Below, piece after piece: positions 1-38,181 of a DNA stretch of 38,181 nucleotides; position 1 is the first letter of the stretch, and each line of letters begins with the position of its first letter. Below the pieces are notes generated by a model. That model was not told the origin of the DNA and searched no databases. It worked only from the letters and a program-made list of their open reading frames with translations. The stretch is taken from the NCBI GenBank assembly GCA_049301335.1, contig JBAQKV010000073.1:1-38181 (forward strand), given 5' to 3'. A program made the position numbers and the translations under genes. The DNA is from Patescibacteria group bacterium (GTDB taxonomy: Bacteria; Patescibacteriota; Gracilibacteria; BD1-5; UBA2023).

Positions 1-1
1 A

Positions 2-1978
2 ATCAATGCCGCATCCGCGGAAGGCGCTCCGGTAGGCGAAGGCCGCCGCCAGGGCGGTCGCGGGGGCAAGCCGCACGGCGGCGCTCCGCGTCACGAAGGA
101 CGCTCCGGCGCTCCCCGCCACCACGAAGGTTCCGCTCCGGCTCCGCGCCGCGAGGGGTACTTCAAGAATGCCGGCCCGAAGGGCGGCAAGGTCGATAACG
201 CTCCGGTAGGACCGGGCGCGAATTTCGTCACTATCCCGAAATTCCGCTCCAAGCGCAATTTCCCGTTCGTCACCCCGGCGCAGGCCCTCAAGAAGCACGC
301 CCCGTACCCGGAACACAAGGCGCACGTCCACGCTCCGGCCGACACGCTCCGCATCGTTCCGTTCGGAGGCCTCGAGCAGGTAGGCCTCAACTGTATCGGT
401 TTCGAATACGGCAACGAAATCCTCATCGTCGACATGGGCCTCCAGTTCGCCGACCAGTACCAGTTCGGAACCCAGTGCTCCATCCCGGACCTTTCCTACG
501 TGAAGGGCAAGAAGGTCGTGGGGATCTGCATTACCCACGGACACATCGACCACATCGGCGCCGTTCCGTTCGCCATGAAGCAGCTCGGCCTCAACACCCC
601 GCTCTACGCGACCCCGATGGCCTACGAGCTCATCGCCATGAAGCAGGCCGAAATCAACGCGCCGCTTTCCAACATGAAGCACTACGAGCGCGACGTTCAG
701 ATCGAAATTTCGGACAACTTCTCCGTCATGCCGTTCACCGTCGACCACTCCATCCCCGACTCCGTCGGCCTCCTCATCGAGACCCCGGTAGGGCGCTTCG
801 TCCACACTGGCGACTGGAAGTTCGACAAGAACCCGCTTCCGTACCGCCCGTCCACCAACTACGAACTCCTCGAATCCATCGGTAACCGCGGCGTCCGCGC
901 GCTCCTTTCGGACTCCACCAACGCCCACCTCCGCGGTTCGTCGATTTCGGAATCCGAAGTCATCGGATCCATCGAGGACATCTTCTCGGAAGCGAAGGGC
1001 CGCGTAATCACCGCGACCTTCTCGTCGATTATCGACCGCGTCATGATCATCGTCGCCGCCGCCGAAAAGTTCAACCGCAAGGTCGTTCTCCTCGGACGCG
1101 GAATGAACAACTACATGGACATCGCCATGAAGCTCGGGTACGCCCGTCCGAAGGTGGGGACTATCATCACCATGGAAGACGCCAACCGCCTTCCTGACGA
1201 CCAGGTCACCATCTGTTGTACCGGCGCCCAGGGCGAACGCTACGCGGCGCTCATGCGCATCGCGACCGGCGAATCCAAGGACACTTTCCTCAAGCCGGAC
1301 GACACCGTCGTCTTCTCGTCGTCGGTCATCCCGGGCAACGAACGCTCCGTACAGGGCCTCTTCGACGTCATCCTCGCCCAGGGTCCGAAGATCTACCAAT
1401 ACAAGGAATCCGAAATCCACGCCGGCGGACACGCCCGCCAGGAAGATACCAAGAAGATGATCTCGCTCATCCGTCCGGAAGTGTACATGCCGATCTACGG
1501 CTACCCGCACATGCTCCACGGAAATGCCCGCAACGCGTACGACATGGAATACGCGAAGGACAAGGTCATCATCGGCCGCAACGGGCAGATCATGGAATTC
1601 ACCAAGGATTCGTTCCGCGTAACCGACGACTACGTTCCGCACCGTCTCATCGAAGTCGACGGCTACACCATCGGCTACACCAACGAAGAACACCTCCACG
1701 AGCGCCAGCAGCTCATGACCGGCGGAACCATCGCGGTTTCCATCGCGAAGAAGCCGGGCCAGTACCTCATCAACTTCGACTGCGCCGGTTTTCCGGAGCT
1801 CACGAATTTCCCGAGGATGGAAGCCCGCATGCGCGACTTCATCCAGATGACCCTCGCCCAGGACATCACGAAGTTCCCGGACGCCCACCACTTCAAGAAG
1901 CACGTGTCCAAAAAGCTCCACGACATCGTCTTCGACGAAGTCGGCAAGGAACCTATCATCATGGTCCTCGTCCACTAA
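2..1978 (+). CDS. rnj: Ribonuclease J (metallo-beta-lactamase/beta-CASP family), 5'-partial. The frame is open to the window edge, with an Arg/Gly-rich N-terminal extension.
   Basis: The core starts 'LRIVPFGGLEQVGLNCIGFEYGNEILIVDMG', upstream of the ATG at 434 used by the ORF track. The HxHxDH motif 'THGHIDHIGA' is present. There is no in-frame ATG/GTG/TTG and no stop between nt 2 and 433. TAA stop at 1976-1978. Confidence 0.9.
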   Translation: MNAASAEGAPVGEGRRQGGRGGKPHGGAPRHEGRSGAPRHHEGSAPAPRREGYFKNAGPKGGKVDNAPVGPGANFVTIPKFRSKRNFPFVTPAQALKKHAPYPEHKAHVHAPADTLRIVPFGGLEQVGLNCIGFEYGNEILIVDMGLQFADQYQFGTQCSIPDLSYVKGKKVVGICITHGHIDHIGAVPFAMKQLGLNTPLYATPMAYELIAMKQAEINAPLSNMKHYERDVQIEISDNFSVMPFTVDHSIPDSVGLLIETPVGRFVHTGDWKFDKNPLPYRPSTNYELLESIGNRGVRALLSDSTNAHLRGSSISESEVIGSIEDIFSEAKGRVITATFSSIIDRVMIIVAAAEKFNRKVVLLGRGMNNYMDIAMKLGYARPKVGTIITMEDANRLPDDQVTICCTGAQGERYAALMRIATGESKDTFLKPDDTVVFSSSVIPGNERSVQGLFDVILAQGPKIYQYKESEIHAGGHARQEDTKKMISLIRPEVYMPIYGYPHMLHGNARNAYDMEYAKDKVIIGRNGQIMEFTKDSFRVTDDYVPHRLIEVDGYTIGYTNEEHLHERQQLMTGGTIAVSIAKKPGQYLINFDCAGFPELTNFPRMEARMRDFIQMTLAQDITKFPDAHHFKKHVSKKLHDIVFDEVGKEPIIMVLVH

Positions 1979-1983
1979 TCGAA

Positions 1984-2014
1984 AAAAATCCCCCGGAATT
2001 CCGGGGGATTTTTC
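1984..2014. terminator. Bidirectional rho-independent terminator between convergent genes
   Basis: Sequence aaaaATCCCCCGGaattCCGGGGGATtttt: perfect 9-bp stem, 4-nt loop, with A/T runs on both sides. Confidence 0.7.
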
Positions 2015-2020
2015 ATGCGG

Positions 2021-3475
2021 CTAAACGGTTGCGGTAGGGCCTGTTGCCGGAGCCTGTTTCTTGCCGTAGGTGGATTCGATCTGCGAGAGGTATTTTTTCG
2101 CCTGGGTCATGCACTTATCGGAGATGCGCTGGTAGTCGGCATCGGTGAGATTCGAAACGATGTCCTTCGTCAGGCCGTTCCATCCGTTCTGCATCCGGTC
2201 GAAGCGGGCCTGGGGATTCGCGAATTCGCCGAAACGCTGCATGGAACCTTCGAGGTGGGCGATCGCTTCCGGACTTTCGCCGTTCGCCTTCATTTCGGCG
2301 AGCTCGCGTTCCATATGTTCGTATTCGGCGTTGTAGGTCGCGACGCCTTCGTTGTACGACGAGGCTTTCCCTTCGGCGTGCCTTCGAAAATCCTTCACCC
2401 CCTTTTCTTCGAAAATTTGGGCGACCTCGTTCATGACGAAGGTCTGGAGAAGGGCATAGTCGCCGTTCTTGTCGCCGATTTGGAAACTGGTTTCCCCGGT
2501 GGCGGGATCCTGCTTGAATTCGGAAAGCGCGTTGCCGATGTTCGTCATGATTTCGTATTTGTCCGTCGCCATCCCTACCGAATGGGCGAGGAATTCGTCG
2601 ACCTGGACGGAATTGTTCGGAACGAAATCCACGCCTTCGGCCGCCCATTTCTTGCCTTCTTCCGGGGAAAGCGGCTGGCGGTTTGGGAAACCGTAGAGTT
2701 CTTTAAGTACACGGTGCGATTCTTCGTGGTTCACGGTCGCCTGGCGTACGTTTTCCATATCGAAGCCGTCCGCCTGTTCCTGCGTGAAACGCCCCTTTTC
2801 GACGTAAGTCTTCAGGTTCGAATCGATGTTCCCTCCGTTCAAAAGGCCGAAACCGGCGATCTGGTATCCCTGTTTTTCGAGCTTCGGGTCGTTGATGACG
2901 GTCACGGGTTGGAGTTCCGGAAGGTCGGGGCCGTAAAGTTTCGAGAGCTTGTCCTTGCTCGGGTTCACCTTGCCTTCTACGGGAATGAGGAAATCCCCCG
3001 AACTGAGTACGTCGGTGTTGAGGTAGTATCCGGCCTTTTCGAGCGTGGGTTTGATCTGTTGGATAGCGGCGAAAGAATCGGCGACGGTGGCTCAGGCCTT
3101 GCCATCCAGACACCCTAAGCGGTTCAACTCGTCGCAAAGAGTGGGGAACTTGCCTTTGAGGTCCGGCGAATTCGCGAGGGCGTTCATCATGACCAACTGA
3201 AGCTCGACCTTTCCGGCCACGCCATTGCTGTCGATCGCGTTCCTGACGTATTCGTTGATGTTTCGGACGTTCTCCGCGGTCAGTTCGCCCTTGATGGCGT
3301 CCGAAGACTCTTTGGCGGATTCGTTTCCCGAAAGTTTCGGGAGTTTGGATTCGATCTGCGCCGCCGCGTCTTGCGCGGCTTCCGGGCTCGCGAGAACCGA
3401 CTCCGTAGCTTTTTCCGTAGCGGAAGGTACGGAATCCTGCGTTCGTTCGGGGGAATCTCAGAATCGTTCGTTCAT
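2021..3475 (-). CDS. Hypothetical protein (484 aa if UGA is read through) with an HExxH motif and an acidic, Ser-rich N-terminus
   Basis: One continuous frame runs from ATG 3475 to TAA 2021, with in-frame TGA at 3458-3460 and 3092-3094. Both sides of each TGA look coding (GC3 bias). No alternative start exists for about 95 codons after the first TGA. 'VNHEESHRV' is an HExxH motif. The ORF track lists only the distal 315 aa, from a GTG. Confidence 0.6.
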
Positions 3476-3481
3476 GGGTCT

Positions 3482-3760
3482 TTAGAAAAATGTTTCAAGC
3501 ACGTCCTCCGCCCGTTCGTTCTTCGATTCCTCACGTTCTTTCTCTCGGAGTCCCGTAAGCATTGCGGTGAGTGCCGCAGCACGTTTTCCGGTCATTTTCG
3601 CAGCGGTGGATTCCATAATTTGGGAAACCAGCGAATAGAGGGTTTCGATATCGGCATCCGTTGCCCGTCCGCCCTTAAGGTACGCGGAGTACTCCGCAAT
3701 GGTGGGCGATTCTTTCGCGAGCCGTTCGAAAACGGATATGAGGTATTGCGTTTTATCCAT
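3482..3760 (-). CDS. Hypothetical small protein (92 aa)
   Basis: The ORF begins at 'MDKTQYLISVFERLAKE...'. The longer 181-aa ORF in the track would run across the csp promoter region. TAA stop lies 6 nt before the next gene's ATG, giving an operon-like arrangement. No clear SD. Confidence 0.45.
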   Translation of the reverse strand: MDKTQYLISVFERLAKESPTIAEYSAYLKGGRATDADIETLYSLVSQIMESTAAKMTGKRAAALTAMLTGLREKEREESKNERAEDVLETFF

Positions 3761-3940
3761 GGTTCCAGTTAGTTCAGTATGCCCTATTTCCTGGCCCAGC
3801 GCAAAATACCGGACGCTTTTATTAAAAAACTTTTGCTTTTCCGAAAACGTGGTACAATGACTCCCGTATAGGTCGGAACCTACCCAAAGCGATGAAGGGG
3901 GCGAAGCATATACGGAATTACTTTTCTTTTTTTTCTCCTC

Positions 3941-4144
3941 ATGCAGGGAACCGTCAAGAAGCTCAAGAAGGAATCTGGCTTCGGCTTCGCTCGCCCGGAA
4001 GATGGATCTTCCGACGTATTCTTCCACTTCACTGGTGTTCTCGGTGGTGCTTCGGCTTTCGAAGCTCTCGAAGAAGGTCAGGCCATCACGTTCGACATCG
4101 AACAGGGCAAGAAGGGACCGCAGGCTATCAACGTTTCCGTTTAG
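3941..4144 (+). CDS. csp: Cold-shock protein (CspA family, 67 aa)
   Basis: 'GTVKKLKKESGFGFARPEDGSSDVFFHF' contains RNP1-like 'GFGF' and RNP2-like 'VFFHF'. TAG stop, with a terminator immediately after. An upstream extended -10 reads 'TGgTACAAT' (about 3868-3876). Confidence 0.9.
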   Translation: MQGTVKKLKKESGFGFARPEDGSSDVFFHFTGVLGGASAFEALEEGQAITFDIEQGKKGPQAINVSV

Positions 4145-4162
4145 TCAGCTCTTCAGCTTTGG

Positions 4163-4190
4163 AAAACCCCTCGAAAGAGGGGTTTTTCTT
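4163..4190 (+). terminator. Rho-independent terminator of csp
   Basis: Sequence aaaaCCCCTCgaaaGAGGGGtttttc. Confidence 0.7.
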
Positions 4191-4270
4191 TCGTTCGACC
4201 CGGGACTTCCACGGTTTTTTGCCAGCGGACGGACGATATGGCAAAATGGGGAGGTAACTCCAGAGTCCCT

Positions 4271-4390
4271 ATGATCGAAGAACGCCTGCGACAGGCGACG
4301 TCGCTCTTGCAAGACATTCGCGAAGCCCTCGAGTCCATCGCCGAGGACGCGAAATTTTTAAAGGAATACGCCCGTAACGTCACCGAATAA
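4271..4390 (+). CDS. Possible small ORF (39 aa), translationally coupled to the next gene
   Basis: 'MIEERLRQATSLLQDIREALESIAEDAKFLKEYARNVTE'. Its TAA overlaps the next ATG (TAATG at 4388-4392). GGAGG lies about 17 nt upstream. Confidence 0.3.
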   Translation: MIEERLRQATSLLQDIREALESIAEDAKFLKEYARNVTE

Positions 4391-4848
4391 TGTCCATCGA
4401 TACGAATGCGGGCAGGTCCGCACCGACGGAATCCTTGTCGAAAATGGCGGAAAACGCCCTGCAGGAAGACCTTCGCGCATCCGAAGAAGAGGCGCGTCTC
4501 GCGGATGCGGTCGACGCCATCAAAGGCGAATTTTCGAACGTCGCGACCGGAATATCGCAACTCGAAGGCGCGGATATCGGCGGAGAGAACTTCGAAAAGG
4601 TGCTTTTCATCGCCGACCGGCTCTCCACGCTCGCGGAAATTTCGCCGTCCCTCGCCGTACGTCCGGATCTTCGGAAAGAATTCGACCATGCCGTACGGTA
4701 CGTCGCGTCCGAATTCATCCGCATCATGTCCGTGAAATTCGATCGTGCCGAACTGACGGAAGTCCAGAAAGAAGAGTTCGTCTCGGCATTGAGAAAACTC
4801 GACCAATCGCTTGACGCGCTCGGATCGAAAAACCCCGTCGAACGCTAA
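4390..4848 (+). CDS. Hypothetical protein (152 aa)
   Basis: Intact ORF with GC3-biased codons and a TAA stop followed by a terminator. I recognise no domain. Confidence 0.55.
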   Translation: MSIDTNAGRSAPTESLSKMAENALQEDLRASEEEARLADAVDAIKGEFSNVATGISQLEGADIGGENFEKVLFIADRLSTLAEISPSLAVRPDLRKEFDHAVRYVASEFIRIMSVKFDRAELTEVQKEEFVSALRKLDQSLDALGSKNPVER

Positions 4849-4870
4849 TCGGCCCAGCTGACGAACGATA

Positions 4871-4897
4871 AACGCCCCGGAATCCGGGGCGTTTTCT
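4871..4897. terminator. Rho-independent terminator between convergent genes
   Basis: Sequence aaCGCCCCGGaatCCGGGGCGttttc. Confidence 0.65.
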
Positions 4898-4917
4898 TTT
4901 CCGTTTTTCAGGAGGGA

Positions 4918-5502
4918 CTAGGCCGAATACCTCTTGGAAATCACGTTCCAGTCCACGAGGTTCCAGAATTTTTCCACGTATTCCGCGCGGCGGTTGCGGT
5001 AGTCGACGTAGTAGGCGTGTTCCCAGACGTCGCAGGTGAGAAGCGGGACGTCTTCGGTAGTGAGCGGGGTGGCGGCGTTCGAAGTGGAGACGAGCGCGAG
5101 CGAGCCGTCGGGTTTCTTTACGAGCCAGCCCCAGCCGGAACCGAAGGTTTTGATCGCGACTTCCGAGAACTTCGCCTTGAACTCGGCGAAAGAACCGAAA
5201 TCCGCGGCGATTCGCGCGGCGAGTTCGCCCGTAGGTTCGCCTCCGGCGTTCGGCGCGAGAGATTCGAAGTAGAACGTGTGGTTCCAGATTTGCGCGGCGT
5301 TGTTGAAAACCGGGCCCGGAGCGGCGGTCTTCACGATTTCTTCGAGGGATTTCGATTCGAGTTCGGTTCCCGCGGCGAGGCCGTTCAGATTGTCGACGTA
5401 GGCTTTGTGGTGTTTGCCGTGGTGGAGTTGGAGGGTTTCTTCCGAAATCCACGGAGCGAGGGCGCCGTAAGCGTAGGGGAGGGGCCCCAGTTCGAAGGAC
5501 AT
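4918..5502 (-). CDS. sodB: Superoxide dismutase, Fe type (194 aa)
   Basis: 'MSFELGPLPYAYGALAPWISEETLQLHHGKHH', 'AAQIWNHTFYF' and 'DVWEHAYYVDYRNRR' are present. I place the start at the internal ATG 5502 rather than 5580. TAG stop. Confidence 0.92.
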   Translation of the reverse strand: MSFELGPLPYAYGALAPWISEETLQLHHGKHHKAYVDNLNGLAAGTELESKSLEEIVKTAAPGPVFNNAAQIWNHTFYFESLAPNAGGEPTGELAARIAADFGSFAEFKAKFSEVAIKTFGSGWGWLVKKPDGSLALVSTSNAATPLTTEDVPLLTCDVWEHAYYVDYRNRRAEYVEKFWNLVDWNVISKRYSA

Positions 5503-5653
5503 GTTTTTTGGAGTTGGGAGTATTCGCCGGCTTGCGGCGGTCTTTGGAAAAAGGTTCCGTGACCGGCAATAGTAGCGCAAAACGCCGGCATATCAACCCG
5601 GGCTTTACGCAATCGTTTTTATCCCTATCATCGGTGGGCACTTTCTTTTCCCT

Positions 5654-6304
5654 ATGAAAAAAACCACCACCGCCGCATTGGCGATCGTTTCCGCTTTCGC
5701 GCTCGCTTCCTGCTCCGCGGGACCGACCGGCACCTCTACCCTCCAGCCGGCGAGGACTTCCACCGTTTCGAAAGAAATCGAATCCCCGGTCCTCGGCAAC
5801 GCCGCTTCGAAGGTCGAAGTGAAGATTTTCTCCGACTATCAGTGCCCGGCTTGCCAGCGCTTCCATTCGCTCATCGAAGGAAAGCTCGTGAAGGATTACG
5901 TCGATACCGGCAAGGTCAAGCTCGTCTACAAGAGCTACCCGCTCCCGCAGCACCAGAACGCCGAAGGCGACGCCGTAGCGTCGTTCTGCGCGCTTTCGCA
6001 GGGCAAGTTCACCGAGTTCTCCGAAAAGATGTACACGCTCGAGGAAGCCAAGGCGAACGTCGACGTTACGGATGCGGAACGTCTCGAAGTGGCGAAATTC
6101 GCCGGAGTCGCCGACATACCGGCGTTCGAAACCTGCCTGAAGGAAGGATGGTACGTGAACCGCATGAAAAAGGACATGCAGGACGGCGACCGCCTCGGGC
6201 TCGACCATACCCCGTCGATCTACGTGAACGACAAGATCATGGACTTCAAGAGCGTGGAAGAATTCTTCTCGATTTTGGACGCTTCGGTCGCTGCGGCGAA
6301 ATAG
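5654..6304 (+). CDS. DsbA-family thiol:disulfide oxidoreductase, lipoprotein
   Basis: Signal peptide with lipobox 'ALASC'. The CxxC motif 'YQCPACQRF' is present and 'TPSIYVND' is the cis-Pro-loop region. TAG stop. Confidence 0.8.
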   Translation: MKKTTTAALAIVSAFALASCSAGPTGTSTLQPARTSTVSKEIESPVLGNAASKVEVKIFSDYQCPACQRFHSLIEGKLVKDYVDTGKVKLVYKSYPLPQHQNAEGDAVASFCALSQGKFTEFSEKMYTLEEAKANVDVTDAERLEVAKFAGVADIPAFETCLKEGWYVNRMKKDMQDGDRLGLDHTPSIYVNDKIMDFKSVEEFFSILDASVAAAK

Positions 6305-6318
6305 CTGAATTTTCTTTT

Positions 6319-6351
6319 ATAGCCCCGGGGGAACCGGGGCTATATTTTTTT
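6319..6351 (+). terminator. Rho-independent terminator
   Basis: Sequence atAGCCCCGGgggaaCCGGGGCTatattttttt. Confidence 0.7.
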
Positions 6352-6445
6352 CGCGGAAGGTGGGAAAACCAATCTTTCCGCATATTCGTTTGACTTAGTC
6401 AAGAGTGACGTTATAAACGCAAGGTTGAACCGATAACATTCGCGA

Positions 6446-8821
6446 ATGAACGCACCCGACAAAGCTCCGGAATTTCTCGCTTCCGAGGCTGAAAAAGCAG
6501 TAGCCGACAACAAACCGAAAGTCTCCGTAACTTCCCGTAAGCTCCAGCTCGGATCCGGGCTTTTGGGCACCCTTTCGGTGTTGGCGAAAGATTCGCAGCT
6601 CGACCCCAAAAAACAGGCCGACGCGATCCGCAAGGTGTTGAAAGAAATCGGAAACGAAGAAGAGGAGGATCAGAAAACCTTCTTCCTCGCCTTTTACGAA
6701 ACCCTCCGCCGCTATAACGCCGTCATGACGTACGACGCCGACGCCGCGGGAGTCGTGGAAATTCCCCAGATTCTCGCCATGCGTCCGCTTTCGCGCAAAA
6801 AGCTCGCGACTTTCGTGTTGAAAAACGAAATCGGCAAGCGGTACGACCTCCTGCCGGAAGGCGAACGCGCTTCCCGCGTGGCATCGGGCGAAAGCCGAGA
6901 TTCCTATGTGAAAAAACGTCTCCGCTCTCTCTATTCGGCCCTTTCCATCCATCCGGAGGACATGATCGGCGGTTTGAACGAGGCGGTGGGCATGTCCGAC
7001 GCGGCGCTCCGTTTCCACGAAGCGTATTTCACCAACCAGACCAGTTGGGACAGCCTCGATTCCCTCATGGACGAGTTCGGGCTCGACGCGGACCTCATCA
7101 TCCAATTCGCCGAAGACCACCCGGAACTCCAGATCAACGTCGCCAAACTCAAGCGTTCGGTAGGGCTTACCGATAACGACGGGCAACAGAACCTCGCGTC
7201 CAACCTCCTCGCTCCGGTGGAAAAGCCCGTGAACGCGCAGGTGGCCAAGGTACTCGACCTCGAACTCCGCGAAGTTGAGGCCAACGGGTTCATCAACCCG
7301 AACTGGTTCCTCTACGACATTTCGACCTATCTCGGCATCAAGCTCTACGGCGAACCGAAGACCCGCTACGTTTTCGGAACGTACTTTTTCAACGCCGTCC
7401 GCCAGATGGACGAGAAATTCGACCTCGGATTGAAGTACCCCGATTTCTACAACCTCTGCAATTTCCGCCTCGCCAAGACCGGACCGGACGGAAAGCCTTC
7501 GCAGAACGCCAACGGAAAGCCCGAGCTCGTCGACGTGGCGCACCACGTTTTCGAATGGGTCGTGCCGAACGATTTCGACTTCGCCAAACTGAAGGAACTC
7601 GCGGCGACCCTCCGCGGCGCCATTCCGGAACTCCTCACGGTTTCCGCCCGTCAGAAAGATTTCCGCCACCCGATCAAGACCGTCGCGGGACGCCAAACCT
7701 ACGTAGGGTACTTCACCGACGCGAAGGACTTCGAGAATACCAACCTCCTTCTCCTCAAGCCCAACGAAAAGGGAGGGGAAACCCGCGTCCGCATTTCCAC
7801 GGACGTTCCGCAGGACCAATTCCTCTACCTCCTCGCGCAGACTTCGCGCTTCGTCGCGCAGGGCGACTTCATCGACCCGAAACAGCTCTGGACGCTCATC
7901 TACCGCGCCTACAACCGCCTTTCCACCGAGAACGTCACGACCTTTGACATCACCGTGTTCGAAGAACAGTACCGCGAACTCGTCCGTAACGTCATCTGGC
8001 CGCTTTCCCGCGAATACTACGAAGAGCACGGCAAGCCCGGACGCGCCCACCACACCGCGCTGGTCGGCCTCTACGGAACCGGGAAGTCCCAGTTCCTCTT
8101 GAACCTCCTTTCGAAGAAGGAATTCGAATTCGGCGGCGAAACGCTCCATCTCAACGCCAACACCGTCAATATCGGGCTCATGGACTTCGTCGACCTTCTG
8201 ACGAAGAACGCTTCGGATTTCAAGAAGCGCCTCTCGGACATCCACGAGAACACCAAACTCCCGATCATCATCATTATCGAAGATATCGACACGCTCATCA
8301 ACGAAGAGGGCGGAAAATCCGACATCGTCACGCAGGCGATGACCAACTTCCTCGAAGGCGTGGGATCGATGCCGGTAACCGTCATCACGTCATCCAACTA
8401 TCCGGAACGCCTTTCCGACCGCCTCATCCGACCGAACCGCTTCGACCGCATCGTGCCGTTCAACCTCCCTTTGCCGGAAAAGATCGTCCGCGAAGCGTTC
8501 GCCAACCACGTCAAACGCAACGGGCTCGAAAAGGTCTTCGCCGATTCCGGTCTCGACGCCCAGTCGGTAGCGGACGAATTCGTCCCGAGAATGAAGGACT
8601 TCACCACTTCGCACGTCGGTTCGTTCATCGAGGCTATCCGCCACGACTACGAATTCGAAAAGAAGTTCAATCCCGAATACCGTCCGTCCATGAAGGGATT
8701 GGATTCGATCTTCGGAGCCATCCTCGTTTCCGTGGATGACATCCAGATGCGCCAGAAGACCATCACCGCATGGTATGAAAAACTTCTCGACCGCAGTGGC
8801 AAGAAGAAAATGGGTTTTTAA
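6446..8821 (+). CDS. AAA+ ATPase (classic AAA clade) with a roughly 520-aa N-terminal region of unknown function
   Basis: Walker A 'GLYGTGKSQF', Walker B 'IIIIIEDIDTL', and an SRH-like 'SSNYPERLSDRLIRPNRFDRIV'. TAA stop. Confidence 0.8.
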   Translation: MNAPDKAPEFLASEAEKAVADNKPKVSVTSRKLQLGSGLLGTLSVLAKDSQLDPKKQADAIRKVLKEIGNEEEEDQKTFFLAFYETLRRYNAVMTYDADAAGVVEIPQILAMRPLSRKKLATFVLKNEIGKRYDLLPEGERASRVASGESRDSYVKKRLRSLYSALSIHPEDMIGGLNEAVGMSDAALRFHEAYFTNQTSWDSLDSLMDEFGLDADLIIQFAEDHPELQINVAKLKRSVGLTDNDGQQNLASNLLAPVEKPVNAQVAKVLDLELREVEANGFINPNWFLYDISTYLGIKLYGEPKTRYVFGTYFFNAVRQMDEKFDLGLKYPDFYNLCNFRLAKTGPDGKPSQNANGKPELVDVAHHVFEWVVPNDFDFAKLKELAATLRGAIPELLTVSARQKDFRHPIKTVAGRQTYVGYFTDAKDFENTNLLLLKPNEKGGETRVRISTDVPQDQFLYLLAQTSRFVAQGDFIDPKQLWTLIYRAYNRLSTENVTTFDITVFEEQYRELVRNVIWPLSREYYEEHGKPGRAHHTALVGLYGTGKSQFLLNLLSKKEFEFGGETLHLNANTVNIGLMDFVDLLTKNASDFKKRLSDIHENTKLPIIIIIEDIDTLINEEGGKSDIVTQAMTNFLEGVGSMPVTVITSSNYPERLSDRLIRPNRFDRIVPFNLPLPEKIVREAFANHVKRNGLEKVFADSGLDAQSVADEFVPRMKDFTTSHVGSFIEAIRHDYEFEKKFNPEYRPSMKGLDSIFGAILVSVDDIQMRQKTITAWYEKLLDRSGKKKMGF

Positions 8822-8872
8822 AACGGACGGCAGTCCGGTAATATCGAAACCGTAGCACCTCATTCCCGCCAC

Positions 8873-11353
8873 ATGGCTCTCAAGTGCGGTACCGACATGG
8901 AGTTCGAAGATTTCCGTTCCGGAGGCGAAAAAATCGCCCCCGGACGGATTTTGCCGTCCGTTCCCGAGAACGGTCTCGAAGTCCCGAAAGCGGCGTCGTT
9001 TACCGATCTCTTAGCGGTTCTTCGTACGAAAACGGCCGAAGATATCGTCTCCATCCTTGCCAACCAGGAAGCCGAAGGGCTGTACGGAACGCCCGAATCC
9101 ACCATCCGCAACGTCGCTTCGGACGTCGAAGAAACCGATAAGGAGTTGGCGTATTCGCTCTACGTCGCCAATTGGGAAAAATTCCGTGACGAGGATTCCC
9201 TCGGAAGGATCGTCGAGTTGGCATTGAAAACCGGACGCACGACCGACGCTTTCAAATACGCGCGCATCGCCCAATACCTGGGGGAAGATTTCAATCCTTT
9301 CTCCTTGATTTCGGCAATCGACTACGCTCGCGGAGGAGCTTTCGTCGAATCGGTCCTTGCCGGCGCCATCGTTCGCGATCCCAACCGCGTGCCGTACCTT
9401 TCCGATAAGGAAACCGCGCGCTTTCTCAAGGGCAGCCGCGAATTCGACGAGGCCGAATTGAAAAATCTGGACGAAAAATCGAAAGAAGCGTGGGAGATAA
9501 AACTTCGCGGACTCGAATACCGCGGACTTACCTTGCTCGATCCCGTGGCCGTACGTTCCTACGTTCGGGCTTTGTCGGACATCGCGAGCGGCAGTGCGGA
9601 AGTCGAAGGCGGCGCGAGCCGTTTTCTTGCCGAACACGCCTGTTCGGCCCCGTCCGCCGTCGCCGAGGCGCACTACGGTTTCGTCACGGGCGGCGAATCG
9701 ATCGTCACCGACGACCGCACGACGGTCGCGGACACCCTCTACCGCCGTTTCGCGCAGGTTTCCGAACACTTCCTCGATCACCGTTTCCTCGACCTTTTCG
9801 AGGAACTCCGCATGTTGTTCACGTTGCTCGACGCGCCGCTTCCGGCGTATTCTTTCGGGAAAATCGTCGAATCGCTCAAAACGCAGGAGAAGTTCTATGC
9901 CGAATTTCCGCCCTCGGTCATCGATTTCCGCAACCGCCTCCTCGCCGAACTTTCGTCCGCGTACGGAAGCGCGTACTATCCTCGCGTGAAAGCCTGGGCT
10001 TTCGGACGGAAAATGCCGTTCAGGATGCGCAACCACGGAGTGGGCGCCCTTCTGCTCGTCGACGCCCTCGCGCACGAAGAAGAGCTCACGCAGGAGATCG
10101 CCAACATGGCCCATAAGCTCTGGGATCTTCCGGTCATTCCCGAGGTCGCGTCGCTCATCGCCTTCGGTTTCGCGGCGAAAAACGAATATTCTTCGGCCGC
10201 CGAATGGCTTTCGCGTTCGAATCTCGACGATTCGGAAAACTCTGCGCTCCTTCTGAGGATCGTCGCGCAGTTCCGCGAACTTTCGCCCACCGCCATCGAC
10301 GCTTTCAAGGCCTGAGCGCCCATCGTCCGCCCTTCCGCCGAACACGCGCTTTCGCGCGTCCGCTCGATCGTGGCGAATTACGAAGCGCCGCTCGCGAACG
10401 AAATGCTCGGCGACAGCGAAGTGGGATTCTGAGATCCGGCCAAGGCGCTCGGGCATTACGCCGAAGCGTACCGATTAGGGAACGTGCCGGCGTTGAAGAA
10501 GCTCGCCGATCTCGAATACGCGATGGGGCGGTTCGACGAGGCCGTCGACCATTACGGCGCGCTCTACCTCGACCCCCGGTATGCCGCCGAAGTCGCCCCG
10601 AGACTATGTCTGGACGCTTGCGAGAAGGGCCGCATGGCCGCCGCGAAGGAATATTATGACAAGATCGACGCGTCCGCTCCCGAGAACTTCGGCGCGGTCG
10701 CCGAATACCACTCCTATGCCGGGGACCTGTTTTCCGGAATGTGCGTCCTTTCGCCGCATCCGGGAGTCCTTTTCGGGGATTTGTCCCCGGAGCTCCGCCG
10801 CGAATACGAAGCCTACGCCGACTCGCTCGTCGAGGACGTTCCCGCCGACGGGAAACTGAAAGAAATCCCGTCCGCGGAAACCTTCCCGGCGAAACTCGTC
10901 GCGCTCCGCGCTTCCGCGGTGACGTTCCTCAGGGGTGCGGAAGCCGGGGAACGGTATTTCCGTTTCGTATCCGACGCGGTGGTCCTCTCCGAAGATACCG
11001 ACCGGCAAGAAGAAATCGACGTGACCGTCATCGGCGCTTTGGCTCCGTGCCACGACGAAGGGGCCATCGGTTTCGCCACGTACGGCGAAGAGGCCAAAGA
11101 CGACCGCGAACAGTCGCTCATCGACCTGCTCGCGACCGACGCCCGTCTGCTCGCCGAAACGTACCGTGAATGCGCGACCGATCCGGCACGCCGGACCGCG
11201 TATTCGTCGATGCTCTGCCGGCTGTCCGATTTCTTCGCCAGCCACGATCCCGAACTCTCCGGATTCTTCAGGGAAGCCGGGGCGCTTGCGACCGGCGGGG
11301 TCGAATTCGATACCGAAGGCGAGGGGGCTCCGAGTTCCGCGATCCTGCACTAG
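8873..11353 (+). CDS. Large TPR-like/helical-repeat protein (826 aa if two in-frame UGA are read)
   Basis: ORFs 8873..10315 and 10484..11353 share one frame. The 168-nt gap has no TAA/TAG and reads as coding: '...AFKA[TGA]APIVRPSAEHALSRVRSIVANYEAPLANEMLGDSEVGF[TGA]DPAKALGHYAEAYRLGNVPALKKLADLEYAMGRFDEAVDHY'. The TGA codons are at 10313-10315 and 10430-10432. TAG stop. Confidence 0.6.
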
Positions 11354-11366
11354 CCGCTTTCATGAA

Positions 11367-11397
11367 GAAAAGCTCCGGGTCGTCCCGGAGTTTTTCT
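11367..11397 (+). terminator. Rho-independent terminator
   Basis: Sequence aaaaGCTCCGGGtcgtCCCGGAGtttttc. Confidence 0.7.
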
Positions 11398-11448
11398 TTC
11401 GAGTTTCAGCGTTCCCGCTCCTGAACGGATGATTTTTTATAAATTGTT

Positions 11449-11476
11449 TTGACAACACTTAATAGGCACATATATT
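11449..11476 (+). promoter_or_regulatory. Sigma70-like promoter of the pncA operon
   Basis: TTGACA (11449-11454), 16-nt spacer, TATATT (11471-11476), in an AT-rich island within a GC-rich genome. Confidence 0.5.
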
Positions 11477-11479
11477 GCA

Positions 11480-11505
11480 AGTGTATTAAGTACACGTAAT
11501 AGAAA
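11480..11505. promoter_or_regulatory. Operator-like motif, copy 1 (AGTGTATTAAGTACAcgTAATAGAAa)
   Basis: Starts 4 nt after the -10 box. It is 23/26 identical to 26844-26869. The core TGTA-N5-TACA is an inverted repeat. Confidence 0.5.
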
Positions 11506-11575
11506 GCGGAGACGGAAAGAATCAGGTTTGCTGATGACATGAAGCACCGATTCCCATTCCGCGCGTCCTATAATA

Positions 11576-11590
11576 AGTGTAATAAATACA
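11576..11590. promoter_or_regulatory. Operator-like motif, copy 2 (AGTGTAATAAATACA)
   Basis: Follows a TATAAT hexamer (11569-11574). Same AGTGT-N-TACA core as copy 1. Confidence 0.4.
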
Positions 11591-11612
11591 TTTACATAAT
11601 AAACGCAGGATT

Positions 11613-12212
11613 ATGAAAAACCAAGCCCTCATCGTCGTCGACTACCAGAAAGACTTCATCGACGGTTCCCTCGCCGTAACCGGGGGAGCGGAACTCGCGC
11701 CGAGAATAGCCCGGCTCGTCTCGGAATACCGCGCCAAATCCGGAATGGTCATCGCCACCCGCGACTGGCACCCGCAAAAATCCGTCCACTTCGACAGCTG
11801 GCCGATCCACTGCGTAGCCGGACCCCGGGGTGCCGAATACGGCGAAATCGACACATCCGCCATCGACGTCGAAATCTTCAAAGGATACATGAACACGCAC
11901 GACGGGTACTCGGGATTCGAAGGGGTTAGTGCCCTCATCGGAAGTCCGCAAGACGGATACGAAAAGGCCCCGGGCGCCAAGACGCTCGAAGAAGTCCTCG
12001 CCGAATCGAGAATCCGCATCGTCCGCATCGTCGGTCTCGCTACCGACTTCTGCATCAAGGCTACCGCACTCGACGCCGCCAAGCTCCGAAACGGGGGAAC
12101 CCTCGACCGCGTCATCGTCCAACGCTCCGGCATCGCCGCGGTGAACCTCAAAGAAGGCGACGGCGAACGCGCCATCGAAGAAATGCTCGCCGCCGGAATA
12201 GAAATCGAATAA
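11613..12212 (+). CDS. pncA: Nicotinamidase/pyrazinamidase (isochorismatase family)
   Basis: 'ALIVVDYQKDFIDG', the metal-site-like 'TRDWHPQKSVHF', and the catalytic-Cys context 'GLATDFCIKATALDA'. TAA stop. Confidence 0.85.
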   Translation: MKNQALIVVDYQKDFIDGSLAVTGGAELAPRIARLVSEYRAKSGMVIATRDWHPQKSVHFDSWPIHCVAGPRGAEYGEIDTSAIDVEIFKGYMNTHDGYSGFEGVSALIGSPQDGYEKAPGAKTLEEVLAESRIRIVRIVGLATDFCIKATALDAAKLRNGGTLDRVIVQRSGIAAVNLKEGDGERAIEEMLAAGIEIE

Positions 12213-12224
12213 CCATCTCATCCC

Positions 12225-13721
12225 ATGCTCGCTCCCGCTTCCAAATTCGACGCTTCCGCCTATGCGGACGCCCGCTTCAATTTCCCGGAAATCTCGTACG
12301 CCGATTTCGAATCCATCGACGATCTCGACCTCCGCAAGGAAATCGCCGGACTCAACAAGATCCTCCTCACCGACACCTACAACCGCACCATGGCGCACAC
12401 CCGGGGCGAGATGGGAAAAAAAGAGGAAACCTATACGCTCACGTTCCGCAAGCCGCTTTACGAAGGCGCGCCCATCGTCGCCTACGGCGTCCGCAACATC
12501 GTGAAACGCGTGCTCGGCCGCCGCATCAGCGAAGCCGAACTCGAATTCGCCCGCGACTTCTTTGAGGCCCAGACGAAAAAGGGCGGAAACGGCTACTTCG
12601 ACTACGAAGCTTGGGCGAAGGTCGTCCGCGAAAACGACGGGTACATGCCCATTACCGTCCGCGCAGTGGAAGACGGGACCTTGGTCAAGGCCGGCGAACC
12701 GGTCCTCTCGGTTACCGGACCGGGCGAAATGGCCGCGCACTTCGAACCGATTTTCCTCCGCCTCTTCTACCAGAGCGCGGTCGCGACCGAACTCAACGTT
12801 CTTGAGAACATTCTCGGATCGGGTCGCGTAGTCGAATTCGGAAGCCGCTCCGCTTGGAACAACGGCACCCACTTCGATGCGCTCGAGGCCCTCGCCGTAG
12901 GCGGCGGGCTCGTAGGAACCTCCGACGATGCCGGGGCTGCCGCCTTGCCGAACCTCCGCGCAGCGGGAACCATCGCGCACCGTTTCCTCGCGAGCTACCC
13001 CACCGAAGAAGGGGCGTTCCGCGAAGCGATCGAAAAGAACGAGAAGATCGCCCTCCTCATCGACCTCATCGAACCGTACCGCGGCATCGACCGGGCCGTA
13101 GCACTCAAGAAGGAATACCGCGCGAGCGGAAAAGCCGTCTGGATGCGCCTCGACTCGGGCGACCTCGCCGCCCAGGCCGTCTACGCATTGGAACAGTGCC
13201 GCGACCGCGGAATGCTCGACCCGGCGTTGGACAAGGTGGTCGTCGCCGACATTTCCTCCGTCGCAGACGTCATCCGCGTGGAAGAAGCGGTCGCCGCGGC
13301 CGGATTCGACCCGAAGCAGTTCATCGTCTACGGACTCGGCGGTCTCTTGGTCGCGACCAAGAAGACCCGCGACGCGCTCTCTGCCGCGTTCAAGCTCACC
13401 GAAACTGAAGACGGCGTCACCGGAAAACTCTCCGCCGACGCCGGCAAGGTCGCGGTACCGGGCAAGATCAACGTCGAAATCCGCGATAACGAACGCGTCA
13501 TCGTCAACGAAGCCGAAGAAATCCAAGGCAAGCGCCTCTTGAAACTCGTCTACTCCAGCGGCAAGACCTTCTTCGATGAAAAGAGCGACGTCAAGGCCGT
13601 GGAAGCCGCCCGCGAACGCGTGAAGGCCAACGTTTCCGACGCTCTCAAGCCCACCGTTTGGTCCGACCGTGTCAAAAAGGATTTGGAAGACGTGAAAGAA
13701 CGTTTCTTGAAGATGGCGTAG
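12225..13721 (+). CDS. Nicotinate (or nicotinamide) phosphoribosyltransferase family protein (498 aa)
   Basis: 'LLTDTYNRTMAH' is the N-terminal signature of the NAPRT/NAMPT family, and 'MRLDSGDL' is also present. The gene lies directly downstream of pncA. TAG stop. Confidence 0.7.
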   Translation: MLAPASKFDASAYADARFNFPEISYADFESIDDLDLRKEIAGLNKILLTDTYNRTMAHTRGEMGKKEETYTLTFRKPLYEGAPIVAYGVRNIVKRVLGRRISEAELEFARDFFEAQTKKGGNGYFDYEAWAKVVRENDGYMPITVRAVEDGTLVKAGEPVLSVTGPGEMAAHFEPIFLRLFYQSAVATELNVLENILGSGRVVEFGSRSAWNNGTHFDALEALAVGGGLVGTSDDAGAAALPNLRAAGTIAHRFLASYPTEEGAFREAIEKNEKIALLIDLIEPYRGIDRAVALKKEYRASGKAVWMRLDSGDLAAQAVYALEQCRDRGMLDPALDKVVVADISSVADVIRVEEAVAAAGFDPKQFIVYGLGGLLVATKKTRDALSAAFKLTETEDGVTGKLSADAGKVAVPGKINVEIRDNERVIVNEAEEIQGKRLLKLVYSSGKTFFDEKSDVKAVEAARERVKANVSDALKPTVWSDRVKKDLEDVKERFLKMA

Positions 13722-13809
13722 ATACTGGCGACCGCTTTTCCATAGGAAACGCTTAGGAGTTGACGTTTCGCCTTCGATTGATATAAAAAACCCGTAACCA
13801 CGCGTCGAA

Positions 13810-14841
13810 ATGCGAAACGCCCCTATCGAAGAAAGAGTCGAATCCATGCTCCTTTGAGTCGCCCTGGGCGACTCTTTGGGCGTTCCGACGGAAATGAAGA
13901 CGGCGGAAAAGATCCGCGAGCGGTTCGACCGCGTGACGGGATTCTTGCCGACCCGGCATAACGCCATGTTCGTTAAGGACGGGTTTCCCGCCGACAGCGA
14001 CGAAGGAGGATATTACAGCGACGACACCGTTCTCACCTTCGCCACGCTGCGGGCATTGACGAAGGACGGGCATCTCGACCAACGGAACGTCGTCCGCGAA
14101 CAGCTCGCCTCGGCCGCAAGGTGGCCGTACGGCTTCGGCAGGGCGACCACCGAGGTTTTCGCGACGATAAGGCAGGGCGGAAAGTTGCTCGAAAGCGGAA
14201 TCGAGACCGCGGGAAACGGCGTGCTTATGAAACAATCGCCCCTCGCGGCGTACGAGGCGCTCTCGGGAACGAGTTTCGGCGCTATGGAACAGCACGTGGC
14301 CGATTATGCCCGCGTGACCCATAAATCGCCGGAAGCCGTAGTCGCCTCGTTGGTGCACCACAAAGTTTTGGTCGATCTCCTTCTGAATGGCGAATTCGAC
14401 GCGCACGCCGCGTTGACCAACGCGTGGAGTTACGCCAAGCGCTTTGAAAACGGGGATGCCGCGAAATGACTGAAAGACCGGGTGACGGACCGAATCGAAC
14501 GACTCATGGACATGACCGACGCTTCGACCGGCAGAGTGGTTTCTTCGGACGCCGTCATCAAATCCGCTTTCGATTGGGGTGACAAGATGGGCGCGTCATG
14601 CTATGCGCTTACGACCTTGGGCATTTCGTACGCCCTGTTCATGAGGAATCCCCATTCGATCGACGCCATGTTCGACGCGGTGAATTTCGGCGGCGATACC
14701 GACAGCTACGCGGGAATCGTAGGATCGATGCTCGGCGCCGCGAACGGAAAATTTTATTCGGACGAACTCTTCGACGGGGTAGTCGAAGGAGATGCGTTGA
14801 AAAGGGGGGCGAGGGAGTTTTTGGGGAGGTTTCGAAAATAG
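13810..14841 (+). CDS. ADP-ribosylglycohydrolase family protein (343 aa, two in-frame UGA)
   Basis: One frame runs from ATG 13810 to TAG 14841. The N-terminus 'ERVESMLL[TGA]VALGDSLGVPTEM' matches the family motif G-a-l-l-G-l-a-v-GDalG-p-E, with the TGA (13855-13857) on the conserved Gly. A second TGA lies at 14467-14469. The C-terminal 'GGDTDSYAGIVGSMLGAANG' family motif is downstream of it, so both halves are needed for one domain. Confidence 0.8.
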
Positions 14842-14856
14842 AACGTAAGCATTTGT

Positions 14857-14884
14857 AAAATCCCCCCGTTTTCACGGGGGGATT
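14857..14884. terminator. Hairpin terminator between convergent genes (better T-tract on the minus strand)
   Basis: Sequence aaaATCCCCCCGttttcaCGGGGGGATt. Confidence 0.6.
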
Positions 14885-14927
14885 CATATTGCGTCCGAAT
14901 CTGGGAAATGCTATCGCATCCCCAAAC

Positions 14928-15659
14928 TTAGGACTGTCCTTCTACATTGGCCGCGGCGGGTGCCTGGGCTTCTGCGTTGGGCGTTTCTTCAACCACTGCG
15001 GCCGTTTCGGCCACTTCCGCAGCCGGGGTTTCCGACACGATCACCGCGTCTTCGACCGCAGCGCCTGCTTCTGCCGCCGCGGTTTCTTCGACCACGGCCG
15101 TGCCTTCAGCACCTTCGGCAACTTCCGCCTTGGCTTCGTCCGCGGCCGGGGTTTCCGGTGCGGCTTCGACCACGGCTTCCGCTGCAGCGCCTTCGACGGC
15201 GACGATGACTTCGCCTTCGAGCACGGTTTCACCCGCACCTACGGCTTCGACTTGCGCGACTTCTGCCACTGCGACGGCTTCGATCACTTCAACCGTTTCT
15301 TCGACCACGGTTTGTGCAGGAGCTTCTTCAACCGCTGCGACCGCTGCCGGAGTTTCCGACACGATTACCGTTTCTTCGACCACGGTTTCGTCCACTGCGC
15401 CGGCAACGACCGCCGGGGTTTCTTCGACTGCGGCTGCCGCACCTTCGGCAACTTCCGCCTTGGCTTCGTCCGCAGCCGGGGTTTCCGGTGCGGCTTCGAC
15501 CACGGCTTCCGCTGCGGTGCCTTCGCCGGCGACGATGACTTCGCCTTCGATAACCGGGGTGCCGGCATCGACGGCCACGACCTGGGCGGTCGCGTTTTCG
15601 TTGTTGTCGTTTTGACCCGCTACGCCTTCTGCTTGACCGGCGTTTTCGTTATTTTCCAT
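14928..15659 (-). CDS. Highly acidic Ala/Glu/Val/Thr-rich repeat protein (243 aa). No signal peptide.
   Basis: AGGAG lies 7 nt upstream of ATG 15659. TAA stop at 14928, followed by a terminator. There is an internal duplication of about 110 aa ('EGEVIVA.EG.AAEAVVEAAPETPAADEAKAEVAEGA' occurs twice). The mirror ORFs on the plus strand lack an SD. Confidence 0.55.
   Translation of the reverse strand: MENNENAGQAEGVAGQNDNNENATAQVVAVDAGTPVIEGEVIVAGEGTAAEAVVEAAPETPAADEAKAEVAEGAAAAVEETPAVVAGAVDETVVEETVIVSETPAAVAAVEEAPAQTVVEETVEVIEAVAVAEVAQVEAVGAGETVLEGEVIVAVEGAAAEAVVEAAPETPAADEAKAEVAEGAEGTAVVEETAAAEAGAAVEDAVIVSETPAAEVAETAAVVEETPNAEAQAPAAANVEGQS
15027..15550. repeat. Intragenic tandem duplication, period about 330 bp
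   Basis: 15111-15220 and 15441-15550 differ at about 4 of 110 positions. The flanking segments at about 15027 and about 15350 are more diverged. Confidence 0.8.
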
Positions 15660-15743
15660 CACGTATCTCCTTTTGTTGGCACTTCCGGGGAATCCGAAAG
15701 TCGGCTGAGTCTACGGTTTTGCCCACAGGAGTCAAAAGAATGA

Positions 15744-15774
15744 GAAATCCCCCCGCTTTCGCAGGGGGATTTTT
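15744..15774. terminator. Hairpin terminator
   Basis: Sequence gaaATCCCCCcgctttcgcaGGGGGATtttt, with T/A runs on both sides. Confidence 0.65.
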
Positions 15775-16216
15775 AATCGCTTGGTACGTCGGCCATACGT
15801 CAGGCGGGGAAGAACGTCTTCCAAGCCCAAAAGTAAACCGGGTACAAAAGCGGAGCCGTTATGACGAACGCGTAGAGCGTGCCGGGCAGCATGGCTGCGC
15901 CTACCTTGGCGTAGAGGTCGTTCTTGCGGACGTTCTCGTACGACCAGTCGTCTTCGAGCCGGCCTCCGAGGTATCCTCCGCCGTAGCCGTGGTCGAGCGC
16001 TTCGTCCACCTGTTTGCGGATGAACGCCGCTTTTCGGCCGGGGAGTTGGAGGTACAGATCGTCGGCGAGAGCGGAGAGCGGAAGGAATATCCCTCCGCGT
16101 GTCCCTTCGTAGCTGAAGTTGTACGCGAACGTGCCGTAGACGAAGTACCAAATGGCGAATACCGCCAAATAGTTCCAGGTCAGCGCGTGCGCGACGATGG
16201 GATGGTAGCCCTCCAT
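15773..16216 (-). CDS. Hypothetical membrane protein (138 aa to the TGA at 15800; 147 aa if read to the TAA at 15773)
   Basis: Hydrophobic N- and C-terminal segments ('YLAVFAIWYFVYGTFAY', 'LPGTLYAFVITAPLLYPVYFWAW'). The first stop is TGA 15800-15802, and an in-frame TAA follows 9 codons later, directly abutting the terminator. Confidence 0.5.
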
Positions 16217-16219
16217 CGT

Positions 16220-16510
16220 TTACAGCCCGCCCAATATGTCGCCGGCAGCGCTGCAAACGCCTTCGACCACCGCTCCGCCGCATTCGAGCGCGCCGATAGC
16301 GACGTTTCCGGCGCCTTGGAGCACGGCACTCCCGGCTTCGACGACGAGTTCGAGCGCGCCGTCGAGGATGCCTTCGGCGACTTCGCCGACGGCATCGCCC
16401 GAAGCGGAAGCCTGTTGGCGGACGTTTTCATTCTGCGGTTGTCCCGCTTGATGCGTCACCCGGACCAAAGCGTCTGCTTGGCCCACGATGTCTTCGGTTT
16501 CCATTCGCAT
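16220..16510 (-). CDS. Small Gly/Ala/Val/Glu-rich protein (96 aa)
   Basis: AAGGAG lies 6 nt upstream of ATG 16510. The TAA stop is 3 nt before the next gene's start. The C-terminal half is G/A-rich with two Cys. Confidence 0.5.
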   Translation of the reverse strand: MRMETEDIVGQADALVRVTHQAGQPQNENVRQQASASGDAVGEVAEGILDGALELVVEAGSAVLQGAGNVAIGALECGGAVVEGVCSAAGDILGGL

Positions 16511-16551
16511 GGATTGCTCCTTATGTTTGGTTTTCGTTTCCGCGAAGTGCG

Positions 16552-16582
16552 AAAAGACTCCCGAATCGTAATCTGGGAGTCT
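16552..16582 (-). terminator. Rho-independent terminator of the CoaD-CoaE-HD gene
   Basis: On the minus strand: AGACTCCCAgattacgattcGGGAGTCTtttcg. Confidence 0.55.
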
Positions 16583-16656
16583 CGAATGTCAAACCGCATA
16601 ATGACGGTTTCTATATTGTCAATAAACGGAACTCGTTTGATTTCGAACGCCCCGCG

Positions 16657-18468
16657 TTACGCCATTTTCCGCAGTTTCGCGATTTCGGCGCGCATATTTT
16701 CCCGAGCGCGTTCTTGAAACCGTTCTTTTCCGTACTGCGTGACGAACAGGTTTTCGTCGGCGATCCATTTTTCGAGCATTTCCAGACGTCCTTTGACGAA
16801 TTCCCGCCCCGGATAGATGCCGAATTCCGCGACGATGTCGGAAACGTAGAGCGCGTAGCGTTCCGGCGAAGAACCCAAGATGGACATGTCCAAGTCGTGG
16901 AGGATCATCGAGAGGTATTCTTTGGGCTTTTCCCCGCTCGCGTGCGCGGTGTCGCGCACTAACTGGTACACGTTTTCGATGCGGTGGTTGCCGACCCCGC
17001 GCGACGAGAGGGCGCGCTTGGCGTATTCGGCGCTGTGGATTTCGTTGTCGCGGTAATACGTCTTTTTCACTTCGTAGACCGAATCGTGGAAGAGGATGGC
17101 CACGGCGAGCGTCGCCATCTCTTCTTGCGGCATGTCGGTGGCGACGGCGCGTTCGAAAAGGTTCCCGAGGAGTTCGACGATGTGTTCCCAGGTGTGGTAG
17201 AAGCGGTGGGGCTCCTCGTGTTTTTTCTTGAGTTCCGCCACGAGCGCCGCGGATTCGAGTTCGCTGATTCCGAACATTCTCAAGGCCATTTGAGCGCGAA
17301 GTTCGCCGAAAACGTCGATCTTGGCGAGGATGTCGAAAAGCGCTTTTCTCGCGTCGACCGGGCTTTCGCCGTTGTCGTACGCGAGGACCGAGCCGTTCTT
17401 ATTCTCTTCGATGGTCGACTCCAATTTGGCGATCTTGTCTTCTCCCGACATCTGGAGCGAGAACATTTTGAGCACGTCTTCGCGCGACATCGTGCGCCCG
17501 CCTTTCGCGTAGCGGGGAATAACGCGTTCCACGCGGGTTTCCACCGGAGCCGTGACGACCACGGCGTGGTGGTTGCCCAAATGCGTGAGCCCGAATTCCA
17601 CGAGGAGCGCCGCGTCGACGAGCACGATGCCCTGCTTTCCCGCGACCATGTCGCCATAGCGGAGGAGCATGGGCTTGCGGAGGATCGAATTGAGCGTTTC
17701 GACGCTTCCGGGATTTTCCCGAACGATGCGCGCGAGTTCGGCGCGGTCGATGAAACCGTCCGCCGTCACGACCGATTCGCCGAACGCTTCCGCCACTTTT
17801 CGGCGGGTTTTGTCGTAAATCGGATCGGTGAGGGAAAAATAGATTTCGTGCGCGATGGAGTCGTAGTCGACGTACGTACAGGGGACTCAGAGTTCGCGTG
17901 AGACGTCCGCGATTTTGCGGGAAAGCGTGGATTTTCCCGCACCCATTTCGCCCGTGACGCAGACCGGATACTGGCGGATGATTCGCGATTCGAGCGCCTG
18001 TTTGACGGTCGACGAAACGAAGCTCGAAATGTCGTGCCCGACCTTGAGACATTCCTTCACGCCCGAGGAACTGATTTCCGCGTACGGCGAATCGGCTTCG
18101 GCGTGGATGACGTCGATGAAAAGGTCCGGATTTTCCCGAAGGTAGTAGAACTTGAGCGTGGTTTCGGCGGCTTCGTCCAAGACGTTGCGCACTCCGCGGA
18201 CGAGATTGGGGATGTCCTCGCGCATCATGTACTTGGCGAGCGATCCCGGAACGAGGCGCACGTCTTCCGGCGGAACGTCGAGGCTTTTCTGCGCGAGGCG
18301 GAGGCGTTCCCATTGGGCGAAGGCGTAGTTCTTCTTGGGGTCGTTCGCGATGCCGACGAGAACCCTGCCTTTATATTTCTCGCGGGCCTTGTCGAGAACC
18401 GAAGAATGACCGAGCGTCCACGGATCGGCGGAGAGGGCGTAGAGTGCTTCGGGCGGGAGCGGGCGCAT
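16657..18468 (-). CDS. Fusion protein (603 aa): phosphopantetheine adenylyltransferase-like domain, dephospho-CoA kinase, and a C-terminal HD-domain phosphohydrolase. One in-frame UGA.
   Basis: N-terminal 'LSADPWTLGHSSVLDKA' resembles the CoaD (H/T)xGH nucleotidyltransferase motif. The P-loop 'VTGEMGAGKSTL' is followed by 'SREL[TGA]VPCTYVDYDSIAHEIY', which aligns to CoaE 'fadLGinvIDADiiA', putting the TGA (17887-17889) on the Gly. The rest of CoaE continues in ORF 16657..17796, in the same frame. The HD domain shows 'YHTWEHIVELL...ILFHDSVYE'. TAA stop. Confidence 0.8.
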
Positions 18469-18526
18469 GCGTTTGCCGTAACGGGTATTTGGATATTTAT
18501 ACTTGCGGGATGAAAAAGGTCAAACA

Positions 18527-18556
18527 CGAAAAAACCCACCCCGCGAGGGATGGGTT
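18527..18556 (-). terminator. Rho-independent terminator of the ABC operon
   Basis: On the minus strand: AACCCATCCCtcgcGGGGTGGGTTttttcg. Confidence 0.6.
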
Positions 18557-18606
18557 CGGTTTTTTCTCCTTTCCGGCCATCGGATTTCTCCGAAGCCCTC
18601 GTTGGT

Positions 18607-19449
18607 TTACAGGTTCGCGAAGTCCTTGCGGATTTCGCGTGACAACTGGGCGAATTCCGGTTTGTTCCGGATGTCGGGATCCCATGCGAGGCCCATGGCC
18701 GCCAGGTCGTAGACCTTTTGGATGCGGGCGCCCACGCTGTTGCCTTTTTCGTCGCGATCGCGGCCGATGAGCCAGATCGTGTCGGCGACGACGATCGCCG
18801 TGCTGATGTCGTGGGTAGTGATGACGCTCGTATTGAGTTCGTCGAGCATCGACACGTCCAGAATCAGCTTGCAGGCTTCGTCCTTCATCAGGGGGTCGAG
18901 GCCCGAGAAGGGCTCGTCCATGAGGAGGAAGTGGTTGCTGCACAGCAGTTGCTGCACGATGGCCACCCGTTGCCGTTGTCCGCCGGAGAGTTCGGCTGGA
19001 TAGGCGCGGGCTTTGTCGCCGATACCGAATTTCTTCAGGTATTCCATAGCTTTGGCCTTGCCCTCCTCCTCTTTCATGCCGGCTTGCGACGTTGCCAGAA
19101 GCAGGTTGCCCATGACGGTGCGGTGACGGAAGAGCGTGTAGTGTTGCGACACGACGCCCACCATCCCCGCTTTCACGGGTTTCAATTCCGGGGAAACGAG
19201 CACTTGGCCCGAAACCTGGACGGGATCGTCTTTCGCGGTTTGGAGCGGCTGGAGGCCGGCCAATATGCGGAAGAGCTGCGTCTTGCCGACCCCGGAAGGG
19301 CCGAGCAGGCATACGACTTGCCCTTGGTCTACCCCAGGGCGGACGATGTTGCGGATTTCGGCGTTCGCGTTTTTCAGAACGGGTTTCCCGTCGAACGAAA
19401 GCGATACGTCCCGAACCTGCAAGATCGGTTCCATGACTTGGTAGTTCAT
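18607..19449 (-). CDS. ABC transporter ATP-binding protein (NitT/TauT-like)
   Basis: Walker A 'GPSGVGKT', signature 'LSGGQRQR', Walker B 'LLMDEP', H-loop 'TTHD'. TAA stop. Confidence 0.9.
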   Translation of the reverse strand: MNYQVMEPILQVRDVSLSFDGKPVLKNANAEIRNIVRPGVDQGQVVCLLGPSGVGKTQLFRILAGLQPLQTAKDDPVQVSGQVLVSPELKPVKAGMVGVVSQHYTLFRHRTVMGNLLLATSQAGMKEEEGKAKAMEYLKKFGIGDKARAYPAELSGGQRQRVAIVQQLLCSNHFLLMDEPFSGLDPLMKDEACKLILDVSMLDELNTSVITTHDISTAIVVADTIWLIGRDRDEKGNSVGARIQKVYDLAAMGLAWDPDIRNKPEFAQLSREIRKDFANL

Positions 19450-19452
19450 GTC

Positions 19453-20226
19453 TTATTCCTTCCCGAGTTTGGAGTAGGGGCAGACGAAGTCCTTGAAGAA
19501 TTCCAAGAACAGGTCGAGAGCCACGCCGATGACGACGACGGTGATCTGGATGGCGAACACCGCGTCCAGGTGGAGGTACTTGTTGTTGTCGATGAGCATG
19601 ACGCCCATGCCCCCTTCCGAGTGGACGAGGCCTTCGACCATGGTAAGCATCATCCAGCCCATGGCGACGTTCTGCCGGATGACTTCGAGCGCTTGGTCGG
19701 CGGTTCCCCGCATGACCACTTCGCTCCACACCTGCCATTCGGACATGCCGAGCGTGCGGGCGAGGTCGTATTCTTCCTTGGGAATGTCCTTGATGACCGC
19801 GAGCATCGACGTGACGAGCCATACGGCCATGCCGAACACCAGAAGCCAGAGTTTGAGCTCGTGGCCCTTGAAGATCAGCATCAGCGCGAACGACAAGCCG
19901 ACGAGGCTGTTGAAGCGGAGCTTGGTGACGAGCACGACCGCGGGGCGGACGTAGTGGGAAAATTTCGGTACGACCGAGAGATATGCCAGGCCGAGGCTGA
20001 TGACCACGGTAACGGCGATTGCTTCGGCAGTGAGCAGGAGGCTCGTGCCGATGTCGACGAGAAACCCTTCGGACATGAGTTTCAGCCAAGCATCCCAGAT
20101 TTCCCAAGGTTTGGGGAGGAGCGAGGCCGGAGCCATGCTCCAAAGCGCGACGGCGACCACGATTTGGATGAAGACCATGTAGGTCGTCAGCCGCGAGGGC
20201 GTCGCGTTGGAAAGAGTAGCGTTCAT
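19453..20226 (-). CDS. ABC transporter permease (257 aa, multi-TM)
   Basis: Six or so hydrophobic segments. Its stop lies 3 nt before the ATPase start. TAA stop. Confidence 0.8.
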   Translation of the reverse strand: MNATLSNATPSRLTTYMVFIQIVVAVALWSMAPASLLPKPWEIWDAWLKLMSEGFLVDIGTSLLLTAEAIAVTVVISLGLAYLSVVPKFSHYVRPAVVLVTKLRFNSLVGLSFALMLIFKGHELKLWLLVFGMAVWLVTSMLAVIKDIPKEEYDLARTLGMSEWQVWSEVVMRGTADQALEVIRQNVAMGWMMLTMVEGLVHSEGGMGVMLIDNNKYLHLDAVFAIQITVVVIGVALDLFLEFFKDFVCPYSKLGKE

Positions 20227-20253
20227 TGCGGTATCCCTTCTTCACGGTTTCGA

Positions 20254-20288
20254 AAGAAAAGGGGAGCGGGTTGCCCCGCCCCCCAGTT
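20254..20288 (-). terminator. Terminator/attenuator-like hairpin between the binding-protein-OmpA gene and the permease
   Basis: On the minus strand: GGGGGGCGGGGcaaCCCGCTCCCCttttctttcg, an imperfect stem followed by a T-tract. Confidence 0.45.
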
Positions 20289-20325
20289 TGTTGAAGCATT
20301 CGCAACCGCGCCTTCCGAAGAAGGA

Positions 20326-22158
20326 TCAGTTGCTCACGTTACCGACCACAATCTGCACGCGGCGGTTCTTCTGCCGCGCGTCCGCGCTCGTACCTTGCGC
20401 GACGGGTTGGCTCGACCCGTGACCGAACGTCTCGACCCGGTTGTCCGGGAAATTCGAGGGAGCGTTGGTCATCAGGTAAAGTTTCACCGCGTCGGCGCGT
20501 TTCTTCGAGAGCGGATAGTTCGTCGCATCCCCACCGACGTCGTCGGTGTGTCCGTGGATCTCGACCTTGAGGGTTTTGCTCAAAGCGAGGTTACGGAGAA
20601 TCTGACGCAGTTGGCGCTCCGATTCGGGACGAATCGTAGCCTTGCCCGAGTCGAACTCGATGCTCCAGTTGCCGTCGGCCACCACCGTTTCGATCGGCTT
20701 GTCCGAGAAGACGAGCTTTTCTTTCGCGGTTGCGGCTTTGGCGCCCGGGACTTCGTCAACGACGGCCTGCAAGTAGCTGGTGTTCACCACGCTTTCGCAC
20801 TTGGGGAAGCTCGGGATGAGCGCCTTGTAGTACTTGACGTAGTGTTCGCCGAACTCGCTGTAGACCATGCAATAGGTGTTGTCCTTACCGTAGAGACCGA
20901 AATAGCTGGCCGCTTCGGCAAAGCCCATCGCACGCGAACCGCCCAGGGAAATCGGGTGGCCCGTCTTGTCGTTTTCCACGACGCCGTAGTAGTACTTGGC
21001 CCACCATTCCGGGGTTTGCTCGCCGAAGACTTTCGCCTCGACGCGCGCTGCCCGCAGAACGGCTTCCTTGCCGCCGGAGATGATGACTTCGCTGCCTTCG
21101 AGAGCCGCGCGCAGGATGGCTTTCGGGATTTCCGGATGAGCTTTCATCCAGTCCCGGTTGCCGATCAGCACGGAGGCCATCTGTTGGTTGAAGTCCTTCG
21201 TGGACGATACCGCGGCCAGACCGCCCTTGTTCATGGCGACGTTGACGTCGCCAGGAGTCCAGGTAGCCGTGCCTTGCACGCACACGTTTTTCTTTTCACC
21301 GGTAGGCTTGCCGTTCTTGACGACGCGGCGGTCTTCGCAGTGGCCGTTGATGTAATAGCCGTCCGCGATGGCGAACGAGTCCGTGAACACGAAGTTGATC
21401 GCGTCCGGGTCGTACGTCTTGTCGTCGGGGTTGATGGGAATCTGGTTGAGTTTCAACCAGGGGAGACCGACGTTGTAGTCGCCGTCGCGGGCTACCAGGG
21501 CGATGACCATGCCGCGGGCGAGTTGGGGGTTCTTAGCCACCTCGATGGGCAGCATGAACTTGTCCTCGCCGTTGGAAAAGCCGAACGCGCCGATGATTTC
21601 CGCACCCTGGCCGAGTTTCGCCAGTTGTTCGTTCAGCCCGGCCATGTAGGCCGAGCCGGCGTCGCCCATGATGATCGAGAAGGCGGTACCTTGGGGGCAG
21701 GATTGCCCTTTCTTGTAGCCTTCGGCGAACATCAGATGGCCGGCTTGGGCCTTGTCGTAACTATCTTCCGGCATGCGGACGATCTTCACGTTGGCGCCGT
21801 ACTTGGCCATCAGGCTCCCCACCGTGGTCTCTTGCCCGCCGTTGGCGAGGTGGAGGCCGATGGTGGCTTGCCAGGGAATGGTCGAAATTTCGACTTGGCA
21901 ACCCTTGCCGAACAGTTGGGTGGAACCGCCGTTGACGACTTCGGCCACGGTGGCGGCCGAAACCGACACCGGAGCCTGTTCGGCCTTGGTGGAAAAACCT
22001 TGCGTGTTCGGCACCGAAGCGGCCACCGTGGGTTTGGTGAACAGCTCGGGCTTGGCTTGGTAGGCGAAAGAAATGGCCGTCGCGAGGCCGACTGCCGCCA
22101 GAAGCGACATGGTGACCTTGAAACGGGTGGAATTCTTCCGGGGGATGTCGTTACTCAT
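20326..22158 (-). CDS. Membrane-anchored periplasmic substrate-binding-like protein fused to a C-terminal OmpA-like peptidoglycan-binding domain (610 aa)
   Basis: N-terminal anchor 'MSNDIPRKNSTRFKVTMSLLAAVGLATAISFAY'. The C-terminus 'VEIHGHTDDVGGDATNYPLSKKRADAVKLYL...NRRVQIVV' is an OmpA_C-type motif. The central region is an SsuA/NMT1-like binding-protein fold, judged from operon context and composition only. The first stop is TGA 20326-20328. Confidence 0.65.
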   Translation of the reverse strand: MSNDIPRKNSTRFKVTMSLLAAVGLATAISFAYQAKPELFTKPTVAASVPNTQGFSTKAEQAPVSVSAATVAEVVNGGSTQLFGKGCQVEISTIPWQATIGLHLANGGQETTVGSLMAKYGANVKIVRMPEDSYDKAQAGHLMFAEGYKKGQSCPQGTAFSIIMGDAGSAYMAGLNEQLAKLGQGAEIIGAFGFSNGEDKFMLPIEVAKNPQLARGMVIALVARDGDYNVGLPWLKLNQIPINPDDKTYDPDAINFVFTDSFAIADGYYINGHCEDRRVVKNGKPTGEKKNVCVQGTATWTPGDVNVAMNKGGLAAVSSTKDFNQQMASVLIGNRDWMKAHPEIPKAILRAALEGSEVIISGGKEAVLRAARVEAKVFGEQTPEWWAKYYYGVVENDKTGHPISLGGSRAMGFAEAASYFGLYGKDNTYCMVYSEFGEHYVKYYKALIPSFPKCESVVNTSYLQAVVDEVPGAKAATAKEKLVFSDKPIETVVADGNWSIEFDSGKATIRPESERQLRQILRNLALSKTLKVEIHGHTDDVGGDATNYPLSKKRADAVKLYLMTNAPSNFPDNRVETFGHGSSQPVAQGTSADARQKNRRVQIVVGNVSN

Positions 22159-22188
22159 GGATGAGTCTCCTTCGTAATGTTCGTGGGT

Positions 22189-23124
22189 TTACTTCTTGCC
22201 GGCAGGCTTGAGATGGCCGTACCACGGCCAGGCCGGGTCGGTCATCGGGCTGTAGGTGATCCAGAAAGCGTGGAACTGTCGTCCCGCGCCGCTCTTCAGC
22301 GTCTGCCGCGTGCCGTCTTTCGTCATGCACGCGAAGAGTTTCTGGATGGCCTTCGTCTCGGGGGCCCCTTCCGGCCAGTTCCGGGCGGATGCCAGGATGG
22401 TACGGACCGTGAGGGTCGAGGCGCTGCCGCCCAAGTTCTTGTAGCTGATCGTTTTCATGCGGTAGAAGCCGCCGTTCGTGATGGCGAGATCCTTGACGTC
22501 GTTCCAGCGGTCGTAGACCACCAGGTGGGCGTCGGGATCGTTGATGCCTTCGATCCAGGGGACCGGAGCGTAGCCGATGCCGACGATCGTGTCGAGTTTC
22601 CCTTCGTTCCACGCCTTGAGCATGGCTTTCTGGGGATCCTTTTCACGGTCGAAGTTCACGACCTTGGGACGTACCGGCGAACCGGAACGCTCGCTCTTGG
22701 CCGCCATCACGCGGAACGTGACCGCCGAGCCGCCGAAGACGCCGACCGTTTTCCCGTTGAGATCGGAAAAATTGACGGTGTTCGGGTTGCGGCTGATCAT
22801 GTGGATGGCGTTGTCGTAGAACGGGAGGATGGTCTTGATGTTCTCGACCTCCGCTTCCCGCCCTTCGATGTTCTTGGCCACCCACATCTGGTCCGCGTTG
22901 ACGAAGCAGGCGGTCACCTTGCCCAAGAGGCAGTTCTCCAGATTTTCCGGAGCGCCGGAGCTCTTGGTTTCGATGATGCCCGCGTCGGGGCAGACTTCCT
23001 GCATGTTGGCCGTGGCCTGGGTATACACGCCGGTGCCCGGACCGGTCGAGATCGTGAGATCGTCGGCCAGTGCGGAGGCGGAAACCAGGGCGGCCAAGCA
23101 CGCGATGAGCGCGATTTTCTTCAT
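22189..23124 (-). CDS. TAXI-family (TRAP-associated-type) periplasmic solute-binding protein
   Basis: Signal peptide 'MKKIALIACLAALVSASALA'. 'ISTGPGTGVYTQ' and 'DLNGKTVGVFGGSAVT' resemble TAXI signatures. No TRAP permease is nearby. TAA stop. Confidence 0.55.
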   Translation of the reverse strand: MKKIALIACLAALVSASALADDLTISTGPGTGVYTQATANMQEVCPDAGIIETKSSGAPENLENCLLGKVTACFVNADQMWVAKNIEGREAEVENIKTILPFYDNAIHMISRNPNTVNFSDLNGKTVGVFGGSAVTFRVMAAKSERSGSPVRPKVVNFDREKDPQKAMLKAWNEGKLDTIVGIGYAPVPWIEGINDPDAHLVVYDRWNDVKDLAITNGGFYRMKTISYKNLGGSASTLTVRTILASARNWPEGAPETKAIQKLFACMTKDGTRQTLKSGAGRQFHAFWITYSPMTDPAWPWYGHLKPAGKK

Positions 23125-23125
23125 G

Positions 23126-23512
23126 TCATTGTCCCTTCTTGTCGATTTTCAGATTGGCGTAGGGATCGGAAGATTCCTGAGCCGGACTGGAACTGGGTTG
23201 CTCGCCGGCCTTGTCGCGCGGTTTGGCGCGGGGTTGGTCCGTGAGGGGCGCCGTAGCGATCGGGTCGGGTGCCGGTTTGGATTCTTCGGCCTTCGGTTGC
23301 GGGGCTTGCGCCTGCGCTTCCTGGGGCGTGGATTTCCAGCCGGTTTCCGCCGGTGCCCGCGTCGCCGCGGCCGCTTCGGCCTTCTTGGCGCGGAATTCGT
23401 CGTAGTGGGGTTTCGCGAAGACCAGAAGTCCCGCGATCAGTACTGCCGCGACGAACGAAACGGTCAGGTTGAAACGCTTCGAGTTGCGGCGGGGAATCGG
23501 ATTCGAACTCAT
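23126..23512 (-). CDS. Small N-terminally anchored Pro/Ala/Gln-rich protein (128 aa)
   Basis: I place the start at the internal ATG 23512, with AAGGAA upstream. The N-terminus 'MSSNPIPRRNSKRFNLTVSFVAAVLIAGLLVFA' is paralogous to the anchor of the 610-aa protein. The stop is TGA 23126-23128, 1 nt before the next ATG. Confidence 0.5.
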   Translation of the reverse strand: MSSNPIPRRNSKRFNLTVSFVAAVLIAGLLVFAKPHYDEFRAKKAEAAAATRAPAETGWKSTPQEAQAQAPQPKAEESKPAPDPIATAPLTDQPRAKPRDKAGEQPSSSPAQESSDPYANLKIDKKGQ

Positions 23513-23564
23513 TCGGGTTCCTTTCGAAGAAAGTGCGGGCGCCGCCGGAGCGGCGCCCATGGGC

Positions 23565-24530
23565 TTAGCGGTCGAGCAAACGCGACGCTTGGCCACCTAC
23601 CGGCACGGCGTCCGGAATGCGGACGGCGGTGCCTTCGATGGTGCGCATGCGTTCCGTCAGGTACTTCTTGGCGTTGGCCAAGCCGACCTTGTCCTGGGTA
23701 CGGGCGGCGTTGATGAGGGTCTGCATTTGGAGCTGCATGCCCTCGAGTTCGCCGAACGTCTGGCCCAGTTGGCGGACGATGTTTTCGCGGGCCGCGATGG
23801 CGTTGTCCTTTTCGGGATTGTTGCCAAAGAGGTTGCGAAGCACGTTGTTGACTGCGGAGAGCGACGCGTTGGCGGTATGTTGCGCGGTGGACACCCGCAT
23901 CAGGATCGCGTATTGCTTGACGCCGCGGTCCTGGAATTCGGCGAAGAGCCGAATGGTAGCGAGCGGTTCGCGCAACTGTTCCACCATGTCGTCGTAGACC
24001 TTCTTTTCGGCGCGCAGGCCGGCGGTTTCCAGTTCCAGGTCGCTGATCTCGCTCTGGGTGAGGCCGTTATCGCCTTGGAGGGCGTTCACGATCTCGTCGA
24101 GACGTTCCTGGATGGTATTCGCCTGGTCTTTGTTCGTCTTCTCGACCCCCTTGATGACGGATTCGCCATCCTTGGTTTCTTGAAGCTTCGCCTTGAGATA
24201 GTCGTACCAGATGGCCATCTGCTCCAGCGGGTAGTTTTCCCGCATGAAGTTGATGGCCTGGTAGCCCATCACCGCGATGAAGTTCTTGACCGCCGGCCAG
24301 AGGGCTTGGGCGGTCACGATGCCGACGAACGCGCACCCGGCGAGGATCCCGATCCGAACCAGCATGTTGCCGATGTCGAATACGTTCTCCAGTGCCGTGA
24401 GCACGTGGGGGCCGGCGTAATTCACGCCGACTACGGCGACCGCGCCCATCGCGAGCCAGGAGAGGCCGCGGGCGACCTTTTCCTTCGTCGGGACGGGGAA
24501 GTCGTAATGCGTCAGTTTGTTCGATGCCAT
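23565..24530 (-). CDS. Membrane protein with two N-terminal TM segments and a long coiled-coil C-terminal region (321 aa)
   Basis: 'LSWLAMGAVAVVGVNYAG' and 'IGILAGCAFVGIVTAQALW' are hydrophobic segments, followed by heptad-like Q/E/L-rich sequence. TAA stop. Confidence 0.55.
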   Translation of the reverse strand: MASNKLTHYDFPVPTKEKVARGLSWLAMGAVAVVGVNYAGPHVLTALENVFDIGNMLVRIGILAGCAFVGIVTAQALWPAVKNFIAVMGYQAINFMRENYPLEQMAIWYDYLKAKLQETKDGESVIKGVEKTNKDQANTIQERLDEIVNALQGDNGLTQSEISDLELETAGLRAEKKVYDDMVEQLREPLATIRLFAEFQDRGVKQYAILMRVSTAQHTANASLSAVNNVLRNLFGNNPEKDNAIAARENIVRQLGQTFGELEGMQLQMQTLINAARTQDKVGLANAKKYLTERMRTIEGTAVRIPDAVPVGGQASRLLDR

Positions 24531-24540
24531 GAGGCCTCCC

Positions 24541-25155
24541 TTACTTGTTGGATGACAAAAGGTTCTTCATTTGGGCGTTCCAGTCCTGCAGGATCTGCGC
24601 GCCAGCTTGGGATTTCTCCCGGCTCGTCGCGATTTCCCGCTGGGCGTTCGCCAAAGAAGCTTCAGCCTGGCCGATCTGTTCGGTCAGGCTGGCGAGCTCC
24701 GCTTCCTTCGCCTGCTTCGTCGCGCGCAGCGTTTCGAGCCGCTCCGACGGAGCGGTGACCTTGTCCCGTTCTTCGATCGACACCTCGTTCATCACTTGTT
24801 GGATGACCGAGGCGACGGCTTCGTCGGTTTGGGACAAGAGTTCGGCCAAATCCGCCTGGCTGAGCCGGGCTTGTTTGGTCACGATGCGCATACGGGACGC
24901 GGGATCCGGAACGTCTTCGGCGATGAGCGCCGCGTTTTCCAGAAGCTCCTTGAGCTTCGGGACGTTCCGGGCGACCGTTTCGACCAGCACGGCCTTGAAG
25001 GCGTCGCTGACCGCCGCCGAAGCGGGGGATGAAACGGTCACCACGTGGGCGATGGATGCGGGTGGTTGGGAGGTCGCCGAAGTGCCAGAGGCCTCCTCAG
25101 CGCCGTCGTCACCGTAACGGAAACGTTCCCATGCTTTCGAAAGGCCGTCTAACAT
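24541..25155 (-). CDS. Coiled-coil protein (204 aa), first gene of the minus-strand operon
   Basis: AAGGAG lies 7 nt upstream of ATG 25155. The C-terminal segment 'LETLRATKQAKEAELASLTEQIGQAEASLANAQREIATSREKSQ' is coiled-coil-like. TAA stop. Confidence 0.55.
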   Translation of the reverse strand: MLDGLSKAWERFRYGDDGAEEASGTSATSQPPASIAHVVTVSSPASAAVSDAFKAVLVETVARNVPKLKELLENAALIAEDVPDPASRMRIVTKQARLSQADLAELLSQTDEAVASVIQQVMNEVSIEERDKVTAPSERLETLRATKQAKEAELASLTEQIGQAEASLANAQREIATSREKSQAGAQILQDWNAQMKNLLSSNK

Positions 25156-25258
25156 GTCTTAGCTCCTTGATTGTGGTCGGTAGGGGCAGGCGGATGCCGA
25201 CCCCTGATGTTAATGAGCGATGCTTCCTCCTAGCGTGGTAAAACCCCCGGATGGGGAT

Positions 25259-25333
25259 TTGACAATCACTAGGATTACGGGTGATAATAGTATTATTCGG
25301 AGATTGTCAATCCTAATTATTACGAATTGTCAA
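25259..25333. promoter_or_regulatory. Cluster of TTGACAAT/ATTGTCAA octamers in the divergent intergenic region
   Basis: TTGACAAT at 25259-25266, ATTGTCAA at 25303-25310 and 25326-25333, and a fourth TTGACAAT at 25421-25428. On the minus strand the middle copies read TTGACA and may be -35 boxes for the operon starting at 25155. Confidence 0.4.
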
Positions 25334-25420
25334 ATTATGGCCGTCCGTTCGGGCGGAACGGTCGCGATAATGGAACGCGCGTATACGGATGTTGATGTGC
25401 GCACGTAGGCATTTCGATTA

Positions 25421-25448
25421 TTGACAATATAACGAACGTCGGTAAAAC
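25421..25448 (+). promoter_or_regulatory. Putative promoter of the NhaD-like gene
   Basis: TTGACA, 16-nt spacer, TAAAAC. AGGAG (25472-25476) lies 8 nt before ATG 25485. Confidence 0.45.
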
Positions 25449-25484
25449 AATTTCGCTACCCGTTCTTTTACAGGAGAAAAACTT

Positions 25485-26723
25485 ATGTTCGTGACCATAA
25501 CCGCGCTCTTCGCGCTGGCAATGGCGGCGATTATTTGGGAACACCAGCTCGGCTTCGACAAGGCGAAGAGCTGTTTGTTTCTAGGTACTGCCGCTTGGCT
25601 TCTTCTTTACGTTGCAATGCCGGATAAAACGGCGTTGCACCATATGTTCGAAGAGAACGTACTTGAAGTGTCCATGCTGTGGATGTTCCTTATTTCGGCC
25701 ATGACGTTCATTGCGTACTTGAACGAAAGGGGATTCATCGAAACCGCGGTATCCAAGGTCCTGCCCTCTCGCATTACGGAGAAAAGATTTCTGTTCGCGT
25801 TGGGGACGTTCATTTTCTTTTTCTCTTCGGTAGCGGACAACCTGACCGCGACTCTCGTAGGGATGAGCGTTCTGCTTTCCTTGCCGATCAAAAAGGAAAA
25901 ACTCATTCCTTTCGGCGTAGGCATCGTGTTCGCGGCGAATGCCGGCGGAGTCGCTCTCATTACGGGCGACGTTACGACGCTTATGATCTTCGAAGCGAAG
26001 AAGATCGAGATGGGACCTACGGCCTGGTTGTTCATTCCTTCTTTCATCTCGACGATGCTGCTTTTCGCTACGCTGGCATCCAATCTCAAAGGATCGCTCG
26101 TTATCGAAAAAACCCATGGCAAGCTCGCACGCGTTGACGGCATCATCGCCGCAGCGTTCCTGTCCACCATCGCAGCGGTCATCGTCGGGCACGTGTTCTT
26201 CCACGTACCTCCGATGCTGACGTTTCTCTTCGGTTTGTCCGTAATGTTCGCTATCGGATGGGCACACAAAAAGAGGCGCGGCGAAGATCTCGAACTTCTG
26301 CATTACGTGCGGAAAATCGAGTTCGAAGTGCTGTTTTTCTTTTTGGGAATCCTGTTTTTGGTAGGCGCGTTGAAGGAAGTAGGCGCGTTGTCGTACGTGT
26401 CTGACGTTTATGGCCAAATGCCTGTCCAATACGCGAGTTACCTCATCGGTTGGCTCAGCGCGTTGGTGGACAATATCCCGCTTACCGCCATTTTGCTCAA
26501 GTCCGAAATTCCGGGAATGCAGCAGGCCGATTGGCTGGCTCTCACGTATTCCGTGGGTGCTGGCGGTTCGCTCCTCGTAGCGGGTTCGGCGGCGGGGGTG
26601 GTGGCCATGGATAAAATCAAAGGACTGACTTTTGGCGCATACTTGAAGTATCTTCCGCACCTTGCGGTGGCGTATTCGGTAGGGTATGTGGCGACTTATG
26701 CCACTGCCAGACTCGTTACGTAA
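25485..26723 (+). CDS. ArsB/NhaD-superfamily ion transporter (NhaD-type Na+/H+ antiporter-like, 412 aa)
   Basis: About 11-12 hydrophobic segments. The family assignment rests on general resemblance ('VADNLTATLV', 'GGSLLVAGSAAGVVAM') and is not verified. TAA stop. Noticeably lower GC and GC3 than neighbouring genes. Confidence 0.55.
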   Translation: MFVTITALFALAMAAIIWEHQLGFDKAKSCLFLGTAAWLLLYVAMPDKTALHHMFEENVLEVSMLWMFLISAMTFIAYLNERGFIETAVSKVLPSRITEKRFLFALGTFIFFFSSVADNLTATLVGMSVLLSLPIKKEKLIPFGVGIVFAANAGGVALITGDVTTLMIFEAKKIEMGPTAWLFIPSFISTMLLFATLASNLKGSLVIEKTHGKLARVDGIIAAAFLSTIAAVIVGHVFFHVPPMLTFLFGLSVMFAIGWAHKKRRGEDLELLHYVRKIEFEVLFFFLGILFLVGALKEVGALSYVSDVYGQMPVQYASYLIGWLSALVDNIPLTAILLKSEIPGMQQADWLALTYSVGAGGSLLVAGSAAGVVAMDKIKGLTFGAYLKYLPHLAVAYSVGYVATYATARLVT

Positions 26724-26740
26724 AGCGGAAAAGCCATTCG

Positions 26741-26770
26741 AACGCCCCGGAAACGGGGCGTTTTTTTTTA
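26741..26770 (+). terminator. Rho-independent terminator
   Basis: Sequence aaCGCCCCGgaaaCGGGGCGttttttttt. Confidence 0.8.
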
Positions 26771-26811
26771 AGATGGCCCCATGCTCCGCCGCCCTATTTT
26801 CATTATTTATT

Positions 26812-26839
26812 TTGACTTTCTTTTTCGTCTGCGTACATT
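26812..26839 (+). promoter_or_regulatory. Sigma70-like promoter of the PP2C-kinase-isochorismatase-vWA operon
   Basis: TTGACT (26812-26817), 16-nt spacer, TACATT (26834-26839), in an AT-rich island. Confidence 0.5.
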
Positions 26840-26843
26840 TACG

Positions 26844-26869
26844 AGTGTATTAAGTACATTTAATAGAAC
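26844..26869. promoter_or_regulatory. Operator-like motif, copy 3 (AGTGTATTAAGTACAttTAATAGAAc)
   Basis: 23/26 identical to 11480-11505, at the same position relative to the -10 box. Confidence 0.5.
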
Positions 26870-26910
26870 GGCACGGACAAATATTCACTCGTCCGATTTG
26901 CATTCAAACA

Positions 26911-26925
26911 AGTGTTATTAATACA
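26911..26925. promoter_or_regulatory. Operator-like motif, copy 4 (AGTGTTATTAATACA)
   Basis: Same AGTGT...TACA core, 67 bp downstream of copy 3. Confidence 0.4.
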
Positions 26926-26927
26926 TT

Positions 26928-26948
26928 CGTTCATTAACATTCGCGAAA
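26928..26948 (+). promoter_or_regulatory. Conserved leader element CGTTCATTAACATTCGCGAAA
   Basis: 19/21 identical to 31934-31954. Both lie about 17-20 nt upstream of a start codon. Confidence 0.4.
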
Positions 26949-26967
26949 CTACATTTAGGAGGCTTTC

Positions 26968-27747
26968 ATGCGAAACCTATTCCAAACCGCGGGAGCCTCC
27001 GTTCCCGGAAGCGACCACACCCAAGTGGGGAAGCCCTTTTGGAAAAACGATCAGGACGCCTATTTCCTGTGCCGAGAGGAGTTTTTCACCATCGGGATCG
27101 TCGCCGACGGCTGCGGATCCGGCGAATCGAGCGAAGTGGGCGCCAAAATCGGCGTCCGGCTCCTCGCCAAAGAAATCGCCGATTCCCTCATCCGCGAACT
27201 CCCGCTTTTCGAACCGGTCATCCCCTGGTGCCTCATATCCTGCCGTCTTGACGCTTGGATTGCCAACCTGGCGGAAGCCATGGGTGGAAGGACTGCGAAG
27301 ACGGTGGAGGAATTCTTCCTGTTTTCCTTCGTCGGATTCGTGATCACTCCCACGAAAACCACGGTTTTCCACTGCGGCGACGGCAGTTACGCGGTGAACG
27401 GACAAGTGACCAATCTCGGCCCCTTTCCGAACAACGCGCCGCCGTATTTCGCCTACCGGACGCTCCGGATGAATCCGGGGCTCGAAATCGGTACGGTCGA
27501 ATTCGCTACGGAAGACGTCGAATCGGTCGCCGTCGCCACTGACGGGACCGACTACTTCGCCGACTATCCCAACACCCTTGGGGAATGGCTTTCGACTGAC
27601 GCCGTTTTTAAAAATCCCGACGCGCTTCGCAGGCGGCTCGCCGTCATGAACCGCGAACGGATTATGAACGGTCTGCTCATCCCCGGTCCGCTGAAGGATG
27701 ACACGACCCTCGCCATCGCGAGGAGGAACGTCGCCTCATCGGATTGA
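26968..27747 (+). CDS. PP2C-family (PPM) serine/threonine phosphatase (259 aa)
   Basis: 'NDQDAYF', 'GIVADGCGSG', 'HCGDGSY', 'VATDGT' and 'DDTTLA' fit the PPM metal-binding aspartate pattern. AGGAGG lies 6 nt upstream. The stop is TGA 27745-27747, with an in-frame TAA four codons later (27757-27759). Confidence 0.8.
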   Translation: MRNLFQTAGASVPGSDHTQVGKPFWKNDQDAYFLCREEFFTIGIVADGCGSGESSEVGAKIGVRLLAKEIADSLIRELPLFEPVIPWCLISCRLDAWIANLAEAMGGRTAKTVEEFFLFSFVGFVITPTKTTVFHCGDGSYAVNGQVTNLGPFPNNAPPYFAYRTLRMNPGLEIGTVEFATEDVESVAVATDGTDYFADYPNTLGEWLSTDAVFKNPDALRRRLAVMNRERIMNGLLIPGPLKDDTTLAIARRNVASSD

Positions 27748-27825
27748 AATTTCTTTTAAGCCGCAAGGCTCGCCAAACCGCCGTTCATTCCCAATAACGA
27801 GGAAGGACGACAAAGGAGAAACGAC

Positions 27826-29712
27826 ATGGAAATCCTGCTCGACGGAAAACTCCTCCGCCTGAACCCCACGAAAACTGTGGGCAAGGGCGGGGAAGCCGAC
27901 GTATACGGCATCGGGTCCGGGCGGGCGGTGAAGATTTTCAAAACCCCCGACCACCCCGATTACGAAAACAATCCTACGGAAATCGAAGCGGCCCGCGCCC
28001 GCATCGCCGAACACCAGACCAAACTCGCGGCGTTCCCCAAAGGAATGCCCGGAAGCGTGGTCGTTCCGGCTTCGCTCGCGCTCGACGCCAAGACGAAGAA
28101 GGTCGTCGGCTACGCCATGCCGCTCGTTGCGAACGCCGAGGCCCTGCTCCGGTTTTCGGAACGTTCGTACCGCGAAAAGAACGCCGTAGGAGACACGGAC
28201 GTCGTCCGTCTCTTCGAACGCCTCCGTCTCGCGGTATCCGGCGTCCACCGTGCCGGTGCGGTCATCGGCGACTTCAACGACCTGAACGTGCTCGTGACTC
28301 CCAAGTTCGAGCCGTATCTCATCGACGCCGACAGCATGCAGTTCGGAAACTACCTCACCCGGGTTTTTACCGCGCGCTTCGTGGACCCGATTAAGTGTGA
28401 TAAAAACACTCCATCAATCCAACTCGCGACGCCGCACGACGAAAACTCGGATTGGTACGCCTACGCGGTCATGCTGATGCAATCGCTTTTGTTCGTCGGC
28501 CCGTACGGCGGCGTCCACGCCCCCGGCGGATCGAAACCCAAGCTCAAGGATTGGGAACGGATGCGGAAACGGGTGACGGTCTTCGATTCCGAAGTCCGCT
28601 ATCCGCGACCCGCCCGCCACTATTCCGTATTGCCGGATGACCTCCTCCACGCGTTCGAAGAAATCTTCGTCCGCGACCGGAGAGGGGAGTTCCCGGCGTC
28701 GCTCGTATCGGGCATCCGGTTTTCGAAGTGTCCGGTTTGCGGAAAGGTCCATGCCCGCGCGGCATGTCCCGACTGCGTTCCGGCCACCCCTTCGATGACC
28801 AAGGAAGTCGTGACGGCCAAGGTCGAAGCCCTCAAGGTTTTCGATGCCTCCGGCCGGATCGCCTACGCCACCGTCCAGAACGGCCGGGTGAAATACGTCG
28901 TCCACCAGGGCGACGGGTATTACCGGGAAACGGGGGAAAAGGTCGCGTCGGGAGACGCGGACCCTACGCTCCGCGTACGGATTTCGGGCAAGAAGACCGT
29001 CCTCGCGAAAGCGGGAACGGCGGTCGCGCTGTCGGAAGACGGCAAGGCCGACCGGATCGCCTGCGATTCGTTCCAGAACAAGGTTTCGGGCGTCGACGGC
29101 AATTCACGTCACGTATTCGTATCCCAAGACGGGTTCCTGAAGCGCTTCGGCGACGACGGGCTCGGCATGGAATACGGCGAAACCTTCGGGGAAATCCTCC
29201 AAGGGCAAACCCTCTTCTGGGTTTCGGACCGCATGGGATTCGGATTCTACCGGGCCGGAATGCTCTCGCGGGCGTTCGTCTTCGACCCGGAAATCCGTTC
29301 GCTCGGAAACGAAGCGAAGCTCCCCGCCATGTCCGGATCGCTATTGGACGCCACGGTCGCGTTTTCCGAAACGCACTGCTGGTTCCTCGCGTCGCTCGAC
29401 GTATCGGGCCGCCGTGTCAACCGCGCGGCGATGTTCGAGAAATCGGGGGCTCTCGTCGCTACCGCCGAAGCCGAATCCGGCGACGGTTCGTGGCTCGGGA
29501 CCATCCGCGGCAAATGCGCCGCGGGCAAACAGCTCTTTTCCCCGACCGACGACGGCATCGTCCGTACCGAGGTCTCGGGGCAGGGAATGGCGGCGACGAA
29601 AGTTTTCGCCGACACTTCCCGGTTCGTCGACTCAGAAACGAAACTGCTTTTCGGAAACGACGGGATCTACGCCGTATCCGCTTCACGCATCTGGCGCATC
29701 CGCGCCAAATAA
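27826..29712 (+). CDS. Atypical protein kinase-like protein with a central Zn-ribbon and a roughly 300-aa C-terminal domain (628 aa)
   Basis: G-loop/Lys 'VGKGGEADVYGIGSGRAVKIF', catalytic-loop-like 'HRAGAVIGDFNDLNVLV', and DFG-equivalent 'YLIDADSMQF'. 'CPVCGKVHARAACPDC' is a four-Cys ribbon. TAA stop. Confidence 0.75.
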   Translation: MEILLDGKLLRLNPTKTVGKGGEADVYGIGSGRAVKIFKTPDHPDYENNPTEIEAARARIAEHQTKLAAFPKGMPGSVVVPASLALDAKTKKVVGYAMPLVANAEALLRFSERSYREKNAVGDTDVVRLFERLRLAVSGVHRAGAVIGDFNDLNVLVTPKFEPYLIDADSMQFGNYLTRVFTARFVDPIKCDKNTPSIQLATPHDENSDWYAYAVMLMQSLLFVGPYGGVHAPGGSKPKLKDWERMRKRVTVFDSEVRYPRPARHYSVLPDDLLHAFEEIFVRDRRGEFPASLVSGIRFSKCPVCGKVHARAACPDCVPATPSMTKEVVTAKVEALKVFDASGRIAYATVQNGRVKYVVHQGDGYYRETGEKVASGDADPTLRVRISGKKTVLAKAGTAVALSEDGKADRIACDSFQNKVSGVDGNSRHVFVSQDGFLKRFGDDGLGMEYGETFGEILQGQTLFWVSDRMGFGFYRAGMLSRAFVFDPEIRSLGNEAKLPAMSGSLLDATVAFSETHCWFLASLDVSGRRVNRAAMFEKSGALVATAEAESGDGSWLGTIRGKCAAGKQLFSPTDDGIVRTEVSGQGMAATKVFADTSRFVDSETKLLFGNDGIYAVSASRIWRIRAK

Positions 29713-29860
29713 GAAATCGCGTCTGACTTCGGAATTCGCGTTCAGGACTCCGCGCCTCGTTCAACGTACCTATTCGTACGTATCGCTCCGGTGCTCGTCC
29801 TTCGCACGAATTCTATCGTCATCCGCGATTTCGACCAACTTCAACTCAAGGAGAAACATC

Positions 29861-30904
29861 ATGGCAAAACTGCCTTCTTTCTACGACCCCGCCCACGCCG
29901 CCAAGTGGGGATACGATCCGAACCTCCGCGTTCTTGCGCAGCAGGCCCAGGATTTCCGCACTTCCGGCAAGATCAAGGCCTCCGGCCTCGACGGCAAACG
30001 CGTCGCGCTTCTGCTCATCGACGTGCAGCGCGACTTCTGCTTCCCGCAGGGCACGCTCTACGTGGGTGGCCGTTCGGGAACCGGCGCCATCGACGACAGC
30101 CGCCGCATCGCCGAGTTCGTCTACCGCGAAATGGGCGCCCTGACTTCGGTCATCCCGACCATGGACACCCACTTCCCGTTCCAGATCTTCACCCCGTCTT
30201 TCTGGGTGGACCAAGACGGTAACGAACTCCTGCCGCACGACATGATCGACGGCAACCTCACCATCCTCCGCGGCGGCCAGCCTACCGGCCTGAAAGCCCG
30301 GCCGAACCCGGCCATGGCTTCCTGGCTCTCGGGCGGCAACTACGGTTGGCTCTTGAAACAGGCCGAGCACTACGTTTCGGAACTCGCGAAGGGCGGCAAA
30401 TACCTGCTCTACGTGTGGCCAGAACACTGCGTGCTCGGTTCGATGGGGCACTCCCTCGTCGGCGTCGTGCAGGAAGCCCGCATGTTCCACGCCTACGTCC
30501 GCGGTTCGCAGAACGAAGTCGAGGTGAAAGGGGGCAACCCCCTCACCGAAAACTATTCCGTTCTCGGGCCGGAGGTCGTAAGCCGTTGGGACGGCAAGGG
30601 CGCGATCGGGCAGAAGAACGCCCGCTTCGTCAAAACCCTGCTCGACTACGACGCCGTCGTCATCGCCGGCCAAGCCTCGTCGCACTGCGTCAAATCCACC
30701 ATCGACGACCTCCTCGGCGAAATCCAAGCCAAGGATCCGGAACTCGCGAAGAAGGTGTACGTCCTTCGGGACTGTACCTCCGCCGTGGTCGTTCCGGGGG
30801 TCATCGATTTCACTCCCCAGGCGGAAGCGGCCCTCGACCGTTACGCCGCGGCCGGCATGAACATCGTGGAGTCGACCTCCCCGATGCTCTCCTGGCTGAA
30901 ATAA
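29861..30904 (+). CDS. Isochorismatase-family hydrolase, long nicotinamidase-like form (347 aa)
   Basis: I place the start at ATG 29861, with AAGGAG 7 nt upstream; the track's 496-aa ORF starts in the kinase gene. 'ALLLIDVQRDFC' is present, and 'IAGQASSHCVKSTI' gives the catalytic Cys context. TAA stop. Confidence 0.8.
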   Translation: MAKLPSFYDPAHAAKWGYDPNLRVLAQQAQDFRTSGKIKASGLDGKRVALLLIDVQRDFCFPQGTLYVGGRSGTGAIDDSRRIAEFVYREMGALTSVIPTMDTHFPFQIFTPSFWVDQDGNELLPHDMIDGNLTILRGGQPTGLKARPNPAMASWLSGGNYGWLLKQAEHYVSELAKGGKYLLYVWPEHCVLGSMGHSLVGVVQEARMFHAYVRGSQNEVEVKGGNPLTENYSVLGPEVVSRWDGKGAIGQKNARFVKTLLDYDAVVIAGQASSHCVKSTIDDLLGEIQAKDPELAKKVYVLRDCTSAVVVPGVIDFTPQAEAALDRYAAAGMNIVESTSPMLSWLK

Positions 30905-31008
30905 TCCGGATACGGGTTCCGGAGCTTTCTTCCTCGCTCCGTCCTGCGGAGTCGCTCGCGCGAAACTCCGCCACCCGTTCCAAACCCATTCCATCAAGGA
31001 GAAACATC

Positions 31009-31794
31009 ATGAATTCCCAAAGCGTAAATTCCCTCTTCGGCAACGCCGCTTCCGACGGCGCTATCGGCGCCGGTGCCGTGGCCGTGCTTACCGCTCCCGA
31101 TCTCGGGGCGCAAATCCAGGCCGGCCTTGGCGTCTCGGTCGACGACGTTTCGGCCAGCGAAGTCGTGCTCGTCACGCTTCTCGTCGACGACTCCGGTTCC
31201 ATCGACGCGTCGGGGAACGAACAGACCGTCCGGGACGGATGCAATCTGGTCATGCAAGCGCTCGCTTCCTCGAAGCAGAACGACGGCATCCTGGTTTCCA
31301 TCCGCTACCTGAACGGCACCGTCCTCACCCCGTTCGTGCCGCTGGACCAAGCTCCGGTGCTCGATTCGCAGAACTACCGGGCCACCGGCGGCACCCCGCT
31401 CTACGACCAATCGGTAGTAGCGCTCGGGGGCGTCATCGCCAAAACCCAGGAGTTCCTCGATTCGGGCGTCGGTTGCCGGTCGGTCAGCCTCGTCGTCTCC
31501 GACGGCGCCGACATGCATTCCCGCCGTAACAAGGCCGCCGACGTCGCCAAGGTCGTCCGCGACATGCGCCTCACCGAGTCGCACATCGTGGCCGCCATGG
31601 GCATCGAAGACGGCTGTACCGATTTCCGCAAGGTCTTCGGCGACATGGGCGTGGATGCCAAGTGGATTCTCACCCCGGGCGACAGTCCGGCTGAAATCCG
31701 CAAGGCGTTCCAGGTCTTCTCGCAGTCGGCGGTCCGTGCTTCCCAGAGCGCCGGGTCGTTCAGCCAAGCGGCCGGTGCCGGCTTCACTTCGTAG
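31009..31794 (+). CDS. vWA-domain protein (TerY-like, cytoplasmic, 261 aa)
   Basis: MIDAS 'LLVDDSGSI' (DxSxS), 'TGGTPL' and 'VVSDGAD'. No signal peptide. The 18-nt ribosome-binding region tcAAGGAGaaacatcATG is the same as for the preceding gene. TAG stop. Confidence 0.8.
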   Translation: MNSQSVNSLFGNAASDGAIGAGAVAVLTAPDLGAQIQAGLGVSVDDVSASEVVLVTLLVDDSGSIDASGNEQTVRDGCNLVMQALASSKQNDGILVSIRYLNGTVLTPFVPLDQAPVLDSQNYRATGGTPLYDQSVVALGGVIAKTQEFLDSGVGCRSVSLVVSDGADMHSRRNKAADVAKVVRDMRLTESHIVAAMGIEDGCTDFRKVFGDMGVDAKWILTPGDSPAEIRKAFQVFSQSAVRASQSAGSFSQAAGAGFTS

Positions 31795-31867
31795 TTTCGC
31801 GAATCGAAAAACAAAACCCGAAAACCCCGAATCCCAGCGTTCGAAAGAATCGCGAAGGATCGGAAAA

Positions 31868-31900
31868 TTCCCCCGTCCCGAAAGGAGCGGGGTTTTATTT
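31868..31900 (+). terminator. Rho-independent terminator after the vWA gene
   Basis: Sequence CCCCGTCCcgaaaGGAGCGGGGttttattt, with one bulge. Confidence 0.6.
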
Positions 31901-31926
31901 GACTATCTCAATACGGTATTTATAGT
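31899..31926 (+). promoter_or_regulatory. Sigma70-like promoter of gene 31971
   Basis: TTGACT, 16-nt spacer, TATAGT, followed by the conserved leader CGTTCATTCACATTCTCGAAA (31934-31954). Confidence 0.5.
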
Positions 31927-31970
31927 TCACGCACGTTCATTCACATTCTCGAAAAGAAAGAAGGCACCCA

Positions 31971-33110
31971 ATGTCAGACCATCCGGTTTTCCACCAATCG
32001 GGCGCTCGGCCCTGGTACGACGAATCCCATAACATCGAAGCCTCCCTCAAAGGATACGTCGAATTCGCCGCGCTCGTCGCGGCGCGGCGGGAAGTGTTCA
32101 AAAAAGCCCAGGAAATTTCCGGGCAGACGTTTCCCCAGGTCATGTCCGAATGGTACCTGCTCGACGGGACGGTTTGGCTCGACTACCAGGGTAACGCCTG
32201 TCCGAGTTCCGGTTCGGACGCTTTGCCGGAAGAATTCCTGAAACGCCTTTCCAATCGGAAAATCGTCAGCAAGGAGGAATTCTTCGACCAACTCGCGTTC
32301 TGGAAACAGGACCATGAATCCGATCCGGAAAAATATCCGTACGTTTCGGTAAACTACGCCCTGGGCAAACGGCTTCCTCCGGTTTCTATTCCTTGCGCCT
32401 GCTGCAACCGGGCCTGGAAAATCGAAGATATCGCCGACATGCGCGTGCAAAGCGAAGTCGTCGAATTCCGTCCGAAAAAGTCGGAAATCGGCAAACCGCT
32501 CTCCGAACTGTGGAAGCGGTTCGAAGGACGCACCGACGCGATGTTCATCCCCATGGAAGCGCGTTACGCCGTCCGCAATATCCGGCTTATCGACCATTCT
32601 CCCAATCCGGATTTCCCTTCGCTCGAAATCAACGCGCGAGGGTACTACCCGTTGAAGGACGGGGAATCGAAAGACCACGTTTTGCGGGTGGGCGACCAGG
32701 CCGAATTCCACAAACTGGAATTCGTCCACGGCGATTGCCAGCGGCGGCGGAAGAACCGGTATTGGAAGAACGAACTCAAACGGGCGTTCGTCCAAGCCGG
32801 CTACCAAAAGGTTTCGTTTACGACGAAGCCCAGCGGGTACCATTCCGGATATCCGGATTGGTACGACGTCGCTACCGAAATTGGCGTCGTCGAAATCGGT
32901 CCGCGCAAGCGGGTGGTGCACATCGGCGTGCAAAACGTGCCAAACGCGGCCCGCCCCGACGTTCTTTTCGAGAAGGAAGACGTTACCAAAACGGAACGCT
33001 GCGTACATGCGTGGGACAAGGACAAGGTCGTGGAATACCTCCGCACCATCCTCAGTTCCGCATTGTCGCCGCGTCCGAAAAACGAAACTGAAACAACCGC
33101 GGTCGCATGA
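31971..33110 (+). CDS. Hypothetical protein (379 aa). I recognise no domain.
   Basis: Intact ORF with genome-typical codon bias. The stop is TGA 33108-33110, followed within 20 nt by a strong terminator. Confidence 0.6.
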   Translation: MSDHPVFHQSGARPWYDESHNIEASLKGYVEFAALVAARREVFKKAQEISGQTFPQVMSEWYLLDGTVWLDYQGNACPSSGSDALPEEFLKRLSNRKIVSKEEFFDQLAFWKQDHESDPEKYPYVSVNYALGKRLPPVSIPCACCNRAWKIEDIADMRVQSEVVEFRPKKSEIGKPLSELWKRFEGRTDAMFIPMEARYAVRNIRLIDHSPNPDFPSLEINARGYYPLKDGESKDHVLRVGDQAEFHKLEFVHGDCQRRRKNRYWKNELKRAFVQAGYQKVSFTTKPSGYHSGYPDWYDVATEIGVVEIGPRKRVVHIGVQNVPNAARPDVLFEKEDVTKTERCVHAWDKDKVVEYLRTILSSALSPRPKNETETTAVA

Positions 33111-33127
33111 CCGTGATTTCCCGAACG

Positions 33128-33157
33128 AAACCCCGCACCGAAAGGCGCGGGGTTTTT
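33128..33157 (+). terminator. Rho-independent terminator
   Basis: Sequence aaaCCCCGCaccgaaaggcGCGGGGtttttc. Confidence 0.7.
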
Positions 33158-33222
33158 CTTCGCCGTTTTTTGCGAAGGACGGACGGGAATGGTAGAATTT
33201 CCTCGATATTGCCCGAATTCCC

Positions 33223-35436
33223 ATGAACAAAAACGAACCCCAGCCTTCCGCCGAGGAAACCTACGTCGCGCAGAACCGCGGCAGCGCCGAGGCCTACGAA
33301 GCCTACTACGCCGGAATGGACAAGACCGCCCAAGGCAAGCGTGCCGCGGCGAGCGTGCATCTGCCCACCGGTCCCGGAAAGAAGATCGCCGACATGGGCA
33401 TGGGCTCGTGAAAGGCTTCTTTCCTCCAGGCCGCGCTCGATTCCGATACCGAAATCGTGGGCGTCGACATCAATCCTACCGCGGTCGAATACGCCCGCGG
33501 CGCCTATTCGTTGCCGAACCTCGACTTCCGCCAGGGGGACATCGAGCAGATGATCTTCCCTCCGGAATCGCTTTCCGGAATCCTCAATTCGTCGTCGCTC
33601 CACCACGTCCATTCGTTCAACGGGTACGACAAGTCCCGGGTGCGCAACGCCATCGCCAACCAGGTCCGCCAGCTCGAAACGGGCGGGGTCCTCGTCATCC
33701 GCGATTTCGTCGTTCCCGACGAAGGGCTCGTGATATTCGAAATCCCGAACCTGCCCTCCGGCGAAAATCCCGACGCCGAACTCCTCGTCCGCTTTTCGAA
33801 GACCGCCCGCGCGCTCGCTCCGGAATCCGACCGCGGATTCTTCTTGGAAGAGACCGACGGCGAAGAGGGCGCCCGCGCGTTCCTCGTAGAAGCCCGCCAT
33901 GCCGCGGAATTCGTTCTCCGCAAGGACTACCAGGACGACTGGGATACCGAAATCCTCGAAGAGTACGGGTATTTCACCCAGTCCGAATTCGAACGCGCGT
34001 TCGAAGAAGAAGGGCTCCGCGTCGTCATGTCGAAGCCGTTCCGAAACCCGTGGATCGTCCGAAACCGCTTCCGCGGAAAATACCGCGCCATGCGTCAGAA
34101 CGGGGAAGAGCTCGATTTCTTTTCGACCAACTACGTCATCGTCGGACAGAAGGTCGCCAAGGGGGCCGGAGTACGCCTTCGGGAAAAATCGCCCGTGGCG
34201 CTTTCCGGCGACGGGTACCTTACCTTTTCACGCTACCGCGACACCGTTACCGGTAAGACGTTCGACTGCGTTCGGCGGAAGGGCGAAGTCGCCGACCTCT
34301 TTCCGTATTCGGTGAAAAACGGCCGCCCGCACGTCCTCCTCAAGGTAGGGGCGCCGCGTCCGGCGCTCAACGTCGTTCCGCGCGGAAACGCCAATATCGA
34401 CAAGGCCGAATACTCCGGATACGTCACCGAACCCATCGCCGTCGCCGCCGAAATCGCCGAATTGGCCCGCCGCACCACCGAACGCCTTTCCGAAGCCATC
34501 GGGACGGCGGCGTCTTCCGAATCGGGAATCGCCGGACCTTCCTACTACCCGTCGCCGGGCGGCATCGACGAACTCGTCGTTTCCAAATTCTTCGAAGTCG
34601 GAGCCGCTTCCGACGGCAAGGAACTTTCCGCGTGGGGGAATTTCACCTCCGGCGGGAAAACCAAATTCATGGACGCGCAGGAAATCCTCCGCGTCGCTCA
34701 GACCGGCGGACTCCCGGAAGCCCGAACCGAACTCGCGGCGTACTCGCTCTTGAAGAAACTCGGCATCGCTCCGGATCCCTGGATCGGGGACGAAATCCCG
34801 GTCGTTACCGGCGAAATCGGAAAAACCGCGTCCCTCGACGAACTTTTCGCGCCCGAGACTTCGCGCCGTTTCGAAAAAGCCGGAGGGGAAGGGGATTTCC
34901 TCCGCCACGTCCGTTCGAAATTCGTGGAAGAGCGCCACGAGGGCGGAACGTTCACGACCGTCGCCGAAAACGAAATCGATTTCGTCGTGCCGAAGAAGCT
35001 CTCCACCAATACCGTTTCCGCGTTGCCAGTGGTACGCGACGCCAACGGCGAAGTTTTCGTAGGCGTCGAGAAGCGTTTCCTTCCGGTTTGCGAAATCCAC
35101 CGGGGCTCCGCGGGAATCGTCGCGGTTCCGGCCTTCAGGACGGACAAATCCGTCGATTCTTTCGCCAAGATCGAAAAATTCCTCTCGAAGACCTTCGGAG
35201 TCGACGTCCGCGACGCGGCCCCGCTCGGAGAATCGTTCTTCCCGAGCATGGGAATCACTCCCGAGAAGGTCTACCCGTATTCCGTTTCGGGAAAGAACGT
35301 CCGACTTCCGGAAGACGTCGCTTTCGTTCCGCTCCGCGAGCTGTTTTCGAGGTCGGAAGAAATCCGCGACATGCAGCTTCTCGTATCGGTGTTCCGACTC
35401 GCACATTCGACCGGACTTTGGAAGGAATTCGCCTAA
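33223..35436 (+). CDS. Fusion protein (737 aa, one in-frame UGA): class I SAM-dependent methyltransferase plus two degenerate ADP-ribose-pyrophosphatase-like (Nudix-fold) modules
   Basis: ORFs 33223..33411 and 33457..35436 share one frame. 'KKIADMGMGS[TGA]KASFLQAALDSDTEIVGVDINPTAVEYA' is MTase motif I (DxGxGxG) plus post-I, with the TGA (33409-33411) at the third Gly. Further downstream, 'SYYPSPGGIDELVVSKFFEV...AQEILRVAQTGGLPEARTELAAYSLL' and 'FFPSMGITPEKVYPYSV...LRELFSRSEEIRDMQLLVSVFRL' resemble the NudF-type 'SPGGtsE' and C-terminal helix. The Nudix box is degenerate ('ELARRTTERLSEAIG'). TAA stop. Confidence 0.7.
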
Positions 35437-35458
35437 GGGGTTCTTCGTAAGAAATATA

Positions 35459-35486
35459 TTGACATTTATATCGTTTTACGTAAAAC
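35459..35486 (+). promoter_or_regulatory. Putative promoter of the 35599 operon
   Basis: TTGACA, 16-nt spacer, TAAAAC, the same hexamers and spacing as at 25421-25448. It is followed by a leader of about 110 nt containing the hairpin CGTACGG...CCGTACG. Confidence 0.45.
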
Positions 35487-35598
35487 CACGCGGTCACGCA
35501 CGGTCGCGTACGGTTTTCCGTCCGCTGTCCGTACGGGCGAACTTCGGTTCGTTTCGCTCGTTAACATCCAACTTGCATTAAGAAAGGCAGGTAGCCAC

Positions 35599-36537
35599 AT
35601 GAATAAGACCGCCGCGATTTTCGCGCTCGTCTCTTTCCTGGCCGTTCCCGTAGGCGTGAGCTTCGCGGGGACGACCACCACTTCCACTTCGTCGGCACGT
35701 TCGTCTCCGCCGTCGCCGGCTCCCGCCGCGCGCACGACGACGACGAGCTTCGGTTCGTCCAATTCCGCGCCTAAACAGGCGGCGGCGCCCGCGCCGGCTC
35801 CGGCGGCAGCTCCCGCACCAGTGCAGAAGTCTTTGGCTTTCGGTACTACGGGCAACGCTCCGGCAGGCAAGGTTGCCGATCCCGCTCCTTCGAAAAGCGT
35901 CTCCGCGATGTCCGCCGACCTCACCAAGTCGGCACAGCAAAAGAGCGCCATCGATTCGTGGGACAACCGCAACCGCGTCGCGAATACCGCTCCCACGGGA
36001 GTCAGTCGCGACCACGTTTTGCCTGATTCGGGCAAGCGCTTGGATGCCCCGGCGACGTCGGTTCCTTCGCAAGGCGACCGTTCGCTCGCTTCAGCCCGCG
36101 AACAGACCTACCGCGAACGTCAGGCCCGTCAGGACCAAATCCGCGCCGAAGAACTCCGTATCGAACGCCTCCGTGAGGAACGACGTCTCGAAATGGCCCG
36201 TCAACGCGCTTCCAGCGACAGCAGTCTGGTTAACGGCGTGATTATCGGAAGCATGATGAACCACGATCGCCATACCACCGTCGTCGTCCAACAGCCGGCC
36301 GCCCCGTACCAACCGGCACCGGCGGCGCCGTCTGCCGACGACCGCCAGCTCCAGCGTTACGAAGTCCCACAGTCCTCCCAGGGCGAAAGCTCCGGATCCG
36401 GATTTTTCTGGTTCTTCGTGATCGTTTTGGCAGCAGCGGCATTCGGCAGCGTCTACTGGTTCCTGAACCGGAAACCGGCTTTTGCCGGCTCCGTGAGCGA
36501 ACCGGTCCGCCACAAACCCAACTACGACCTCAAGTGA
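35599..36537 (+). CDS. Secreted, C-terminally anchored low-complexity protein (312 aa)
   Basis: Signal peptide 'MNKTAAIFALVSFLAVPVGVSFA', followed by S/T/P/A-rich tracts and a charged 'RERQARQDQIRAEELRIERLREERRLEMARQR' helix. The C-terminal TM segment is 'FFWFFVIVLAAAAFGSVYWFL'. The stop is TGA 36535-36537, 10 nt before the next ATG. Confidence 0.6.
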   Translation: MNKTAAIFALVSFLAVPVGVSFAGTTTTSTSSARSSPPSPAPAARTTTTSFGSSNSAPKQAAAPAPAPAAAPAPVQKSLAFGTTGNAPAGKVADPAPSKSVSAMSADLTKSAQQKSAIDSWDNRNRVANTAPTGVSRDHVLPDSGKRLDAPATSVPSQGDRSLASAREQTYRERQARQDQIRAEELRIERLREERRLEMARQRASSDSSLVNGVIIGSMMNHDRHTTVVVQQPAAPYQPAPAAPSADDRQLQRYEVPQSSQGESSGSGFFWFFVIVLAAAAFGSVYWFLNRKPAFAGSVSEPVRHKPNYDLK

Positions 36538-36547
36538 AGGGGAAAAG

Positions 36548-37348
36548 ATGAGCCTCAAATCCTTGCTCCACCTCGGGGCGAAAGTCGCGGAAAAACGCCA
36601 TGTAGAAGCCGATTCGGCTTCTACCCTTCCCCGACAGGACTCCGGGCTTCCGCTCGGTGCCCGAATCGGGGGAGTCATCGAAATTGAAAAGACTCCGTTC
36701 ATCATCGCCAAGGCTTCGGGCTCGTTCGCGCATCCGCCGAGCGCGTCCGAACGTTTCGTGGCGGCGGTCAGCCGGCTCAAGCTTACGGGCTTGCCCGGTA
36801 AGGCCTATCGCTACTATCTGGCCACCGGCGACGAAGGCGCGGGGGAAACCTTCCTCCAAACCTACCTCGGCGAAGACGGGAAAATCCGCGAAATCCTCTA
36901 CTGCACGCACCTCCACCGGTTGGTACCGAGCGCCGAAGAACAGGCGTTCTTTACCGCGAAGGGGGGCGAAGGCTTGGGGATGCAGTATTTTTCCTTTTCC
37001 GCCGACCAGCTCAAAGGCGTGGGCATCGACGAAAGCCTCGTCGCGCTCGCCGTCGGCGACGTCGGTTTCGTGAACTACCGCCGCGACATCGAACCCGATC
37101 TCGAATTCGTCGCCCCGCTCCGGGGTACCGAGTCGCGCATCGACGACGCCCAAGGCGAACACGGCCTGAAGCAGGAAGTCTTCTATCTACCCTACTGCCG
37201 CCAACTCGGCGACAGCGGACAAGTGGAATACCTCCTGATTTCCACGGAAATCGTGGAAAGCCGTGACGGGGATCCTTCCAAACGGGAAATCCACGTCGAC
37301 TTCATGGTCGCCATCCCCCTCACCGAGGGCATGGTCAGCGTTCTTTGA
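36548..37348 (+). CDS. Hypothetical protein, possibly DUF2491 (E. coli YjfK-like)
   Basis: 'LPLGARIGGVIEIEKTPFIIA', 'YRYYLATGDEGAGETFLQTYLGEDGKIREILY' and 'EYLLISTE' are recalled as YjfK-like, and the next gene is PspA-like. Not verified. The stop is TGA 37346-37348. Confidence 0.5.
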   Translation: MSLKSLLHLGAKVAEKRHVEADSASTLPRQDSGLPLGARIGGVIEIEKTPFIIAKASGSFAHPPSASERFVAAVSRLKLTGLPGKAYRYYLATGDEGAGETFLQTYLGEDGKIREILYCTHLHRLVPSAEEQAFFTAKGGEGLGMQYFSFSADQLKGVGIDESLVALAVGDVGFVNYRRDIEPDLEFVAPLRGTESRIDDAQGEHGLKQEVFYLPYCRQLGDSGQVEYLLISTEIVESRDGDPSKREIHVDFMVAIPLTEGMVSVL

Positions 37349-37398
37349 AAATCCGCCATCCGGCAAGCCCATCCGCAGCAAACCACCAGGAGAAAGAC

Positions 37399-38181
37399 AT
37401 GGAATTTTTCGGCAACCTCAAGAAACTCGCCCAACTCATCGGCGGCCAAGGCAACAAGGCGGTCGAGAACGCGAACGTCGCGTTGCAGACTCTGGACCCG
37501 GAAACGGCGTCGGAAGTCGAATACGAACAGTTCATGAAAGATCTCAGCGCCGCCGCTCTCGAGCTCGGCAAACTGACCGACAAGGCCAAGGACGAAGACG
37601 ACGACGTCGTCCGCGTCAAGGGCGAGCTCGAGCAGAAGAAGCAGGCCGCCCGCATCATCAAGGGCAACCTGACCAAACTGCAGGCCAGCGATTCTGCCGG
37701 CGAAGTCGTCGACCAGAAACTCTACGCCGACACTTCCGCCGCCCTCGACGAAGCTTTGGACGCGGTCGAGAAGGGCGTCGCCCAACTCGCCCAGGAAGAA
37801 GCCGAAGCCCAGGTCGCGCACGAAACGCTCGCCGCCTACGAAACCTTCTACCGCGAATTGTCCGCGAAGTTCAAGAACGCCCGCAAGGAGTTCAAGGACG
37901 CCAAGGACGAGAACGCGCTGGCGGAGTCCCGTGCCAAATTGGCCGAGTTCCGCCTGAACGAAGAACAGAAGCTCGCCAAGATGCGCGACGGCATTGCCGA
38001 CGGTTCGTCCGTGGCTACGGCCCTCCGGGCGCGTACCGCGGCGCTCAACGCCAAAACCGCCGCCGCGACCACCGTCACCGGCACCCTGAAGCCCGACGCT
38101 TCTTCCGACATCCTCGCTTCCGCCATGGCGGAAGCCAAGGGCGGTGGAAAGACTCAGGCCGAACGTGCCGCCGCGCTGCTG
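37399..38181 (+). CDS. PspA/IM30-like coiled-coil protein (YjfJ-like), 3'-partial
   Basis: AGGAG lies 6 nt upstream of ATG 37399. The frame is open to the window end (261 codons), so it is absent from the ORF track. There is an N-terminal amphipathic 'MEFFGNLKKLAQLIGG', a long heptad-rich body, and a '...GGGKTQAERAAALL' tail. Confidence 0.5.
   Translation, partial: MEFFGNLKKLAQLIGGQGNKAVENANVALQTLDPETASEVEYEQFMKDLSAAALELGKLTDKAKDEDDDVVRVKGELEQKKQAARIIKGNLTKLQASDSAGEVVDQKLYADTSAALDEALDAVEKGVAQLAQEEAEAQVAHETLAAYETFYRELSAKFKNARKEFKDAKDENALAESRAKLAEFRLNEEQKLAKMRDGIADGSSVATALRARTAALNAKTAAATTVTGTLKPDASSDILASAMAEAKGGGKTQAERAAALL

Follow-up and report, generated by a model that had tools for sequence, protein, structure and literature searches.

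Predicted NrtR-type operators at an NAD salvage operon and at a PP2C-kinase-nicotinamidase-like-vWA cassette of a patescibacterial genome

Gene content of the two operons

The stretch of DNA analyzed in this study, referred to as the window, is the 38,181-nt contig JBAQKV010000073.1 of a Patescibacteria group bacterium. It harbors two operons of interest, the first of which, the pncA operon, comprises the following genes:

11613..12212, plus strand: pncA-type nicotinamidase (isochorismatase family), 199 aa
12225..13721, plus strand: nicotinate/nicotinamide phosphoribosyltransferase (NAPRT)-family enzyme (pncB-like), 498 aa
13876..14841, plus strand: ADP-ribosylglycohydrolase (ARH; DraG/ARH family), with the N- and C-terminal parts of PF03747 in two halves; probable operon member

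The second, the PP2C operon, corresponds to a four-gene cassette:

26968..27759, plus strand: PP2C-family protein phosphatase (PF13672, E = 1.7e-13)
27826..29712, plus strand: protein kinase, 628 aa, in which a Hanks-type kinase domain is accompanied by a CxxC...CxxC zinc ribbon and, at the C-terminus, an all-beta domain
29861..30904, plus strand: nicotinamidase-like isochorismatase-fold protein, 347 aa, with an insertion of ~75 residues
31009..31794, plus strand: probable vWA-domain protein, 261 aa, at the end of the cassette

The gene labels previously assigned to both operons from the sequence alone (the initial annotation), including an isochorismatase-family enzyme in each, namely, PncA and the 347-aa protein, were borne out by Pfam and NCBIfam, fold and motif matches. 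The pncA product matched PF00857 (E = 2e-17) and the NCBIfam nicotinamidase/pyrazinamidase model (E = 1.5e-27). The NAPRT-family protein carries the Pfam domains NAMPT_N and NAPRTase_N and matched NCBIfam NAPRTase models to E = 2.5e-40, under their curated cut-offs, and its nearest named homologues belong to Gracilibacteria, Absconditabacteria and SR1. The two ARH halves share one frame and, provided that translation continues through the in-frame TGA at 14467-14469, make up one gene. This gene is separated from the NAPRT gene by 155 nt, a gap in which no promoter-like site is present, and is followed by a terminator-like hairpin at 14857-14884; we infer that it is probably a member of the pncA operon. 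Among the relatives, it is present solely in the closest one (L006; L numbers refer to relatives' loci) and absent from L002, L003 and L004.

Metagenome-assembled genomes under the labels 'Candidatus Peribacteria' or Patescibacteria make up the relatives at 77 to 98% identity, and 527 of their 656 in-frame TGA codons aligned to Gly in the window's proteins. In the window itself, the ARH gene and a CoaD/CoaE-like fusion gene are interrupted in frame by TGA codons, and relatives carry GGA or GGT at the TGA position of the fusion gene. Judging from these alignments and from the window's own in-frame TGA codons, the genome very probably uses code 25, in which TGA stands for Gly, and gene calls made with table 11 are broken at such codons. 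The PP2C protein is 259 aa long if it ends at the TGA of 27745-27747 and, like the called L004 orthologue, 263 aa long when TGA is read as Gly. Scans for tRNA genes and tandem repeats in the window returned nothing relevant. In exact-protein look-ups, the window's PncA had no record, and its PP2C was found solely on a 4.4-kb contig identical to the window.

The 628-aa kinase, for which more than 1,800 homologues were found, matched a LanL kinase domain (E = 5.7e-9), and its Gly-loop, Lys, DxxxxN and D motifs are invariant. Its AlphaFold model (mean pLDDT of 88.4) gave PknA/PknB and other protein kinases as the best fold matches, with a TM-score of ~0.65 on the target. The 347-aa protein gave weak matches to PF00857 and the NCBIfam nicotinamidase model and aligns with the window's PncA; across 11 cassette proteins and this PncA, residues D54, D102-x-H104, K223 and C276 were invariant in 12/12 sequences, such that the nicotinamidase catalytic D-K-C and the DxH metal site are retained. 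The 261-aa protein carries a MIDAS-like motif, DDSGS...GGTPLY...TDGxD (DxSxS...T...D), which is kept in 12 orthologues, and its matches to integrin I-domains in a profile search were weak (E ~0.3). Sequence searches of the PDB with the kinase and the vWA protein returned no match. A terminator-like hairpin (31875-31893) lies 3′ of the vWA gene and is followed by a new promoter (31899-31926). As PADLOC defence models gave no meaningful match for the cassette and its neighboring genes, its designation as a known defence system is unsupported; the term 'ternary system,' as used by Kaur et al. (2020), reportedly denotes vWA-MoxR-type conflict systems and would probably not extend to the cassette.

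Paired palindromic boxes downstream of both promoters

Each operon is preceded by a promoter and by two boxes, designated O1 and O2:

11449..11476, plus strand: sigma-70-like promoter of the pncA operon (-35 TTGACA at 11449-11454, 16-nt spacer, -10 TATATT at 11471-11476)
11478..11498, no strand assigned: O1 of the pncA operon, predicted NrtR-type operator, CAAGTGTATTAAGTACACGTA, with an exact TGTA-N5-TACA core
11574..11594, no strand assigned: O2 of the pncA operon, predicted NrtR-type operator, TAAGTGTAATAAATACATTTA
26812..26839, plus strand: sigma-70-like promoter of the PP2C operon (-35 TTGACT, 16-nt spacer, -10 TACATT)
26842..26862, no strand assigned: O1 of the PP2C operon, predicted NrtR-type operator, CGAGTGTATTAAGTACATTTA, with an exact core
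26909..26929, no strand assigned: O2 of the PP2C operon, weaker predicted NrtR-type operator, CAAGTGTTATTAATACATTCG, with one core mismatch

The promoters, both of which had already been proposed to precede the strong copies, match 11/12 (pncA) and 9/12 (PP2C) consensus positions, and each is the sole promoter-like site in its surroundings (11000-12000 and a 1-kb neighborhood, respectively). The terminator of an upstream citrate-transporter gene (26740-26763) precedes that of the PP2C operon. At the pncA operon, O1 begins 2 nt past the -10 hexamer and includes the predicted transcription start, and O2, the end of which precedes the ATG by 19 nt, is located within the predicted 5′ untranslated region. 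At the PP2C operon, the corresponding distances are 3 nt for O1 and 39 nt for O2. The two boxes of each promoter are 67 to 100 bp apart.

The 15-mer AGTGTATTAAGTACA occurs exactly twice in the window, at 11480-11494 and 26844-26858, each time directly after a sigma-70-like promoter, and the second copies are represented by AGTGTAATAAATACA at 11576 and AGTGTTATTAATACA at 26911; all four copies reported initially were recovered at their positions. With up to three mismatches allowed, the 15-mer has six matches in the window, versus 0.10 expected from shuffles. The exact TGTA-N5-TACA core (T-GT-A-N5-T-AC-A) occurs three times, versus 0.05 expected, at 11482, 11578 and 26846, all of which are within the two operator regions. 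A 21-bp matrix was trained on 15 sites of other genomes, with the window sequence excluded, the symmetrised matrix amounting to 27.4 bits. Its top four matches in the window were the O2 (35.3) and O1 (26.8) of the pncA operon and the O1 (29.4) and O2 (21.0) of the PP2C operon, the next best match scoring 11.9, and all four exceeded the best score observed across 100 simulated windows (16.2). A partial copy situated over the -35 hexamer (11441-11461; repeat family D13) scored 8.2, below this null maximum, and was not counted as a site.

The motif shared by the boxes, TAAGTGTA-N5-TACAnTTA, is palindromic over 21 bp and contains a GT-N7-AC core. The consensus of 20 clade sites is TAAGTGTAnTAAATACAnTTA, in which GT and AC are invariant (20/20), and in the 8+5+8 register 78% of the symmetric positions are complementary, as opposed to 21 to 53% when the register is slid. 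The identity of the two O1 copies extends over 26 nt and runs past the palindrome (TAATAGAA), an extension which the NrtR model outlined below does not explain. The AT-rich islands described earlier are also apparent: when the window is divided into 200-nt bins, the two poorest in GC are 11401-11600 and 26801-27000 (0.375 versus 0.59 overall); no box was found at the other strong promoters and AT-rich islands of the window.

Conservation of the boxes and their gene context in relatives

Upstream of orthologous pncA genes, both boxes recur at the same places in five genomes (L006, L002, L003, L004 and L008). Footprinting across five genomes revealed no conservation beyond the two promoter hexamers, the two boxes and the start codon: the -35 and -10 hexamers are kept in the orthologous regions of L006, L002, L003 and L004, O1 is kept at the same spacing from the promoter in four relatives, and O2 is kept in L006, L002, L003, L004 and L008. 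The ~70 nt between O1 and O2 have diverged, the orthologues in question displaying 77 to 98% protein identity.

At the PP2C operon, the promoter is kept in L088 and L004. O1 is identical in L088, an 87% relative, and degenerate in L004, where it carries a 3-nt insertion. O2 has two core mismatches in L088, and the orthologous position in L004 holds a perfect core, TGTATCTGATACA. With a strong O1 in the window's lineage and a strong O2 in L004, site quality has, therefore, been swapped between lineages, which looks like site turnover under continued selection. Given the core mismatches of O2 and the degenerate O1 of L004, any single site may, therefore, be weak.

A scan of 457 kb of non-redundant relatives' loci (GC ≥ 0.45) returned 38 exact cores, versus 4.6 expected, and 35 of these are located within 350 nt upstream of pncA, nadE, nadD, nrtR or PP2C. 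The initial annotation had named a scattered or unconserved motif as the outcome that would speak against a regulon; the cores were instead found concentrated at this one gene set, with the pncA boxes kept at orthologous positions. Within the GC-rich clade, boxes are present upstream of pncA, nadE and nadD-nudF-nrtR, the last being the case in L060, L061, L089 and L090, and boxes lie upstream of nrtR in L030, L034, L036, L040, L064, L068 and L071. In AT-rich relatives (Gracilibacteria), the same core, with flanks of its own, precedes pncA, the NAPRT gene, nadE and nrtR.

The cassette is likewise associated with NAD genes. On metagenomic contigs of more distant relationship, nrtR is located immediately upstream of the four-gene cassette in seven loci (L062, L064, L068, L071, L074, L081 and L084), the first six of which have exact boxes upstream of PP2C, L084 being without an exact core. 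The pncA, NAPRT or ARH gene adjoins the cassette in L064, L087 and L063, and the pncA and PP2C operons are ~2 kb apart in L004. Furthermore, at least 11 SR1/Gracilibacteria-type loci, one of them in the complete SR1 genome CP006913, have the cassette directly upstream of, and co-directional with, NAPRT, nadE and nadK genes. In addition to the boxes kept upstream of the cassette in L088 and L004, gene order thus provides two lines of evidence for the predicted link between cassette and NAD metabolism which hold independently of the motif, namely, adjacency to nrtR and adjacency to the NAPRT gene. The shared regulon suggested at the outset, joining NAD salvage and ADP-ribose hydrolysis with the PP2C operon, is strengthened by both, and they support the predicted membership of the cassette in an NAD/ADP-ribose NrtR regulon, the function of the cassette being predicted from this context.

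The previously noted lack of a regulator gene beside either site is correct for the window, as tblastn found no NrtR gene in its 38 kb, and Pfam scans of its large open reading frames revealed no other DNA-binding protein and no HTH-containing NadR. Relatives, in turn, encode a protein composed of a Nudix-like N-terminal domain and an NrtR winged helix. In L002 (90% NAPRT identity), this is a 240-aa protein with PF21906 (NrtR_WHD; E = 2.7e-23), homologues of which occur at 86 to 90% identity in L060, L061, L089 and L090, at the end of a nadE-nadK-nadD-nudF-nrtR cluster, and at 65% identity in L058, which shares one 230-kb contig with L004. L060 is 88 to 92% identical at the DNA level to positions 28819-31899 of the window, and its nrtR follows the vWA gene at a distance of 7.2 kb. 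The window is also collinear with L088, which has extra genes in the interval between the vWA gene and nrtR. Based on this collinearity and on the synteny with L060, the window, therefore, appears to end shortly before its own nrtR, and its genome probably encodes NrtR just beyond the right end of the window, at a distance predicted from L060 and L088 to be ~10 to 15 kb.

The putative regulator, rival readings and known systems

The regulator of L002 aligns over its full length (residues 20-226) to the Bacteroides AraR structure 5bs6 (E = 7e-29) and to 3gz5 (E = 1e-24), low sequence identity to 3gz5/3gz6 and AraR notwithstanding. The 3gz5/3gz6 structure, deposited as 'MutT/nudix family protein,' is one which we take to be that of Shewanella oneidensis NrtR. 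AraR, a member of the NrtR family, is described as an arabinose-utilization regulator and not as an NAD regulator (PMC4666351). Since NrtR-family members can sense other ligands, as exemplified by AraR, the effector is not assumable from family membership.

We propose that an NrtR-family repressor uses the four sites as its operators and that these represent a lineage-specific addition to the known NrtR operator family, a sequence-based reading to which we assign a probability of roughly 0.85. This assignment is favored because the operator signature, the position relative to the promoters, the presence of nrtR in relatives, the regulon content, the footprinting and the specificity of the sites agree. 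It is in keeping with the earlier view of the TGTA-N5-TACA inverted repeat as a dimeric-repressor operator over the transcription start, to which the NrtR signature now adds a family. We infer NrtR to be the binding protein, its action to be repression and ADP-ribose to be its effector.

Under this proposal, an NrtR dimer would bind the 21-bp palindrome, and NrtR on O1, which is positioned 2 to 3 nt past the -10 hexamer, would cover the transcription start, the second box, O2, being located in the 5′ untranslated region 19 to 39 nt before the start codon. With O1 over the transcription start and O2 in the leader, bound NrtR would block initiation and/or early elongation. Upon cleavage of NAD, ADP-ribose would accumulate and bind the Nudix-like domain, and the ADP-ribose-bound NrtR would be released, thus derepressing both operons. 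The genes predicted to be so controlled are pncA, the NAPRT gene and probably the ARH gene in the one operon, and the PP2C, kinase, nicotinamidase-like and vWA genes in the other; in relatives, the same boxes would also control nadE(-nadK) and nadD-nudF-nrtR.

The best surviving alternative, which we nonetheless consider unlikely, is that a different, non-NrtR dimeric transcription factor, with another effector but an equivalent mode of repression, happens to control the same NAD genes. TGTA/TACA-type arms are not unique to one family, and with no regulator in the window the NrtR assignment rests on co-occurrence. However, boxes directly upstream of nrtR, or between nrtR and PP2C, are found in many lineages, which usually marks the cognate, autoregulated factor; the aforementioned Pfam scans of the window's large open reading frames offer no other DNA-binding protein as a candidate; and the motif follows the NrtR-specific rule of 21 bp with GT-N7-AC (PMC2330246). 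The NadR operator of Enterobacteria, an 18-bp TGTTTA-N6-TAAACA sequence (PMC2330246), is not matched, as the arms here are TGTA/TACA with a 5-nt center.

Less probable still is the initially raised alternative of a conserved 5′-leader RNA element, in which a small hairpin or a long-range O1-O2 helix would act after initiation. Each box can form a 6- to 8-bp hairpin, albeit a weak one (-2.6 to -4.7 kcal/mol), and the minimum-energy fold pairs O1 with O2 in both leaders (z-scores of -3.0 and -2.6). The latter fold is, however, an expected by-product, because two copies of one palindrome must be complementary. Covariation (0.081) was not above that of shuffles (0.072; 134 of 500 shuffles were as high), the inner arms never vary, and the outer positions are unpaired in approximately half of the sites without compensation. 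Moreover, the N5 centers of O1 and O2 are non-complementary in the four genomes compared, and nadD and nrtR are preceded by single boxes. With the predicted transcription start located within O1, the RNA would lack the 5′ arm of O1, and an Rfam search of the whole window returned no match at gathering thresholds. A generic repeat, a general promoter-proximal sequence or a chance resemblance without specific regulatory meaning, to which the AT-rich islands would lend themselves as AT-rich words are likelier there, is effectively refuted by the matrix test and the core scan, given that shuffles yield 0.05 to 0.10 matches, that a matrix trained outside the window separates the four sites from the rest of it, and that the motif is kept at orthologous positions with nearly all exact cores upstream of one gene set.

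Returning to the NrtR reading, a more far-reaching and tentative proposal, to which we grant somewhat less than even odds, is that the cassette is a hitherto unrecognized NAD/ADP-ribose-linked module and a core member of the NrtR regulon across Patescibacteria, induced together with NAD salvage upon signaling of NAD cleavage by ADP-ribose. The cassette may place a nicotinamidase-type enzyme, serving nicotinamide removal or salvage, under the control of a phospho-switch, and such control could serve as a response when an attack by a host, a phage or a toxin depletes NAD.

Patescibacteria possess very small genomes with few recognizable regulators. The analysis presented here outlines a concrete predicted regulon with a sequence-defined operator, encompassing pncA-pncB-ARH, nadE-nadK, nadD-nudF-nrtR and the PP2C cassette, and this operator is scannable across thousands of metagenome-assembled genomes. 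It also places a widespread four-gene cassette without annotated function in a physiological context, that of NAD and ADP-ribose homeostasis, and the function of the cassette is, therefore, directly testable. The searched literature contained no description of an NrtR regulon in Patescibacteria and nothing relevant linking NrtR with PP2C or with von Willebrand, and the link of the cassette to NAD thus appears to be unreported.

Rodionov et al. described NrtR motifs as 21-bp palindromes with a common GT-N7-AC core, whose sites overlap the promoter or sit between promoter and start codon, a placement which was read as repression relieved by ADP-ribose (PMC2330246). The boxes described here resemble those regulons in their length, core and promoter placement, in their targets (pncA, pncB, nadD and nadE), in the clustering of nrtR with its targets, in the box upstream of nrtR and in the Nudix-like plus winged-helix architecture of the relatives' regulator. 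They differ in their own arm sequence, TAAGTGTA, in the two boxes per promoter, and in a lineage outside that work, namely, GC-rich Gracilibacteria/Absconditabacteria-related Patescibacteria in which TGA very probably encodes Gly; the PP2C-kinase-nicotinamidase-like-vWA cassette is absent from its regulon table as consulted here. In the Streptomyces nrtR1-draG-SCO1765 arrangement, the ADP-ribosylglycohydrolase is under the control of NrtR, by which the regulon is tied to reversible ADP-ribosylation (PMC2330246). The pncA operon of the window similarly appears to end with a DraG/ARH-family gene, although this gene follows NAD salvage genes rather than nrtR. In gene content, the cassette is reminiscent of bacterial vWA/Ser-Thr kinase/PP2C signaling operons such as DRA0331-0334 of Deinococcus (bioRxiv 10.64898/2026.01.23.701218), since genes for a Hanks-type kinase, a PP2C phosphatase and a vWA protein are grouped in both. 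Unlike the Deinococcus operon, however, the cassette is without an FHA protein, is always accompanied by a nicotinamidase-like enzyme and is tied to nrtR, to predicted NrtR boxes and to NAD salvage genes.

Operator-like sites beyond the promoter-proximal palindrome

The promoter-proximal box, together with its flanks, forms a 26-nt stretch (TACAAGTGTACTTATTACATTTAATA) that is identical between two other loci, L003 (9147-9172) and L058 (3512-3537), where the gene that follows is pncA in the one case and nadE in the other. On the basis of this identity, the constraint acting on such O1-type sites, which are proposed NrtR operators, reaches past the palindrome, a feature likewise seen in the window, where the two O1-type sites have in common the tail TAATAGAA outside the palindrome.

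A further box-like sequence, TAAGTGTGATAAAAACACTCC, located within the kinase gene of the PP2C-kinase-nicotinamidase-like-vWA cassette (28392-28412), represents the fifth-best match in the window to the 21-bp operator matrix, with a score of 11.9. At the orthologous position in the kinase gene of locus L004 (14965-14977), the core is perfect and its flanks are typical (attaagTGTAATCAATACAc). This kinase-gene site could serve as an internal operator, or could represent simply conserved coding sequence.

Gene starts and spacing within the cassette

The nicotinamidase-like and vWA genes are preceded by untranslated gaps of 148 and 104 nt, respectively, and in both the ATG comes after the same 15-nt ribosome-binding context, TCAAGGAGAAACATC:

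29846-29863, + strand: TCAAGGAGAAACATC and ATG of the nicotinamidase-like gene (sequence identity)
30905-30923, readable on both strands: terminator-like hairpin between the nicotinamidase-like and vWA genes
30994-31011, + strand: TCAAGGAGAAACATC and ATG of the vWA gene (sequence identity)

Fusion gene, genetic code and repeat-rich ORF

A gene encoding a fusion protein of about 604 aa, in which a cytidylyltransferase-like domain of the CoaD/NMNAT type is joined to a CoaE-type P-loop kinase, remains beside NAD genes in L002, L004, and L089. The matrix scan of the window detected no NrtR box upstream of this gene. His/Asp motifs in the C-terminal region of its product are read as putatively HD-like, and the protein may function in CoA synthesis or, in a NadR-like manner, in NAD synthesis. 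An in-frame TGA is present in this gene and in two others:

14467-14469, + strand: TGA inside the ADP-ribosylglycohydrolase gene
16657-18468, - strand: CoaD/CoaE-like fusion gene
17887-17889, - strand: TGA inside the fusion gene
27745-27747, + strand: TGA in the PP2C gene, four codons ahead of its TAA/TAG end

The TGA of the fusion gene is matched by GGA and GGT in L004 and L024, and when relatives were aligned with the window, Gly stood opposite their in-frame TGA in 527 of 656 cases. The genome (59% GC) thus appears to employ genetic code 25 with seldom-used TGA, so that table-11 gene calls are unreliable here.

The coding strand of a repeat-rich ORF (14857-15773), which harbors copies of a 164-nt unit with 85% identity between them, along with numerous shorter repeats, is ambiguous: the + frame would specify an odd Phe/Arg/Gly/Cys-rich product, and the - frame (14928-15662) an acidic, repetitive Ala/Glu/Val-rich protein. 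Nearly identical G/C-rich hairpins (14857-14884 and 15746-15773) lie on either side.

The nicotinamidase-like gene in SR1/Gracilibacteria-type loci

In five SR1/Gracilibacteria-type loci (L009, L011, L016, L018, and L020), no separate pncA was present within 6 kb, and the nicotinamidase-like gene of the cassette adjoins the NAPRT gene; in these genomes, the role of salvage nicotinamidase might fall to the 347-aa protein itself.
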